From positions 99,849 to 163,848 of the forward strand of contig CAWEXO010000015.1 of the NCBI GenBank assembly GCA_963813025.1: a DNA stretch of 64,000 nt. Reading direction: 5' to 3'. The notes under the pieces were generated by a model. That model searched no databases. It was not told where the DNA came from and worked only from the letters and a program-made list of their open reading frames with translations. This document shows positions 1-64,000 of this stretch, in pieces. The DNA comes from an uncultured Verrucomicrobiae bacterium (GTDB taxonomy: Bacteria > Verrucomicrobiota > Verrucomicrobiia > Chthoniobacterales > JAFAMB01). The stretch's first letter is position 1; each line of letters begins with the position of its first letter. The translations under genes and the position numbers were made by a program.

Positions 1-1690
1 CGTGGGTGAAGACGACGGTCTGCCGGTGTTCCCCCTCTTCGACAAGACGCCTGGCAACCTGCTTCCGCCAACGATGGTCCAGAGAAGAGACAGGGTCATC
101 GAAAACGAGAGTGGACCGGTGTGCCGCCGTGGCGAGTTCAGTCAGAAAGGCGGCCAGGGCCACACACGTCTTCTCGCCTTCACTCAGCACGTCCTGCACT
201 TTCGCATCCGGCTTCGCCAACAGGCGCACCTGATATTGTGGAGACCCGTATTTCCCGCCGGAGCGGATTATCTCCACCCGGACCTTGTCGGCGGCCAGCT
301 TTACGATTTCTTCGTGAAACCGGTCGCGCAATTTCGGCGTGATGACCGTGTCGGCAATGTGGTTGCCGACCCTCGTAATGGGGTTGGTTGCCGTGTCCCC
401 GAGACACTGGTCAAGGAATTGAATTGTTTTCTGCCGGTTAACTTCCTCCCAGACGGTTTGCATCATGCCGCCCAGGAGCGCTTACCGGGCAGATGGATTT
501 CTTGCGCCGCGTCCAAAGCTTTCACGAGCGCATATCGCCGAAGCCGCGCCGCCGCGAGGAAGCGGCGTGTCTGCCGCGCCAGATCGGGGTTTTGAAGCGC
601 GGTCTCTTGCAGATTCGCTTTTAGCGGCCGCGTGCCAATATTGGTGGAACTCAGGTCCTGACGCGCCGCCCGGCTGGCCTTTTCCGCCTCTTGCGCTTGC
701 CGCTCCGTATCTTTCTGGATGAATTCCTCAAACCGCGCCATCCGGTCGCGGGCTTCTCCCTCCAGCGGCTGCTGGCAAAGAAGGCAACGGGCATCGTCCC
801 GGGACGGCGGGAATGACTGGCCGGGATAGGCGATCTGTGTCGAATAGCGCCGGGCTGAATCCCAAAGCGCGCGCCAGACCTCGCCGCCAACCCCATCAAA
901 CGGTTCGCCGGAGAAGGCCTTCCCGGCGGCCAGGCGCGCCGCATCCCGTTTTAACCGGGCGTCCTGAACGGCGGAAGCAACACCGGTGAGCGCCTTGTCG
1001 TTGGTCTTCCCCTCAATGAGATTAACCTTGTCAATCAGGCGTTTGATGTTGCCGGCCTTCAGCTCTGCTCCGCCGCCGCCCTGGCCGGATTTCTGGACAG
1101 GTCTTCTCTAAGGCGGATCGACCGGGCGCTCTCTTCCTCTGTCAGCGCCGCCAGGGCTTGGATTTTCTGAAGATCGGTGTCATGCTTTAACGCGGCGAGC
1201 GCCTTTCCGGACAGCCGTCATCTCTTTCCAGCAGGGCCCGGAGAAAATCGGATTGCGGGTTTCTTCGAGTTTCCTTTTCTCGGCGGAAAGAGCCTCCTTC
1301 ACTTCCATACAGGCGCTCGCAAGCACATCCGGAACCTCGAGATCAAATGGACGAAACGCGACCTCGTTTTCCTCCTCGATGTGAACGGAAGCGCAATCGC
1401 TATCGAAGACGCTGACAGCCGACAAGGTCGCGTGCGGATAAGCCGCATCCTGCCACTTTTCAGGCGATTGCGGCGCGCCCCCGATGCTGTACGCGATGGT
1501 TGCGGCCGCACGCGGCCGGAGGTTGTTCGGCGTAAATGTTCGGCTCTATCTCGCCGGGATGGCGCGCCCGGCAGGCACGTTTAAGAATGCGCGCATAGCC
1601 CGATTTTCCCATGCCATTGTCCCCATAGATTATCGTCATTCCATTCTGCTCGAAGGTCAGGGTCTGACCGGAGCAAGATTGTTGACGCCC
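1..1690 (-). pseudogene. Frameshifted AAA/ABC-type (SMC-like) ATPase
   Basis: Walker A IYGDNGMGKS near 1600-1630; minus-strand frame at 1-300 reads LSEGEKTCVALAAF...LVFDDPVSSLD...VFTH (signature, Walker B, H-loop); split over several ORFs. Confidence 0.8.
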
Positions 1691-1712
1691 TCCACATCCG
1701 CGATGGAGACCA

Positions 1713-1916
1713 ATGATAGCCTCAGGCTCGCAAGGGGAAGTCAAAGGGCTGGTGGCGGTAGAGCTAACCGATGGCGACGGGTTAGTCCGAGGCAGACCAC
1801 AGGAGGGTTGCTGCGGATTAGAAGTGATTTTAGCCAAGGGGCGGCGAATCGAACTGAGCCGGGATTTTGACGCGGTGCAACTGCGTCGTGCGGTCGAGGT
1901 GCTGGAAGGATTTTAA
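1713..1916 (+). pseudogene. IS66 TnpA-like C-terminal fragment
   Basis: LEVILAKGRRIELSRDFDAVQLRRAVEVLE is a typical IS66 orfA C-terminus and is followed directly by a TnpB-like ORF. Confidence 0.7.
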
Positions 1917-1920
1917 GCCT

Positions 1921-2080
1921 GTGTTCGGACTTGGACCGGCGACCCGGGTTTGCCTCGCCGTTGGAGCGACCGATCTGCGCAAGGGTTTTGAGGGGCTCTT
2001 CGGGCTGGTGAAGGATCGGCTGGGGCTTGAACCCTTGAGCGGGCATGTGGTGTGTTTTTGCAATCGGTCCCGAAGCCGGA
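1921..2080 (+). pseudogene. tnpB: IS66 accessory protein TnpB, truncated
   Basis: RVCLAVGATDLRKGFEGLFGLVKDRLGLEPLSGHVVCFCNRSR; stops abruptly and no tnpC follows. Confidence 0.85.
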
Positions 2081-2244
2081 TGACGCCCGGTAACTCGAAA
2101 GCCTAGATTCGCCTGGCGAATATCTACATTACCGTGGAGAATGAGTTTATCGTTCTGAGTTCTGGCCAACTGCAGATAGATAAGCCAGCCACCAACGGCC
2201 AACACGGCTAGAGCAACGACTGCGATAATAATAGGTCGTTTCAT
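2081..2244 (-). pseudogene. HlyD-family efflux adaptor, N-terminal remnant
   Basis: Membrane anchor then LILHGNVDIRQANLGFRVTGR; GGAGG-like RBS; joined to the IS66 fragment. Confidence 0.75.
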
Positions 2245-2499
2245 TTCCCTCCCCTCCATTTCCGAATCGAAAGATCCGATCGGTCTTCCAACGCCCGCTA
2301 AATCTCGCTAACTTCATCCGTGTAGTCGGAGAGATTAGGACGTCTGCAGATGGTCTCTCATCCGGAAAGAAAAATGACCGCTTGGCCGACTACCATAGCA
2401 AGTCAGCGATTGCGTGAGCACCCACTTGAGATATTTCCTCTTCTCGGTTCCCGATCCCTCCAATTCGAATATTGTGGCGCGGGAACCGATCTCTTCCTC

Positions 2500-2596
2500 G
2501 TGGCTTCTGCTATAAATCTTGGTGCAGCCCGGCTTTTTTGAGAGCGTCTACCTGGAGGTCAATCGTTTGGTCCTTTGTACTAACGCGAGCGTAGCC
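2500..2596 (-). pseudogene. Serine resolvase/invertase N-terminal fragment
   Basis: Minus strand reads GYARVSTKDQTIDLQVDALKKAG, then frameshifts; not in the ORF track. Confidence 0.8.
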
Positions 2597-2613
2597 TGCT
2601 ACGTGTTTGTAAC

Positions 2614-2976
2614 TCAGGGTCTACGATTGGTTGACGCTTCGGCGCGGCGAGTTGCCGCCGGTATCTCACAACTTGCGCCGCCACATCCGCTCAACTCACG
2701 GTCGATGTAGCGCCGGAAGGAAGAAAACCTGAGCAGAAGTCTGACGGGAGCGTAAAGTGGGATTTGCCGAGCAATCAAATCGAGAGCGGCAGCGCCACGA
2801 TGGAAGTTCCCACTCGCGAATTCCTCGACGACTATCTCTCCGGGGCGCAGCGGCCCTGTCATTGGAGTCGCAGTAGAAGTCTCCAGTCGATCGCGCCAAT
2901 CGAGCGCATGCCCCACTCGCGCAAACCTGGCGCATTTCCGGCAGTCCGGATTGCGATAAACACGAATCGTTTTCAT
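2614..2976 (-). CDS. DCC1-like thiol-disulfide oxidoreductase family protein
   Basis: N-terminal VY..DCxxC motif, 120 aa. Confidence 0.65.
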   Translation of the reverse strand: MKTIRVYRNPDCRKCARFARVGHALDWRDRLETSTATPMTGPLRPGEIVVEEFASGNFHRGAAALDLIARQIPLYAPVRLLLRFSSFRRYIDRELSGCGGASCEIPAATRRAEASTNRRP

Positions 2977-3133
2977 TTTGACAGATGATTTTAGGTTTCG
3001 TTAGTGGCCACCATCCGGTCGAAGGGACTAATCGTCCAACGACGTCTCGCTCGTCCCGGCTTGGGCGATCTTATTACAAGACAAAGCTTGCGCGCACTCA
3101 CGATACTGTCAATACTGAAACAGTTTCCTTCGT

Positions 3134-3868
3134 ATGACGACAACCAAACCTCAACGAAAAAGCAGCGCTCGTTCGAAGACGCCGGAAGCGTTCCCGGAGG
3201 CCGCGCTTTCCCGGCGGGTCATCGCCGCGGCCCGGCGGCACTTCTTCGCGCACGGGTTCCGCGCCATTACGACGGACGACCTCGCGGCCGAACTCGCTCT
3301 TAGCAAAAAGACGCTTTACGCGCTATTCCCAAGCAAGGAGGCGCTTCTAGAGGCGGTGGTGCTCGAAAAGTTCGGAAGCGTGGATGCCGAGCTCGCGCGG
3401 ATCAGCGGCGATCGGTCGCTCGGCTGCGTGGAAAAACTGCACGAGCTTCTGGCCTGCTTGCAGCATGAAATGGAGGAAATCCAGCCGTCATTCGTGCGCG
3501 ACATGCAGCGCGGGGCGCCGGAAGTCTTCGCGCTGATCGAGCGGCGCCGCGCCGGAATTATCCGCGAGCATTTCGGAGCGCTGTTCGAGCAAAGCCGCAA
3601 GGCGGGAATGATCCGCAAAGAGGTGTCCACTACATTGCTCATCGCGGTCATTCTCGGGGCGGTCAATGCGGTCTTGAATCCCGGCAAACTCGCGGAGCTG
3701 AGACTTCAGCCGAAAGAGGGGTTGCTCAGCATCCTACGGATTATTCTCGAGGGCGCAATGACGGAAAAAGGGCGCGCGAAGCATGTAATCGCTACCGCAG
3801 GGCGCGAGCGGAATGAGATAGAAGCAGTTGCCCAAGAAACGGGAAAATCACCGCTCAAGCACGAGTGA
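3134..3868 (+). CDS. TetR/AcrR family transcriptional regulator
   Basis: AARRHFFAHGFRAITTDDLAAELALSKKTLY HTH. Confidence 0.9.
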   Translation: MTTTKPQRKSSARSKTPEAFPEAALSRRVIAAARRHFFAHGFRAITTDDLAAELALSKKTLYALFPSKEALLEAVVLEKFGSVDAELARISGDRSLGCVEKLHELLACLQHEMEEIQPSFVRDMQRGAPEVFALIERRRAGIIREHFGALFEQSRKAGMIRKEVSTTLLIAVILGAVNAVLNPGKLAELRLQPKEGLLSILRIILEGAMTEKGRAKHVIATAGRERNEIEAVAQETGKSPLKHE

Positions 3869-4301
3869 TTCCTCTTGTCGCCGATGGAATGACTGCAAAA
3901 TGGTCGTGGACGTGGCAGTGAAGAGATTTCTGACGGACCACTAAAAGTCTGACCGGTCCGCCATTCCGGCACCGTGAGTTGGAGATCAGCTCGGATGAGC
4001 GTATTAGGCTGTTGGCGACAGTTGACGGTTCAGAGGGTACCGTGCCATCAGGGCGTGAACGCTCCCGACAGCCTCTGCCAGGCCATCTTCCGCGCGCATC
4101 TTTGCGCCGACGGCCGAAGCTCGCTCCCGCATCTCTGTGGATCGGGTGAGGGCGATCGCACGAGACAAGGTGGCGGCCGTAACCTTCTGGGCGCTCGCCG
4201 CGGCGGGCGCTATCTGGCTTGTCTGCGGCCTTGGTCATGAAATAACGAAGCTCGGTGTAAAACTCCTCTGCGAGCGATGCGTGCGAGCGCCTGTGCTGTA
4301 G

Positions 4302-4390
4302 CAACGGCCTCGAAGGCAAGGACTCATCAGAAAACCGCAACCTAATTCGATCGCGGTCTGATGCCACATCTGCCGATTCTCAAAGTTCTC
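4302..4390 (+). repeat. ~89 bp near-identical direct repeat (second copy 11381-11469)
   Basis: caacggcctcgaaggc...ctaattcgatcgcggtctgatgccacatctgccgattctcaaagttctc at both loci. Confidence 0.9.
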
Positions 4391-5119
4391 TCCGACGCGG
4401 AAGACGAACAACTAAATCTGTCCGTCTACCAGCATGAGAGTGTCGTCTCCGGCTTAAACAGGCTACGACCGTCCGTGACGACCATCGTTTCGCCCAGGTT
4501 TTGACTGCTCAACAAACGATCAGCGTTTTTCGCCAAGCGAAGACAGGCGGGCAATTTGTCCACATGACCCGAGAGCTTTCCGATCTGGACTTCACATGTT
4601 AATACCTGAAGAGTCTGTTGTTTGCTAAGGCGCGACCCTGGATTAAGGGCGATTAAAGGTTGGTCTTGCCTGGATTGATACAGGGATCGGGGACTATTCG
4701 GCAACTGGCGCCACGCTGGGCATGCCGTCATGGCTCGGACTAAAAGCGGAAGCTTTACGCCTTGCCGATCGCACCGCGTTTCGCCAAAGCGGTTACGAAG
4801 CGCGGGTCGCCACCGAGCGGAAAGCCCGTTCGTGATTATAGCGTTGCCGGCGGATGGTTGCGCATACCCCCTTTCTATTGAGCCATAATCCACCCGATTC
4901 GCGACTATCTGGGTTCGGTCCTGCCGGGGCTGACTGGACCAACTCGAGTGGACTAGGGTTGTGATCTCGGTGTAGGTGGGGAGGAAAATGATTTAATTTG
5001 GGTTTCTGCCCCTGGGGCCAGAAACGACTGGAGAGAGGAGTAACTTTCAAGAGACCGGGCCGATCCTTGGCTCAATAACAGAACGCCAAGCGTCGCGAGA
5101 AAGATGCTTCAATTCAACT

Positions 5120-5290
5120 TCCTGACGGCAAGAGTGCCAAGTCGCCAAGCCGCTGGCCGGTGTAGAGGCCGAACTTGATCAGGCTTTGCCACTAAAATTC
5201 TTTGGATCTCAGGAAGCGTAAACGGCCGGCGAGTCCTGCTCGGTTCGCCCCTGACTAGGCGGATGCTTTCGAGCGGTGATTCGTAAATGT
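5120..5290 (-). pseudogene. Tyrosine integrase internal fragment
   Basis: RRPFTLPEIQRIL followed, in another frame, by IKFGLYTGQRLGDLA (box I with catalytic Arg). Confidence 0.75.
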
Positions 5291-5369
5291 ATGGCTTGCA
5301 CCCTTCCCCTTGGTTGCGCCCAGACCGGACTATAGTAAGATCTGACTTCCTTCGACTTCCCTCAGGAAA

Positions 5370-5924
5370 ATGACAAAGACCGCTTCCAAGATCCGTTTCA
5401 AAGCGAAACTCTGCCGGCCGGCCGAGAGCGCTGAGACCCGCTCCTGGAGCTTTCTTGTTCTGCCTAAGAGCGCGAGTGCGAAGCTCCCGTCGCGCGGCAT
5501 GACGGCGATCGAAGGCACCCTCAATGGCTTTCCTTTTCAAGCCACTCTCGAGCCAGACGGCCAAAAAAGCCACTGGCTCAAAGTGGACCGGAAGCTGAGC
5601 GAAGCCGCGGGTGCAGAGGCGGGCGATGTTGTCACGCTGGACATCGCGCCTGCGGCAGAGGAACCGGAGCCCGCGGTGCCGTCAGATTTGAGAAAAGCTC
5701 TCGCCGCCTCGGCCCCGAAGGCGCGGGCGTTGTGGTCGGACATCACACCCATTGCGCGCAGAGATTGGATCCACTGGATCACCTCCGCTAGGCAGCCAGA
5801 AACACGCGCGCGCCGGATCAAAAATGCCTGCTCGATGCTAGCTGCCGGGAAGCGGCGCGTCTGCTGCTTCGACCGGTCTGGGTTCTACAGCAAAAGCTTG
5901 AGCGCTCCTAAAGAGGCGATTTAG
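5370..5924 (+). CDS. DUF1905 plus YdeI/OmpD-associated domain protein
   Basis: EGTLNGFPFQATLEPDG..HWLKV; VPSDLRKAL...RRDWIHWITSARQPETRARRI. Confidence 0.85.
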   Translation: MTKTASKIRFKAKLCRPAESAETRSWSFLVLPKSASAKLPSRGMTAIEGTLNGFPFQATLEPDGQKSHWLKVDRKLSEAAGAEAGDVVTLDIAPAAEEPEPAVPSDLRKALAASAPKARALWSDITPIARRDWIHWITSARQPETRARRIKNACSMLAAGKRRVCCFDRSGFYSKSLSAPKEAI

Positions 5925-5963
5925 TTGGATACGAGTTTCCCATTTTGGGGAAAACTCGGCAAG

Positions 5964-6455
5964 CTATTGTGGATAGAAGCCCACAACCACAAGCCCAGCA
6001 GTTCCATCAATATTCACGGCCTTTACATAGCTCCATTTCTGAGAAGGTTGGCTCTGTCCTGGTTTGGGAAACATGTAGTCGACCCATCCCGATCCCTTGG
6101 ACTGAACAACCTTCACAAACTCCACCTGGAATAACTTACCGTTTGAATCCTTCAGGCTACTTGAATTGCTCCCCTCTCGTTCTGGGAAACCTCCATTGAA
6201 CAGGACTACTTCTTTTAAGTCGTCAATGAATAAATAGGTGTCACCGATCCGCCATTTCGCTGCCGGTTTTCCTGAACTCAGGAAGATTGACTTTCCCTTA
6301 CTGTCGATCAACGTCGACGCTTTTTCGACCAACGCCACGATTTGTTTTGCTTGTTCAGACTCCGGCGGCACGGTGGTGTCTTTTTGTTGGGCGAAGCTCG
6401 GCACGGTAAAGACGATTGCCAACCCTACGAAGGCAAATAGTAAGCGGATCTTCAT
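5964..6455 (-). CDS. Secreted single Cache domain protein
   Basis: Signal peptide; KDSNGKLF...GSGWVDYMFPKPGQSQPSQKWSYV. Confidence 0.8.
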   Translation of the reverse strand: MKIRLLFAFVGLAIVFTVPSFAQQKDTTVPPESEQAKQIVALVEKASTLIDSKGKSIFLSSGKPAAKWRIGDTYLFIDDLKEVVLFNGGFPEREGSNSSSLKDSNGKLFQVEFVKVVQSKGSGWVDYMFPKPGQSQPSQKWSYVKAVNIDGTAGLVVVGFYPQ

Positions 6456-6998
6456 CGTTGACTCTGGGGTTAGCCGGGCGGTTTTCACGTCCGCCAGGAT
6501 GTTGGACCGATCGTAACCAAAGGCGCGGAGAAATCGAGACCAAACTCTGCAATACTAATCATGGCTTTGGCAGGTGTGGGTGGGTCAACGTCGACCCCCC
6601 TTGAAGAACTCAGAGATCTCCCTCCCGGTAGCGATCAAGGGCGGCCTGGTCGTATTTGTGGTCTGCAAATGGCCGCGTCCATTTTGCGTCTCTTTCTCGA
6701 AGTGGCTAGAGGGCGCTTAACCTAATGATTCCGCCAATCCGCTTATCGAACTATCGAACGTCTGCGTTGAACCATGGCGTCCCAAGGGTGACTGCACGAA
6801 TCGCCATTTTTTTGCCGGCCTATTGGCGAGAGTGTTCAGCATTTTACGGCTTCAGTGGATATAACTACCAAAAAACTCGTACGTAGACTTGCAGCAGTTT
6901 GCAGCAGTTTTGCTTCCACTGCCTTCCATTTTTTTCACCCAATTAGCGCTTGTCCAAGGCAATACCAGGGAAGATAGTGGAAAAGAATACCCTGAAAG

Positions 6999-7021
6999 CG
7001 GGTTCAAGTCCCCCCCGAGCA
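6999..7021 (+). other. att site: tRNA 3'-end duplicate (copy 1)
   Basis: CGGGTTCAAGTCCCCCCCGAGCA = T-arm plus acceptor 3' strand; no 5' half upstream. Confidence 0.8.
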
Positions 7022-7073
7022 GAGATTCCCACCTTTAAGTGGTTGTTTTTGAAGAACTTACGTTCTAAGACGC

Positions 7074-7310
7074 TTGGACAGATTCAAAATCTCGACCCCA
7101 CCGCCTGATGTCCCGATTAAAATCCAAGACGACTCCAGGCGACATTCTTCGAACTCGGCCATACTTCTATCGACGTCTGGATCCAGAAGATGGATATGGA
7201 TGGTGATGGCGGACGACGAGAATTCGGACTTAGCGGCCAACGCCGCGGAACAGAAAGTGACAAGGAACCGCCGCAAATTCGCTTTGCGGATATCACGCTC
7301 CCGGATTGAA
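7074..7310 (+). repeat. ~235 bp diverged duplication (second copy ~10917-11154)
   Basis: ttggacagattca.aatctcgacccc...ggatatcacgctcccggattgaaaa at both loci; the minus-strand ORFs are homologous. Confidence 0.9.
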
Positions 7311-7446
7311 AAGGATTGTGGCTTGTCTGCGGCCTTTATTCTCAGGGATAGCAGCGAGAATTCGCGAGAACTTCTCTTCGCGCGCTCGGGCGAGTTCAAT
7401 AGCTGTTTCTCGACCCTGTCTGGTTAGCCGAATCAAGACTTTCTTC

Positions 7447-7546
7447 GACTAACGGACCGACGTTCAGCGGCTGGGCGGGCGCTCGACCACTTCTCGAATC
7501 AAGAGGACCGCGACGCCCGCCGGCCCGCTGGAACGGCTGGTTATAC
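7447..7546 (-). other. Integron attC site (100 bp)
   Basis: Minus strand: R'' GTATAAC, 5 nt, L'' GTTCCAGC, GC-rich stem, L' GCTGAAC, 8 nt, R' GTTAGTC; L'' has the extra base. Confidence 0.8.
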
Positions 7547-7674
7547 CGCCTCTAGTGAGGGCGAGAATATGTTCTCCCCTTGGGTCGAAAACCGCAGGCG
7601 CGGGACCGAGCGGGTTTTGGTCCGCCCGTGGTGTCCCCTTGCGCTTCCGAGATGCACGCTTCGAAGATGCAACC

Positions 7675-8160
7675 TCAACCGCGGCGCGCCGCCTCGATTG
7701 CAGCGATGTCGATCTTTTTCATCTGCATCATCGCATCGAACGCGCGCTTGGCGGCAGCGGGATCGGGATCGGTGATCGCTTTCGTCAGGGCGATCGGCGT
7801 GATCTGCCAGGACAATCCCCATTTGTCCTTGCACCAGCCGCACGCGCTCTCCTGGCCGCCGTTGCCGACGATCGCGTTCCAGTAGCGATCCGTTTCGGCC
7901 TGGTCGGCGGTTGCGACCTGAAACGAGAACGCTTCGTTGTGCTTGAACGCGGGTCCGCCGTTGAGCCCGAGGCACGGAATGCCCATCACGGTAAACTCGA
8001 CGGTCAACACGTCCCCTTTCTTCCCCGACGGAAAGTCTCCCGGTGCGCGGTGCACCGCGCCGACGGACGAATCGGGAAAGGTCTTGGCGTAAAACCGCGC
8101 CGCGTCCTCGGCGTCGCCGTCGTACCAAAGGCAAATCGTGTTCTTTGCTGGCTTCACCAT
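7675..8160 (-). CDS. VOC family protein (PhnB / 3-demethylubiquinone-9 methyltransferase-like), gene cassette
   Basis: TICLWYDGDAEDAARFY...LNGGP.F...CGWCKDKWGLSWQI; GGAGA RBS just after the attC core. Confidence 0.9.
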   Translation of the reverse strand: MVKPAKNTICLWYDGDAEDAARFYAKTFPDSSVGAVHRAPGDFPSGKKGDVLTVEFTVMGIPCLGLNGGPAFKHNEAFSFQVATADQAETDRYWNAIVGNGGQESACGWCKDKWGLSWQITPIALTKAITDPDPAAAKRAFDAMMQMKKIDIAAIEAARRG

Positions 8161-8180
8161 GTCACTTCTCCATCGTGGCG

Positions 8181-8238
8181 GGATAACGCCCGCGCTCAGG
8201 GGCGCCGCAATGGCGGCCCCTTGAGCGCGTTGTTAGCG
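8181..8238 (-). other. Integron attC site (58 bp, 59-be-like)
   Basis: Minus strand: CGCTAAC, 5 nt, GCTCAAGG...CCTGAGC, 6 nt, GTTATCC; canonical spacing. Confidence 0.85.
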
Positions 8239-8261
8239 CGCACAGTTTGTAGACAGCCTAT

Positions 8262-8590
8262 TCACGTCGCATCTGTAGCCATGTTGGCGCGCCGGGTCAA
8301 TTCTTTCGCGCTTGGCTCGACCTGGCTAAGCGAGGTAAGCGGAATATCTCCGGCTGGAACATAGGTGCTCATCACAACGCTAGTTGTTGAAACCTTCGAA
8401 GCCACGAGTCGCAGTCTCTCGATCTTTACCATCGAAACCTGCCGCAGAGAGATCCATCCCTGCGTCGTCCCCGAAAGCGAACAACCAACCACCTAACGTG
8501 AAATTTCCGGTTGGATCTTCGGTCGGTCCTCCGGGTGCCTGCATGACACCGTCCAGTGATGTAAATGTGGACGCAATGAGGTTTCCTCAT
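8262..8590 (-). pseudogene. Dihydrofolate reductase/RibD-C family cassette gene, frameshifted and internally deleted
   Basis: MRK/LIASTFTSLDGVMQAPGGPTEDPTGNFTLGGW joined to the C-terminal LRLVASKVSTTSVVMSTY. Confidence 0.8.
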
Positions 8591-8959
8591 ATCACTATCC
8601 TACGATTGCATGACATTGTGCGTGCTAACAAGTGATTGAACCAACCTGCTCATCTCCGGGATTTGCGTGGTTAGCAGTTAGCGAATGTTTTCATGGTTGA
8701 TTGGTGGGGTTGGCACCCCAAAATCGAGATGAAAGCAGTTTGGGTTCAGAGTGAAAAGAGTTGTTTACGCATAAAAGGAGCTTGACACGCGCAGGGCACT
8801 TTGTGTCGGCAGCTCAAGCTCGGTTGAGCGGCTATCCGTGATGAGGAAAATGGATCCGTCCGCGGCCGGCGAGTCGGCGCCGGTTGTCGGAAGGACTTCG
8901 GAGCTCTTCTTTCGGGAGGCCTGATTTTGTCTTACACCCGCAATTAGATTTTAGGAAGC

Positions 8960-9135
8960 GACTTCGCGCGGGAGCTATTCTTGTCTGTCGGAATGATGAT
9001 CCGTTCGCTCTTGAGCAGATGCGCGAAGCCCAAGACCGATCGCTGTTTGTTTTCCACGTAATGGCCGGCCGTCATCCGATGTCCGCATGGCGCAGCATTT
9101 CCTGAGCGGCCGTTAGCCCGTAGCGGGCATTATCT
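8960..9135 (-). pseudogene. Tyrosine integrase C-terminal remnant
   Basis: ARYGLTAAQEMLRHADIG then, after a frameshift, TAGHYVENK (box II H...Y). Confidence 0.65.
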
Positions 9136-9548
9136 GCGAGCCGTATTCTTTGCGCAAGCTGGGCACGACGCGGATTATTCAGTTCTGTAACCGCCGCAAT
9201 ATCGGTATACTGTATCCGTAACTCACTGGGAACCATGAAACTCGATGACTGGCTCACGCGGTTAGTGGCCGTCCCACCCGGTCGTTCCCCGCTTGCAAAC
9301 GGCTTAGCGATTGGCATGCGCATCGCGCTTTTCATCCTTATCCCTTTAGGCATTATCGCCGCTATCGCAATCGTTCTTCTGCACGGATAAGCGTAACCAC
9401 GCGCCAAGCCGAACCACTCACGATGAATAAGGTGGCGAGACACTCTGGCAGGCGGCCGCCCATGGTCGACGAATATACAGTTTTTTACCCTGATAGAAAT
9501 TTCCCAGGGAAACACCGTGGAAAATAGCGCAAAATAGAACCCTGAAAT

Positions 9549-9568
9549 CGGGTTCAAGTCCCCCCGAG
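9549..9568 (+). other. att site: tRNA 3'-end duplicate (copy 2, degenerate)
   Basis: CGGGTTCAAGTCCCCCCGAG preceded by an arm similar to the one before 15815. Confidence 0.75.
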
Positions 9569-9610
9569 GAAAGGGGGAAAATTGGTGCATTCCATCGGCA
9601 AGGCTTCAGC

Positions 9611-9633
9611 GTCTTTTGTATAGACGCGACCCC
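9611..9633 (+). repeat. 23 bp exact repeat (second copy 14206-14228)
   Basis: gtcttttgtatagacgcgacccc at both positions. Confidence 0.85.
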
Positions 9634-10069
9634 AGCGACCCCCCCTTCATCCCGAGGCCGACGAGCTTGGGCGCTAAGGCGCGCTGTAACCCCTTCTTTT
9701 TTTGGCGTTTTAATCTTTCGCGCCTAGGCCAAGTCTCGGTGCCGGAGCCGACGTATCGATCGCGAACACCGGGTCGTCTATCGAGTCGACCGAGTTACGA
9801 TCACCTTTCTTCAGTGCCGGAAACATTACTGAGTGTGAGAGCGAGCTCGGGCGACATCCAGATAAAACTTACCGGGGGTATTCCGATAAACTCGCTAGGA
9901 CGGGCGCGCGAAGGGGCCTAGCGATCGATTCCAGGACGCACCTTGTCGTTGACCTCAAATAGCTTGAGCTGTCCATTTGTATTGCCGCCCAGCTGTCTAC
10001 AGCAACTGTGATAAATCCCGTAACAGATCGGCGGGTGACAAAGCATCCTAAATTCCCTCGGGGAAGACT

Positions 10070-10876
10070 ATGAAGACGCGGCTTGAGAATCAAATTGCCA
10101 TTGTAACTGGATCAAGTTCCGGTAACGGACGGGCGATTGCACTCGCCCTGTCGTCGGCAGGCGCGACGGTCGTCTGCGCCGATTTAAACAAAAACGCTCG
10201 GAAGGAAGGCTATGAAGAGGACGCCGAAATCGATACGGATAATGTTATCCAGCGCCGGGGGGGCAAAGCCGTCTACGTTCAGGCCGACGTTCGATGCGCC
10301 TCAGAAATCGAAAACATAATGACACGTACCATCTCGGAGTTTGGGCGCCTCGACATCATTGTTAACAACGCCGGCGTGGGCACGGGACTTAACACCATAC
10401 TTGAAGAAGCTGAAGAGGGGTATGATTTTGTGATGGCTGTAAACACTAAGGGCGTCTGGCTGTGTTGCAAGTCTGCGATCGCGCAGATGCTAAAACAGGA
10501 ACCGCTTGAATCCGGTTCGCGAGGGAAGATCGTAAACATCGCCTCAACCGCCGCGCTCATCGGACGAGCCAGGCATCATGCCTACAGCGCTTCGAAAGCT
10601 GCGGTGGTCAACCTGACCCGCAATTTAGCGGTCATGTATGGCCCTCAGCGAATCAATGTCAACGCCGTTTGTCCGGGACTAATACCAACAGCACTGACTC
10701 GACCGACCACCCCGGAAATGGAACAATGGCACGGGGCTGCTTTGCAAGACACGCCTTGGCCACGATTGGGAACTCCCCAAGACGTAGCCCATTGCGTGTT
10801 GTTTCTCGCTTCTCCAGAAGCAGAGTGGGTCACGGGAGTCGCCTTGGCGGTAGACGGAGGAGCGAGCGCCAAATGA
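10070..10876 (+). CDS. SDR family oxidoreductase
   Basis: TGSSSGNG, NNAG and YSASK motifs. Confidence 0.92.
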   Translation: MKTRLENQIAIVTGSSSGNGRAIALALSSAGATVVCADLNKNARKEGYEEDAEIDTDNVIQRRGGKAVYVQADVRCASEIENIMTRTISEFGRLDIIVNNAGVGTGLNTILEEAEEGYDFVMAVNTKGVWLCCKSAIAQMLKQEPLESGSRGKIVNIASTAALIGRARHHAYSASKAAVVNLTRNLAVMYGPQRINVNAVCPGLIPTALTRPTTPEMEQWHGAALQDTPWPRLGTPQDVAHCVLFLASPEAEWVTGVALAVDGGASAK

Positions 10877-11420
10877 ATCGATAGGATCATCATTTTTCAC
10901 GGTCCTATCGGATTCATTGGACAGATTCAGAATCTCGACCCCGACCACCTGATGCTCGGATTGAAATCCAAGACCACTCCAGGCGACACTCTTCCAGCTC
11001 GGCCATACTCCTATCGACGCCTGGATCCAAAAGATGGATGTCGATAGTGATGGCGGACGACGAGAATCCGGACTTCGTGGCCAACGCCGCGGAACAGGAA
11101 GTGATAAGGGAACCGCCGCACATTCGCTCTCCGGATATCACGCTCCCGGATTGAAAAATTGGTCGAGTTCCTCTAATGACATGCCAAGGGATGGATTCGC
11201 CTCAAATTCTCAAATTCCGCATCGCGACGCAGAGCTTCTGCTATCCCTTCATCTTCGTCGTGCAGGACCGATGGAAGCGATCCCAGTAGGTGTGCCGCCA
11301 GGACAGCTCTCTCGGTCTCTGGTAAATCCAGTGCCAGTTTCTCGACTTCTGCTATGGCGCCATCGGAGCAAGTCTAGTTTCAACGGCCTCGAAGGCTAGG
11401 ACTCATCGGAAAACCGCAAC

Positions 11421-11840
11421 CTAATTCGATCGCGGTCTGATGCCACATCTGCCGATTCTCAAAGTTCTCGATCGTCGGGTCGGTTCCTCTTTCATGGCGA
11501 GGTTCGCATCCAGGTTAATCTGCGTCGACTGGAGGGATTCATGTGCAAGCCAGATCGCGATCAACGAGCGATCGACGCCAGCCTGCAGTAACTCCATTGC
11601 TGCCGCGTGTCGAAGAAACATGCGGACTTACCCGTTTGTTGATCAGAGAAGGCACTTTTGTCGAGCGAGTGCTACGTGCTTAGCGACCATGCGTTGCACA
11701 GCGTCAGCGCTGAGCCGGTCACCCCGCGCATTCGGGAACAGGAACTTCGATGGCTCTCTTCCCAATTCTTCTATTCAAGCACTCAACACCGACACCGCCC
11801 GCTTTGCCAAAGGAGTGCGGCGCTCCTTGCGCCCTTTTCC
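11421..11840 (-). pseudogene. Tyrosine recombinase C-terminal remnant (XerD/RIT-like)
   Basis: GKGRKERRTPL...LFPNARG...RVSPH/LRHAAAMELLQAGVDRSLIAIWLAHES with a stop codon and frameshifts. Confidence 0.85.
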
Positions 11841-11852
11841 TGGCGTCCTTGA

Positions 11853-13016
11853 CTATTCTGAGCGCAGAGGTCTGAATAACTCACGGATCTCCTGGGCCAA
11901 AGCCTCCGGCTGCTCCATCGCAGCGAAGTGTCCCCCTCGTGGCATCACACTCCAGCGACGGATGTCCCTGAAGACTCGTTCTGCTAAAGAACGGGGCGGC
12001 CGTACTATCTCATGAGGGAATTCACAATAGCCGGTGGGAACGGTGACGATTTTGGTCTCCTCGATCTGCCATGAGCTATGCCTACGCGAATAATAGGGCC
12101 AGAAGGACGAACCGATCGCGCCCGTGAACCAATACAACCCAATATTCGCGAGAAGCTGGTCCCGCGTGAAGACAGTTTCGATGTCTCCTGCGCAGTCAGA
12201 CCACGTACGAAATTTCTCTACGATCCAGGCCGCAAGACCCGCCGGGGAGTCCGTCAGAGCAAAGGCGAGCGTCTGGGGCCGAGTACCTTGAATCCAGCCA
12301 TAACCGGATTCCTCCTTCATCCAGGCCCGGAGCTCCTCAAGGTAGCGGCTCTCCTCCGGCGTGCGAGCGGAGAACCCCTCCGCGTTATGGCCCACCGGCA
12401 TCATGTTAAGGTGCAATCCCGACATACGCTCCGGGTACGCGAGGCCAAGGCGCGCCGTGATCCTCGAGCCCCAATCTCCGCCCTGCGCACCAAAACGCCT
12501 GTAGCCCAGAACGTCTGTCATCAACTCGGCGAAACAGTCGGCAATTGCTTCGATCCCAAAGCGCGCCTGACCTGAAGTGAAGGACAGACCATAGCCTGGA
12601 AGTGAAGGCACGACGACCGTGAACGCATCTGCAGGATCTGCTCCGAACCGACCTGGATCAGTCAGCCTTGGAATCAGCTCAAGGAACTCAAAGACCGAAC
12701 CGGGCCAGCCGTGGGACAGAAGCAACGGATGAGGATCAGGGCCCTTCCCAGGCACGTGCATAAAATGCAGGTCGATGCCTTGCAAGTTAACCTTGTATTG
12801 AGGAAAGGAATTCAGCCGCGCCTCTTGAGCGCGCCAGTCGAAGTCATGTCGCCAATAGTCGACAAATCCTGCCATCCAATTGAGATCCGTGCCATAAGCC
12901 CATGGCTCACCGGGCGCTTGATCAGGGAATCGCGTCCGTGACAGGCGCTCTCGCAAGTCGGCAAGAGCCGCATCTGGAACGTGTAGGTTGAAAGTTTCGG
13001 GTTGTTTGCTTGTCAT
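11853..13016 (-). CDS. Epoxide hydrolase (microsomal type, alpha/beta fold)
   Basis: HGWPGS, QGGDWG and GGHFAAMEQP motifs; start taken at MTSKQ. Confidence 0.92.
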   Translation of the reverse strand: MTSKQPETFNLHVPDAALADLRERLSRTRFPDQAPGEPWAYGTDLNWMAGFVDYWRHDFDWRAQEARLNSFPQYKVNLQGIDLHFMHVPGKGPDPHPLLLSHGWPGSVFEFLELIPRLTDPGRFGADPADAFTVVVPSLPGYGLSFTSGQARFGIEAIADCFAELMTDVLGYRRFGAQGGDWGSRITARLGLAYPERMSGLHLNMMPVGHNAEGFSARTPEESRYLEELRAWMKEESGYGWIQGTRPQTLAFALTDSPAGLAAWIVEKFRTWSDCAGDIETVFTRDQLLANIGLYWFTGAIGSSFWPYYSRRHSSWQIEETKIVTVPTGYCEFPHEIVRPPRSLAERVFRDIRRWSVMPRGGHFAAMEQPEALAQEIRELFRPLRSE

Positions 13017-13374
13017 TGTGTTTCTCCAGAGAGTTGTGGATTCAGAGCAAAGAGGGTGACTAAAAGGCCGGAGGAGCGGCTGATCTCGCGGAAATTTACC
13101 AAGGATACATTGCGTGCTTGAATGCACGCGACCTAAGTCGCCTCGACGATTCAAGTCAACAACCTGGTACAAGTACAAACTGGTCACCTCACTGACCTTT
13201 TACATATACCTGCTCAACGCGCGGGTCGAGGAACTCCGGCGTCACAAGCGCTGGCAATGAGCCGCGTGAACGCTCTTAAACTCGCCGCGCTCGAAACGTT
13301 CGAGAATCTGGGCGCGCGACCCGCCAGAGGCCTCTGGCACATGAACGAGACGTCGCACGACAGAGTCCAGCAGC

Positions 13375-13724
13375 TCAGGGTAGTTTGTCGAAAAAGAGAT
13401 AAAGGGCGGCAATCCGGCCGTCTCGGGCAATGATGAAATCAGTCCCGGCGTAAGCTGGCGCCTCACCGGGGCGGCCCGATACCCATTGGATCCGCCCGCC
13501 ATTGCCCAATTCCTCGGGCTCGGCAATTGGCTGATATCGAAAGTCAGGGTGAGCCGCCTTGATCGCGCCTGCGACGCGATCGATCTCGTCGCGGCCATGG
13601 GGTCGTAGAACACGCAATCTTCGGTGAAGATCTCGTCGATGGCCGCACGCCGACGCGTGGGGTCGTTTTCACCGAAGACCTTGTGAAGATTGCGGATCAG
13701 CAAGGTCGATATGGTGTAGGACAT
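13375..13724 (-). pseudogene. SnoaL/NTF2-like protein, frameshifted
   Basis: MSYTISTLLIRNLHKVFGENDPTRRRAAIDEIFTEDCVFYDP continues in another frame as GRDEIDRVAGAIKA...GTDFIIARDGRIAALYLF. Confidence 0.8.
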
Positions 13725-13824
13725 GATCGCCTGATTCTGGTCGGCGAAGTCATTGTGGAACGAGATGTTGTCGAAATCAAGGGAGGTAAGGAAGTGACCG
13801 TTTACGAGACATGGCCTTCGGCCG

Positions 13825-14079
13825 ATGGACAGCACGATTTTCAAGGCAAAAGCCGGGCGGACGAATAGGTGGAATAGCGGCACCGGTGCACGCCAGACCG
13901 CTCTTTTCATCGGCAGAATCCGCGGTAGACTGAGCCTCAAAGAACTTGGGCGACTGGCAGGCGGGATTCATCACAACGCTGTGGGGATCGCCATTCGTCG
14001 TTTCACTCAACGCCTCCAGAGCGATCGCACCCTCCTTGAAAAGGTCTCGCTTGTTCTAAAGGAACTAGAGCCTCGGTAA
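13825..14079 (+). pseudogene. C-terminal HTH remnant resembling the DnaA-C-like tail of Y1 (RAYT-like) transposases
   Basis: ARQTALF...LSLKELGRLAGGIHHNAVGIAIRRF; GACGCGACCCC motif downstream. Confidence 0.5.
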
Positions 14080-14277
14080 CAACCGCTCCTTTGTTGTATA
14101 GGAAGCCGCATGCATCACTTCCGATTCCGCACATGAGAAAGTCGGCTCGCATCGTGCCGAATGCTTCCAATCTTTTAGTCGTTGGGCTGAATACTAGTTT
14201 CTTTTGTCTTTTGTATAGACGCGACCCCTCCCTGCACTTCTGGCTTTCTTTTTCGGCATCATGTATAGGTTTTTCCG

Positions 14278-14500
14278 ATGCCTCCTGTTACCTTGAGCGC
14301 AGTATTGAACCCTGAGGACTCCGGATACGTCGCTCTTTGCCCTGAGTTGGACATAGCCAGCCAAGGCGAGTCACTGGATGAGGCCTTAGCCAACTTGAAA
14401 GAAGCGGTCGAAGGCTTTTGAGGCGGCGAGCTCCACCGAAATCGAAACTCGGCTTAAGCGTCGTGCGCTTTTCACTCACTTCGAAGTAACCCGTGCCTAA
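14278..14500 (+). pseudogene. hicB: HicB-family antitoxin, frameshifted
   Basis: MPPVTLSAVLNPEDSGYVALCPELDIASQGESLDEALANLKEAVEGF then a premature stop; not in the ORF track. Confidence 0.8.
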
Positions 14501-14707
14501 GCTGGGCATTTTCTCGGGAGACGAAGTTTGTCTCATCTTGGAAGCGCACGGCTTTCGTCGGGTGCGCCGTAAAGGCAGTCATGCAGTAGCAGACCGCAGA
14601 CACCACTATCACCGTTCCTGTCCCGCTCCATCGGGAACTTGAGGATCGGTACGCTTCAATCGATTATCCGGCAATCTGGACTCGGCCGTGAGCCTTTTCT
14701 CGTTTAA
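14493..14707 (+). pseudogene. hicA: HicA-family toxin, frameshifted
   Basis: MPKLGIFSGDEVCLILEAHGFRRVRRKGSH...TVPVPLHREL/IGTLQSIIRQSGL. Confidence 0.8.
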
Positions 14708-15814
14708 TCCTGCAACAGTTCTCCGCCTTGGCGCGACGCTTCCGAAAGAAACCAGGTCCAACGACGGTGGAATCGATGCCTAACGGCGCCAGTTCCCGAA
14801 TTTTCCCGAGCGAGTAGCGGAGTTGCAGTAAGCAGACAGATATCAGGATTAAATGAGGGTCGGGAGCGATTTTTAACGCGCTTCGATAACTCGACAAAAC
14901 TCATTTATCCGGCGCCGCACCAGCCGCTGCCGTCTCCGGCCGCTGGAACTGCGATTCCAGTGCGCTGCCGCCGGATTGGCTTGTGAAAAGCAGCGGACGC
15001 TCGTGCGAGACACGTTGTGGAACTTCCTCATAGGCATAAGCAAGCGAGGTACCTTGGATTTCGGAGAATCGCTGACGGATTGCGCTATCAGGGAAGTGCG
15101 CGGTTTCCGGAACGGCGGTTGCTGTGCACGACACAGCCGCGACATGGATGATGAATTTGGTGTCGCATTCTCGCTTTTTCATCTCTCTGATGACAAGCTT
15201 GGCCTCACTGCCGTTCTTTCTCTTAACGCTTCCAGCTGAAGCTCTTGCCGATACGCGATTCCCAATCTCTCGAAAACTAGCCGGGACTCGAGCCGGACTC
15301 TGAAGGAATTTGCTAGCTCAATTTCGAGTGCCTTTCGTTACGTCGGGCAGACCGAAGGCCTTCAAAAGATCCTTCTTCGATATGCGAGGTTCAGTTCTTT
15401 CGTCGCTGTTGTTCCGGCGTTGATGCCGGTTTTGCTCCTGAAAGAGCTGCGATTAGACGGGTCGTCCCTTTGAGATGCGAATCCAAACGGTTAGCACTGA
15501 TTGCGTCGTCCCAAGGCCGGCAACCAACGCCCGGGAAATTGATCGGCGAGGGTGCGCGGCCAGTGTTGGGCCGGCCCCAGGGGGACCGACCCCCGAACCC
15601 CCAAATAAATATGCCCTGACTCAAAAACGCGTTACACTGGGGATTCCCATATTTACGTGGAGAGGCAGCCGATGATCCAAACACATAGAGAATTTGTACA
15701 TAGATTGACCACAAAAGACCACACTTTTGCTTCCGCCCACTTCCATGGGTTTCTAGGCTGATTGAATTCCCTAGGGAAACACTAGGAACACAGCGGAAAA
15801 CAGAACCGTAAAAT

Positions 15815-15841
15815 CGGGTTCAAGTCCCCCCCCGAGCACCA
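15815..15841 (+). other. att site (attR): complete tRNA 3' end with CCA, probably from tRNA-Leu
   Basis: CGGGTTCAAGTCCCCCCCCGAGCACCA; upstream sequence cannot form the acceptor or D arm; tRNA identity is inferred. Confidence 0.85.
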
Positions 15842-15905
15842 GAACTAAGGGGCTTCCGGTGAAAACTCGTCGTTAAGGCGGGCTTGTTAGCTTCCTACTA
15901 ATACG

Positions 15906-16994
15906 ATGGCATCGCTCGAACCGCAGCTTACTCTCCAATTCGGCGCCCGTTCCTATCCTGTTTACATCGGCGCTGGTATTCTGCCGGAGATCGGACGGCT
16001 CGCTCGCCGGGCCGGCTTGAACGCGCCTTGCGCGATAGTGTCGGATGCGACTGTGGACCAGCTTTACGGTTCAGCCGTCAGGGGGTCTCTCCGCCAGGCC
16101 GGACTCCAGCATTCGACTCACCTGATTGCTCCTGGAGAAGCGTCGAAATCCTTTGAAGCCCTGCAACGCCTGGCTGAAAGCGTGGCCGCGACTGGCCTCG
16201 ATCGACAGGGATTCGTCATCGCGCTCGGTGGCGGTGTGGTTGGCGATCTGGCCGGCTTTTTTGCTTCCATTTACCGGCGCGGACTGCCCTACCTACAGGT
16301 CCCAACTACGGTCATGGCGCAAGTCGATAGCGCCGTTGGCGGCAAAACCGGGATTAATCTTTCCGCCGGAAAAAACCTGCTTGGCACGTTTCATCAGCCA
16401 CGGTTCGTCCTCGCAGACCCGGCCACGTTGATCACGCTGCCTCCGCGGGAACGGAATGAAGGCTTTGCCGAGATTATCAAGTACGGCATCATTCGCCAGC
16501 CGGATCTTTTGGAGGACCTGGAGCGCGGATCTTTCACTATGCCTGAACTGGTCCGGCGGTGTCTCGCGATTAAAGCCGATTTCGTGACGAAAGACGAGGA
16601 GGAACGCTCGGGAGAACGCGCTCTGCTGAACTTCGGCCACACGATCGGACACGGCATCGAAGCCGCCGCGGGGTATGGTACCCTCCTCCACGGCGAAGCG
16701 ATCAGCCTTGGAATCCGGGCGGCTATTCTGGTCTCAATGCGGGTTGCCGGGCTCTCCGCAGCCGAAGGGCAGCGCGTAATCGGTCTGCTCGATCGTTTTG
16801 ATCTGCCCACCCGACTCAGTCCGGATCTTTCGAAGGCCGAAATCCTGGAGAAGATTTTTTCCGATAAAAAGTTCGTTAGCCGCCGCATTCGCTTTGTCGT
16901 GGCGCCCCGCCTGGGCTTTGCCGAGTTGACTGATCGAGTAAGCGAAGAAGATCTGGAGTGGAGCATCGACGCTCTGGCAGACTCCGGGGTGTGA
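15906..16994 (+). CDS. aroB: 3-dehydroquinate synthase
   Basis: GGGVVGDLAGF, QVDSAVGGKTGIN, LNFGHTIGH. Confidence 0.97.
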   Translation: MASLEPQLTLQFGARSYPVYIGAGILPEIGRLARRAGLNAPCAIVSDATVDQLYGSAVRGSLRQAGLQHSTHLIAPGEASKSFEALQRLAESVAATGLDRQGFVIALGGGVVGDLAGFFASIYRRGLPYLQVPTTVMAQVDSAVGGKTGINLSAGKNLLGTFHQPRFVLADPATLITLPPRERNEGFAEIIKYGIIRQPDLLEDLERGSFTMPELVRRCLAIKADFVTKDEEERSGERALLNFGHTIGHGIEAAAGYGTLLHGEAISLGIRAAILVSMRVAGLSAAEGQRVIGLLDRFDLPTRLSPDLSKAEILEKIFSDKKFVSRRIRFVVAPRLGFAELTDRVSEEDLEWSIDALADSGV

Positions 16995-18079
16995 CCCGCA
17001 TCGAAGCGCTGATCGTGCTCAATATGCTCCCGAACCTCGGTCCAGTGCGGCTTCGCCGCCTCCTCGAGCGGTTCGGGTCGCCTGAAGCAGTTCTGCGCGC
17101 GAATTCTTCCCAACTCGAGCAGGTTGATGGGCTCACTCGGCCGCTGATCGCATCTTTGCGTGAGTGGGAATCGACCCTCGATCTCCAAGCCGAACTCCGA
17201 CGCATTCAGGAATTCGGAGCGAGTATAGTCACCCAGGATTCCTCAGAGTATCCGCGGCTCCTGCGGGAAATCCATGACCCCCCAATGGTTCTGTACGTCT
17301 GGGGCAAGCTCACCGAGAGAGATCAGCACGGCATCGGCGTTGTCGGCTCCCGCCGGACAAGCCACTACGGCCTCGAATGCGCGAAGCGCTTGTCTTACCA
17401 GATAGCCTACTCCGGGCTGACCGTGGTCAGCGGTTTGGCTCGTGGGATTGACACGGCAGCGCATCAGGGAGCGTTGGCGGCCAAAGGGCGAACAATCGCT
17501 GTTCTCGGAACCGGCCTGACGCACCTCTATCCGGCCGAGAACCGCGCGTTAGCAGAGAAAATAGCGGAGTCAGGGGCTGTGATCAGCGAATTTCCGATGG
17601 AAACGACGCCCGACCGGCAAACCTTTCCGATGCGGAACCGCATTATCAGTGGATGGGGATTCGGTCTGCTGGTGGTTGAGGCGGGCATCAACAGCGGTGC
17701 GCTCATCAGCGCCTCGCAGGCAGCGGAGCAGGGTCGCTCGCTTTATGCCGTTCCCGGACAAATCGATCGACCCACCTCCCATGGCACGAATCGATTGATT
17801 CAGCAAGGGGCAAAGCTGGTGATGTCGGTAGACGATATTCTGCAGGATCTGCAAACATTTTTTCCGACTCCACCGACACTTGAGCGAAGCCGGCCGCCGA
17901 ACCTGTCCGAAAACATGCAAAAAGTATACGAGGCCATTTCCACGGACTCCACGTCGATCGACGAGATTATCGACCGTTCGGGCTTGCCCGCCGGCGCGGC
18001 AGCTGCGGCTCTGCTTCAGCTTGAAATGAAACGCCTGGTGAAACAGTTACCGGGAAAGTTTTTCGTTCGGCTGCTGTGA
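16991..18079 (+). CDS. dprA: DNA-processing protein DprA
   Basis: VSGLARGID.AAH, FPMRNRIISG; GTG start overlaps the aroB stop. Confidence 0.95.
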   Translation: MTRIEALIVLNMLPNLGPVRLRRLLERFGSPEAVLRANSSQLEQVDGLTRPLIASLREWESTLDLQAELRRIQEFGASIVTQDSSEYPRLLREIHDPPMVLYVWGKLTERDQHGIGVVGSRRTSHYGLECAKRLSYQIAYSGLTVVSGLARGIDTAAHQGALAAKGRTIAVLGTGLTHLYPAENRALAEKIAESGAVISEFPMETTPDRQTFPMRNRIISGWGFGLLVVEAGINSGALISASQAAEQGRSLYAVPGQIDRPTSHGTNRLIQQGAKLVMSVDDILQDLQTFFPTPPTLERSRPPNLSENMQKVYEAISTDSTSIDEIIDRSGLPAGAAAAALLQLEMKRLVKQLPGKFFVRLL

Positions 18080-18082
18080 GGA

Positions 18083-18256
18083 AGTGCCAGTGCCAGTGCT
18101 AGTGCTAGTGCCACTCAGTGTCGGCGCTGCTCAGAACGGGCAAGAGCACACAGATCGAAATACCTGGTTCTGTGACAAGCCCTTATGGATGGGTCCCGTA
18201 GGTCGATGGGCCCTATGGGTTCTATGGGCGCGGACACTAGCACTAGCACTGACACT
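18083..18256. repeat. Inward-facing hexamer arrays (AGTGCY)5 and (AGCACT/GACACT)4 enclosing degenerate 9-mer repeats
   Basis: 18083-18112 and 18233-18256 are reverse-complement arrays; ccctatggg-like units at 18180-18229. Confidence 0.85.
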
Positions 18257-18331
18257 CCCTTAAATTGATTTGCCAGCCAGCCGGATGACCTCTACTGTCC
18301 CGCCTCGTCAAAAGGATGCACGTATCAGCAC

Positions 18332-20806
18332 ATGGGAAAGGCGCTTGTCATTGCAGAAAAACCGAGTGTTGCCTCCGATCTCAGTCGAGCCCTCGGCGGT
18401 CTCGAAAAGAAAGGTGATTATTTCGAAAACGAGGAGTTTATCGTCTCCTCGACCATTGGCCATTTGGTCGAACTGGCGAGACCAGGCGACCTCGATAACG
18501 GCAAGGGCAAATGGAGCTTGCAGAATCTGCCGATCATTCCCGACCCCTTCGAGCTGAAGCCGATCCCGAAGACTGAAGCCCGCTACAAACTCCTCAAACG
18601 CCTGTTAAAGCGCGACGATGTCGACTTGGTGATTAACGCCTGCGATGCCGGCCGGGAAGGCGAGCTGATCTTTCGGTACCTCATTCAGCTGGCCAACATC
18701 AAGAAACCAATTCGCCGCCTCTGGCTGCAATCCATGACCGGGCAGGCCATTCGCGAGGCGTTTACTCACTTGCGCACGAACGAAGAGATGTTGCCATTGG
18801 CCGACGCGGCAGTTTGCCGGTCGGAAAGCGATTGGTTGATCGGCATTAACGCAACGCGCGCTCTAACCGCGCTCCAAAATAAAGCGGGTGGATTCCAACT
18901 AACTCCGGCCGGCCGGGTACAGACGCCCACTTTGGCCATTCTGGTCGAACGGGAACAGAAGATCCGCCTGTTCGAGCCGCGTACGTACTGGGAAGTGTTT
19001 GCCGAGTTCCAAGTGACACACGGTACCTACCGCGGTCGCTGGTTCGACGAGCATTTCCGGCGAGAACAGGATGAAGACGCTCGCGCCGAACGTATTTGGG
19101 AACGAGCCCGGGCAGAAGCGATCAAGAGCAAAGTCCTCGGACAAAGCGGCAGCGTCACTGAAGAACGCAAGCCAACGAGCCAGATCGCTCCGCTGCTCTA
19201 CGACCTCACATCGCTGCAGAGAGAAGCAAATTCACGGTTCGGTTTCTCAGCCAAGTCGACCCTGCAGATCGCGCAACAACTTTACGAACGTTACAAGCTG
19301 ATCACTTATCCCCGCACCGATTCACGCCATTTGCCGGGCGACTATCTTGGCACAACGCGACGCATACTCGAGACGATCGCCGATCCCTCTTTGCGGACCC
19401 ACGCGCAAACGGTTTTGAGCAACGGTTGGGTCCGGCCAAACAAACGCATCTTCGATGATTCCAAAATCAGCGACCATTTCGCCATCATTCCGACGGGCCA
19501 GAATCCGCGCCCACTCGAGGACGCTCCGCGGAAGATTTTTGACCTGGTGCTGCGCCGTTTCGTAGCCGCTTTCTTTCCGCCCGCTCAATTTGAAGTCACG
19601 ACGAGGATAACGCGGGTCGCGGAAGAAGCTTTCAAAACCGAGGGCCGGATTCTCAAAGATCCGGGCTGGCTGATCGTTTACGGACGCCAGCTCGATGAAG
19701 AGGGCGACGGGGAACTGGTCGAGGTTGTCGCGGGCGAAAACGCTAAGGCAACCGAAGTCGAGGTCCGGGAGAGCGTCACCAAACCTCCGGCGCGCTACCA
19801 GGAAGGCACACTCCTCTCGGCGATGGAAGGAGCGGGCAAACTGGTCGAAGATGAAGATTTGCGCGATGCGATGTCGGAAAAAGGCTTGGGAACGCCGGCC
19901 ACTCGGGCCCAAATCATCGAGGGCCTGATCCAGGATGGTTACGTTTTTCGCGAAGGAAGAGATCTGGTGGTTGCGGCCAAAGGGCTGTCTCTCCTGACCC
20001 TGCTCGGCGCCATCGGCATCGACGCTTTGCGTTCCCCCGCGTTGACCGGCGATTGGGAATATCGCCTGAACCAGATGGAGCGCGGCCGCTTGCAGCGCGC
20101 GCGCTTCATGAATGATATCCGGTCGCTCGCCAAGCAGATCGTCGCCAAAGTCCAGTATTTCGCCAATGACAATCTCTCGATCGACAACATCGCCGGGACA
20201 TATGTCACGCTCGATGTCCGTTGTCCCAACTGCGAGGCCAGCAATCTCAAGGAGAACTACCGCACTTACTACTGCGAAAACTGCGGGTTCCGCTTTTTTA
20301 AGAACATGGCCAGCCGCGAATTGAGCGCGACGGAAGTCACGAATCTGTACCGAGAGGGCCGGATCGGTCCGTTGGAAGGCTTTCGCAGTCGTCTGGGCCG
20401 GCCATTCTCGGCCGTCGTTGTCCTAAATGATGAACGCAAGCCAGCCTTGGATTTTGAGCAGAACGGCGATCTCAAATCGCTAACGGTCGATCCGGCGGTT
20501 CACGGCAAGATTGGCCCCTGCCAGGTATGCGGCAAGGGCATGGTCTATGATGTGGGTCCGGCCTACGTTTGTGAAAATCTTGCGTCGGGCACCTGCACGT
20601 TCAAACTAGCTAAGCGGATTCTTGGCCGGGAAATTGCCCCGGATGAAATGCGCAAGATGCTGGTGGAAGGGAAAAGTGGCGTTCTCAAAGGATTTGTCTC
20701 CAAGAAGAACAAGCGGTCGTTCGACGCGATTCTGATCCTCGACAAGGGCAAAATGAGGTTTGAATTTCCGGAACGAAAAAAGCGGACAAAGAAACGGCAG
20801 GGATAA
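18332..20806 (+). CDS. topB: DNA topoisomerase III (type IA)
   Basis: IAEKPSVA, ACDAGREGELIF, GRVQTPT, ITYPRTDS; C-terminal repeats. Confidence 0.93.
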   Translation: MGKALVIAEKPSVASDLSRALGGLEKKGDYFENEEFIVSSTIGHLVELARPGDLDNGKGKWSLQNLPIIPDPFELKPIPKTEARYKLLKRLLKRDDVDLVINACDAGREGELIFRYLIQLANIKKPIRRLWLQSMTGQAIREAFTHLRTNEEMLPLADAAVCRSESDWLIGINATRALTALQNKAGGFQLTPAGRVQTPTLAILVEREQKIRLFEPRTYWEVFAEFQVTHGTYRGRWFDEHFRREQDEDARAERIWERARAEAIKSKVLGQSGSVTEERKPTSQIAPLLYDLTSLQREANSRFGFSAKSTLQIAQQLYERYKLITYPRTDSRHLPGDYLGTTRRILETIADPSLRTHAQTVLSNGWVRPNKRIFDDSKISDHFAIIPTGQNPRPLEDAPRKIFDLVLRRFVAAFFPPAQFEVTTRITRVAEEAFKTEGRILKDPGWLIVYGRQLDEEGDGELVEVVAGENAKATEVEVRESVTKPPARYQEGTLLSAMEGAGKLVEDEDLRDAMSEKGLGTPATRAQIIEGLIQDGYVFREGRDLVVAAKGLSLLTLLGAIGIDALRSPALTGDWEYRLNQMERGRLQRARFMNDIRSLAKQIVAKVQYFANDNLSIDNIAGTYVTLDVRCPNCEASNLKENYRTYYCENCGFRFFKNMASRELSATEVTNLYREGRIGPLEGFRSRLGRPFSAVVVLNDERKPALDFEQNGDLKSLTVDPAVHGKIGPCQVCGKGMVYDVGPAYVCENLASGTCTFKLAKRILGREIAPDEMRKMLVEGKSGVLKGFVSKKNKRSFDAILILDKGKMRFEFPERKKRTKKRQG

Positions 20807-20810
20807 TGTC

Positions 20811-21218
20811 AGTGCTAGTGCTAGTGCTAGTGGAACCGCGCCGGAAACTGCCTTCCCAGTACCGCCAACGTTGTCTACGCTGGCTGATGAGCTCGCAATT
20901 TTCACGGGAGTCAGTGGCGTTCACTGTTGGCCCGGCAATTCCTGAAGAGCGGCTTTAGCTGGGGCGAGAATTCAGAGAACGTCTCGCAAGACCCAAGCTC
21001 GGTAGGGTCAAGCTCCCGCTTGACCATTGGAGCGAAAGTCATCTCGCGATTCGGACGAGCAGGAGCTCATCCCTACCGCGCAGAAGTTGATCCCCAGCCA
21101 TCAGGAGCCCATCGCTCCTCGTGCTTGATCCCACTTCGAAAGCGGGTCAGATAATTTTTTTGCCGGCCGCCGCAGAGCAAGTTGAACGTTCCAGGTACAG
21201 CACACTGGCACTAGCACC
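20811..21218. repeat. Inward-facing AGTGCT arrays enclosing a GTAG-REP doublet (21001-21078)
   Basis: agtgctagtgctagtgctagtg ... cacactggcactagcacc; GGTAGGGTCAAGCTCCCGCTTGACC ... GGACGAGCAGGAGCTCATCCCTACC. Confidence 0.8.
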
Positions 21219-21223
21219 AACCC

Positions 21224-23431
21224 CTACGCTGGCTGGTGGACTCGCGGGACGGCATCTCTCATCTTGCCAACCGCTTTCGCCACGACCGGTTGTGTTTCAA
21301 CCTGGGTTCGCTTCTTTTTGCCGGCTTCTTCCAAAAACGTCGCTTGTGCGTCGACTCGCTCGCCTTCGATCGGCAATCGCGCATAAGTCGGTTCGGAACT
21401 TTGTTGACGTCCTTTCACATTATCCCGCCAGTAAATTTCGAGAATGCGAGCGACCTCGTTCCGCAGGTCCGGGTGTTCAATGGGAAAGCAAGACTCAACG
21501 CGCCGAAAGAAGTTGCGCGGCATCCAATCCGCCGAGGCCAGATAAGTTTCCGGGCTGCCGTCGTTTTCAAAACAAAAGACCCGGCTATGCTCGAGAAATC
21601 GGCCAACAATACTGCGGACAGCAATATTCTCGCTGATCCCCGGGATACCCGATCGGAGACAGCAGATCCCTCGCACGAGCAATCGAATTTTTACCCCAGC
21701 CTGAGATGCCCGGTAAAGCGCATGGATCGTGTCGGTGTCCACCAATGCATTGAGCTTCACGAAAATTCCCGCTGGCCTCCCCGCTGCCGCATGTTCGGTC
21801 TCGCGCTCGATCATTTCGAGGACAAAATCGTGCAAAACCTTCGGCGCTGCCTTCATCTTGCGGAGGTCCGGGAACACCGAGACACCCGTCAGCCAATTGA
21901 ACAGTTCTGCGCAATCATTGGTCAGAATGGGATCACAGGTGAGCAGGCTGAGGTCAGTGTAGAGGCGAGCGGTTGAGGGATGATAGTTGCCCGTTCCCAA
22001 ATGGAGGTACCGCCTGATAGCGTCCTCCTCCTTGCGCACCACCAAAGTGAGTTTGGCGTGCGTCTTCAAACCCACGATGCCGTACACCACGTGAACGCCG
22101 GCTTCCTGCAAGGTGCGAGACCACTTGATGTTCGCTGCCTCGTCGAAGCGCGCTTTCAGTTCCATGACCACCGTCACCTGTTTCCCGCTCTCCGCCGCCT
22201 CGGCCAGAGAGGCGATAATCGGCGAGTCCCCACTGGTACGATAGAGCGTCTGTTTGATTGCCAGCACGTTCGGGTCTTCGGCCGCCTGCTCCACAAAGTC
22301 GAGCACCGTCTGGAAGCTGTCGTAGGGATGATGCAGCAGAATGGGACGTCGCCGGATCTGGGTGAAAATGTCCTCGTGATCCGCGGAAGGCGTGACCACG
22401 TTGGGAACAAACGGTTTGAACTTCAGATCGGGACGATCGACCTCTGCGATCACCGGCATCAACCGAAGAAAGTTGATCGGACCATTTACCACATACAGAT
22501 CGTCTGGAATCAATCCAAAGGTCTGGAGCAGCTGTGTGGAAATATGCGGCGGACAATCGGATTGCACCTCCAGGCGAACGGCTGCCCCGCGGTTTCGCTT
22601 TCGCAGCTCCAGCTCGATTGCCTTCAGCAGATTGTCCGATTCTTCCTCGTCGAGATACAGGTCGCTGTTTCGCGTAACCCGGAATTGATAAGCGCCCTTG
22701 ACGGTGATCCCATGAAAAAGAGAGCCCACATGTGCCTGGATCAGATTGCCGATAAAGATGTAACGATACATCCCATTCTGGCCGGCTTTGTAGGGGAGCA
22801 ACCGAGGTAAAATGCGCGGCACCTGAACCACGGCTAGGCTGGTGCTTAAATCCTTGCCAGCCAACTCCACGGCAACATTCAAGCTCTTATTCAGGAGTTG
22901 AGGAAAAGGGTGAACCGGATCAACTGCCAAAGGGGTCAGGACCGGGTAGACCGACTGATCGTAGTACTTCGAATAGTATTGCTTCTCTTCTTTGCTCAAC
23001 TCGTCATACCGAAGAAAAAAAATGTTCTGTTCTTCCAGCGCGGGCACCAAGCCGTCGCTCCACAGGCGATATTGGTCGTCCAGCATGCGCCGAGCGCGCT
23101 CCGAAACAGCCGCGAGTTGCTCGCTTGGACTCATCCCATCCGGGCCGGTATCGCTCAGGTTACTTTCGCGCTGCTGTTTCAGACCGGCGACCCTGACCTC
23201 AAAAAACTCGTCGAGATTCGAGCTGACGATACAAAGGAACTTCACTCGTTCGAGCAGCGGGTTGGTCGGATCATAGCCTTCCTCCAGCACTCGCTGGTTA
23301 AACTCGAGCCAGCTCAACTCGCGATTAACGTAGAGAGATCGGTCATTGAAAGCATCGGCCTTCTGCATAGATCCTTTCCTGGAAACAAATCGCTTGACTC
23401 TCTGCCTGGGCATCCTCTCCTCCACTCTCAC
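21224..23431 (-). CDS. ppk1: Polyphosphate kinase 1
   Basis: NRELSWLEFNQRVL, LHHPYDSF, TLYRTSGDS, GRFLEHSR; start may be the downstream MQKAD. Confidence 0.97.
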   Translation of the reverse strand: MRVEERMPRQRVKRFVSRKGSMQKADAFNDRSLYVNRELSWLEFNQRVLEEGYDPTNPLLERVKFLCIVSSNLDEFFEVRVAGLKQQRESNLSDTGPDGMSPSEQLAAVSERARRMLDDQYRLWSDGLVPALEEQNIFFLRYDELSKEEKQYYSKYYDQSVYPVLTPLAVDPVHPFPQLLNKSLNVAVELAGKDLSTSLAVVQVPRILPRLLPYKAGQNGMYRYIFIGNLIQAHVGSLFHGITVKGAYQFRVTRNSDLYLDEEESDNLLKAIELELRKRNRGAAVRLEVQSDCPPHISTQLLQTFGLIPDDLYVVNGPINFLRLMPVIAEVDRPDLKFKPFVPNVVTPSADHEDIFTQIRRRPILLHHPYDSFQTVLDFVEQAAEDPNVLAIKQTLYRTSGDSPIIASLAEAAESGKQVTVVMELKARFDEAANIKWSRTLQEAGVHVVYGIVGLKTHAKLTLVVRKEEDAIRRYLHLGTGNYHPSTARLYTDLSLLTCDPILTNDCAELFNWLTGVSVFPDLRKMKAAPKVLHDFVLEMIERETEHAAAGRPAGIFVKLNALVDTDTIHALYRASQAGVKIRLLVRGICCLRSGIPGISENIAVRSIVGRFLEHSRVFCFENDGSPETYLASADWMPRNFFRRVESCFPIEHPDLRNEVARILEIYWRDNVKGRQQSSEPTYARLPIEGERVDAQATFLEEAGKKKRTQVETQPVVAKAVGKMRDAVPRVHQPA

Positions 23432-23791
23432 GGCGCGCCACTGACCTTTTGTGACGATGTCGTGACATTATCGTTATCTCAAGCCCGGTCGACGAATAAA
23501 ATCGCCATCTTTTCGCCAGCAAAGTCCACCACCTCGCGGGTACTTCCTTCTAATTTGATGTTTTGCGGCGAAGATAGGTCAGGAAGTAAGCTAGAGACTG
23601 CCTCAACGCGTCTTCGGACCTGCAGAGGTCTTTGCGTAGCGTGCCGGTTCTCAATTCAGACAGGCTGGAAGCGCCTGTCGGACTTTGGGCAATCTGTGCA
23701 CGCGCAATCGAGCTATGGTTCGGAAGAGAGATCGAGGATGTCCCAAGCCGTCTCTGCCCCTGCGCCGGTAGATACGGTCTTGAATGTCAAG

Positions 23792-24484
23792 TCATTTGAG
23801 GATGGCAGCCAAGCGGGGATTGTAGGGTTGTTGGTGGCGAAGAACGCCGAAAACAATGTGGAGGAGTTTGCGCATGATCGCGCCACGGATGGCCAGGGAG
23901 TGTAGTTTGCGCGACTCAAGCTCTGCAGCCCATTGTCGGATGGGTTTGCACCAACGACGGGCCACGGCGGCAGGCAGATAGAGGGCTTTACGCAGGAAGG
24001 CGTCGCCGATTTTGCACAGCACGGTTTTGCCGTAGCGCGAGAAACCCGAGCGGCATTCGGCGGGAGTGAGTCCGGCATAAGCGGCCAGTTGGCGAGCCGA
24101 TTGGAACTCTTTACCGGCCAATTCGGCCAGCAACTTGGCGGCGGTAAGCTGGGCAATACCGGGAATGGAGCACAGCAGCTTGCTTTGGCGGCTTAAAGAC
24201 TCATCGGCGGCGATCAGCTCCAAGAAGACTGACTCGATGACCGCAACGCCTGCCTGGTGCAGGGCGGCGACCAACTGCTTGCCGTAGACGCCAGTGGCTT
24301 CCAAGGCGAAGTGGATTTGGCGGAGCGGCCAACCGCGGGCTTGGAGTTGGGCTAAAAATGCTCCGATGCCCGCCGCATCATTGCTGAACTTCCCCCGCCA
24401 GAGGCTGGTGCCGGTTTTGGAAAGCGCGCAAAAGTCAAAGGTTGCTTTTGCCAGGTCAATACCGATGCAGTAAGGTTTTTTCAT
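23792..24484 (-). pseudogene. IS110 recombinase with an in-frame internal deletion
   Basis: GIDLAK, LEATGVY, SIPGI and AAYAGL.P...SG are present; the KTDxxDA region and coiled coil are missing. Confidence 0.85.
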
Positions 24485-24537
24485 CAGACAGGAATTCGCG
24501 TTGAATTGGTTCTTTGTTTGATGAAGCGCTTGGGCGC

Positions 24538-24745
24538 GCACCTTTCCGACAGAGCCTTGTCCACACAGGCTCATGTTCCAACCCTGTTTGGAACGGCCTA
24601 AGATACGGTTCGGTCTTTTGCAAGGTGCGGCACGAGGAGGGTGGACTAATCTACCGGACAGGTTCTACCGACCTTTGGGCGAAGCAGTTTTCCACCCCCC
24701 TCGGCCAAGTTCTTCACCTCCAGAGTTCCGCCCTTGCGGGCGGCT
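24538..24745 (-). ncRNA. Predicted IS110 bridge RNA
   Basis: Two stem-closed internal loops whose guide segments match the flanking REP target and the element's own donor junction. Confidence 0.8.
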
Positions 24746-24779
24746 TTAAAAGGGAAAAAAGTTGGTGGGGCAAGGTACA

Positions 24780-24876
24780 AGGGCGAGAATTTATTTGAGC
24801 CGTCTTGGGAGGTGGCAACCTCTCCGTCCGGCTCAAATAAATTCTCGCCCTACCGCCACCAGGGCTCGCCCTACCG
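24780..24876. repeat. GTAG-family REP doublet
   Basis: agggcgagaatttatttgagccg ... cggctcaaataaattctcgccctac; related copies at ~25452, 44142-44277 and 57249-57412. Confidence 0.9.
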
Positions 24877-24912
24877 AAACAGGGCCGATAAGGTTGCGAG
24901 TGCTTAGAGCCG

Positions 24913-25377
24913 TCACCACCAATCAGCAAATCGGGTCATCTCACCTTGGAATCGCCAGCGCGCTGGCTCGTCCGTCAAGCCCGCCCTAATCGGATTCATG
25001 AGTATATACCGGTACCTTGCTTCAGCGCTGTCGTGGGCGCGAATCCGATGATGGAATGACCCGGACTGCCATCTGCAGCCTGGCTGATCGAATCGTAGTG
25101 AGATCCGCGATTTCCAAATCTTGATCCAAAGATCCAGTCCGGCTTGGCCTGAGCCCGGCCAAGCAAAGAAATGCAGGTGATCAGGCATGATCATGTAGCG
25201 CCCGACGTGCCAGTCCGTTGCTTCTCCCCACGCTGCAACGAGCAATGTCTGTACCGTATCGTTAGCCAGCCATCTGATTCGCTTTCGGGTGCACACGGTG
25301 ACAAGCACCAAAGTGGGCTGTTCGTCGATAAAAAGAACACCTTTTGCCGGGTACTTCCGCTGTGGTCGGTAGTACAT
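24913..25377 (-). CDS. REP-associated tyrosine transposase (RAYT, Y1 HUH)
   Basis: VTVCT, YMIMPDHLHF, WQSGSFHHRIR, YILMNPIRAGL; flanked by REPs. Confidence 0.92.
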   Translation of the reverse strand: MYYRPQRKYPAKGVLFIDEQPTLVLVTVCTRKRIRWLANDTVQTLLVAAWGEATDWHVGRYMIMPDHLHFFAWPGSGQAGLDLWIKIWKSRISLRFDQPGCRWQSGSFHHRIRAHDSAEARYRYILMNPIRAGLTDEPARWRFQGEMTRFADWW

Positions 25378-25645
25378 AAAACAGAATTACTAGTTGTGTT
25401 TTAACCCGACAATTTAAAAATACTCTTAATGTTGAGCTCTGGCCCTGCGCCGGTAGGGCGAGAATTTATTCGAGCCGGACGAGAGGTTGCCACATCCCAA
25501 AGACGGCCTCGCAACATGGCCTCGCCCCTGCGCCGGTATTCTGAGACGATCTCTAGCGCTCGCGCGACCAATCGCTTGATGGCGTATAGATTTCCAAAGT
25601 CCGACACCCCTGGAAGCCTGTGCCACCTTCCAGTGATCAAGCTGC

Positions 25646-26332
25646 TCAGTTGCGTCGGCCGCCGAGTAACGGAAGCAGGTAAAACAGCAGAAAGCTGAAC
25701 GAAGTCACAAAAGCGGCTACGTAAGTCAAAGCAGCCGCATCGAGCACCCGGTTCACGGCCGTAACTTCGGCGGGTCCCCTGATAAGACCCATCTGCGCCA
25801 GGATCCGTTTGGCCCGAGCGCTCGCGTCGAACTCCACTGGCAGCGTGATCAGATTGAATAGCATGATAATTCCCCAGCCCAGGCAAAGAATGATCAGCAT
25901 CGGGCGGAGCAAACCGGTCAAGAGCCCAAAAAGCGGCAGAATGCCAACCGACATGTTCGCAAACCCGACCAAGCCAGTAGCGGCCATCCGCCAGTTCAGC
26001 GGTGCGTAAGCCATTTTGTGCTGGACAGCGTGACCGCACTCGTGTGCGGCGATCCCCACAGCGGCGGTCGACGTGCCGTTGAAGTTGTCCGGCGAGAGCA
26101 CCAAACGTTTATGAATCGGATCGTAATGATCGCCTAAGGGCTGATTGCCTTCGTAGATCTGGACATCATAAATGCCAGAGGCCGTTAAAATTTGTTGGGC
26201 GGTTTCGGCTCCCGTCAATCCAGACGATGCCGGGACCTGGCTGTACTTCGCGTACGCGGCCTTCACTCTCCCTGTCGCCCAGAGGGACAAGGCCAGTGTG
26301 CCGAAGAATACAAGAAAGCTGAAAGATGTCAT
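25646..26332 (-). CDS. Putative neutral zinc metallopeptidase (YugP-like), membrane-bound
   Basis: DHYDP, AAHECGHAVQH, TLPVEFDASARA, AAALTYVA. Confidence 0.9.
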   Translation of the reverse strand: MTSFSFLVFFGTLALSLWATGRVKAAYAKYSQVPASSGLTGAETAQQILTASGIYDVQIYEGNQPLGDHYDPIHKRLVLSPDNFNGTSTAAVGIAAHECGHAVQHKMAYAPLNWRMAATGLVGFANMSVGILPLFGLLTGLLRPMLIILCLGWGIIMLFNLITLPVEFDASARAKRILAQMGLIRGPAEVTAVNRVLDAAALTYVAAFVTSFSFLLFYLLPLLGGRRN

Positions 26333-26450
26333 TGTACGAAGATACGCTTGTTCTGAGCGGACATCAAAAACCGGTACTCACTAAGGCCGGCGGAGTCTGG
26401 CGTCAATTTTGCTTTTCCTGCCCCGGCGACTGGATACTTTTCTACAGTCT

Positions 26451-27893
26451 ATGCGTGATTTGTTCGGCGGATACGACCCGGAGACCTATTTTGACGAGAT
26501 GTTTGAGTCTGCCGGTCAGGTTCGCCCGCATTATCGCCGGCTGTTTCAGCGTTACCGGGAGATGACCCGCGAAGAGTTCGACCGCAAACGCAGCGTCGCC
26601 GATACGTCATTTCTTACCCAGGGGATCACCTTCACCGTCTACAACGCCGACGAAGGTACCGAAAGAATCTTTCCCTTTGATTTGGTCCCCAGGATCATTC
26701 CCGCCGCCGAGTGGCAGTACATCGAGAAGGGTCTTACTCAGCGCATTACCGCGCTCAACCTCTTCCTGCACGACATTTACCACGATCAGAAGATCATCAA
26801 AGACGGCGTGATCCCAGCCGACATCATCAAAAGCGCCGTTCATTTCCGGCCTGAGTTCATGGGATTTAATGTGCCCCGTGACATTTACATTCACATCTGC
26901 GGTACGGATCTGATCCGCGATAGTTCGGGGGCGTACCTGGTGCTGGAGGACAACGCTCGATGCCCTTCCGGAGTGTCTTATCTGCTCGAGAACCGGCAGG
27001 CGATGAAGCGGGTGTTTCCGAACCTGTTCGGCAAATATGCTGTGCGGCCGGTTGACACTTACTGCCAGGAGCTGCTCGGAGTGTTGCGCTGGATTTCGCC
27101 ACGAAATGAAGCCGATCCAACGGTCGTTTTGCTTAGCCCGGGAATATACAATTCAGCCTATTTCGAGCACTCCTATCTCGCTAAGACCATGGGGATCGAC
27201 ATCGTTGTAGGCGCTGATCTGGTGGTAAAAGACCAGGCGATTTTCATGAAGACCACCCACGGATTGCGGCGGGTTGATGTCGTCTACCGAAGAATTGACG
27301 ATGATTTCCTCGATCCACAGGTCTTTCGACCCGACTCTTTGCTCGGGGTGCCGGGATTGGTTGATTGCTATCGGCACGGGAATGTCAGCCTAGCCAATAG
27401 CATTGGCACGGGAGTCGCTGACGACAAAGTGGTCTACTATTTCGTTCCGCGGATGATCCAGTACTACCTGGATCAAGATCCGATCCTGCCCAATGTCGAG
27501 ACTTATCTTTCCCACTTTGAAAAAGATCGAAACTATATCCTGTCCAATCTGTCGAAGCTGGTCGTCAAGTCGGCCAATGAAAGCGGTGGCTACGGCATGC
27601 TGATGGGTCCGGCATCCACCGAAGAGGAGCGCGAGAAATTCCGCGCTCAGATCCTGGCCAATCCCCGGAACTTCGTGGCGCAACATGTGGTGCAACTGTC
27701 GCGTTCCCCCTCCTTTTGCGATGGTCATCTCTGCGGCCGCCACATTGACCTCCGTCCGTACATTCTTTACGGCGAGAAAACCACGATTATTCCCGGAGGC
27801 TTGACGCGGGTCGCTCTGCGGGAAGGCTCTCTGGTCGTGAACTCGTCCCAGGGCGGCGGAAGCAAGGATACCTGGGTACTGAATGATAACTAG
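26451..27893 (+). CDS. Circularly permuted type 2 ATP-grasp protein
   Basis: [46 protein letters not shown]. Confidence 0.93.
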
Positions 27894-27924
27894 CGAGGCT
27901 TAATTCCAGTCTTCAAAGACTCTT

Positions 27925-28887
27925 ATGCTATGCCGGGTTGCTGACGCGCTTTTCTGGTTGAGTCGCTACATTGAGCGCGCGGAGAACAACGCGCGCATGC
28001 TCGATGTCAACCTGCAACTCATGCTGGATGCACAGATCGACAATCGAAACACCCAGCAACATTGGGAGTCGATCATCTATTCGCTCGAAGATACCAAGGT
28101 TTTCCAGGAGCTCTATTCCGCGATCACAAATGAATCGGTGGTGGAGTACGTTGCTTTCGAACCCAAAAACTCCAACTCCATCCTTTCTTGCTTCTGCTGG
28201 GCCCGCGAAAACGCCCGCACGGTCCGAGAAGAGATCTCGGCCGAGATGTGGGAACAACTCAACCGCATCTACCTGGCCTTCCGCTCAGGGGAAGCACGCC
28301 GGCTCTTTGGTTCGAGCACGTACGAATTCTTTAAGTGGATCGTGGAAGGTTGCCAGCTTTTTCACGGAATCGCCGACGCCACGATGAGCCGGGACGAAGG
28401 CTGGGAGTTTTTACAGCTCGGCAAGTTCCTGGAACGGGCCGATCGGACTTCCCGCATTCTCGATATCAAATACCACATCCTGCTTCCCAAAGGCGAGCGA
28501 GTCGGCGGTAATGTCGACACGATCCAATGGATGGCTGTCCTCAAATCCTGCAGCGCTCTGGAGTCTTACCGGAAACATTACCAGGGTGAAGTGGCGCCTT
28601 GGAAAGTGGCTGAATTTCTGATCAAACATTCGACCTTTGCTCGATCGATTTTGTTTTGTGTCGATTCCATGGACGGGGCTTTGCATGACATCACTGGCGT
28701 CGATCGCCGAGAGTATCGCGAAGAGGCGGAGCGCTTGTCGGGCAAGCTGCTGGCGGATCTCTCTTTCATCACCATCGCGGAAATATTTGAGATGGGGTTG
28801 CATCAATATCTCGATCGGATGCAGTTGCGTCTGACCGAGGTTAGCGAAGCGGTTTATAGGGATTTCTGCCAGTGGTTGGACGAGTGA
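27925..28887 (+). CDS. Alpha-E domain protein
   Basis: MLCRVADALFWLSRYIERAEN, LERADRTSRILD. Confidence 0.92.
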   Translation: MLCRVADALFWLSRYIERAENNARMLDVNLQLMLDAQIDNRNTQQHWESIIYSLEDTKVFQELYSAITNESVVEYVAFEPKNSNSILSCFCWARENARTVREEISAEMWEQLNRIYLAFRSGEARRLFGSSTYEFFKWIVEGCQLFHGIADATMSRDEGWEFLQLGKFLERADRTSRILDIKYHILLPKGERVGGNVDTIQWMAVLKSCSALESYRKHYQGEVAPWKVAEFLIKHSTFARSILFCVDSMDGALHDITGVDRREYREEAERLSGKLLADLSFITIAEIFEMGLHQYLDRMQLRLTEVSEAVYRDFCQWLDE

Positions 28888-28895
28888 GTCTGCGG

Positions 28896-29516
28896 GGAGT
28901 TCAAGGAGTTCAAGGAGTTCAAGGAAGCCTCGCTCGCCGTGATATAAACAATTTTTTTTCTTGTTCTGTTATGTTGCACGTCTAAGATCCGGGGATGAAA
29001 AAAGCTTCATCTTTCCAAGACCTTATTGTTTGGCAGCACTCGCACAAACTGGTGCTCAAGACTTATGAGCTGACGAAATCTTTCCGCGCTCAGAACTGTT
29101 CTGTTTGACGGCGCAAATGCGCAGGGCCGCAATTTCTGTTCCAGCAAATATTGCTGAGGGTTTTCGGAAGCGTGGTGTACCAGATAAACTGCGGATACTC
29201 AATATTGCTCAGGGCTCGCTCGAAGAGCTCCGCTATTATTTTATCCTTGCCCAGGATCTCGGCTACGCCTTGACCGAGCTTCTCGACTCCAGCGCCGCCG
29301 ACGTGTCACGACTTCTTGTTGGGTACGCCAGCGGAATTGCGAAGGCGCGTTCGCGCAACGAGGAGGGAACTCCAACTCCTCGAACTCCTTGAACTTGCCG
29401 CGATTGCTCCCAGAGTTTCTCGACGGTCGAGACATCATCCGCGAGAGAGCAAGAGATAACCACAGCGAGGAGTGAACTCCTTGAACTCCTCCAACTCCTC
29501 GAACTCCTGCAACTCC
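28896..29516. repeat. Inward-facing 9-mer arrays (GGAGTTCAA)3 and (YYSAACTCC)n flanking a four-helix-bundle gene
   Basis: Left array 28896-28925; reverse-complement arrays 29367-29395 and 29473-29516. Confidence 0.88.
28995..29392 (+). pseudogene. Four helix bundle protein (23S rRNA IVP / Avd-like), single frameshift
   Basis: MKKASSFQDLIVWQHSHKLVLKTYELTKSF / ELFCLTAQMRRAAISVPANIAEGF...IAQGSLEELRY. Confidence 0.88.
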
Positions 29517-29522
29517 TCTCTC

Positions 29523-30719
29523 TCACCTCTCCAAAAACGGCCAGCGCGGAACGAAATGCCAACCGGTTGGCCGCCGGCGTCGGGATGTCTCCGCCTGCCG
29601 CCGATGACGCCGAGCAGGCTTCTTCGTCTCCGGCTTGACTTTAGCTAGTTTCTTCGTCACAGGCGTGCTCCAGACGAAAACATTGCCATCGTCGGCTCCC
29701 GCCGCGATCCATTTGCCATCCGGCGAAATGGCTACAGCCCAAACCGGTTTATCTCTGTCCAGAAGTTCCAGCCGGGTTTGCGGTGCCGGAAACTGGATCA
29801 GATTGACCCTGCCATCCTCGCCGCTGGTAGCGATCCAGTTTGAGCCGGGTGACCATGATACCCCGTGGGCGCCTCCCAAGCCGCTCTGGTGCGCCTGCAC
29901 CGCCATTACCGGCACGCCAGTGGCAGCGGAAAGAACTACGAGCCGCCCGTCCTGCCGCACACTAGCCAAGTATTTGCCATCGGGCGAATAGGCAACCCCG
30001 TTAACCTCGTCCTTTCCGTACCCGAATGGCGGGCGGTAGCTCGCCGGGACCTCCTGTTGGCGCCAGCGCTCAGTCGCGGAACCGAGATCGTAGACCGAGA
30101 CGCTGCTCCCCTCACCGCCGGTGCCAACGGCAAAAGTACTGTTGTCAGGAGCAAGATCCAAACTCAGCCCGCTGCCGTCGAGCTGAATCGTTGCCCGCGC
30201 GAAACCCGAGAGATCCCAGATCCTGGCGAAGCCGGACTGGTCAACGGATATCAAAGCATCGCCGCGCAAACTCCATTGCAAAGCCAAAATCCAGGAGCGT
30301 CCATCCAGCTTTTTGAAAAACTGAGTTGGCGTCCAGATCCAGATCGTGCCGTCCTGCCCGCCTGCCGCCAGCGACGCGGCATCGGGCGACCAGGCCAGCG
30401 CGGATATCTGGCCTTGATCGCTCCGCAGGACGTCTTCTTTCGTGAATTCCGGCGCACGATAAAGCCACACATTATCTCGTCCTGCCACCGCCAGAAGACG
30501 ACTGTCCGGGGACCAGGCGAGCCCATAGACACTTCCTTCCTGGTTAACGGACCAGATCGGCACGAGGGTGAAATCGGCGGCCGGCAAGAGCTCATCGTTG
30601 GCAGTCGAAGCACTCGTCACGGTCATAAGACCGAGCACGGTGCTGATCAGTAGCCCGCAAGAATTCCCCAAAAGGCGCAGGCTTCGATCTAGCGCAGCGC
30701 GGCATAGCTGTGGGTGCAT
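29523..30719 (-). CDS. Secreted WD40-repeat protein
   Basis: Repeated LAWSPD/VAYSPDG...GGQDGT.IW units; hydrophobic N-terminus; start uncertain. Confidence 0.85.
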   Translation of the reverse strand: MHPQLCRAALDRSLRLLGNSCGLLISTVLGLMTVTSASTANDELLPAADFTLVPIWSVNQEGSVYGLAWSPDSRLLAVAGRDNVWLYRAPEFTKEDVLRSDQGQISALAWSPDAASLAAGGQDGTIWIWTPTQFFKKLDGRSWILALQWSLRGDALISVDQSGFARIWDLSGFARATIQLDGSGLSLDLAPDNSTFAVGTGGEGSSVSVYDLGSATERWRQQEVPASYRPPFGYGKDEVNGVAYSPDGKYLASVRQDGRLVVLSAATGVPVMAVQAHQSGLGGAHGVSWSPGSNWIATSGEDGRVNLIQFPAPQTRLELLDRDKPVWAVAISPDGKWIAAGADDGNVFVWSTPVTKKLAKVKPETKKPARRHRRQAETSRRRRPTGWHFVPRWPFLER

Positions 30720-30825
30720 CCGTTCTTCGGTATCTCGTCGGAAATTTTCGCAAAAAACAAGATTTCGAAAGGTAGGATTACGGGTGACGTGCCCTTGTCC
30801 ATCCGATTTCAGTGTTCAAGGGCTT

Positions 30826-31103
30826 TAGTGCACCGTCTCTCATATACCGGTGCCCTCGTTGCGTTCAAAATGGGCCGCCGGCAAGGCGCGAGGAAAGCGC
30901 ATATCTCAATCGATACGCAACCGACGAGCAACGCAGCCGCTGGCTCATTTTCAACGCAACCCTTTGGGCCGCAGGCCGGTTGGCTGTTTTTCGGCGTTGC
31001 TCGCTCGATCCGTGTGATTCAGATATGGGCGCTTCGCTCGTGCCTTGAAAAACAGCCAACTGACCTGCGGCGATGGCCCCAATATATGAGAGACGGTGCA
31101 CTA
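30826..31103. mobile_element. MITE with perfect 21-bp TIR TAGTGCACCGTCTCTCATATA
   Basis: TIRs at 30826-30846 and 31083-31103; interior homologous to 37143-37457 in the opposite orientation. Confidence 0.85.
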
Positions 31104-31108
31104 GCCAC

Positions 31109-33040
31109 TTAAATCTCGTATTCTGCCCGCTCCGGCTGAATTCGCGGCAGCAGGTATTCCAGAACCCGGTTAGCGCTCTCCGCGACCTCCTCCAGCTCGG
31201 TGTGCACCCTGATCTCCGGGTTTTCCGGCTCCTCGTACGGAGCACTGACTCCGGTAAAATCCTCGATTTCTCCCGCGCGCGCTTTCTTGTAAAGCTGTTT
31301 CGGGTCCCGTTTTTCGCAGACCGCCAGAGGCGCAGCCACGTGCACCTCGACGAAATCAATGCCGCCGCTCAACACGATTTCGCGGGCTCGCCGGCGATCG
31401 ATGCGGTAAGGAGAAATGAAGGAAGTGATGACGACAAAGCCGGCGTCGGCGAGCAGCTTTGCGACTTCCGCGACTCGCCGGATATTTTCCACACGATCCT
31501 CGGGCGAGAAGCCGAGGTTGGCGTTCAGGCCATGGCGAATATTGTCGCCGTCTAGCACATAGACTTGCTTCTGTTGTCCAAACAACTCGCGTTCAAGCGC
31601 TCGCGCCAGGGTCGACTTGCCCGAACCGGACAAGCCGGTCAACCAGAGGACGGCACCGAGATGGTCATTGCGTTCCGTGCGCGCCTGTCGGCTGACGGTA
31701 CTTTCAGACCAGGAAAGATGCGAGCTGCGCACGGGGGTTCTGGCCAGGTATGTCCCATCGAAGACAATACCGCCGCCGCAGACGTCGCGCCCATCGACTA
31801 ACACGAAACGACCGCTCGGCGCGATTCGATCATAGTTGTCCATGACCAGCGGCGAGCGCGCCTGAATCGTCACCTCGGCGACTTCGTTCCGCAGCACGGA
31901 TCGATGGCTGCCACTGGACGATTCCAGCGTGCTTGCGTCAATTACCCGGTCGATGGACGTCAGCTGACACTCTACCTCCTGCGTCAAGAGTTTGACCCGG
32001 TAACGCCGGTTCAAAGTGAGGGGACGTTCACCCATCCAGAAGACTCTTGCTTTGAATCGATTTGTCTCAATCGGCGGCCGGTCCGCGTGCGAAGCAAAAT
32101 GGCCGCGCTCAACAAAAATCTGTTCTGCTAACGTCAGTCCGATCGATTCGCCGGTGACCGCTGAGGAGGCCGACGGAGAATTCCAGCGTTCGATCGACGA
32201 GATCACCGACTCTTTGTTGTTCGGCGCGAAGACGATGTGGTCGCCTACCTGCAGAGCGCCCGCTTCAACCCGGCCGGCAACGATCCTGCGCTGATCGAAA
32301 CGATAAACATCCTGGACAGCAAACCGGAGAGGCTGATCTGCCGGCAATTCCGGTCGAGGCAAGTTGTCGAGCGTCTGCAGCAGAGTCTCGCCCTCATACC
32401 AGGAAAGCTGTTTCGCCGGTTTCACCAGGTTCACACCTTCCATCGCCGAGACCGGGATAAAGGTCCGCGGACAGATTTTCAACTTCTCCAAAAACTCCCG
32501 ATACTGGCTCTCGATCTCTGCGAACACCTCTTGAGCGTAATCGACAGCGTCCATTTTGTTCACTAACACGATCACCTGACGAACGCCGAGCATGCTCAAG
32601 AGATAAGCGTGTCTTTTGCTCTGCTCCTGCACGCCTTCGTTGGCGGCAATCAACAACAATGCCGCGTCGGCTTTGGCCGCGCCCGTCACCATATTTTTAA
32701 GAAACTCCTTATGGCCAGGAGCATCGATGATCACGTAGGAACGAAGTGCTGACCGAAACCAAATATGGGCGACGTCAATCGTAATGTTCTGATCACGCTC
32801 AGCTTGCAGGGCGTCCAGGAGAAACGCCCATTCAAAGGGCATCCCTCGCCGGCGACAGACCGCTTGAATCTGCTCCAGCTTGCCGGAGGGCAGAGAGCCC
32901 GTCTCGTGCAGCAGACGACCGACCAGGGTCGATTTGCCGTGGTCAACGTGGCCGACAATGACCACGCGCAGCACATTGTTTTGTTCGGCGGAAGAGTGTA
33001 CCGGTCTTTCCAGGACTGCAGTTGAATATTTCAAACTCAA
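31109..33040 (-). CDS. cysNC: Bifunctional sulfate adenylyltransferase subunit 1 / adenylylsulfate kinase
   Basis: [14 protein letters not shown] and NKMD GTPase motifs; [10 protein letters not shown] and [10 protein letters not shown] kinase motifs. Confidence 0.95.
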
Positions 33041-33098
33041 ATAAGTTTTCGAAGGGCAAAGATACGATCAGCCCCAACGGCGAAAGCCGCGGGATGAC

Positions 33099-34010
33099 TT
33101 ACATGTATCCACTCGCCCTCAGCCGCTCAAAAGCGTCTTCCGATTCCTGGTCCTGAGCTCGCGTGCTTCGCTCCGAAACTCTGGTCTGACGCAACTCCGC
33201 AATGATCTCCGGCACAGAGCCGGCGCTGGACGGCACCGGTCGCGTACACGGAGCGCACCCCAGGCTACGGTACCGCAAGCCGTTTCGACTGAAATACAAA
33301 TCGACGATCGGGATCCCTTCTCGCTCGATGTATTCCCAGACGTTCAGCTCGGTCCAATGCAACAACGGATGAACTCTGAGATGGGTTCCTGGTTCAAAAT
33401 CGGTTTTAAACTGGTCCCACAACTCTGGCGGCTGGTCTTTGAAATTCCATTCAAAATTGTGATCGCGCGGTGAAAAATAGCGTTCTTTCGCCCGGGTGCC
33501 CTCCTCATCCCGACGGATTCCGACGATCACCGCCTCGTAGTTCTGCTTTTGAATAATCGCTTGCAACGCGTCTTTCTTGAGAAGAGCGCAGCATTCCACC
33601 CGGGTCACCTGTCCGTTGGGGAAAGTCCGGCCTTCCGTCAATACGCTTGTGTTTTGAGCGACGATTAGCTCGAGACCCCATTCTCGGGCGAGTCGGTCAC
33701 GAAAGGTAATCATCTCTGGGATCTTGTAACTGGTATCGACGTGCACGCAGGGGATCGGGATATGGCCAAAGAATGCCTTGCGCAATAGCCAGAGCAGCAC
33801 CGACGAATCTTTGCCGATGCTCCAGAGCATCCCCAGACGTTTGAATTTCCGATACGCCTCCCGAAGAATGTAGATACTCTGGTTTTCTAAAGTGGACAGG
33901 TGATCGCCCGGCGAGCTTTCATTCCCAGATTGGTCGTTCAGGGGCATGGCGAAGGTCTCGAATGCTTTTTCTCCGCTGCCCACTGACTCCATCACGAGTG
34001 CTTTCGACAT
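33099..34010 (-). CDS. cysD: Sulfate adenylyltransferase subunit 2
   Basis: [30 protein letters not shown]; start could be 33947. Confidence 0.95.
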
Positions 34011-34013
34011 TTC

Positions 34014-34748
34014 TTAGATATTCTCTCCCAAAAAAGTGTGGATACCACATTCAGTTTTATCGAACCCCGTCCAACGCCCCGCCCGCTCGTTCTCTCCAGC
34101 GCTGACCGGTCGTGTGCATGGCTGGCATCCGATGCTCCGGAAACCCCGTTCGTAAAGGGGATTAAAAGGAATCTTGTGTGCTCGGATATATTGCCATACC
34201 TCATCGCGTGACCAACAAGCCAGTGGGTTGATTTTGAATACCCGGCGATCGCGCAACTTGTCATATTCATAGCGCTCGAGCACTTGGACCATCCGCCGGT
34301 CCGCCGATTGGTCGCGCCTCAGCCCGGTAATCCAGGCTTCCAACTGGCTCAGTTTTTTTTCCAGCGGCAGAACTTTGCGCAGCGTGCAACAAAGATCCGG
34401 GTTTCGTTCCCACAGGCGGGCCCCGAACTCGGCCTGCTGTTGCTCGATCGAAAGCTCCGGCGTGATCACCTCGATCTGTAATCCAAAAAAATTCTCCAGC
34501 CGATCTTTTAGTTCCATCGTTTCGGCAAATAAAACGCCTGTATCGATAGTAAAGACCGGAATGGGCAGGCCGGCCACGACGCAATGCTGCATGACGACCA
34601 GACCGGCCGCCTGAAAGCTGGTGCCGATAGCGGCACTGGATCCGAATTCGGACCAAACCCAACTCAGGACGGCTTCGGGTGAAGTGGACTCGAACCGTGC
34701 GTTTAGGGCGATCAACTCTTCGGCGGAGCCGTTGAGGACGTAGCGCAT
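34014..34748 (-). CDS. cysH: (P)APS reductase
   Basis: IDTG.LF, CCTLRK, SIGCQPCT, RAGRW, ECGIH. Confidence 0.95.
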   Translation of the reverse strand: MRYVLNGSAEELIALNARFESTSPEAVLSWVWSEFGSSAAIGTSFQAAGLVVMQHCVVAGLPIPVFTIDTGVLFAETMELKDRLENFFGLQIEVITPELSIEQQQAEFGARLWERNPDLCCTLRKVLPLEKKLSQLEAWITGLRRDQSADRRMVQVLERYEYDKLRDRRVFKINPLACWSRDEVWQYIRAHKIPFNPLYERGFRSIGCQPCTRPVSAGENERAGRWTGFDKTECGIHTFLGENI

Positions 34749-34923
34749 GGCTATTCTCTAGATCGTTATGGAGAAATAGCAAATTTCGCTCGCCCTTTTT
34801 TTGAAGCCGAGGACGCCGCTTGACTGCACAACGCTTTAGGTCAAACCAGCCGCCCAATAACGAAGAGCGGTGGTGCTGCGTAACAAGCTCTGGGTTTTTG
34901 CCCTGCCACCCTGATCCAGAGAG

Positions 34924-35107
34924 GCATGTCGGACTTTGGTGATCGGGAGGAAGAAGAAGCGCTCGGATCAAGGCGCTCCTTCAGAGCTGGACGCTCTTCT
35001 AACATTTCCCAGGGCTGCGCCCCAGGAAAGCGGATTTTAGAGGGCCCACTTTGAAAGAGCGCGACAACGACACGTAGCAATCACCCCAAGACTAAAGTCC
35101 GAAAGAC
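34924..35107. mobile_element. MITE with TGTCGGACTTT-type termini
   Basis: gcatgtcggactttgg ... ctaaagtccgaaagac; same terminal motif as at 23673, 57154 and 63882. Confidence 0.65.
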
Positions 35108-35122
35108 CCCAGAGGCCGCTTT

Positions 35123-37108
35123 TTACAGACTTCGGGCGACCTCGACGACATGCTCGGCCGTAATCCCAAGCTCTTTCATGACTTTGCTCCCGGGGGCACT
35201 CAGCCCGAAACGGTCGATCCCGATCGCCCGGCCATCCAATCCAACGTATTTGTACCAGATCGGGGTGGCACCCGCCTCAATCGAAATCCGTTTCCGGCAG
35301 CTGGGTGGCAAAACTTCGTTGCGATAACTTTCCGGCTGGCGATCGAAACGCTCGAAGCAGGGCAGAGACACTACTCGAACCCCTTCTCCAAGTTGTTTCG
35401 CTGCCGCAACGGCGTGCTGCACTTCACTTCCCGCGCTCAGGATAATCAACTCCAGCTTGCCCGTCTCCTTCCAGAGAATATAGCCGCCTTTGAGAACGCC
35501 TTCGCGCCGCTGCTCGACCGTTGCATCTGTTAGAAATGGGACTTCCTGACGGGTGAGCGCCAACAGCGTAGGACCATCAATACGTTGCATAGCCGCGGTG
35601 AAAGCCGCCGCTGTTTCCTCCGGATCGGCCGGCCGAATCACATCTATGTTCGGCATTACCCGAAAGCTGCTCGCCGTTTCGACAGGCTCATGAGTGGGAC
35701 CATCCTCACCCACACCCACGGAGTCATGCGTAAAGATGTAGGTGACCGGAAGCTTGGCCAGAGCAGCCAGGCGTATCGGCGGCCGGCAATAATCGGCAAA
35801 TACCAGAAAAGTCGCTCCAGATGGCCGGAAAACTCCGTAGTAGGCAATGCCGTTCAGAATCGAACACATCCCGTGCTCGCGAATCCCGAACCGGATGTTG
35901 CGTCCCCCGCGGTTCTCGACGTTAAAATCCTTATCACTCTGGATGTAATTGAGAGTTGACCCATGCAGATCGGCGCTGCCGCTGATCAAAAGAGGCATGG
36001 CTTCAGCCACCGCTTGCAATACTACGTTGCCCGCTTTGCGAGTCGCCATCTTTTTCTCTGGATCGAATCGCGGAATACGCTCAAGCAGGTCCTTCAGCAC
36101 GAAGCGGTCGAGACCTTCCTCGAGCAAGCCGCCCAAATCCGGGTGCGCCTTTTTCCACGCGCGAAATTCATCTTGCCACTTCAGATAGTCCTGCTTCTGG
36201 CTTTCCTTCCGCCCCGCGAAAAATTGGCGAACTTCTTCCGAGACATAGAAGCGTTCATCGGGCAGCCCGAGCGCCTTGCGGTCCTGATCGACAAATTTAG
36301 CTCCGGCCTCTCCGTGCGCCTTATTAGTGCCCGCAACCTCAGGGATACCCTTCCCAATTAAGGTGTGACAAATGATGAATTGGGGTTTGCCACTCTTGGC
36401 CGAGCGCGCCTTCTCGAAAGCGGCGAGAAATTCCTCCATATTCTGTCCATCCACGGTCTGCACGTCGAAACCGTAGGCGCGGTAGCGCTCGCCCGTGTCC
36501 TCACTCTGGGTCATCTTTGCCATGGCGTCGAGCGTGACGGCATTGGAGTCGTAAAGCAGGATCAGATTATCAAGATGAAAATGACCGGCGAAGGCCGACG
36601 CCTCCGACGAAATGCCCTCCTGCATGCAGCCATCTCCGGCCAGACAAACAATTTTATGATCAAAAATCCGGTGGTCGGCTGTGTTGAATCTTGCTTCCAG
36701 CATCTTCGCCGCAACCGCCATTCCTACCGCATTCCCGACTCCCTGACCAAGCGGACCCGTCGTCGCCTCGACTCCGGGTGTTTCACCGAATTCGGGGTGA
36801 CCCGGTGTGCGACTGTGCAGTTGCCGAAAGTTTTTGATGTCGTCAATCGAGATAGCGTAGCCCGCCAGATGCAGCCACCCGTAGAGAAACATGCTGCCAT
36901 GGCCCGCCGAAAGCACAAAGCGGTCGCGGTTTAGCCAGTGAGGATCATCGGGAAAGAAACGAAGCGCATGTCCAAAAAGGACCGCGCCAATTTCAGTCGC
37001 ACCCAGAGGGAGCCCGAGATGCCCGGAATTTGCGGCCTTAACCGCATCCATCGCCAGGCCGCGCGCATCGGTCGCGGCCTTCGCCAAAATTTCAGTGTTC
37101 AATGCCAT
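35123..37108 (-). CDS. tkt: Transketolase
   Basis: [39 protein letters not shown]. Confidence 0.97.
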
Positions 37109-37142
37109 AAAATCTCCGACAGTTCATAATCATTCTACGCAC

Positions 37143-37457
37143 AAGTGCGTCGTCTCATATATAACGATGATGTCGCCGCAGGTCAGTTGGCTGTTTTTCA
37201 AGGCGCGGTCCGAGCCGGACTGGCAGTAGAAGCGTCCATATCTGGATTCATACGGATCGAACGAGCAACGCCGAAAAACAGCCAACTGGCCGCGGCCCAC
37301 AGGGTTGCGTTGAAAAATGGGCCGGCGGCGGCGTTGCTCCTCGGTCACGTATCGCTTCAGATATGCTTCCTCCTACTGCCAGTCCGGCTCGGACCGCCTT
37401 GCCGGCGGCCCATTTTGAACGCAACGACATCATCGCTATATATGAGACGGCGCACTA
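37143..37457. mobile_element. MITE, second copy of the 30826 family
   Basis: ~32-bp TIR agtgcgtcgtctcatatataacgatgatgtcg / cgacatcatcgctatatatgagacggcgcact. Confidence 0.85.
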
Positions 37458-37558
37458 GCTCGCAACCGACGATCAACGCAATACGCGACTTGGCCAGAAG
37501 ATTTTGCTGGCCACGAGCGATTGCTCAGGGTACATATCTCGCCCTTTTTTGATGCGCA

Positions 37559-38437
37559 ATGACTGACCGAAGACTTTGCATTGGCTTGCCTTCCGGCAGC
37601 TTGCAGGAAGCAACCCTCGATTTGTTTGACAAGGCCGGCTACAAAATCACTGGCGCTAAACGATCTTATAAACCGGCGGTTGACGATCCAGAGCTGGATA
37701 TTCGCCTTTTACGAGCCCAGGAAATCAGCCGCTATGTCGAGCACGGTTTCCTCGATTGCGGGATCACCGGCAAAGATTGGGTGGAAGAAAACGACTCGGA
37801 CGTCGAGGTGCTCGCGAAGCTGGAATACAGCAAGGCGACGGCTAGCCCGACCCGCTGGGTGTTGGTGGTCCCGCGCGACTCCGCTTTTCGGCGAGTAGAA
37901 GATCTGGAAGGGAAGCGGATCGCCACCGAAGCGGTCGCCCTGACTACCCGTTTTTTTAAGGAGCGAGGCGTAAACGCCCATGTCGAATTCAGCTGGGGAG
38001 CAACCGAGGTAAAGGTACCTGAGTTGGTCGATGCGATTGTCGAAATCACGGAGACCGGCAGTTCCCTGAGAGCGAACAATTTGCGGCCGATCGAGGTCAT
38101 TACCGAGTCTTTTCCGCTGGTTATCGGGAACCGCCAAGCGATGGCGGACGAGTGGAAACGCAGCAAACTGGAGCGCCTTGTTCTTCTGCTACAAGGCGCC
38201 CTGAATGCCCGCAATAAAGTCGGGCTCAAGATGAACCTGGACGAAACCAAGCTGGCTGGCTTACTGAACCGGCTTCCCTCCCTCAGAAATCCGACCATCT
38301 CCCCGCTCGCTCAAAAAGGGTGGGTTGCGATCGAAACGATTATCGACGAGAAGATCGTCCGCGAGATTCTGCCGGAGCTCAAAGCGCTGGGAGCGGAAGG
38401 CATCATCGAGTATCCATTGAATAAAGTAGTTTATTAA
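37559..38437 (+). CDS. hisG: ATP phosphoribosyltransferase (long form)
   Basis: [32 protein letters not shown]-terminal regulatory domain. Confidence 0.95.
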
Positions 38438-38503
38438 CTATCGATTCGACTCCCGGCGACGGGTCCGGGCAAATCCTCACCCGCCAAATGCCAGAACGTA
38501 AAT

Positions 38504-38608
38504 ATGGGTTCACTGAAAAAAAGACGAAAAGCGAAAATTGCCAAACACAAGCGCCGGAAACGGATGAAGGAAAACCGGCACAAGAAGCGCTTGCGTTACA
38601 AGTCTTGA
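38504..38608 (+). CDS. AURKAIP1/COX24-domain small basic protein (bS22/mS38-like)
   Basis: MGSLKKRRKAKIAKHKRRKRMKENRHKKRLRYKS; below the ORF-track length cutoff. Confidence 0.85.
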   Translation: MGSLKKRRKAKIAKHKRRKRMKENRHKKRLRYKS

Positions 38609-38640
38609 CGGATCTGGCCAGAGTCCCACAACCGCCCCTC

Positions 38641-38691
38641 AGTAATCGGTAATCGGTAATCGGTCATTGATCATCGTTCATCGGTCATCGG
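38641..38691 (+). repeat. Heptamer tandem array (GTAATCG/GTCATCG)
   Basis: agtaatcggtaatcggtaatcggtcattgatcatcgttcatcggtcatcgg. Confidence 0.8.
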
Positions 38692-38739
38692 AAGTGCTGC
38701 GCCTGACTTGCGAGCCCCAGCACTCCCCATTAAGTTGAG

Positions 38740-40560
38740 TTGATGACGACTCGCGGGGCGGGACGATGCCGAGTAACCTCTCGCCTTTGGCGATGGTGGA
38801 TCTGGGCATTTTATGTCTCAGGCCTCGTCGCTGCTAGCGTCACCGCGGCACCCAGTCCGGCCGCTTCGAGCTCGCCCAAGAATGCGAAGACTGAGCTCCG
38901 CTACCTTAGCGCGGACCAATTGTTGGACGCTGACACTCATCCGGGTACCCCGGACCAGGCGCTATCCAAACTGGGGGAAGCGAAAGCGGAAGCCGAAGCG
39001 GATTATATCCGGGGAACGATCCTTGAGGATCAAGGAGACGACGGGGGTTCGCTAGATGCGTACACCAAGTGCTTGCAGCTGGACCCGGGCGGGAATCCCG
39101 CTCTGGCGCTGCGAGTCGCTGACGAATATGCCAAGCGCGACGACGTCGCCAGCGGGATTTCCATCCTCAAGGATCTGGCCAAGGCCAGACCGCAGGAGCC
39201 GGCCGCTTTTCTCAACCTGGCCTACTTCTATCTGCATCAACTCAATAAGCCCGACCTGGCGATTCGCTACGCCGAACAGGCGGTCAAAGCGGCCCCGGAG
39301 AATTTCGGTGGGTACCAGACTCTTTTTGAAATCTACGAAATGCAGAAACGCAAGCCGGAGGCCGAACAGATCTTGCAGCAGGCCAATGAGGTCGCGACCA
39401 AGGATCCAAACTATTGGCTGAATCTGGCTGGCCTTTTCGCTAAGCTCTACGGATCCAGGGCGGGTGAGTTCCCAGCGAACCGCGCGAGCGCGGTCGAAAC
39501 ACCGCTCCGAAAAGCAGTTGTACTAGCGGGTAATGACGGCAGCATTTACTCGCGGGCGGCGGATACCTTTGTCCAGATCAACGAATTCGCCGAGGCAATC
39601 CCCCTCTATCTCAAGTCCCTGGATCTCAATAAGGCGGGCGCCGACGATCGGTATAAGCTAGCGCAAAGCTTTCTGAAAGCTGGACGGCGCGACGACGCGA
39701 TCCGGACCCTTGAAGAAACGCTGAAAGTCAGCCCGCTCCGATTTGAGGTTTACGAATTTCTGGCCCGGCTTTACGAGGACAGCGGAAACGCTGAGCGCGC
39801 TTTATCGAACTATCAGCAAGCGCTGCTGCTGGCTCCGAATCAGCCAGAGAACTATTTGCATACCGCAGAGGCGCAGCTGCAGCTCAAAAGGTACGACGAC
39901 GCGATTCGGACCTTGGAGGACGCTCGGCGGCGTTTCCCGATCCCGCAGATCACCTACAGCCTGGCGATTGCGCTGAGTTCCGCCAAGCGGCACAACGAGG
40001 CGCTGCCGATCTATGAATCGGCTTTGCAGGAAGCGAAGTCTAACGAGGAAGACTTGCTGGACGGCAGCTTTTACTTCAACTACGCGGTCTCTGCGGAACA
40101 GGCCGGGTTCATCGATAAGGCGGCTGGGTTGTTGAAAGAATCAATCGAACAGGACCCAAGCAAGGCCGCGCAGGCGTACAATTATCTCGGATTTATGTGG
40201 GTTGACCGAAACATGAATCTCGACGAGGCCGGCTCGATGATCCGGCGAGCCCTTGAGTTGGAGCCGGATAACGGTGCCTTTCTCGACAGCCTCGGCTGGT
40301 TCTACTATCGCAAAGCGGAGTTCGGCAAGGCGCTTACCGAGTTGCTGCACGCCGTCGCGGTATTGAAGCCGGCCGACCCCGTTGTTTTTGAACACCTGGG
40401 AGATACTTACCGCGCCTTGGGTAATTCCACGCAGGCGCTCATCTATTGGCAGAAGGCGGCTAAACTCGATCCGCACAATCAGGAATTACTGACCAAGATT
40501 GACCAATCGAAGGCGCGGCTGACCGCCATGCCGGCGCCTTCGCCGACGCCGAACAAGTGA
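38740..40560 (+). CDS. Secreted tetratricopeptide repeat protein
   Basis: Multiple TPRs; YNYLGFMW...RALELEPDNGAFLDSLGW C-terminal motif. Confidence 0.88.
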   Translation: MMTTRGAGRCRVTSRLWRWWIWAFYVSGLVAASVTAAPSPAASSSPKNAKTELRYLSADQLLDADTHPGTPDQALSKLGEAKAEAEADYIRGTILEDQGDDGGSLDAYTKCLQLDPGGNPALALRVADEYAKRDDVASGISILKDLAKARPQEPAAFLNLAYFYLHQLNKPDLAIRYAEQAVKAAPENFGGYQTLFEIYEMQKRKPEAEQILQQANEVATKDPNYWLNLAGLFAKLYGSRAGEFPANRASAVETPLRKAVVLAGNDGSIYSRAADTFVQINEFAEAIPLYLKSLDLNKAGADDRYKLAQSFLKAGRRDDAIRTLEETLKVSPLRFEVYEFLARLYEDSGNAERALSNYQQALLLAPNQPENYLHTAEAQLQLKRYDDAIRTLEDARRRFPIPQITYSLAIALSSAKRHNEALPIYESALQEAKSNEEDLLDGSFYFNYAVSAEQAGFIDKAAGLLKESIEQDPSKAAQAYNYLGFMWVDRNMNLDEAGSMIRRALELEPDNGAFLDSLGWFYYRKAEFGKALTELLHAVAVLKPADPVVFEHLGDTYRALGNSTQALIYWQKAAKLDPHNQELLTKIDQSKARLTAMPAPSPTPNK

Positions 40561-40976
40561 GTTGCGGGTCCCGGGTCCCGAGTAGCGAGTCCCGGGTCCC
40601 GAGCAAAGCCCCAAGTGGCGAATCCTCGCGTGGCGAGGCGAAGATCCTTGATCCCGCGCTCGAAACCTTCGGCAAAATTGGACAAAACGGAGATCGATGC
40701 TCACCTCATCTGGCGGACAGCATCCACATCCGTTGCAATCCGAGTCTTGAGGACAAGTGTCCCAAACAGCCTCGACTTTTTGAAGGCCTCGAAATCTGAG
40801 AACCCGTTAATAGTTGCCATATTCGCCATGTTTGCTGTTTCGGTATGATAACGCAATATCACTGAGTTACTATATTGCGCGCATTTGGTGGCTGACGATC
40901 GTTACGCGCTACTCGGGACGCGCTACTCGGGACGCGCTACTCGGGACGCGCTACTCGGGACGCGCTACCCGCAACT
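40560..40976. repeat. Inward-facing 7/14-mer arrays with terminal AGTTGCGGGT flanking a four-helix-bundle remnant
   Basis: Left agttgcgggtcccgggtcccgagtagcgagtcccg; right (acgcgctactcggg)4 acgcgctacccgcaact. Confidence 0.88.
40640..40820 (-). pseudogene. Four helix bundle protein remnant
   Basis: MATINGFSDFEAFKKSRLF...RQMR*ASISVLSNFAEGFERG; internal stop, truncated. Confidence 0.8.
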
Positions 40977-40978
40977 AG

Positions 40979-42280
40979 CTACGCCGGTTGGAGACTGCGA
41001 TTGGAGCGCGCCAGATAAGGTTCAACTCGAGCGAATACTTTCGGTGAAACGGTTGCGACCACATTCACGCGGTCATCTTGATAGTTGATCCGCAATACTC
41101 GGCCGGCGCGATGGAGCAGGGAAAGCAAATCGCTTCTTTCCAGCGGCAGCGCGAGTTCGACTCTCGTCAACCGGTCAGACAACATATCAGCGAGTCGATG
41201 GAGCAGGTCGTCTAAACCTTGGCCGGTTTCCACCGAAACGAAAAGCGCGTCCGGGAAATGCAGGCGCAATCCGTGGATCGCCGCTTCCGAAGATTGGACA
41301 TCGATTTTGTTGAACACTGTAATGATTCGTTTCTGGTCGGCGCCCAACTCCGCGAGAACCCGCATGGTGGTCGCTTGAAAATCGTAGACATGTGGATGAC
41401 TCGCGTCGACCACGTGCACGAGAAAATCCGCGAGCACCGCTTCCTCCAGAGTGGCCTTGAAAGCCTCGACCAGACGATGAGGTAGATTGCGCACAAAGCC
41501 GACTGTGTCGGTCAAAAGCAGATCCTGGCCGGAAGGCAGGGCAACTTTGCGGGTTGTGGGATCCAGCGTCGCAAACGGTTTGTTTTCGACGAGGACTTTT
41601 GCACCGGTTAAACGTCGCAGAAGTGATGACTTCCCGGCATTAGTGTATCCGACAATGGCCGCATGCGGCAGAGGCAGCCGCTCCCGCTGTTTACGCTGGG
41701 TCGCTCTGCGCGAGCGCACGCGTTCCAGCTCCAGCTTCACGCGATCGATCTGCCGCCGTACCAGCCTTCGATCCGTCTCCAGCTGCGTCTCGCCCTCTCC
41801 CTTTGCGCCAAAGCCGCCACCCTGCCGGCTTAAGTGTCCCCAGGCCCGCGTCAAACGAGAAAGCGAATATTCCAAACGGGCCAAATCCACTTGCAAACGG
41901 GCCTCACGCGTCCGAGCGCGCTGCGCGAAGATATCCAGGATCACCTCTTGCCGATCGATGACTGGCAGACTGGATTTCGCCTCCCAATTTCGTTGTTGCC
42001 CAGGCGAGAGATCGTTGTCGAATACGATCAGTTGCGCGCCGCCCGCCCAGGCGCGCTCACAGATTTCTTCCGCTTTCCCCAGCCCAACAAACAGACGCGG
42101 TGAAGGCTCATTAATCCGAACACAGAGCCTGTCTGTTACAGAAATTCCGAGCGTTTCGACCAATACCCCGAGTTCTTCTAAGAGATTTGTCGCGTCGTTG
42201 CGACCGCCCGGCTCACGGTAGACTCCAACAATGACCGCTTTTTTGATCGTTGTAGCTTGCTCAGTATCTTCAGCCATCAA
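40979..42280 (-). CDS. hflX: GTPase HflX
   Basis: GEGETQLETDRR, VGYTNAGKS, FATLDPT, DTVGF, NKID. Confidence 0.96.
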   Translation of the reverse strand: MMAEDTEQATTIKKAVIVGVYREPGGRNDATNLLEELGVLVETLGISVTDRLCVRINEPSPRLFVGLGKAEEICERAWAGGAQLIVFDNDLSPGQQRNWEAKSSLPVIDRQEVILDIFAQRARTREARLQVDLARLEYSLSRLTRAWGHLSRQGGGFGAKGEGETQLETDRRLVRRQIDRVKLELERVRSRRATQRKQRERLPLPHAAIVGYTNAGKSSLLRRLTGAKVLVENKPFATLDPTTRKVALPSGQDLLLTDTVGFVRNLPHRLVEAFKATLEEAVLADFLVHVVDASHPHVYDFQATTMRVLAELGADQKRIITVFNKIDVQSSEAAIHGLRLHFPDALFVSVETGQGLDDLLHRLADMLSDRLTRVELALPLERSDLLSLLHRAGRVLRINYQDDRVNVVATVSPKVFARVEPYLARSNRSLQPA

Positions 42281-43449
42281 TTGTGAAAAAATTCCCTAAT
42301 CGTTTCGCTGATCAGCTCAAGTTCGTTCTTCGTCAGTTCAGGAAAAATCGGTAAAGCGAGACATTCCTTGGCCGCTCTTTCAGCGACCGGCAAATCGACT
42401 GGCCCGCGCAACAGTTCACTGAAGCAGGGCTGCTGATGGAGACACCAGGGATAGTAAATCTCAGTGCCAATACCGTGCCGCCCCAAAAACTCACGGAGCA
42501 CGTCTCGGGATTCGCACCGCACAACAAACTGATGATAGGTATGTCCACGCGAACCGCACTGGTCGAGGTAGGGTTCAGCCGGCAAAGTCAAGCCGGGCAA
42601 CTCCTGCAGACGTATTTTCAGAAACTGAGCGTTCTCCCAGCGTTTTCTCGACCAGGCAACAAGGAATGGCAGCTTATGGAGCAGCACAACCGCTTGAAGT
42701 TCATCCAATCGGAAATTACCTCCAATCACCGCATGGTGATAGCGCGGTTCCATGCCGTGATTTCGGAGAACCCGAATTTTTTGGGCCAGCTCCTCGTCTC
42801 GGCAGAGAGCCATCCCGGCATCGCCGAAGGCGCCGAGATTCTTGGTCGGATAAAAGCTATAAAAACCGGCCTCTCCCATCGTGCCGGCATACTGATTTCC
42901 GGGATATTCCGCGCCGATCGCTTGAGCGGCGTCTTCGATTAAGGTTAATTCGTAATCGCGACAGATTTCCCGGATCGCCTGCATCTCGCAGCACAAACCA
43001 AAAAGGTGCACTGGAACCACTGCTCGAACGGCCAGTCCTTCGCGGGTAACCAAGGCGCCGCGCGCAGTCCGTACACACGTGCATTCCAGGAGCTCGCGGA
43101 GTTTGACCGGATCCATGGTGTAAGTGTGCGGCTCGACATCGACAAACAGTGGCCTGGCCCCCAGGCGCACAATCGTGCTGGCCGTCGAAAAAAACGCAAA
43201 AGGCGTTGTGACGACGGCGTCGCCATGGCCGATTCCAAGCGCCATCATGATCGCCATTTGCGCATCAGTCCCGGACGACGTCCCGACCGCGAAACCACCG
43301 AACTTCTGCTCGACGGCCCTCTCCAGGGTCTTTCCCTGCTCGCCCAGAATGAATGACTGCCGGTCGCAGACCCTCGCCAGGTCAGCAAGAATTTCCTGGC
43401 GCAACGGTTGGAATTGCCGCTGCAGATCGAAGAAAGGAACTCTGGTCAC
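42277..43449 (-). CDS. DegT/DnrJ/EryC1/StrS family aminotransferase
   Basis: SSGTDA, IEDAAQAIG, SFYPTKNLGAFGDAG, NFRLDELQA. Confidence 0.93.
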   Translation of the reverse strand: MTRVPFFDLQRQFQPLRQEILADLARVCDRQSFILGEQGKTLERAVEQKFGGFAVGTSSGTDAQMAIMMALGIGHGDAVVTTPFAFFSTASTIVRLGARPLFVDVEPHTYTMDPVKLRELLECTCVRTARGALVTREGLAVRAVVPVHLFGLCCEMQAIREICRDYELTLIEDAAQAIGAEYPGNQYAGTMGEAGFYSFYPTKNLGAFGDAGMALCRDEELAQKIRVLRNHGMEPRYHHAVIGGNFRLDELQAVVLLHKLPFLVAWSRKRWENAQFLKIRLQELPGLTLPAEPYLDQCGSRGHTYHQFVVRCESRDVLREFLGRHGIGTEIYYPWCLHQQPCFSELLRGPVDLPVAERAAKECLALPIFPELTKNELELISETIREFFHN

Positions 43450-43614
43450 GCGTTCGACACTACCTCTGATTTCAAGTTGAACAGCGCAAACGGATCCCGC
43501 TCAGCTCTTCCGCGGAAATTCCATCCGTTAACACCTTGATTTTGCGTGACTTTGAAATGCGCCCGAATATTCTACGGCACACATTACGTCTATTTAGGAG
43601 AACATCAATCATCT

Positions 43615-44046
43615 ATGATCAAGCGTTTAGTTTTGACCCTGGGATTGGCTGCCGGACTGCCTGTTGCCGCGGTCCTGGCCGCGGATAACTCAGGACCCAT
43701 CGAGAATACCGGGCGCACTTTGGAGAAAGGGGCAACAAACACCGGGAAAACCATAGAGAAAGGCGCGAAAGCCACCGGCCGCACCATTAAGCACGGAGTC
43801 CAGGCCACCGAAAGAACTGTAAAAAAGGAAACGTCAGGCTCCAAACGCAGCTCAAGCAGACGAACACGCCATCACGCAAAGGCGAAGGCTTCACCTTCCC
43901 CAAGCCCTGGCGCAAGTCCCGCGCGTACTCCAGAGGCCACACCCAGCCCAGCCGCAACGCCTGTCTCTACTCCTACGCCTGAGCTGAGCACTCCGACTCC
44001 GGCCCCACCGGCTCCGGCAACGCCAACTCCGACACCCGGCGGATAG
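43615..44046 (+). CDS. Secreted hypothetical protein with Pro/Thr-rich tail
   Basis: AGGAGA RBS, signal peptide, 11-residue helical repeats, PTP tail. Confidence 0.65.
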   Translation: MIKRLVLTLGLAAGLPVAAVLAADNSGPIENTGRTLEKGATNTGKTIEKGAKATGRTIKHGVQATERTVKKETSGSKRSSSRRTRHHAKAKASPSPSPGASPARTPEATPSPAATPVSTPTPELSTPTPAPPAPATPTPTPGG

Positions 44047-44141
44047 TCACAGAGTCAAACTTGCATTTACGAGAGGATGGCTGGTTCTCAGCCATCCTTT
44101 GTGTTTGCGATTCTCCGACAGTTCGCTTCCGACCCGCTCTG

Positions 44142-44277
44142 GTAGGGCGATCCGCCTTGGCGGTACGAGCGCCAGGCGAGAACTTATTTGACGTGTCCGC
44201 CATAGCCTTGGCGAAGGCGGAGCCGTCTTCGACGTGGCAACTCCGACGTCCGGCTCGAATGAAATTCTCGCCCTACC
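44142..44277. repeat. GTAG-REP doublet interrupted by two micro-palindrome insertions
   Basis: Aligns to 24780-24853 once ~44151-44179 and ~44192-44221 are removed. Confidence 0.75.
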
Positions 44278-44292
44278 GCGCCGTTCAGCTGA

Positions 44293-45828
44293 CTACCCTT
44301 GTTCTACGATTTCGGCACGCAAATCGTAGACCTGCGTACCAGTGACCTGTACCCGGGCAAATTCACCGACGGTTGCCGGCCGCGCTAACAACACTCGGGT
44401 GTCCACCTCCGGCGCATCACCTTCCGTTCGAGCAATGAGCGGCTGTTCAACCAGTACCCGCAACTCTGCTCCCACTTTTTCCGCGGCAATCTCTGCCGCG
44501 ATCTTCTGCTGTAGCAGCATCGCTTCGCGATGACGCCTCCGCCGGATAGCGGGAGCGATCTGCCCGGACATTTTGCCAGCCCGGGATTCTTGTTCCTGGG
44601 AATAGGCAAATACTCCCAAACGCTCGAACCGCATCTTTTCGATAAACTCCAGCAAGGCCGTAAAATGTTCTTCGGTTTCGCCTGGGAATCCTACGATGAA
44701 GGTGGTCCGCAGTGTGAGATCAGGGATACCTGCCCGAAGCGCCGAAATCAGATCCTGAATGTGTTGCCGGGAAGTTTCGCGTCGCATCGCGGCCAGCATA
44801 TCCGGATGGATATGCTGAAGCGGCATATCAACGTATGGCACGATCTTCGCGCTTGCCGCGACCGCCCGAATCAGCTCAGCGCTCCAATGCGCCGGATGGG
44901 TATACAGGAGACGGACCCAGAAATCGCCTGGGATCTGCTCGATCTCCTCCAGCAGATTTACCAAGGTCGCGCCGCGCGAGGAATCAATAGGCTGCCTCGG
45001 GCCAGCTTTATGTTCCCAGAGGTCCATGCCGTAGTAGGTTGTGTCCTGGCTGATCAGATTAAACTCCTTCACGCCCTCCTGAACCAAGTGCCGGATCTCG
45101 TTGGTGACCGAGCTCAAAGAGCGGCTACGGTGCCGTCCCCGCATCTGCGGAATAACGCAGAAGCTGCACGGATGGTTACATCCTTCCGCAATTTTTACGT
45201 AGGCAAAGTGAGCAGGAGTGAGCCGAAAACGGGGCGTCGTATAGTCCGGGATATAACGCGATTTGGCGGTGACAAGGTTCAACGGCTCTGGTTGTTTCTG
45301 TACGGAGCGAACGAGTTGTTCAATAATTGCCCCGGCTTGCTCAACCTGATCCAGACCAAGAAACGCATCCACCTCCGGCAATTCCTGATTGAGCTCCGCA
45401 CCAAACCGCTGCGCCAAGCAGCCGGTCACCACCAGTTTCTGCTCGGGGCTATTTCGTAAGACGCGGTCTTGGTGCGCCTGCAGAATCGCTTCGATCGACT
45501 CTTCCTTGGCCGAGTCGATAAAGGCACAGGTATTCACGATGACAACATCGGCCGACTCCGCGTCGGCGGTCACATCCATCCCTTGGGCTCGGATACTGCC
45601 AAGCATCACCTCCGCGTCGACCAGGTTCTTGGCACAGCCTAGGCTCACCAAGCCGACCTTGATCGCTGAGTCAGACGGGCGCGCACCGCTCCCGGACTGC
45701 GCCGAAAGCCCTCCGTAATGCCCGTCTGGAGCCGAAGCCCCTGGCACGCTTGCGCGCTCTGCCCGTTGCAATAACGTCGGCGGACTCGCGCACTTCCTAA
45801 TCTGCTCTTCTTGGTGCAATCCGGCCAT
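44293..45828 (-). CDS. rimO: Ribosomal protein S12 methylthiotransferase
   Basis: SLGCAKNLVDAE, NTCAFI, CNHPCSFC, TRAM domain; start uncertain. Confidence 0.95.
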   Translation of the reverse strand: MAGLHQEEQIRKCASPPTLLQRAERASVPGASAPDGHYGGLSAQSGSGARPSDSAIKVGLVSLGCAKNLVDAEVMLGSIRAQGMDVTADAESADVVIVNTCAFIDSAKEESIEAILQAHQDRVLRNSPEQKLVVTGCLAQRFGAELNQELPEVDAFLGLDQVEQAGAIIEQLVRSVQKQPEPLNLVTAKSRYIPDYTTPRFRLTPAHFAYVKIAEGCNHPCSFCVIPQMRGRHRSRSLSSVTNEIRHLVQEGVKEFNLISQDTTYYGMDLWEHKAGPRQPIDSSRGATLVNLLEEIEQIPGDFWVRLLYTHPAHWSAELIRAVAASAKIVPYVDMPLQHIHPDMLAAMRRETSRQHIQDLISALRAGIPDLTLRTTFIVGFPGETEEHFTALLEFIEKMRFERLGVFAYSQEQESRAGKMSGQIAPAIRRRRHREAMLLQQKIAAEIAAEKVGAELRVLVEQPLIARTEGDAPEVDTRVLLARPATVGEFARVQVTGTQVYDLRAEIVEQG

Positions 45829-45831
45829 AAT

Positions 45832-46824
45832 TCAATCAATGACGACGCCATCGGCAGTCCCGAGAATGACCTGCCCATTACGCCGAACCTCGACCGCGCG
45901 TTTGTCTTGCACCTTCAACCAGAACCGTGAGCCCTCAAGGACGATGGGTTGGTTTTTCGGATTGGCAACCCCATCGAAAACTGGCTCTGAACCTTGCTCA
46001 TCTTTTGTAACGGTGATCCGCGTCGGTTTGAGTGCCCGGACCTCAAGCTTGGCAACCGCCGTCGGAGCGCTCTTCGAGTTCGTCGGAGATGAATTCGCAA
46101 CAGGCTTAGCCGGAGCAGAATCGCTCTGGACAGGCAGCGCTCGGCGCACGACAATGCCGTCTTCAATGCGTTGCGCGGGCGACGAAACCGGAGTCAACGC
46201 CGGACCGCCCGCGTCGGCCAGACCAGGCGTCGCCGTCGGGACGGACAAGGCCCGAGGCGCTTCATCGACGCGGCCAAGCACACCAGGGGACGCGGACCGT
46301 AACGTGTTCTGATTCTCCGGGCTTGCGGACGCAGCGCCCTGGTTAGAAGTCTGATCCGGGACGGTCAATACCGCCTGGTCGCTTTTTCGCAGACCAGAAA
46401 CGTACATCGCGAAATACGAAAAGAGGGGCACCCCCACCAGGAGCAGAAGGACCAAAACCGCAACGAGCAGTGGAGGAACCCGGAAGCCGCGAGGTCTTAG
46501 GCCGCGCGGTTCAGAAAGATACTTTGGCCGGGTGGTCGTGAGATACTGATAGTCGCGAAACGATATTGACCGGCTGACCTCGAAGCTTTCCAGCTCCTCT
46601 TGAACGTTTAACTCGAGAAATTTGGCGTACTTAGCCAAAAAACTTTTCGCATACGTGAGATTCGGAAAGTCCGCGTACTCGTCGGCTTCTAGGTCGACAA
46701 GCCGTTCTGGCCGAATCTTTGTCGCCTCGGCTGCTTGATCGATCGTGATTTGGCGATTCAGCCGCTCCTTCTGAAGTCTCTTTCCAACTGTCTCCACCAT
46801 GGTTTGCCGCTTGCTCAGGAACAA
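45832..46824 (-). CDS. RodZ-like HTH membrane protein
   Basis: N-terminal HTH (VGKRLQKER...AEATKIR...YAKFL), one TM segment; located between ftsK and rimO. Confidence 0.8.
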   Translation of the reverse strand: MFLSKRQTMVETVGKRLQKERLNRQITIDQAAEATKIRPERLVDLEADEYADFPNLTYAKSFLAKYAKFLELNVQEELESFEVSRSISFRDYQYLTTTRPKYLSEPRGLRPRGFRVPPLLVAVLVLLLLVGVPLFSYFAMYVSGLRKSDQAVLTVPDQTSNQGAASASPENQNTLRSASPGVLGRVDEAPRALSVPTATPGLADAGGPALTPVSSPAQRIEDGIVVRRALPVQSDSAPAKPVANSSPTNSKSAPTAVAKLEVRALKPTRITVTKDEQGSEPVFDGVANPKNQPIVLEGSRFWLKVQDKRAVEVRRNGQVILGTADGVVID

Positions 46825-46866
46825 CTATGCACCACAATCCTGCGCTTCGCATTTGGGCAGAAGGCG

Positions 46867-49251
46867 CTACACCAGCGCGTCGAGGTTTACTAATATCTCG
46901 CGCGGTTTCGCACCTTCACCGGGGCCCAAAATGCCCCGGCGTTCGAGGATGTCAACTACGCGCGCAGCTCTGGTGTAACCGAGTCGAAGCCGTCTTTGCA
47001 GCATCGAGGTGGAAGCCTTCTTTTCCTGCCGAATAATCTCGAGACACTTCTCCACGAGTTCCTCGTCCTCTTCGCTCACCGCCGCATCGGTAGTCGCGGA
47101 GGTCTCGAGCTGGTTCTGAATGGCCGGATCGAAAATCGGCTGGCCCTGGCCGGCCACAAAATCGACTAACTCGCGGATCTCGTCATCAGTGACCAGCACG
47201 CCCTGCGAGCGGATCAAACGCGACGTACCGGGCGGTCGATAAAACATGTCACCTTGTCCCAACAACCGTTCAGCGCCGTTTTCGTCCAGAATCACTCTGC
47301 TATCGAGCGCCGACGCTACTTGAAAAGCAATCCGCGTAGGAATGTTCGCTTTGATCACACCGGTAATCACATCGGCTCGCGGAGTTTGCGTCGCTACGAG
47401 CATGTGAATCCCCGCCGCCCGCGCCATCTGAGTTATCCGCGCGATGGCGCTTTCCACGTCGGCCGGTGCTGTCTGCATCAGATCGGCCAATTCATCGATG
47501 ATCACTACGATATAGGGCATCTTCGCCGGAATAGGCAGATCGTCCTGGCGCGGCACACGGATCGACTCCGCACCGGCGACGTTCTCAGACTCGGGCGAGA
47601 ACGCCGCTCTCCCCTGCTGACCCGTCTCGTCGAGCTCTTTTTGCGACTTCGGCTTTGGCCTGGCGTTAAATCCGTTGAAATTGCGGACCCCGGCCTTGGC
47701 AAAGATTGCGTACCGATTCTGCATCTCATTGATCACCCAGCGCAAAGCCAGCAAGACCTTTTTCGGGTCGGTGACCACCGGCATGACCAGATGCGGCAGG
47801 TTATTGTAGATCTGCATCTCAACCACCTTTGGGTCGATCATGACAAAGCGCAGGTCTTCCGGTGGAAACCGGAACAGGATGCTGGCGATAACCGCGTTGA
47901 TACAAACGCTTTTGCCGCTGCCGGTGGTTCCCGCCACCAGGCAATGGGGCATCTGTGCCAGGTCGCCTAAAATGATCTGCCCGTAAACATCCTTGCCTAA
48001 AACTATGGGGATTCGACTTCGCGTCTGGTTCCATTCGTCGGACTCAAGGATTTCCCGCAGAACCACCTTGACCTTGCGCGAATTAGCGATCTCGATGCCG
48101 ACCGTATCTTTGCCGGGGATTGGCGCCAGAATATTGATCCGCTCGGCTCGCGTGGCTCTCGCCAGATCTCGTTCCAGACTTGAGATTTTGTCGACCCGCA
48201 CTCCGCGGGCGGGATACACCTCGTAGCGAGTGATAGTTGGACCTCGCGTGATGTCTCCGGGGCTGGCCTCAATGTTGAATTGCTTCAGCGTATCAATCAG
48301 AATGCCTTGCGTCTGCTTCAGCTCATTCGGATCAGCCATTTTTCGCCCTTCCAGATCGAGAGGAGCGAGTAGATCGAGCGTGGGCAGTTGATAGTTCTCG
48401 ATCAGTGCTTCAGTCAGGTGTCCAAGCTCTTTCTTTTCGCGACTTTCCGACTCTTTTACCCGGTTGGGCAACGAAGCCGAAGCATCGATGATTTTTGGCT
48501 CCGGATAATTATTACCCGATTCTCCGGCGTGCTCGCCGGGCGCCACTCCGCGCTTCTGGAGTTCTTTTTCCTGGCGTCGAATTTCTTTTTCGATCCGCTT
48601 CTTGTTTGCCTCTAGCCGGCCGCGCTCGTCCACGGCCTCGAGACGCCGCCTCTGGCTCGCCGCCACCATACGCTCGAGTGAATTCCGCAAGAACTCGGCG
48701 GTTCGTTTAACCAGATAAACCGGCCGAATGCCGGTCAACCAGATGAGACTCACCAGGTAAACAACAGAAAGGACGATGAGCGAGCCAATCTGGCCAAGCG
48801 CATTTTGCAGAAGCACTCCCCCGATCCAGTAACCCACCCAGCCGCCCGGTCCGAGAACATTGAACTCTCGCTTCCAGGAGTGCAAAAACCAGTTCTGAAG
48901 ATGCGCCGCCGAAGCGCCGCTCACGACGAAAACAAAGACCCAGGGGACACGCCGCGCGACTCGAAAACCGGGAAGAAAAAGCTTCGCCCCGCCAAAACCG
49001 AGAAAAATGATCGTAACCAGATATGCAGCAGCGCCCAAAACCAGATACAAAAAACCGGCCAGGATGGCGCCGGTGGGTCCGATGAAATTTTGCGCCGGAT
49101 TGTTAGGAGGACTGATGTAGCTAAACCAGACCCAGGAAGGCACATCCTTCGGCGTATAAGAAATCAGAGCAAGAAACAGAACTGTTCCAATTCCGATACA
49201 AACTAAGCCCAACACTTCGTTCCAAGAGTTCTGTTTTCTCCGCAACGGCAT
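46867..49251 (-). CDS. ftsK: DNA translocase FtsK
   Basis: N-terminal TMs, AGTTGSGKS, IDELADLM, QRRLRLGYTRAAR gamma domain. Confidence 0.97.
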   Translation of the reverse strand: MPLRRKQNSWNEVLGLVCIGIGTVLFLALISYTPKDVPSWVWFSYISPPNNPAQNFIGPTGAILAGFLYLVLGAAAYLVTIIFLGFGGAKLFLPGFRVARRVPWVFVFVVSGASAAHLQNWFLHSWKREFNVLGPGGWVGYWIGGVLLQNALGQIGSLIVLSVVYLVSLIWLTGIRPVYLVKRTAEFLRNSLERMVAASQRRRLEAVDERGRLEANKKRIEKEIRRQEKELQKRGVAPGEHAGESGNNYPEPKIIDASASLPNRVKESESREKKELGHLTEALIENYQLPTLDLLAPLDLEGRKMADPNELKQTQGILIDTLKQFNIEASPGDITRGPTITRYEVYPARGVRVDKISSLERDLARATRAERINILAPIPGKDTVGIEIANSRKVKVVLREILESDEWNQTRSRIPIVLGKDVYGQIILGDLAQMPHCLVAGTTGSGKSVCINAVIASILFRFPPEDLRFVMIDPKVVEMQIYNNLPHLVMPVVTDPKKVLLALRWVINEMQNRYAIFAKAGVRNFNGFNARPKPKSQKELDETGQQGRAAFSPESENVAGAESIRVPRQDDLPIPAKMPYIVVIIDELADLMQTAPADVESAIARITQMARAAGIHMLVATQTPRADVITGVIKANIPTRIAFQVASALDSRVILDENGAERLLGQGDMFYRPPGTSRLIRSQGVLVTDDEIRELVDFVAGQGQPIFDPAIQNQLETSATTDAAVSEEDEELVEKCLEIIRQEKKASTSMLQRRLRLGYTRAARVVDILERRGILGPGEGAKPREILVNLDALV

Positions 49252-49308
49252 CGCGAGCAGTGTAAACACTCGGTTTCTCGATGCAATCCTGTTTACAGGT
49301 TCGCTTGC

Positions 49309-49543
49309 GGAGTTCAGGGGAGTTCAAGGGGTTCGAGGGGTTGGCGCGCCGGACGAGCTGAAAAGAGAATACGAGCGTGCTCTCTTTGCACTGATGCATG
49401 GGTAAAACCGGACTGCGTATCGCAAGGCCCTCCGATCACGGCTTCCCGGGCTGTTAAGCCCCGAGATGCACGTTTCCGTAGCGCCATTTTGGGTTCGCAA
49501 CTTCCCTGAACTTCCTCGAACTTCCTCGAACTCCTTAAACCCA
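49309..49543. repeat. Gene-less inward-facing GGAGTTCAR / YGAACTTCC arrays
   Basis: 49309-49342 and 49498-49543; same unit family as 28896-29516. Confidence 0.8.
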
Positions 49544-49550
49544 CCATCTT

Positions 49551-50501
49551 ATGCTTGAGCCATGCCTGACTTTTAACCCGATCTATCAATCGCGTGTCTG
49601 GGGTGGGCGTGAAATCTCCCGGATCTTTCATCGGGACCTGCCCGGCACCAAGTCGATCGGCGAATCCTGGGAGCTGGTCGACCGTCCAGAGGCTCAGAGC
49701 ATCGTCAACGCCGGCGCCTTCTGGGGCCGCACGCTTCATGAGCTCTGGGCCAATCATCGCACCGACATCTTCGGCGAAGACCTGCGGGCCGCCCGATTCC
49801 CGCTCCTGTTTAAGATCCTGGATGCCGCCGATGTGCTGTCCATCCAGGTTCATCCGCCAATATCTGTCGCCGAGCGACTCAACGGAGAACCGAAAACCGA
49901 GATGTGGTACTTTGTGGCCACTCATCCAGGAGCCGCGATTTATGCCGGGCTCCAGCCCGGGATTACGCGAGAAACCTTTCGACAAGCGCTCCAGGAAGGA
50001 ACGGTGCCGCGCTTGCTGCACCGCCTTGCTACCAACTCAGGACATTACATTCTGATTCCGAGCGGGCGTCTCCATGCCATCGACGCCGGGAACGTCATCT
50101 TTGAAATTCAACAGAACAGCGACACCACCTATCGCGTCTTTGACTGGAATCGCACCGGCAGCGATGGCCGGATGCGTGACCTTCATATTGAGGAGTCCCT
50201 GCAATCGATTGACTTTAACGATTTCGCACCAACCCTCAGCCCGGTTCGCGAAGAGCTGCTCGTCCAGTGCGAACATTTTCGGGTTGAATGCTGGGATCTC
50301 GCAACGAAGCGACCGGCCCAGGACGACCATCGTTTCGCGGTGTTCCAGTGTGTTTGCGGCCGTCTATTATTGGGCGATCGCTCCTTTCAGCCGGGTGATC
50401 TGTTCCTCGTTCCGGCGTCCGCGGGGGCGCCGATGCTCGAACCAGTGGAGAACGGCACGCGAGTATTGAAGACCACTCTGGCAGAGACCGGTCTCCTCTA
50501 G
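49551..50501 (+). CDS. manA: Mannose-6-phosphate isomerase, class I
   Basis: WGG, GESWE, FPLLFKILDA..LSIQVHP, KTEMWY, EIQQNSDTTYR. Confidence 0.92.
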   Translation: MLEPCLTFNPIYQSRVWGGREISRIFHRDLPGTKSIGESWELVDRPEAQSIVNAGAFWGRTLHELWANHRTDIFGEDLRAARFPLLFKILDAADVLSIQVHPPISVAERLNGEPKTEMWYFVATHPGAAIYAGLQPGITRETFRQALQEGTVPRLLHRLATNSGHYILIPSGRLHAIDAGNVIFEIQQNSDTTYRVFDWNRTGSDGRMRDLHIEESLQSIDFNDFAPTLSPVREELLVQCEHFRVECWDLATKRPAQDDHRFAVFQCVCGRLLLGDRSFQPGDLFLVPASAGAPMLEPVENGTRVLKTTLAETGLL

Positions 50502-50718
50502 ATCCTTGACACACCCCCTGGCCTGGTTACATGGCGTCGGAGGCTCAGGCAATTGATTCCCAGTCGTCCACCGTTTTTTGCAGACGCGACAGCTTCGAAA
50601 GCGGCTCGGATTTAAGTCTATGCACACCTTTCTCCGGGGCAAAGATCCGGATAAAGTATCCCGACCTCGCACTTGCAGTTTTCCTGAAATTCAGCGTTCC
50701 TGCTTCATGGAGACGCGC

Positions 50719-51576
50719 ATGATTTCTCAACAAGTCTTTGGACGGACGGGGCACAAAAGCACAAGGACGGTATTTGGGGCGGCGAGTTTGGCGAAGGTCA
50801 CTCAGGATGAGGCCGACCAGGTGCTGGAGCTGCTCCTGCGTTACGGCGTGAATCATATCGATGTGGCTGCCAGCTATGGGGAGGCTGAGCTTCGCATCGC
50901 ACCTTGGCTCCGGGCCCATCCTGGGCATTTCTTCGTGGCCACAAAGACGGGCGGCCGTACTTATGATGACGCTAAGAGGGACATCCACCGCTCGCTTGAG
51001 CGGATGGGGCTGGAGCGGTTCGATCTAATCCAACTCCATAATCTGGCTGATCCGATCGAATGGGATGTCGCTCTCAGTCCGGGAGGTGCGCTTGAGGCCT
51101 GTCTTGAGGCGCGAGAGCAAGGACTTGTGCGCTTCATTGGCGTTACCGGTCACGGCTCACAGATCGCCGCGACCCATGTGCGGAGTCTGGAGCGTTTTGA
51201 TTTCGATAGTGTCTTGCTCCCGTACAGCTACATCATGATGCAAGATCCGCACTATGCGGCTGAATTTGAACGAGTGCAGGCGGTATGTCGCGAGCGGAAA
51301 ACCGCGGTGGTAACCATCAAGTCCATTGCGCGCCGGCCGTGGTGGGGCCGCGAACGCACCGCCGCGACCTGGTATGAACCGGTCCAGCAGCAGACTGAGA
51401 TCGATGCCGCTATCCACTGGGCACTGGCTCGGCCGCAAATCTTTCTGGCGACAGTCGGTGATATCCGGGTTCTTCCAAAGGTGCTCGACGCGGCGAGCCG
51501 TTTCACAGTGGCGCCGGATGAGGAAACGATGCGCCGTCAGAAAGACCATCTCGAGATGGTCCCACTGTTTGTTTAA
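50719..51576 (+). CDS. Aldo/keto reductase
   Basis: [24 protein letters not shown]...[14 protein letters not shown]. Confidence 0.9.
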
Positions 51577-51620
51577 GGACGCCCGCCGCTGCTGAACTCC
51601 AAAAAGAATCGCCCCTTCTT

Positions 51621-51670
51621 AGACCTATAGAACCTACAGGACCTATAGGTCCCGTAGCCTCTGGGACTCC
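51621..51670. repeat. Degenerate 9-mer array (gacctatag-like), partly palindromic
   Basis: agacctatagaacctacaggacctataggtcccgtag; related to units at 18180-18229. Confidence 0.6.
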
Positions 51671-51765
51671 GGAGTATCCCCCGGGATACAGTCCTTCTGG
51701 CTCTTCGGGCCTGGAATAAAACGTCGCCGGAAGGGGTCTGTTTCGTTTGGAGGCGTAGGCCAATT

Positions 51766-52299
51766 ATGTCGATGTTTGGTACTTTTTCTGTCGCGGCGCT
51801 GGCGGCTCTTTTACCGATTTCAGCGCAAGTAGCCACCGGTCACACTATGGGAGGCGGTCCTGGAGCAAACACCGGATTCTCAATGGCTCACGGATCTTTT
51901 CATCAAGCGCCATTTCATGACCATCGCTCTTTTGATCATCACCGTTTCTTTTTTCGGCATCGTCGCCCAATCTTCGTCGATTTCGACTTTGTCGCTTTTG
52001 GTCTGCCTTGGTGGTACCCGGAGTATTATTATTATGGATACCCAGCCGACTATGGATACGCCGACTCCGACTCTGGACCGGACCCGGACTACCATTATTG
52101 GAACGATCTGGCCGTATCGGTCCAAACGGCACTCGTTCGCCGTGGATACTATCGTGGCCCGATCAGCGGAGTTGTGAGCCCGAGTGGCCGCGAAGCAATC
52201 CGCGCATTTCAAGCAGCGGAGGGACTGCCGGTCACCGGAGTGATTGACCCCAAGCTGTTGAATGCTCTCGGCATCCCTTACCGGAGATCTCAAGGCTAA
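51766..52299 (+). CDS. Peptidoglycan-binding domain protein
   Basis: VQTALVRRGYYRGPISG...AIRAFQAAEGLPVTG. Confidence 0.8.
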   Translation: MSMFGTFSVAALAALLPISAQVATGHTMGGGPGANTGFSMAHGSFHQAPFHDHRSFDHHRFFFRHRRPIFVDFDFVAFGLPWWYPEYYYYGYPADYGYADSDSGPDPDYHYWNDLAVSVQTALVRRGYYRGPISGVVSPSGREAIRAFQAAEGLPVTGVIDPKLLNALGIPYRRSQG

Positions 52300-52337
52300 T
52301 CGCGAGCAATGCGCCGGTTTGCTTTCGTAAGTACGTT

Positions 52338-52631
52338 CTACGGGAGGAAACCGGGATCCCTTCGGCCCTCCGGAGACCGGATACAATTGATGAGCAATAC
52401 CGGCACGCCGTTGGTGTAATGCCGATCGCGGCCGGCCGGAGATAATGTTGGATTCTCCCCGATGATCGTCAGTCGGGGAGGTGAGATTGGCGGCTGGAAC
52501 ACGGTTATTTCCTCTTCCGGCCCCGCTTGCGCTGAGATACCCGAACCCAATAGCGCGAGTATTAGGTTCAACGGCCACAAAGCTCCGTTTTGAACGCTGT
52601 TCCGCAAAAAAGTCCTTTTGTCGAAAATCAA
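52338..52631 (-). CDS. Hypothetical small protein
   Basis: ATG overlaps the ROK stop codon; hydrophobic segment; no recognisable motif. Confidence 0.35.
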   Translation of the reverse strand: MIFDKRTFLRNSVQNGALWPLNLILALLGSGISAQAGPEEEITVFQPPISPPRLTIIGENPTLSPAGRDRHYTNGVPVLLINCIRSPEGRRDPGFLP

Positions 52632-53389
52632 GCGCGGGCCCGATGTTCGGCTAAAGCCGCTTCCCGAGACCGTTCCCAGAGCCGGAAACCACCGCGCATG
52701 GCGCTGGCGTTATTTCCCGGGCGGCAACCGGGCGGAAGTTCCTTTAGTTCCTTCACGTTGCCGCCGCCCAGCACGACTTCGTCCGCCTGGAGCGCAACCG
52801 TCAACCGAGCGACGACATCTGCCACATAGGTGCGCCACTGTTTTTTCCCCCAACGCTCCAGACCGCGCAGTCCGACAAAATCTTCGAAAGTGCCGTTGCG
52901 ATAGGGAAGATGAGCCAGTTCCAAGGGCGCAACGATGCCGTCAATAACCAGAGCAGCCCCTAAACCGGTACCTAAACCGAGGAACAACATTTTGCCGCTC
53001 TTGTAGCTACCCAGGGCCTGCATAGCTGCGTCATTGATCACCTTCGTCGGGTACCCAAACGCGGCTTCGAAGTCGAACCCAACCCAGCCCTTTCCCAGGT
53101 TGTGAGGCTCGGCCACGATCCGCCCGCGCACCACCGGAGACGGAAACCCGATCGAGATCGCATCGTACCTCCAATCCGCGACGAGTTTTCGCACGCCGGG
53201 CACCATTTGCTCCGGCGTCATGTTCGGTCCGGAGGGAAACTTGCGCCGGTTTTCCTCGCCGGTCGCCAAGACCTTGACGTTCGTCCCGCCAATATCCAGC
53301 ACCAGCACAAGTGGATCTCCGGCGGACCCCGAAATGTTCGTCGGGAATGTGGAATCCGTGAACGCTGAAGTGAGTGTACTTTCATCCAT
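52628..53389 (-). CDS. ROK family sugar kinase (polyphosphate glucokinase-like)
   Basis: LDIGGTNVK, VINDAAMQALG, LGLGTGLG, ELAHL. Confidence 0.88.
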   Translation of the reverse strand: MDESTLTSAFTDSTFPTNISGSAGDPLVLVLDIGGTNVKVLATGEENRRKFPSGPNMTPEQMVPGVRKLVADWRYDAISIGFPSPVVRGRIVAEPHNLGKGWVGFDFEAAFGYPTKVINDAAMQALGSYKSGKMLFLGLGTGLGAALVIDGIVAPLELAHLPYRNGTFEDFVGLRGLERWGKKQWRTYVADVVARLTVALQADEVVLGGGNVKELKELPPGCRPGNNASAMRGGFRLWERSREAALAEHRARA

Positions 53390-53569
53390 TTTCACAAGAG
53401 GGGATCCCTTACTATAACGTGCGCAATTGAAATTTGTAGGGCTGACTGAACGCGCGCCCGAACAACTGCTGAAACCTTGGCCAGTATCGTTCATACAGGA
53501 CCGATCGGACCTGTCTCATTGTCTCGTCGGCCGTAGATTACGCTCGAGCTTTGTGCGATAGCATCTCGG

Positions 53570-54706
53570 ATGATGCCAGCAGACGGAGCACCCGAACAGA
53601 AACAAACGATGAGCACGAAAAAAATCGGTTGCAGCGGGTTAACCGTGACCCAAGCCCCATTTGGGGCGATGCCTGACGGTCAAGAAGTGGTACGATATGA
53701 GCTGACCAACGTTCGCGGGATGCGCGTTGGCATCCTGACGTACGGAGCGCTGATCCAATCAATCATCCTCCCGGATAAGCACGGTCAGCCGGCGGATGTT
53801 GTCCTCGGCTTAGACACTCTGGAAAACTATCTTACCGAGAGCCCTTATTTCGGCGCAACCATTGGGCGTTATGCCAACCGAATCGCCGGAGGAAAGTTTC
53901 TTCTGGAGGGTAAAGGGTATCACATCCCGGTCAATAACGGCGCAAACGCACTGCATGGCGGTACGCAGGGCTTCGATAAGAAAGTCTGGTCGGCTAACGC
54001 TCTCCGCAGTGACGATTGGGTGGGTACTGAGTTGACTTATTTCTCCCCCAACGATGAAATGGGGTTTCCCGGCAACTTGGCGGTAACCGTGCGATACACG
54101 CTGAATAATCACAACGAACTCCAGATTCATTACTTCGCGGTGACCGACCGAACCACCATCATCAACCTGACAAATCACAGCTACTTCAACTTGGCCGGCG
54201 CGGGAAACGGGACAGTGCTGGAACAGTTGGTCACGATCAACGCGGATCGCTTCACCCCGATCGACCAGGACTTGATCCCAACCGGAGAGTTGGCGAATGT
54301 TCGAGGCACCCCCTTGGACTTCACCAAACCGATGCCCGTCGGAGCCCGCATCCATCAGGATGACCAGCAACTGAAGAATGCCGAGCCCAACCAGGGCGGC
54401 TATGATTTTAACTGGGTTTTGAACGAGCCGGGCAATCTGGAAGCGTTAGCCGCCCGGGTCGCCGATCCTGAATCGGGCCTGACACTCGAATTCTACACAA
54501 CTGAGCCCGGCGTTCAGATCTACACCGGAAATCTTTTGGACGGCACGATCAGAAGGAGAGATGGCCGGATCTACGAACACTGGGGCGCCTTCACGCTCGA
54601 AGCACAGCATTATCCGGACTCGCCCAATCAACCAAGGTTTCCGAGCACCGAGCTGAAACCCGGCGAGAAATATACCCAAAAAACTATCTTTAAATTTTTT
54701 CCATAG
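53570..54706 (+). CDS. galM: Aldose 1-epimerase
   Basis: GRYANRI, LHGG, NLTNHSYFNL, LEAQHYPDSPN; start may be 53609. Confidence 0.94.
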   Translation: MMPADGAPEQKQTMSTKKIGCSGLTVTQAPFGAMPDGQEVVRYELTNVRGMRVGILTYGALIQSIILPDKHGQPADVVLGLDTLENYLTESPYFGATIGRYANRIAGGKFLLEGKGYHIPVNNGANALHGGTQGFDKKVWSANALRSDDWVGTELTYFSPNDEMGFPGNLAVTVRYTLNNHNELQIHYFAVTDRTTIINLTNHSYFNLAGAGNGTVLEQLVTINADRFTPIDQDLIPTGELANVRGTPLDFTKPMPVGARIHQDDQQLKNAEPNQGGYDFNWVLNEPGNLEALAARVADPESGLTLEFYTTEPGVQIYTGNLLDGTIRRRDGRIYEHWGAFTLEAQHYPDSPNQPRFPSTELKPGEKYTQKTIFKFFP

Positions 54707-55735
54707 ATGGCAAACGACCCAACACAGATAATGCCAGCAAAGGAGTCGCCCCGGCGCCCTCAGGGCCCCGGTGCAGCGCAACAAATTGGCCGAGCCATCC
54801 TTCACTCGCGCGAGGCCAGCATCGTCATCGCCGGCATCATACTGGCGATCTATTTCCAGAGCACTGCTCCGGCGTTTCTTTCTCCCGGAAATATTGCCAA
54901 CCTCGCGGAGTACGCCGCAACGACGGCGATTATTGCCGCGGGCGAAGTCATGGTGCTGATCTGCGGTGAGGTTGACCTCTCTGTCGGTCAGGTCTATGCG
55001 CTCTCGCCTTTCGTGATGTTTTTTGCGCAGCAGGCGGGCCTGCCAGTTCCCTTGGCCATGCTTTTGGGGCTAGGCGCTGGAGCGGTCGTCGGTTTGCTCA
55101 ACGGTCTCATTACTGTGGTGTTGGAAATTCCTTCGTTCATTACCACCCTCGGCACTCTTTTTATTATCAACGGTTTTACCTTAACAATTTCGGGAGGGTT
55201 TCCGGTTCAACCGAAGGCCAGCCCGTTGATGGTAAATATCTTCGGCGGCAACCCGATTTCACAGGTCTCGTGGGCGATCGCGATTGCTTTGATCTTTCAG
55301 TTTGTTTTGAACAAGACCCGCTGGGGTTTGCACACGGTCGCGACCGGCGGAAACCTGACCGGCGCGGCTGAGGTGGGAATTAAGATTCGGTGGATTAAAA
55401 CAGGCAATTTTATCCTTTGCAGCGTCCTGGGGGGCTTTGCTGGTATCCTCGACGCGTTCCGGATTGGGTCGATTGATCCACTAGCCGGAGGCACGGAGAT
55501 CATGTTCATGGCGATCGCATCAGCGGTAATCGGAGGGACTCTGCTGAACGGGGGATCGGGAACGATCATCGGCGCGTTTTTCGGAGCGGTGGTGCTCGGC
55601 ATTTTGAAGGACGGCTTCACCCTTTCCGGGGTCAGCGCTTACACTTTTGACATGATTCTGGGAGGCGCGATTCTCGTGACGATGCTTATCAACGTGCGGT
55701 TGAGCCGGTTGCGTGCCGCGGGAGGCCGGCGATGA
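54707..55735 (+). CDS. Sugar ABC transporter permease (RbsC-like)
   Basis: GEVDLSVG, IPSFITTLG, IASAVIGGT. Confidence 0.92.
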   Translation: MANDPTQIMPAKESPRRPQGPGAAQQIGRAILHSREASIVIAGIILAIYFQSTAPAFLSPGNIANLAEYAATTAIIAAGEVMVLICGEVDLSVGQVYALSPFVMFFAQQAGLPVPLAMLLGLGAGAVVGLLNGLITVVLEIPSFITTLGTLFIINGFTLTISGGFPVQPKASPLMVNIFGGNPISQVSWAIAIALIFQFVLNKTRWGLHTVATGGNLTGAAEVGIKIRWIKTGNFILCSVLGGFAGILDAFRIGSIDPLAGGTEIMFMAIASAVIGGTLLNGGSGTIIGAFFGAVVLGILKDGFTLSGVSAYTFDMILGGAILVTMLINVRLSRLRAAGGRR

Positions 55736-56511
55736 GTTCTGAAGTATTGCGCGGCGAGCATTTATCGAAGTCGTTCGGGGCAGTTACTGCGCTCCGTGAC
55801 GTTTCGATTCATCTGGATAAAGGCGAGGTACTTGGACTCGTCGGCGACAATGGCGCCGGGAAGTCAACCCTCATGAAAATCTTGACCGGCTTTCACCCAC
55901 CGAGCAGCGGGCAGCTGTTCTTTGAAGGAAAACCGGTCGATTTAAAATCGGTCTTGCACGCGCGCGCCCTGGGCATTGAACCGGTGTATCAGGACCTGGC
56001 CTTGATCAACGAATTGAATGTCTACCGGAACATGTTTTTGCAGAAGGAAATCATGTACGGAGGATTTCTGCGGATCCTGGATGACCGAGCCATGCGGGAA
56101 CGCGCTCTACAGCACTTGGACAACATGGGCGTTTATGTGCCGTCGGTCGACGTCGAGATTTCAAAACTGTCGGGCGGCCAACGTCAAGCCATCGCCGTCG
56201 CACGCTCCGTCTACTCAAACGCGAAAGTGTTGCTGTTGGATGAGCCAACGGCCGCGATGGGCGTCAAAGAAAGCGCGATTATCCTTGGTCTGATTAAGCG
56301 GCTCAAGGAGAGCGCGGAGGTCTCCGTCATCATCGTCGCGCATAATTACGCGCAGATCTTCGATGTGTGCGATCGGATCAACCTGTTACAAAATGGGGAG
56401 GTTAGTTTTGATCGACCGACCCGGGAGTCATCGATCGAGGAGCTTACCAATCTGGTGGTCAATGAGTATCGGGCCGCGCGAGAAAACACGGTTCAGACAC
56501 GAAGAGCTTAA
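55732..56511 (+). CDS. Sugar ABC transporter ATP-binding protein
   Basis: GDNGAGKST, LSGGQRQ, LLDEPT. Confidence 0.93.
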   Translation: MSSEVLRGEHLSKSFGAVTALRDVSIHLDKGEVLGLVGDNGAGKSTLMKILTGFHPPSSGQLFFEGKPVDLKSVLHARALGIEPVYQDLALINELNVYRNMFLQKEIMYGGFLRILDDRAMRERALQHLDNMGVYVPSVDVEISKLSGGQRQAIAVARSVYSNAKVLLLDEPTAAMGVKESAIILGLIKRLKESAEVSVIIVAHNYAQIFDVCDRINLLQNGEVSFDRPTRESSIEELTNLVVNEYRAARENTVQTRRA

Positions 56512-56572
56512 ACGATTCGCCGGGCGATGGTTACCAAAGGTCCTGCGGTCTCCTGCAATGAAGGCCTGTTTG

Positions 56573-57013
56573 CTACCGGGATCGGCTTAGCACGACCAAC
56601 AAGCATCCGCCAATAATCAGCGTCGCGCCGATAAATCCTACGGCGTTAAGATGCACTTTCCGGAAAAAGACTGCCGTAAACAGGATGATGAACAGTGGGT
56701 AACTTATCTCCAGGAGCGAAGCGAGCGTAGCGTTCTTCGCGTTGATGGCATAGGCATTGAAGAGGTAGGCGCCGCTGCCGCATAATAGATAGAGGAACAT
56801 TAGCCCGCCCACCGGCCAGCTCTGCCAGAGCTGGTTCCAGTTCTGGCTCGGGTAAAGAATGAACATCAAACCAGCGACTAACAGTCCGTTGGCAAAACTT
56901 AGAAAGCAAAAAGCAGCCGCGAAATCTACCCGACGAAACAGCGTTTCCAGCAAGACATACTGCAGACCCCAACAGACCGCGGATAAGAGCGCATAAACCC
57001 ACCAAGTTATCAT
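56573..57013 (-). CDS. EamA/DMT family membrane protein
   Basis: Five hydrophobic helices; LASLLEISYPLF. Confidence 0.8.
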   Translation of the reverse strand: MITWWVYALLSAVCWGLQYVLLETLFRRVDFAAAFCFLSFANGLLVAGLMFILYPSQNWNQLWQSWPVGGLMFLYLLCGSGAYLFNAYAINAKNATLASLLEISYPLFIILFTAVFFRKVHLNAVGFIGATLIIGGCLLVVLSRSR

Positions 57014-57153
57014 GGAACAGCTTGTAGCACCCGACGAGCGAATCGAAAACCCGAATCCCGGGCGACCAAGTCCCGAGTGGCGAGTCCCGAGTCCCGCGGT
57101 AGAAACGCCTCGTGCCGGTCGGGACGGTACTTAGTTAGCGCGGACAGTCTCGG

Positions 57154-57505
57154 GCCTGTCGGACTTTGGAAATCTGTAAGTACGCCATCAAGCGATTGGT
57201 CGCGCGAGGGCTAGAGATCGTCTCAGAATGCCGGACTGTCCTGCGCCGGTAGGGCGAAAATTTAGAGAATGTCTCGCAACATCCCAAAATCGGTAGGGCG
57301 AGAATTCATCTGAGCTTCGGCGAAGACTCGTTCAAGCCGGGCGCTGCGGCAGGTCACACTGAACACGGCTCAAACAAGTTCTCGCTAAGGCTCGAATAAA
57401 TTTTCGCCCTACCGCCACAGGACCAAAGACGCCTTGGACATCCCTCGAACTCTTCCGAACCATAGCTCGATTGCATGTGCTACAGATTTCCAAAGTCCGA
57501 CGGGC
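57154..57505. mobile_element. RAYT-less copy of the 23673-25609 module (TIR shell enclosing REPs)
   Basis: TIR gcctgtcggactttggaaatctgta / tacagatttccaaagtccgacgggc; both arms homologous to the larger module; GTAG REPs at 57249, 57293 and 57390-57412. Confidence 0.82.
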
Positions 57506-57799
57506 GCGAGGTTGTCCGGCCTGCGCCGAAGCTTTTTTGCTGGCGAAGCGCGCGCCGTAACCTTGCGGAGGTGGCCTGCTCATCCAGATCGAGACGTGAT
57601 CCAAAACCAAGGAGGTCAAACGGGAGCTCCTATGGTGTGTCAAACGGCCGAAGAGTGTGTTCAGGCCATGGCGTTAGTTCCTGGGTTGTTGGGCAACATA
57701 AGTTGCCACTTTTTTCGGGGTTGGGATCAGCAAGAGAGAACAACTCCCCAGAATGAACTTGTCCGGAGTTGGTCTCGCGAGCTGATTCCAACCCCGAAA

Positions 57800-58339
57800 A
57801 AGGGTGGACCCGCGGTCGCCACCAATTCGACCAGCTGCCAAAGCCTTGCGCCATCAGCGCGAATTGCCTTGGGCCCCCAGGCGCTTGCGCTCCTTCACGA
57901 GCTGATCGTGCTGCCGGCTTTGCGCCCGCCGTTGTTCCTGGCTGGGCTTCGGTGGGCACTCGGGCCAGCACCAGGGCGTTTTGATTGCGCCCCAGATAGT
58001 TAAAGAGTTTGCCCGCCAGGTTACGTGCAGCAATGGCGTTGGTTTTGCACCTTTTTTTCCGCTGCTCCTCGCTCTGCGGTCCGCAGACATAGCATTGCGC
58101 TCCCAGGGCGGTAATTTTGCGATAAAGCCCATAACCCAGCGGACCCGCTTCATAGACTACCGCCACTTCTTGGGCCTGGTGCAACTGTCGCTCCACGTAG
58201 AGCAACACCTCGGCTTCGCTGCGCAAAGTGCTCACCGCTCCGATGTGGGCTTGGTCAATTTGCGCGCCGCTTGATTGCTGCGCAGATGCACGTCGATGCC
58301 CAAAACAATTCGTTTGGCCTTCGCCGTATATTGTCTCAT
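57800..58339 (-). pseudogene. IS110-family transposase remnant
   Basis: MRQYTAKAKRIVLGIDVH / VYEAGPLGYGLYR...KTNAIAARNLA; frameshifted and truncated. Confidence 0.78.
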
Positions 58340-58461
58340 TTGGTGTCAGGTTGCTGTTGATTCGGCAGCCTGACAACCACCATGGCATCTACCCACCTGG
58401 GGTGTTGTGAGACAGCATCTTTATTCGAGCCAATTTGGGAGTGGCGTCCAGGAGAAGGAGC

Positions 58462-58508
58462 GGTAGGGATGAGCTCCCGCTCGTCCAAATCGAGACGTGA
58501 TCCAACAC
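58462..58508 (+). repeat. Second-family GTAG REP
   Basis: GGTAGGGATGAGCTCCCGCTCGTCC; relatives at 21001-21078 and 57578-57630. Confidence 0.75.
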
Positions 58509-58737
58509 GCAAGAGGTGAAGCAGCGTCGGCCAAGGTACGGATGAGGCCGTCCGCGCTACGCGAAAGCGTGCGGCAAGACGTGCGTGCTCCACAACATGC
58601 AGGGATGTTGAACGGCTACTTAGGGCTTCGAGCCGTGTTCCTCGACGTGCGCCTTGGCTGCCTCATCAGATTGATGATGGGCGTGAGCCAGATGCCTGTG
58701 AGCAGACACCGCGTGATTAGCCTACACCGCGCCAGGC

Positions 58738-59325
58738 TCACACAGAGTTCCCGAGAAATCCGCCGATCGTTCGCAGAATTTGCTGGTCAATATCATACTG
58801 CGTTTCGCCAGCCGCGCGTAACTGCGTTTTCGTAACGAGGAGCGAATGATCACCGCCGGAAACAATGTGCAGTTCGTTGCGAGCCTTCAGCTGTTGACGA
58901 ACGGTATTCAAAAGGTCGAGCGGACACAGCCGGTCGCGAGTCCCCTGAACGAAAAGAATCGGGGTAGTTAAATCCCGGAGCACTTGATCCCGCAGGCGGC
59001 CGCGATCACCTCCGCCACACAGAGGATAACCGAGGCAGATCAGCGCGGCGACTGGCTGGGCAAGCGCCAGATGACAGCCGACCCGTGCGCCCATGCTTTT
59101 GCCGATGAGAACCAGTGGACGACTGCCGTTTTGACGGGCAATCTCCAGGGCCTTTGAATGAGCGGCCAGCAGCACGGGCAACGGATCTGGCCGGTTGCGC
59201 CTCTCCTGCTGGTAGGGATAATCGAAAAGGTGCACCCACCCAAGTTCGGAAAGATACTTTGCCCATCGCTGCATCCAAGGATGTGAGGATGAAGCGCCCG
59301 CGCCGGGCGCAAAAACAAAGGTCAT
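58738..59325 (-). CDS. Alpha/beta hydrolase family protein
   Basis: GKSMG nucleophile elbow, VQGTRD, GGDH. Confidence 0.88.
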   Translation of the reverse strand: MTFVFAPGAGASSSHPWMQRWAKYLSELGWVHLFDYPYQQERRNRPDPLPVLLAAHSKALEIARQNGSRPLVLIGKSMGARVGCHLALAQPVAALICLGYPLCGGGDRGRLRDQVLRDLTTPILFVQGTRDRLCPLDLLNTVRQQLKARNELHIVSGGDHSLLVTKTQLRAAGETQYDIDQQILRTIGGFLGNSV

Positions 59326-59461
59326 GATCTCACGTTCAGCAACTCTAGGACCGGCGTCCTTGCCGGTCAAAAAAACTGACAAGCTGATAGTCCTGCTCTG
59401 AAAATCAGGGCATAGGTCTTTCCTTATTTCAAACGTCGGCTACAATCCCGATCTCGCCGCC

Positions 59462-60427
59462 ATGTTTTCAAGAATACCGTTTCAGCGCGTCAACTGGTTG
59501 ATTAGTTCTTTTCTGATTGGGACACTTTTCCTCTCTTTGACTGCCGTACCGGCTTATGTCTGGTGGTTCGGGCTCGATACTTTCCAGGTCGTCCTGTTCT
59601 GCATCATGTTCGGGCTGGTCGGCTTTTCCATTACACTCGGATATCATCGCCTCTTTTCCCACCTGGCCTTCCAGGGACACTGGATACTTCGCTTGGCTGT
59701 CCTGGTTTTCGGCGCGGGAGCTTTCGAGAATTCCGTCCTGCTGTGGGCCAGCGAGCATCGCTCCCACCACAAGCACGTCGACCATGAGGATGATCCCTAC
59801 TGTATCGCGAAAGGTCTTTTTTTCGCGCACATCGGCTGGCTGCTTTTCAAGCTCGACCCGCCCCCGCCCTTTGACAACGTCGTCGACCTGCAGAGGGATC
59901 CGCTCGTCCGCTGGCAGCATAAGAACATCCATTGGCTGGCTGCGGTGGTCGCTTTCGCGTTGCCAACAGCGATCGGTTACGTTTGGGGCGGCTGGAAAGC
60001 GGCTCTGGGCGCTTTCCTGATTGCCGGGATCGCTCGTATTGTTGCTCTGCAGCACTGTACGTTTTGCATCAATTCGCTTTGTCACTACATCGGTACGCAA
60101 CCCTTTTCCTCGAAATGCAGCGCGCGAGATTCCTGGTTAATGGCCATCGTCACGCTCGGAGAGGGCTATCACAATTTTCACCACGAGTTTCAACACGATT
60201 ATCGCAACGGTGTAAAAGCCTGGCATATCGATCCGACCAAATGGCTGATCTGGTCATTGTCGAAGATCGGGCTCGCAAAAAAACTGCGCAGAGCCCCCAA
60301 AGAAAAAATCGCATTGGCCGAGCGGACCGAGGCAAAGCGTCGTCGGGACGCTAAACAGCCGTCAACCCGGCGAGGCCGCCAGATAAGGCGCCGACAGATC
60401 GTTTTCGACAAAACCTCTTCAGTGTGA
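59462..60427 (+). CDS. Fatty acid (delta-9 acyl-CoA-like) desaturase
   Basis: His boxes HRLFSH, HRSHH and HNFHH. Confidence 0.93.
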   Translation: MFSRIPFQRVNWLISSFLIGTLFLSLTAVPAYVWWFGLDTFQVVLFCIMFGLVGFSITLGYHRLFSHLAFQGHWILRLAVLVFGAGAFENSVLLWASEHRSHHKHVDHEDDPYCIAKGLFFAHIGWLLFKLDPPPPFDNVVDLQRDPLVRWQHKNIHWLAAVVAFALPTAIGYVWGGWKAALGAFLIAGIARIVALQHCTFCINSLCHYIGTQPFSSKCSARDSWLMAIVTLGEGYHNFHHEFQHDYRNGVKAWHIDPTKWLIWSLSKIGLAKKLRRAPKEKIALAERTEAKRRRDAKQPSTRRGRQIRRRQIVFDKTSSV

Positions 60428-60478
60428 GTCCCGGACTCGTTCGCCAAAGGTGGATTCGAACGAGGCCGCGACTTGACC

Positions 60479-60865
60479 TCACAATCGGACGTTGTCTCCT
60501 TCGTCCCAGCTGCGCTCCACGCGGACGCCGTCTGGACGGATCAAGGTGACACGAAGTTTCTTTTCCCGACCCTTGTAGGGATCAAAACCAAAGGTTGCAT
60601 TCGAGACCTCAAAGCGAACGCCATTAAGAGCAAATCTCCGCACCTGAGCGGTCACATCGATATACCGGCCGCGGGTTCCATAGACCGCGCGCTCGACCCG
60701 CGGACCATAGTAGGAGCCTGGCGGTGGGCGATAGTGTTGCGGATAACCGGGATAGTAACCGGGAGGAGGCCCGGGTGGGTAATAGGGTTGGGCAAAAGCC
60801 GAGATCACCCCAAAGGTGGACGCCAGGAAGCAACTGAGTACGAAGCACAACCGTTTTGTGATCAT
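60479..60865 (-). CDS. Secreted hypothetical protein
   Basis: Signal peptide, Pro/Tyr-rich linker, AVYG...DVT...FGFDP..G..K.L domain. Confidence 0.65.
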   Translation of the reverse strand: MITKRLCFVLSCFLASTFGVISAFAQPYYPPGPPPGYYPGYPQHYRPPPGSYYGPRVERAVYGTRGRYIDVTAQVRRFALNGVRFEVSNATFGFDPYKGREKKLRVTLIRPDGVRVERSWDEGDNVRL

Positions 60866-61116
60866 AACTCTTATTCTGACGAGAATTAGGACCACGCCGA
60901 TCAAAAAAAACGACCCGACGCAGCGCCAATCGAAACGCCAACCCGGCACCGGTTTTCCAAAGATTGTAGAAAGAATAGTTGGACTAGCGAAGTCTCGCGT
61001 CCCAACCTATGTTTGGCCGATTTTTCTCAATCTTCCGAAGAAGAAGCCGAGTTCGTTGGAGAGATTATGACTCAGCCACGCTGATTTTCATTGATCGGTG
61101 CTTTCCTGAAGATGCC

Positions 61117-63027
61117 ATGCCTGAACCAAGCCACCCCGATTTCACCCAAAAGATGGGGACCGCCTCATGGTCGGCGTCAACCGTGGAAACGGCGATCCGC
61201 GTGCCCCGCGCAGGCACGTTAGTCGGCGGGCGATACGAGATCCGGGAAAAAATCGATCCCGAGACTTGCCTGGCCAACGATACCAAGAGCGACCGCGTCG
61301 TCGCGTTGCGATCGGCGGTTTGGCGAAACCCAGATCTTGCAGGAGTGTGGCGTCGCGAAGTTGATCAGTTAGCCGGCGTGAGAAGCGCGCATCTGCTGAA
61401 CATCTTTGACCTTTTTTCGCAGGGCGAGATCGACTACGTCGCGAGTGAATGTCCTTGCGGAGTTTCGCTAAGAGATCTCTTGCGCGGCAGGCCCGCACCG
61501 GAATTGTCCGAAGTCCTCCGACTCCTCACCCCAGTGGCAGACGCTCTGGATACCGCGGCCAGTTTTGTGCACTTCTGGAGTTCGCCAAGTTCGCGTGGCC
61601 TCTATTGCCAGGTAACGGACCCGCAGACCAACGAATCGCTGGCCCGGCCAATCTCAGAGTGGCCTCCATTCACTGTTAAATTGGATTTGTGGTCGCTTCT
61701 CCGGCCGAATCACATGCCATCAATACCGCCGCCCGCCATCGCCTCGTCGGAGCAGAAATCGACACAGGCCGCGCAACAGCTGGCGCTTTTGGCATATGAA
61801 CTGCTCGGGGGGCGTCGGCGGCCGGACGGCGAACGGCGCAGACGTTACCGGCCGATCGGCGGCTTAAATGACGCAGCTAACTCGATCATCTACAGCGGGC
61901 TCCAAGGATGGCCGTTGTTCGAGAGTGCTGCCGGTTTTCTGAAGGATTTTGAACTGGCCAGTCAGCCAGGCGAACGGACCGCGCTCAATGGCGCTGCACG
62001 CGCTGTTCCCGAACCGGACTTTTTCCTTACCGAAGATCGGCGGCCCGGATCTCTGCTTCGGGGTCTCTGGCCTTGGCTCGCCGGCATCGTTGTTGCGCTG
62101 CTAGTCGGAGCAGGATTCCTCCTTTTACCGCTCCGTCGTGAGGTCGCACCGATCAAAGTGCCGATCGCTTCGAAGCAAGCTTCTATCTTGAGCTTGCGTT
62201 CGGAACCAGCCGGCGCGGTCGTCAACCTCGACGGAACTGAGATCGGGAAAACCCCGGTGGTGACCCACGCTCTGAGTCCTGGGTCTCACTTGCTGACGGT
62301 TGAATTTCCCGGCTTCCTGAGCCGGCAGATTCAGCTGGATCTCGCCGCCGGGCAAACCGAGGATCTTGGCACCGTCGTCCTGCAGCGACCCTCGGGCGAG
62401 CTATCGGTAGACACTGATCCAGCGGGGACACCCTTTGAAGTGATCGGGCCGCGGGAGCAGCATATCACGGGACTGACCCCGGTCACCCTCCGCGAACTTG
62501 AGCCCGGTTCCTATGCGGTGCATCTTCGACCGAACGGACAGCCAGAGTACTCCGAAAACGTTGAAGTGGACGGCGCGCAGCCTGTGCGGTTCAGCCATGA
62601 TTTTCCATCGGTTGCCAGCCCAATTCCCAGCTTGGCATTGAGCTCTAGTACACCGGTACCAGCTGCAACTCCCGGTCCAGAAGGAAAGGAAACGGCAGAA
62701 CGCCCGAAGGAATTAAATCACGGAAGGCCGCATCCGGCGCACCATGCAGCTCCGCTCTCCAGGGAAACCGCTTTTCGGCAGTTCAATGCCGAATGGGACG
62801 CCAAAGAGCAAGCGCTCGATCGACGGATCGCCGCTTTGGATCAGAAGCTTGTTTCCGCAGCGGGTCTCCAGAAGAAGCAAATCGCCACCTACAAGAAATA
62901 TCTGCAACACCGCAAGAAAACCGTTCAGGATCTGCGTAAGTACCGGGAACTGAGCCTAAAACACAAATACAACGAGCCGGATTCAAGATCGGTCCTTGAC
63001 GGAATTAAGGGTATCTTTGGATTTTAG
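61117..63027 (+). CDS. Degenerate Ser/Thr-kinase-like domain, TM segment and PEGA domains
   Basis: GTLVGGRYEIREKI...VALR; SEPAGAVVNLDG..IGKTP PEGA repeats; start uncertain (61009 possible). Confidence 0.75.
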   Translation: MPEPSHPDFTQKMGTASWSASTVETAIRVPRAGTLVGGRYEIREKIDPETCLANDTKSDRVVALRSAVWRNPDLAGVWRREVDQLAGVRSAHLLNIFDLFSQGEIDYVASECPCGVSLRDLLRGRPAPELSEVLRLLTPVADALDTAASFVHFWSSPSSRGLYCQVTDPQTNESLARPISEWPPFTVKLDLWSLLRPNHMPSIPPPAIASSEQKSTQAAQQLALLAYELLGGRRRPDGERRRRYRPIGGLNDAANSIIYSGLQGWPLFESAAGFLKDFELASQPGERTALNGAARAVPEPDFFLTEDRRPGSLLRGLWPWLAGIVVALLVGAGFLLLPLRREVAPIKVPIASKQASILSLRSEPAGAVVNLDGTEIGKTPVVTHALSPGSHLLTVEFPGFLSRQIQLDLAAGQTEDLGTVVLQRPSGELSVDTDPAGTPFEVIGPREQHITGLTPVTLRELEPGSYAVHLRPNGQPEYSENVEVDGAQPVRFSHDFPSVASPIPSLALSSSTPVPAATPGPEGKETAERPKELNHGRPHPAHHAAPLSRETAFRQFNAEWDAKEQALDRRIAALDQKLVSAAGLQKKQIATYKKYLQHRKKTVQDLRKYRELSLKHKYNEPDSRSVLDGIKGIFGF

Positions 63028-63116
63028 TGCGCCGGCCGTCGGATTGTCCCGCATGCTTCAGGCCCGTTCCCGTGTTATGGTGCAACGGTTGCTGAGGGGT
63101 ACCGACTTGACCTCCT

Positions 63117-63512
63117 ATGAGCAGGTATGTGTATCGATTACTTACGGTGCAGCTCGTTTCCAAGATTATACCGGAGGAATGCGGCGGAGTTCTGATCGCA
63201 ATCCCGAAGGGTAACCTTGAGCTCGCGCGCGCTCTCCCTGCTCATAAGAGTCTGGATGAGGATGAGCTGTTCAAGAGTCTCTTGACCAGAGCGGATTACC
63301 GAACGGTGCATGAGTTGCTCGATGCACCAGAAGACATTGTGCAATACCAATTCAATTTTTTCCGGGAAACAAAAAACCTCCCGGCCCCGCACCGAATATC
63401 CGCGGACGGAAAGAAGTTTTGGCGGATAGAGGCCGAGCGGAGTTCGAACGCGCGGGACGATTTCCTGGAAGATCTGGAGACACAACCTCTGCCGCCCCTC
63501 GCTCCCGCATAG
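63117..63512 (+). CDS. Hypothetical protein
   Basis: 131-aa ATG ORF with plausible composition. Confidence 0.55.
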   Translation: MSRYVYRLLTVQLVSKIIPEECGGVLIAIPKGNLELARALPAHKSLDEDELFKSLLTRADYRTVHELLDAPEDIVQYQFNFFRETKNLPAPHRISADGKKFWRIEAERSSNARDDFLEDLETQPLPPLAPA

Positions 63513-63557
63513 CCTGTATCGCTCACAAACCATCCATGGATTTGTCAGCGATGCAGG

Positions 63558-63860
63558 CTACTCGCTGGGCTGCGTCGATTCCAGCCGGTCAAAGCCCTTG
63601 ACCCGGTAAATGATCATTGAGGCAAGCCAACTCAAAACAAAAACTCCGACGATGACAAAGCCGAGCGTACCAAAATTGTCGTTCATCGATCCGACAAAAT
63701 CCCATAAGCCGCCGGTCAAATTCAGTCGATCCTTAATGATGCCGAATAGTTCGAGCCCCCCGACGATCAGGGCGACAATCACGGACACGGAGGTAATTGT
63801 CAGGTTGTAGTAGAGCTTCCGGACAGGTTTTACAAACGCCCAGCCATAAGCGCCTACCAT
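63558..63860 (-). pseudogene. HoxN/HupN/NixA nickel-cobalt transporter, C-terminal part
   Basis: GAYGWAFVKPVRKLYYNLTIT..SV..A..VG; homology stops next to a TIR. Confidence 0.8.
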
Positions 63861-63881
63861 AAATAGCCGCGGGCACAGGGC

Positions 63882-64000
63882 TGGTGTCGGACTTTAGTCG
63901 ACGAGGGGTCGGCCTGACCTGGCATGATCACATTTCGACTACCTTCCCGACCATCACTTCCAACGATTAGAAGAGTCACACTACGGCGGTATTGCCGACC
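63882..64000. mobile_element. Left end of a TGTCGGACTTT-type element running off the window
   Basis: ggtgtcggactttag matches the termini at 23673, 25609, 34924, 35107 and 57154. Confidence 0.55.

Follow-up and report, generated by a model that had tools for sequence, protein, structure and literature searches.

This locus raises the question whether an insertion sequence of the IS110 family carries, in its own left end, a guide RNA that directs it to the REP of its host, and whether a copy with a damaged recombinase gene can still be part of such a system. The window, that is, the whole stretch of 64,000 nucleotides that was analysed, holds one such copy. We are highly confident that its left end codes for a bridge RNA of the IS621 type, that this RNA targets the host REP, and that the copy is non-autonomous and most likely served by intact paralogues.

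An IS621-like IS110 element spans positions 24779-23772 on the minus strand (1,008 bp) with a CT dinucleotide at either side, and its left end, of 295 bp, holds all four guide-like segments. The element, its ends and its surroundings are composed of the following features:

24913-25377, minus strand: RAYT-like HUH tyrosine transposase of 154 aa, a neighbour outside the IS110 element, with the same repeats on its flanks
24780-24853, no strand assigned: interrupted REPIN-like pair of two inverted GTAG-type REPs with 23-bp arms (DNA fold, 23-bp stem)
24782-24788, minus strand: left target TCTCGCC (target positions 1-7), read at the junction
24780-24781, minus strand: left CT core, identical in 13/13 left junctions
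24772-24779, minus strand: right donor TGTAC and predicted -10 box TACCTT (24777-24772), from the reconstructed junction
23792-24484, minus strand: IS110 recombinase gene of 230 codons (PF01548 and PF02371)
23772-23791, minus strand: right end, with -35 box TTGACA (23790-23785) and left donor ACCGTAT (23778-23772)
23765-23771, minus strand: right CT core and right target ACCGG, as in 12/12 right junctions

The recombinase gene of the window has lost, in frame, 102 codons near position 24238, which correspond to residues 83-184 of the intact paralogue, a deletion that is absent from the earlier note on this DNA. The lost residues include D104 and D107, two of the four RuvC acidic (DEDD) residues, together with the coiled coil. 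What remains is 84% identical (193/230) to the paralogue on contig C13 and scores 137.9 bits against NF033542, just below the cut-off of 140, which the intact paralogue exceeds with 208.8 bits. The intact paralogue aligns with IS621 (E 3.2e-46) at all five catalytic positions, namely D10, E62, D104, D107 and the RSG serine, and the relatives of known structure that resemble it most are IS621 and ISCro4. Judged from its sequence, the window copy is a non-autonomous deletion derivative, which would yield no active recombinase.

In this genome the element family has 13 left ends and 12 right ends. Seven copies are intact, with the full frame of 336 residues and 98-100% identity among themselves, while of the other copies one has lost 27 residues, one is split by a different element and one is without the right end. 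A second sub-lineage comprises three copies, the window's included, all of them broken. An element whose frames of 119 and 345 aa we take to resemble an IS3-family transposase breaks up paralogue L028 (G000:C9:67101-69147) at the start codon. The genome also holds 43 matches to PF02371 and at least two other multi-copy groups of the IS110 family, with open frames of 431 and about 467 residues and about ten copies each.

The insertion sites of these copies are uniform. All left junctions read TCGC(C/T) followed by CT-TGTAC (13/13) and all right junctions ACCGTAT-CT followed by ACCGG (12/12), CT being the shared core dinucleotide at every one of them. The genome copies are therefore at the site predicted in the earlier note, and the target TCTCGCC-CT-ACCGG and the donor ACCGTAT-CT-TGTAC that it had reconstructed are borne out by the junctions. 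The copies are inserted at the CTAC end of a GTAG-type repeat that is abundant and arranged in inverted pairs: the genome has 249 empty TCGCCCTAC sites where base composition predicts about 45, and TCGCCCTACCGG occurs 95 times against about one expected. In the window the second REP of the pair is split at the CT of its final CTAC, and we take this interrupted inverted repeat pair to be REPIN-like.

The three bases after CTAC vary between the repeat copies. Only 100 of 302 empty sites have CGG there, whereas 12/12 insertions do (Fisher p 2.8e-6), as the right guide CCGGTAG predicts, so that the 7-nt right guide appears to pick a subset of the repeats. A narrower definition of the repeat, with a background of 80/192 CGG, altered the result little; as two genome copies have a common left flank of 70 nt, the independent insertions may number 11 and not 12. 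A C at target position 2 was present in 5/12 insertions against 13/100 (p 0.024), a weak enrichment and one among several comparisons, which agrees with the guide of the intact paralogues.

The hairpin, the loops and the guide segments described in the earlier note were all found where it had placed them on the minus strand. The predicted RNA is made up as follows:

24534-24768, minus strand: predicted bridge RNA, its ends set by the junction promoter and the last stem
24728-24743, minus strand: tip hairpin of the 5' stem-loop, with 99.3% of cells paired in 23 homologues
24629-24706, minus strand: target-binding loop, with an outer stem, a conserved G at 24685 and an inner hairpin (24674-24660) ending AACCTGT
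24703-24691 and 24645-24633, minus strand: arms of the target-loop outer stem, CGAGGGGGGTGGA and TCCACCCTCCTCG respectively
24676-24684, minus strand: left target guide CTTCGCCC(A), of which CTTCGCCC is 24684-24677
24651-24657, minus strand: right target guide CCGGTAG, complementary to CT-ACCGG at 7/7
24649-24650, minus strand: handshake bases AT, which complement donor positions 7 and 6 (T, A)
24538-24628, minus strand: donor-binding loop, with outer stem GCACCTT (24628-24622) and AAGGTGC (24544-24538) and inner stem-loop 24599-24567
24609-24601, minus strand: left donor guide ACCGTATC(T), that is, ACCGTATCT, which recurs at the right end (23778-23770)
24554-24564, minus strand: right donor guide GT-(GG bulge)-ACAAG (ACAAG at 24560-24556), then handshake bases GC

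The left target guide had been claimed to match at six of eight bases, and it is indeed exact at target positions 3-8, with a wobble at 2, a mismatch at 1 and the core T unpaired; over the non-core bases it fits its own target at only 5/7. The left donor guide matches the joined ends at 8/8 (9 with the core T). As for the right donor guide, the segment ACAAG that had been pointed out is present, but the match is longer than those five bases, being 7/7 with a 2-nt bulge. This bulge differs among the paralogues (GG, TC, GA, TG) while the pairing bases are constant. The handshake AT is invariant in 23/23 aligned left ends, and the role given here to these two bases is taken from the accessible part of PMC11208158. 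The inner hairpin of the target loop has a further CGGTAG, which was considered as a duplicate of the guide and rejected, since it does not track the right guide in the homologues.

Folding of the region gave a structure more stable than shuffles (z = -3.8, 0/200 equally stable; z = -3.35, 1/200, in a second fold). In the single-sequence fold the 16-nt hairpin of the earlier note, which is present, proves to be the mere tip of a longer 5' stem, whose lower part is absent from the alignment consensus. The structure alignment comprised 23 non-redundant left ends with a mean identity of 78%, and in its consensus fold the hairpin at the tip, the stems of the target loop and the outer stem of the donor loop all reappear; the two internal loops are present by the predicted fold, the consensus fold and the pair counts. 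The tip hairpin gave no covariation because it is nearly invariant among the 23 homologues. Helices 2-4, of the target loop, are 97-98% paired with 5 pairs changed on both sides, and helices 5-7, of the donor loop, 80-84% paired with 8 such pairs. Over the 965 cells of the 42 pairs that were drawn on the window sequence, pairing reaches 91.7% (38-54% in slid controls). The stems are thus conserved, and 13/42 pairs are changed on both sides against 5.0 in shuffles, a control that overstates the significance because the 23 sequences are related. Most of the compensatory changes come from a few divergent rows, and the pair counts are support and not proof, given that the structure was drawn from one row and the rows are kin. 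Between the invariant scaffold columns of the homologue alignment, the guide columns vary by up to 1.6 bits.

The target guides co-vary with the insertion site in the homologues. We fetched 22 homologous loci from genomes and 52 from metagenomes. The parser received the window, the intact paralogue and 53 of the fetched loci, 55 in all, of which 47 were parsed and L004, L006, L008, L009, L071, L083, L084 and L092 were not; distant homologues of about 35% identity and the partial loci L016, L017, L020-L022, L095-L098 and L100-L111 had been excluded. The right guide is perfect (5/5 non-core bases) at 30 of the 37 loci having a right flank, and the seven misses are four at 3/5, which are copies of one element, two at 4/5 and one at 2/5. 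When only the 12 distinct right guides are counted, 57/60 bases are matched against a permuted mean of 31.9 (0/100,000), with guide and target pairs such as ACGGTAG/ACCGT, TTGGTAG/ACCAA, CTTGTAG/ACAAG, CCCGAAG/TCGGG and CACAAAG/TTGTG. The 14 distinct left guides, scored by the better of two registers in data and permutations alike, match 77/98 bases against a permuted mean of 58.5 (0/100,000). Kinship inflates these permutation tests, yet within the invariant scaffold it is the guide columns that vary.

On the donor side co-variation is limited, at donor positions 4 and 14. In L065 and L072 the donor ACCCTAT is accompanied by the guide ACCCTATC, and the right donor guide starts with AT where the donor ends TGTAT and with GT where it ends TGTAC; L081 and L089 have a wobble in place of the donor-guide match. 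For the donor-loop handshake no co-variation was seen, as the base remains G when target position 7 goes from C to G.

The fold, the guide matches and the co-variation support the bridge-RNA architecture of IS621 that the earlier note had recognised. According to the accessible parts of its descriptions, IS621 of Escherichia coli likewise has the RNA in the left end, with a 5' stem-loop, a target loop and a donor loop in the same order, and its donor (PMC11208160 supplement) equals that of the window at 12/14 bases, so that the likeness stated in the note holds. Both IS621 and the window clade have a CT core and the handshake AT, and a junction promoter as in IS621 is predicted for the window clade; the scaffold AACCTGT-7 nt-AT is common to the IS621 template and the window RNA, the two-base bulge in the right donor guide is as in IS621 (PMC11208158), the recombinases share the RuvC-coiled coil-Tnp layout, and IS621 also inserts at the CTAC end of a GTAG-type REP. 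This comparison was made by eye against the printed design template, and it includes differences too. The REP of IS621 has 6/11 target bases in common with the window's, and its right guide pairs 4 bases whereas the natural right guide of the window clade pairs 7 nt, as is natural in some IS110 orthologues (PMC11208160, accessible part). Unlike IS621, the left guide of the window leaves the core T unpaired, the 5' stem is longer, the target loop is one base shorter, the recombinase is deleted, and the nearest homologues outside the genome are in Verrucomicrobiota records, so the host is probably a member of that group.

IS622 / ISCro4 (10.1101/2025.05.14.653916; PDB 9t56) is described, in the accessible text, as an IS621-like clade with 14-base target and donor, CT core and handshake guides. 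ISCro4 is the second-best solved relative of the intact paralogue (E 4.5e-44). IS622 is 88% identical to IS621 and the window clade is far from both, its best plasmid-borne relatives being 36-42% identical. The elements ISPpu9 and ISPpu10 of Pseudomonas putida, so far as the available portions of PMC12288879 and 10.64898/2026.03.19.712850 go, are also multi-copy IS110 elements in host REPs with non-autonomous derivatives or cargo moved in trans, and the left guide of ISPpu10 also has a U.G wobble. They differ from the window in their REP and guides; moreover what the ISPpu9 module, itself non-autonomous, carries is a gene for a small RNA, whereas the window copy has a deleted recombinase, and ISPpu10 has a target stem-loop requirement. 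REP targeting is already known for IS621, ISPpu9 and ISPpu10, and 5,511 target and 2,201 donor natural guide pairs are already published (PMC11208160). The donor, the target and five RNA motifs of the present clade gave 0 matches in the readable part of the PMC11208160 supplement, and the clade may still be there.

In the circle junction as reconstructed, TTGACA and TACCTT are 17 nt apart in 11/12 copies and 18 nt in one, which gives a perfect -35, a 17-nt spacer and a -10 with 3/6 consensus bases. From this we infer that the joined ends create a sigma-70-like junction promoter for the RNA. A promoter scan of the linear region returned 0 matches, as is expected if the promoter needs the circle, and the joined junction itself had 0 matches in the genome assembly. 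In the mechanism that we propose, the ends of the element would join in a circle, where TTGACA of the right end and TACCTT of the left end would form the promoter from which the RNA is transcribed. The target loop would then pair with the GTAG-type REP end of the host, with the left guide at about positions 2-8 of the bottom strand and the right guide at positions 8-14 of the top strand, while the donor loop would pair with the joined ends and, by analogy with IS621, strand exchange at the common CT would be carried out by a recombinase tetramer. The literature leaves open whether the circle forms by excision or by copying (PMC13626964; 10.64898/2026.08.31.748434).

It could be argued that the guide matches are chance matches in a GC-rich structured leader, given that single segments are frequent in dinucleotide shuffles of the left end (ACAAG in 6,562/20,000, TCGCCC in 1,872/20,000) and that a scan of Rfam 15 returned no relevant family, its single weak match being to mir-1002 on the repeat hairpin (E 0.19). 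The same shuffles had the target pair in order in 6 and the donor pair in 2 of 20,000 cases, and all four segments in order in none (0/20,000); as the guides moreover co-vary in the homologues, chance is already refuted and we give it practically no weight. A more serious objection is that the recombinase might find the REP by protein-DNA recognition or through the REP hairpin, the guide matches being incidental or relics of a captured REP. The target lies at the base of a 23-bp inverted repeat, in ISPpu10 a stem-loop of the target raises specificity beyond that of base pairing (10.64898/2026.03.19.712850, accessible part), and the insertions of L001, L002, L003 and L007 match their own right guide at just 3/5. 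We nevertheless hold this to be very improbable, because recombinases 71-79% identical to the query occupy nine right targets, most of them predicted exactly by the element's own guide, and because, among the variable repeat flanks of this genome, those with CGG are chosen, in agreement with the guide. The REP hairpin may contribute on top of the guide.

With guidance by the RNA as the preferred reading, the simplest account of the window copy, and in our opinion a probable one, is movement in trans by the recombinase of the seven intact paralogues, as its own recombinase is without 102 codons including two DEDD aspartates. The donor junction, of 14 bp, is exactly the same in the window copy and the seven intact paralogues, and their left guide CCTCGCCC fits the window target at 6/7, against 5/7 for the window's own guide. 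The RNA of the window type is distinct from that of the intact paralogues at several positions. A second copy with the same deletion has 5 differences in 1,012 aligned bases (99.5% identical) and other flanks, and its right guide is changed to CCGCTAG while its target is normal. In the accessible parts of the respective reports, trans-mobilisation of end-flanked cargo has been demonstrated for ISPpu10 (10.64898/2026.03.19.712850), IS621 works with bridge RNA supplied in trans (PMC11208160) and trans activity has been proposed for the ISPpu9 module (PMC12288879). Alternatively, the shared deletion could have spread by gene conversion; copies do recombine, since a bridge-RNA fragment on C4 (L027) is a mosaic of the two sub-lineages. 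The family may also be RNA-guided while the window copy is a dead relic, inserted when intact and deleted later, with gene conversion, its RNA never being made. This would agree with the deletion or frameshift in 3/3 sub-lineage copies having both ends, with a promoter present only in the circle (0 promoter-like matches in the linear region), with the existence of the mosaic fragment and with the altered right guide of the sister deleted copy. We think it unlikely, though worth keeping in mind, as no end, core or guide of the window copy is damaged, the two deleted copies are near-identical from end to end and yet have different flanks, and trans-mobilisation is known from the cases just cited. 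It touches, in any event, the window copy alone and not the interpretation of the guides. The assembly has a completeness of 80%, so an intact member of the window's sub-lineage may be absent from it.

The target loop of the clade has a further peculiarity. From the conserved G to the inner hairpin there are 11 bases in 37 of 38 parsed homologues (54 given), where the equivalent spacing in IS621, counted on the design template, is 12. In the best register of the left guide at 42 loci, the core C lies eight bases after the conserved G in 18, which is the window's case, while a guide shifted by one fits best in 23, with one tie; from these sequences the target loop seems to be read in two registers. 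L007 hints at one RNA using both, by a one-base difference in a C run that could be an assembly error. A thin literature search found no description of a two-register reading of the left guide, the term concerning there a DNA hairpin. Rather tentatively, and with somewhat less than even confidence, we suggest that the clade is a natural reprogramming series with a scaffold slightly unlike that of IS621, with a shorter loop, two registers, a fully paired 7-base right guide on which specificity would mainly depend, and deleted copies riding the intact enzyme. The register shift would perhaps be the same RNA slipping along the C run; the right guide would read three bases outside the REP, dividing the repeat family into permitted and forbidden sites; and the deleted copies, with differing guides of their own, would use the enzyme of the intact paralogues.

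The window element is a well-supported further case of the known bridge-RNA system, which leaves the general view of IS110 element function unchanged and offers a clear natural case of targeting by bridge RNA, in many copies and at a distance from the enterobacteria. Recombinase genes are available in seven intact copies, and variants of the guide already exist in nature. This makes the element a sensible choice of orthologue in editing screens, since a right guide of 7 bases, which engineers build into IS621 for specificity, is natural here. The loop length and the register are relevant when such orthologues are reprogrammed from the IS621 template.

The element of the window interrupts its 23-bp inverted pair directly downstream of the RAYT-like gene. 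This gene matches NF047646 with E 8.5e-19 and 67.9 bits, a score below the curated cut-off of 80, which is reached by 0/12 matches of the profile across the genome. GTAG-type repeats lie on both sides of the RAYT-like genes on C15, C14 and C11. Three close copies exist, namely that of the window (24913-25377, minus strand), G000:C14:454612-455073 and G000:C11:605010-605458, the last two being 95% and 93% identical to the window's and the C11 one broken near its end; the same repeats flank each, and further, more distant RAYT-like genes are found in the genome. RAYTs are described as typically single-copy, so a family with several close copies may still be mobile. An intact IS110 copy (L029, G000:C11:603495-604807) lies in a repeat pair just downstream of the C11 RAYT-like gene, an arrangement equal to that of the window with different flanks; the insertions adjoining RAYT-like genes are 2/13, which may be chance.

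The other neighbours in the window, at 21224-23431 (minus), 18332-20806 (plus), 25646-26332 (minus) and 26409-28887 (plus), are ordinary genes. By eye the neighbour genes are polyphosphate kinase-like, topoisomerase III-like and a circularly permuted ATP-grasp / alpha-E pair, and by profile a zinc metallopeptidase (PF04298).

Some minor observations concern single copies and homologues. The mosaic fragment L027 (G000:C4:5760-5896) starts exactly at the left guide and is fused to the repeat via a common CTTCGCC, and is probably a microhomology deletion between repeat and guide. The guide position opposite target position 11 goes from G to C in several separate lineages (the copy at G000:C9:218158, L027, L067, L001-L003 and L007) while the target keeps its C, a change that may be a tolerated mismatch or mark a mutation hot spot. 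In L083 the region of the left target guide is longer by two bases, and the right guide still fits its target. At L015:880-910 the left junction motif of a homologue occurs three times in tandem, in CTTGTATCTTC units.

Follow-up and report, generated by a model that had tools for sequence, protein, structure and literature searches.

Proteins of the PF05635/TIGR02436 family form a large group with solved structures, to which, to our knowledge, no function has been assigned. Avd, which accompanies the reverse transcriptase (RT) of DGRs, is a non-catalytic accessory. The closest described element that carries a gene of the family is Coxiella burnetii's 23S rRNA intervening sequence (IVS): according to the accessible parts of its description, it holds a TIGR02436/PF05635-family gene, a 28-bp stem and the heptamers GACAGAT/GACAGAA, and is excised by RNase III, and the same parts call it unclear how ORF-bearing intervening sequences arose and how they move (PMC4990558). 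A similar build is known from REPtrons and TIRtrons, in which a small gene lies between inverted repeats, and the related RAYT-REPIN systems comprise many gene-less extragenic inverted doublets with variable spacers and repeat families that are specific to protein lineages, as far as the excerpts of two sources describe them (10.1101/2021.07.10.451892; PMC3733652). One link between RAYTs and competence comes from Bertels et al. (PMC5581495), who, in the section available and citing Sinha 2009, report that the E. coli RAYT is induced under competence.

We analyzed a window of 64,000 nucleotides from the genome of an uncultured Verrucomicrobiae bacterium (G000, 4.4 Mb) together with a same-genus genome (G001, 4.2 Mb, of which 2.0 Mb was read) and further relatives. 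The locus under study is a cassette of ∼620 bp at 28896-29518, in which a frameshifted four-helix-bundle gene lies between inward-facing GGAGTTCAA arrays. Upstream, an alpha-E gene (PF04168; 27925..28887, plus strand), whose G001 protein is 95% identical, is followed 9 bp past its stop codon by the left arm, 3.3 copies of (GGAGTTCAA) on the plus strand (28896..28925). The gene itself (28995..29392, plus strand) has its ATG at 28995, its stop at 29392 and one frameshift near 29081-29084, and is preceded by a palindromic AAC-N13-GTT box (28943..28969; 18.9 bits, block-shuffle p 0.002) that covers a likely extended -10 promoter. An inner right array on the minus strand (29370..29395), the reverse complement of the GGAGTTCAA word, overlaps the stop codon of the gene, and the right arm, five reverse-complement 9-mers (29474..29518, minus strand), ends 5 bp before the stop of a WD40 beta-propeller gene (29523..30719, minus strand) that is syntenic in G001. 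Over 30 nt, the outer arms show 90% complementarity, and the cassette folds as a single hairpin (z -4.85 versus 20 shuffles).

The earlier note on this DNA had described a four-helix-bundle gene with one frameshift, repeat arrays and their reverse complements on its two sides, and a unit filling the gap between two convergent stop codons, and each of these points agrees with our observations (alpha-E stop at 28887, WD40 stop at 29523). The imperfect inner inverted segment that it placed just inside the arrays exists (28928..28943 on the plus strand, partner at 29456-29470) but is weak, with about 7 contiguous letters. The location between the alpha-E and WD40 genes rules out an insertion into 23S rRNA. 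The frameshift may be an assembly slip or genuine decay of the gene; relative to G001, G000 shows isolated losses of single bases at about 0.05 per kb, and the reads of three runs gave low cover with no listed joint across the cassette, one DNA run containing a fraction of 0.24 of the words. The recA gene is also frameshifted in the G000 assembly (G000:C11:679292-679909), probably by an assembly slip.

The downstream piece of the cassette gene matches PF05635 (E 1.6e-21; 76.9 bits, cut-off 33.8) and TIGR02436 (78.1 bits, cut-off 24), and against the Avd profile NF033474 the cassette protein scores 31.7 and 17.1 bits (cut-off 80). An intact paralogue of the same clade (G000:C13:606949) was modelled as four helices with a pLDDT of 92.4 (2GSC, TM 0.84). 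Its fold matches are Xcc0516, BT_0352 and, more weakly, Avd (PDB 4DWL), which has the same four-helix fold (TM 0.74, 13% identity); no nuclease or recombinase fold appeared among the structure matches at E <= 0.001. Unlike the Avd/DGR arrangement, the protein falls below the NF033474 cut-off, and neither a DGR-type RT nor a template repeat lies beside the cassette.

The comparison with the described elements places the cassette close to intervening sequences and REPINs and makes it a member of neither. With the Coxiella IVS, as portrayed in the available text, it shares the protein family, a stem of inverted repeats that has the gene in its loop and variable-number tandem heptamers before the ATG, and the GACAGAT/GACAGAA heptamers resemble the CAGAAGA/CAGGAGT words of this cassette's clade (PMC4990558). 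It differs from that IVS, so far as the same text shows, in lying between protein genes, in occurring as many copies and clades per genome, and in having its own box and gene-less derivatives. The likeness to REPtrons and TIRtrons is limited by the cargo, which is TIGR02436 and not the HUH tyrosine transposase given in the excerpts, the RAYT-like genes being located elsewhere. Like REPINs, the 64 array elements counted in G000 are extragenic and inverted, have variable spacers and are duplicated as units (paralogues 63-81%), whereas their arms are tandem arrays of 6-10-mers and not the short palindromes with a GTAG tag of the REPIN passages at hand. The 28896 arms in particular are tandem 9-mers without a tetranucleotide tag, and some other array elements enclose GTAG-tagged doublets. 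A further difference is that the cassette gene itself moves from site to site, whereas RAYTs of groups 2 and 3 are described as staying in place. Finally, as in MITEs, the units are short and non-autonomous, have inverted ends and are copied with their interiors, but in contrast to IS-derived MITEs no target-site duplication was seen, the number of repeat units at the ends varies and no parent transposase with the same ends was found. The same build is thus already in print, in the consulted part of PMC4990558, for one ribosomal-RNA intervening sequence; in the literature outside subscription journals and supplements we found no description of an ORF cassette of this type outside rRNA. What is new is the promoter box, which ties the cassette gene to comEC, comM and RAYT-like genes.

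Our preferred reading, to which we assign a probability of about 0.5, is that of a non-autonomous cassette, expressed during competence and moved as a single-stranded hairpin by a trans-acting enzyme, most plausibly a RAYT, with the four-helix-bundle protein acting as adaptor and array pairs serving as landing pads.

The window contains further array sites, three of which had been listed earlier as recurrences of the same design. The architecture with another repeat unit at 40560-40976 is a second cassette, with a heptamer array at one end (40559..40603, plus strand) and a 14-mer (double heptamer) array at the other (40904..40976, minus strand). Between them lies an internally deleted minus-strand gene (40653..40829), which belongs to another protein clade than the 28995 gene, and an AAC-N13-GTT box (40846..40872; 13.7 bits, p 0.004). 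This cassette is a copy of an intact one at G000:C8:48731 (leader 80% over 292 bp, trailer 93% over 82 bp). The two gene-less versions are likewise real inverted array pairs. One (49309..49543) belongs to the GGA(A)GTTCA family, and G001 has other arrays there; the second (18083..18256), an AGTGCC/CACTAG pair with a nested inner array at 18206-18229, lies between dprA and topA. The interiors of both pairs have no match elsewhere in G000. Partnerless arrays (by TRF) of the same word families are located at 20811-20832, 38645-38691 and 57069-57096 of the window.

Throughout the 4.4 Mb of G000, TRF detected 951 merged arrays, which form 107 inverted and 28 direct pairs within 1.5 kb, and 69 inverted versus 5 direct pairs within 300 bp. 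In 7 word families, the words of which were picked from the data, 54 short pairs share one polarity and 0 have the opposite one. The layout of array pairs is beyond chance. It is also associated with the four-helix-bundle genes: a shared-word array test was passed by 8 of 12 PF05635 loci in G000 versus 50 of 4447 crudely predicted ORFs, by 21 of 25 further loci within the bacterial family, and by 65 of 80 GTDB loci of the same protein clade from about ten phyla (direct orientation, 16; shifted windows, 6/142). The spread beyond the bacterial family is based on these 80 loci of one protein clade.

The earlier note had proposed to compare the repeat unit with the protein clade. The more alike two proteins are, the more alike are their arrays, with array similarity going from 0.014 to 0.18 (Mantel r 0.245, p 0.0002; 34 loci, five genomes); it is 0.028 within genomes versus 0.031 between genomes. 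The repeat word therefore tracks the protein clade and not the host, the link being moderate. CAGGAGT/CAGAATT-type words occur in nearly all of the distant loci, and a tree of 54 of the 114 rows (all 34 bacterial-family rows plus every fourth GTDB row) groups like words together, with 16 of 51 branches well supported. Read by eye, nine G000 array families have a cognate gene, intact or remnant. The description of the arrays as telomere-like stands as a resemblance; a telomerase-type activity and a DGR-type RT to go with it were not found.

Gene-less derivatives were observed directly. Protein-like interiors are present in 5 of 59 scored array pairs, and plain deletion of the gene was rejected as the source of the gene-less pairs; gene-less units repeat together with their interiors (63-81% identity in 10 paralogue alignments), and many interiors are unique. 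Arrays also enclose other genes. A VapBC-like toxin-antitoxin pair (by eye) lies within two nested array pairs in G001 (L376, G001:C5:160001-180000), with a gene-less pair in G000, and a decayed RAYT gene is bracketed by heptamer arrays at G000:C11:60203-61062. Remnants of GxxExxY nuclease genes at G000:C13:72738 and C13:46436 have their own short CACAAAG/CTTTGTG-type words and lack the box.

The comparison with G001 revealed extensive turnover. Both flanks were found in G001 (about 85% identical) for 28 of the 64 G000 array elements. Nearly all of these orthologous sites possess a hairpin element in G001, often a REP doublet, a nested set or one with a different word, so that REP doublets and cassettes substitute for one another at the same sites. 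Ten sites could be compared for the gene, and at 8 of them only one of the two genomes has it (five G000-only, three G001-only); five G000 loci and one G001 locus were left out of this comparison. Two of the three G001-only sites are array-free empty alleles in G000 of intact G001 cassettes. Of the two shared sites, one has remnants on opposite strands (by eye) and the other lies beside a ∼1 kb inversion. At the 28896 site of G001, the gene is replaced by a 48-bp palindrome with 22-bp arms that includes flank letters, and a second cassette site in G001 has a similar fold-back; both are perfect palindromes. A repeated REP family was rejected as the source of the first, as its core occurs at a single site in the 2.0 Mb read, which points to a local fold-back. 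One protein clade occupies three different loci in G000 and G001, with leader and trailer shared. Inspection by eye of the 28 orthologous sites, of 2 alleles that are cleanly empty and of 10 paralogue alignments revealed neither a target-site duplication nor a fixed junction.

The gene is thus not kept in place in a close relative. The earlier suggestion of a mobile or recombinogenic cassette with no transposase inside fits the gain and loss at 8 of 10 sites, the flipped remnant, the ∼1 kb inversion and a cassette in which no recognisable transposase is encoded, and we consider it very probable that the cassette is a mobile unit. Comparable footprints were noticed in other genomes. In genus g8 (L035, L037, L040, L041), an inverted duplicate of the final ∼30 bp of the alpha-E gene lies just after its stop, and a second perfect palindrome comes next; these fold-back footprints resemble those in G001. 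Four other genomes (L016, L036, L038, L042) have other, partly nested and gene-less inverted arrays after the same stop.

The positions of the elements bear on an alternative explanation, an RNA element of the intervening-sequence type, in which an RNase III-cut stem makes the insertion harmless or regulatory and spread is passive, by horizontal transfer and array recombination. The Coxiella 23S IVS of the same build, as far as the accessible text goes (PMC4990558), would be a precedent; roughly half of the elements begin no more than about 10 bp from a flanking stop codon, and the sense-strand arm duplex is the more stable one at 59 of 96 loci (p 0.018). This strand effect is small, however, and confounded by purine-rich 5' arms, and 35 of the 64 elements lie between convergent or divergent genes. 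The alternative also leaves unexplained the new array pairs at new sites, the fold-back palindromes, the fixed polarity and the promoter inside the hairpin, and we regard it as improbable.

The in-hairpin promoter is part of a shared regulatory signature, missed in the earlier note, that the cassette has in common with comEC, comM and RAYT genes. The AT-rich palindrome AAC-N13-GTT lies over the -10 region in 14 of 27 four-helix-bundle gene leaders of four relatives; other spacers gave 0-2/27, and the regions downstream of the genes 1/27. A matrix built from those 14 sites only identified both copies in the window and, at a score of at least 11 bits, the box in 19 of 25 further four-helix-bundle genes of the family, all passing block shuffles, the remaining 6/25 being without box. 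As background, scores of 11 bits or more occur at 72 of 4460 ORFs; among 1302 AT-rich leaders, 39 reach 13.5 bits or more. AT-richness as the cause of the box is ruled out by the spacer scan, the block shuffles and the AT-matched background.

Genome-wide matches of the box in G000 include comEC, comM, recQ, an ERCC4 nuclease gene and RAYT-like genes. At the threshold of at least 11 bits, the box was found in the bacterial family at comEC (29/30), comM (24/25 rows, two of which are one split gene and one a second copy) and RAYT-like genes (27/28 rows). As the comEC, comM and RAYT seeds were picked from the G000 matches and each positive set includes G000 rows, only the rows of the relatives are independent of that choice, and these are kin and not independent of each other. 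In the window, the box lies at the start of a RAYT-like gene (25376..25402; 17.1 bits, p 0.006); among RAYT-like G000 genes matched from their start, whose seeds came from the box match list, it is located 23-36 bp upstream in 8 of 9. The box is lineage-limited: of the 80 distant loci, 6 score 11 bits or more, four of them in Verrucomicrobiota, and most others have arrays up to the ATG. The recQ box and that of the short ERCC4/XPF nuclease gene are located at G000:C11:811990 and C9:181771, respectively. Three further boxed genes, G000:C5:311947, C11:235394 and C1:68755 (L174, L178 and L181; 365, 333 and 255 aa; boxes of 28.4, 23.8 and 21.5 bits), gave no Pfam or NCBIfam match and are candidate unknown members of a competence-type regulon.

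The box is present at comEC or comM in G004, G014 and G030, three genomes in which PF05635 was not found, which indicates that the factor reading it belongs to the host. Two regulators were rejected for this role. A LexA/SOS (RecA/LexA) regulon does not fit, as the box was found upstream of recA at 0 of 30 loci of the bacterial family (at least 11 bits). A WYL regulator is represented in G000 by a single gene without an upstream box and was not found in 12 of 37 family genomes, including three that are more than 90% complete and box-bearing. The dprA gene of G000 lacks the box, and a search for ComEA (PF12836, E 1e-8) found none in G000 and matched 9 of 37 family genomes, mostly in ∼800-residue proteins; a working uptake system is therefore putative. 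Given the box in common with REP transposases and genes for DNA uptake, the uptake of DNA by the cell is the likely occasion both for expression of the cassette and for its spread, and in this bacterial family expression of the cassette is probably linked to competence. No description of a competence-type regulon in this Verrucomicrobiota family was found in the literature outside subscription journals and supplements.

That conserved host genes, comEC and comM, share the box could also mean that the host has domesticated the protein as a helper in competence or DNA repair and that the arrays are independent slippage or REPIN-like repeats gathering at accessory genes. Most array pairs are indeed gene-less, with protein-like interiors in the 5 of 59 noted above. 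A domesticated gene would be expected neither to move as this one does (8/10 sites differ) nor to occur in up to 13 divergent and often broken PF05635 copies per genome, and every clade retains its own word; we hold this explanation to be very unlikely.

Under the preferred reading of a cassette moved in trans, an enzyme has to be sought outside it. Candidate HUH enzymes do co-occur, so that all four checks suggested in the earlier note (array enrichment, empty alleles, repeat unit against protein clade, a co-occurring enzyme) favour its interpretation. In the window, a RAYT-like HUH transposase gene (24913..25377, minus strand; NF047646 67.9 bits, cut-off 80), flanked by its own REP-like arms, is a candidate enzyme. 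RAYT-like genes were found in 47 of 48 other genomes with this cassette clade, taken from the 80 loci; for comparison, 2 of 14 unmatched controls have them. Within the bacterial family they were found in 33 of 37 genomes, and their size-corrected counts correlate with those of PF05635 (r 0.36, p 0.03), the genomes being kin and not independent. No RAYT match was obtained in G002, G022 and G036 (82%, 91% and 65% complete), which possess PF05635. The arrays are without the REP hairpin and terminal GTAG reported for RAYT substrates, and different arms, of their own, flank the RAYT-like genes of this genome. That a RAYT is the catalyst of cassette movement is a tentative proposal, to which we give somewhat less than even odds.

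Other partners were considered and rejected. Three RT matches in G000, likely of the group II intron type as judged by eye, are not linked to cassettes, which speaks against a DGR or retron partner, and the GxxExxY nuclease (PF13366) is represented by three fragments only, without box. Several observations concern the RAYT-like genes themselves. In two genomes, comM is immediately followed, on its own strand, by such a gene (G007:C2:4339300-4339698 and G023:C559:1142-1537). An IS110-family transposase piece adjoins the RAYT-like gene of the window (23792-24574, minus strand). Contigs of run X1 skip this gene between its arms (24859-25534); their short side is 22-24 letters and may come from other REP copies.

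The dissimilarity between the arrays and RAYT substrates leaves room for a further possibility, that the four-helix-bundle protein itself mobilises the cassette or is the specificity subunit of an array-building host polymerase or nuclease, the RAYT sharing the box because it exploits the competence state. The nine array families with a cognate intact or remnant gene and a word that follows the protein clade across about ten phyla would agree with such a role, as would five polar residues, Q41, S48, N52, E55 and E78, that are invariant or nearly so. Its fold argues the other way, being a plain four-helix bundle like Xcc0516, BT_0352 and Avd, of which Avd is non-catalytic, with no nuclease or recombinase among the matches, and arrays also bracket other cargo, namely the RAYT remnant and the VapBC-like pair. 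We consider an enzymatic role of the protein doubtful.

For the cassette moved in trans, which we prefer, we infer the following course of regulation, binding and catalysis. A host regulator of the competence programme would bind the AAC-N13-GTT box. Single-stranded DNA present during uptake would allow the two arms to pair and leave the gene looped out. The pentameric protein might bind its own repeat word and act as an adaptor or chaperone, as Avd does for the DGR reverse transcriptase, and the trans-acting mover would most plausibly be the co-regulated RAYT-type HUH transposase. Resident array pairs could serve as landing pads, at which interiors would be swapped or nested, and aborted events would give rise to the fold-back palindromes.

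In a wider and more speculative form, which we think rather unlikely as a whole, four-helix-bundle cassettes would be widespread mobile elements riding natural transformation. A competence regulator would co-activate the gene and the RAYT, and each protein would steer hairpin DNA to arrays by its own word; rRNA intervening sequences would then be stranded members, Avd a domesticated one, and heptamer-type arrays the footprints.

For the PF05635/TIGR02436 family, the main addition from this locus is the regulatory link, which provides a testable condition and a partner. The shared box supplies a condition (competence), candidate partners (RAYT, ComM and ComEC) and a substrate (the cognate repeat hairpin), so that the question of function in this orphan family becomes directly testable. 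The finding would also extend the single reported RAYT-competence link, known from E. coli, to another phylum, and it suggests that this Verrucomicrobiota family, probably one of soil, has a competence-type regulon.
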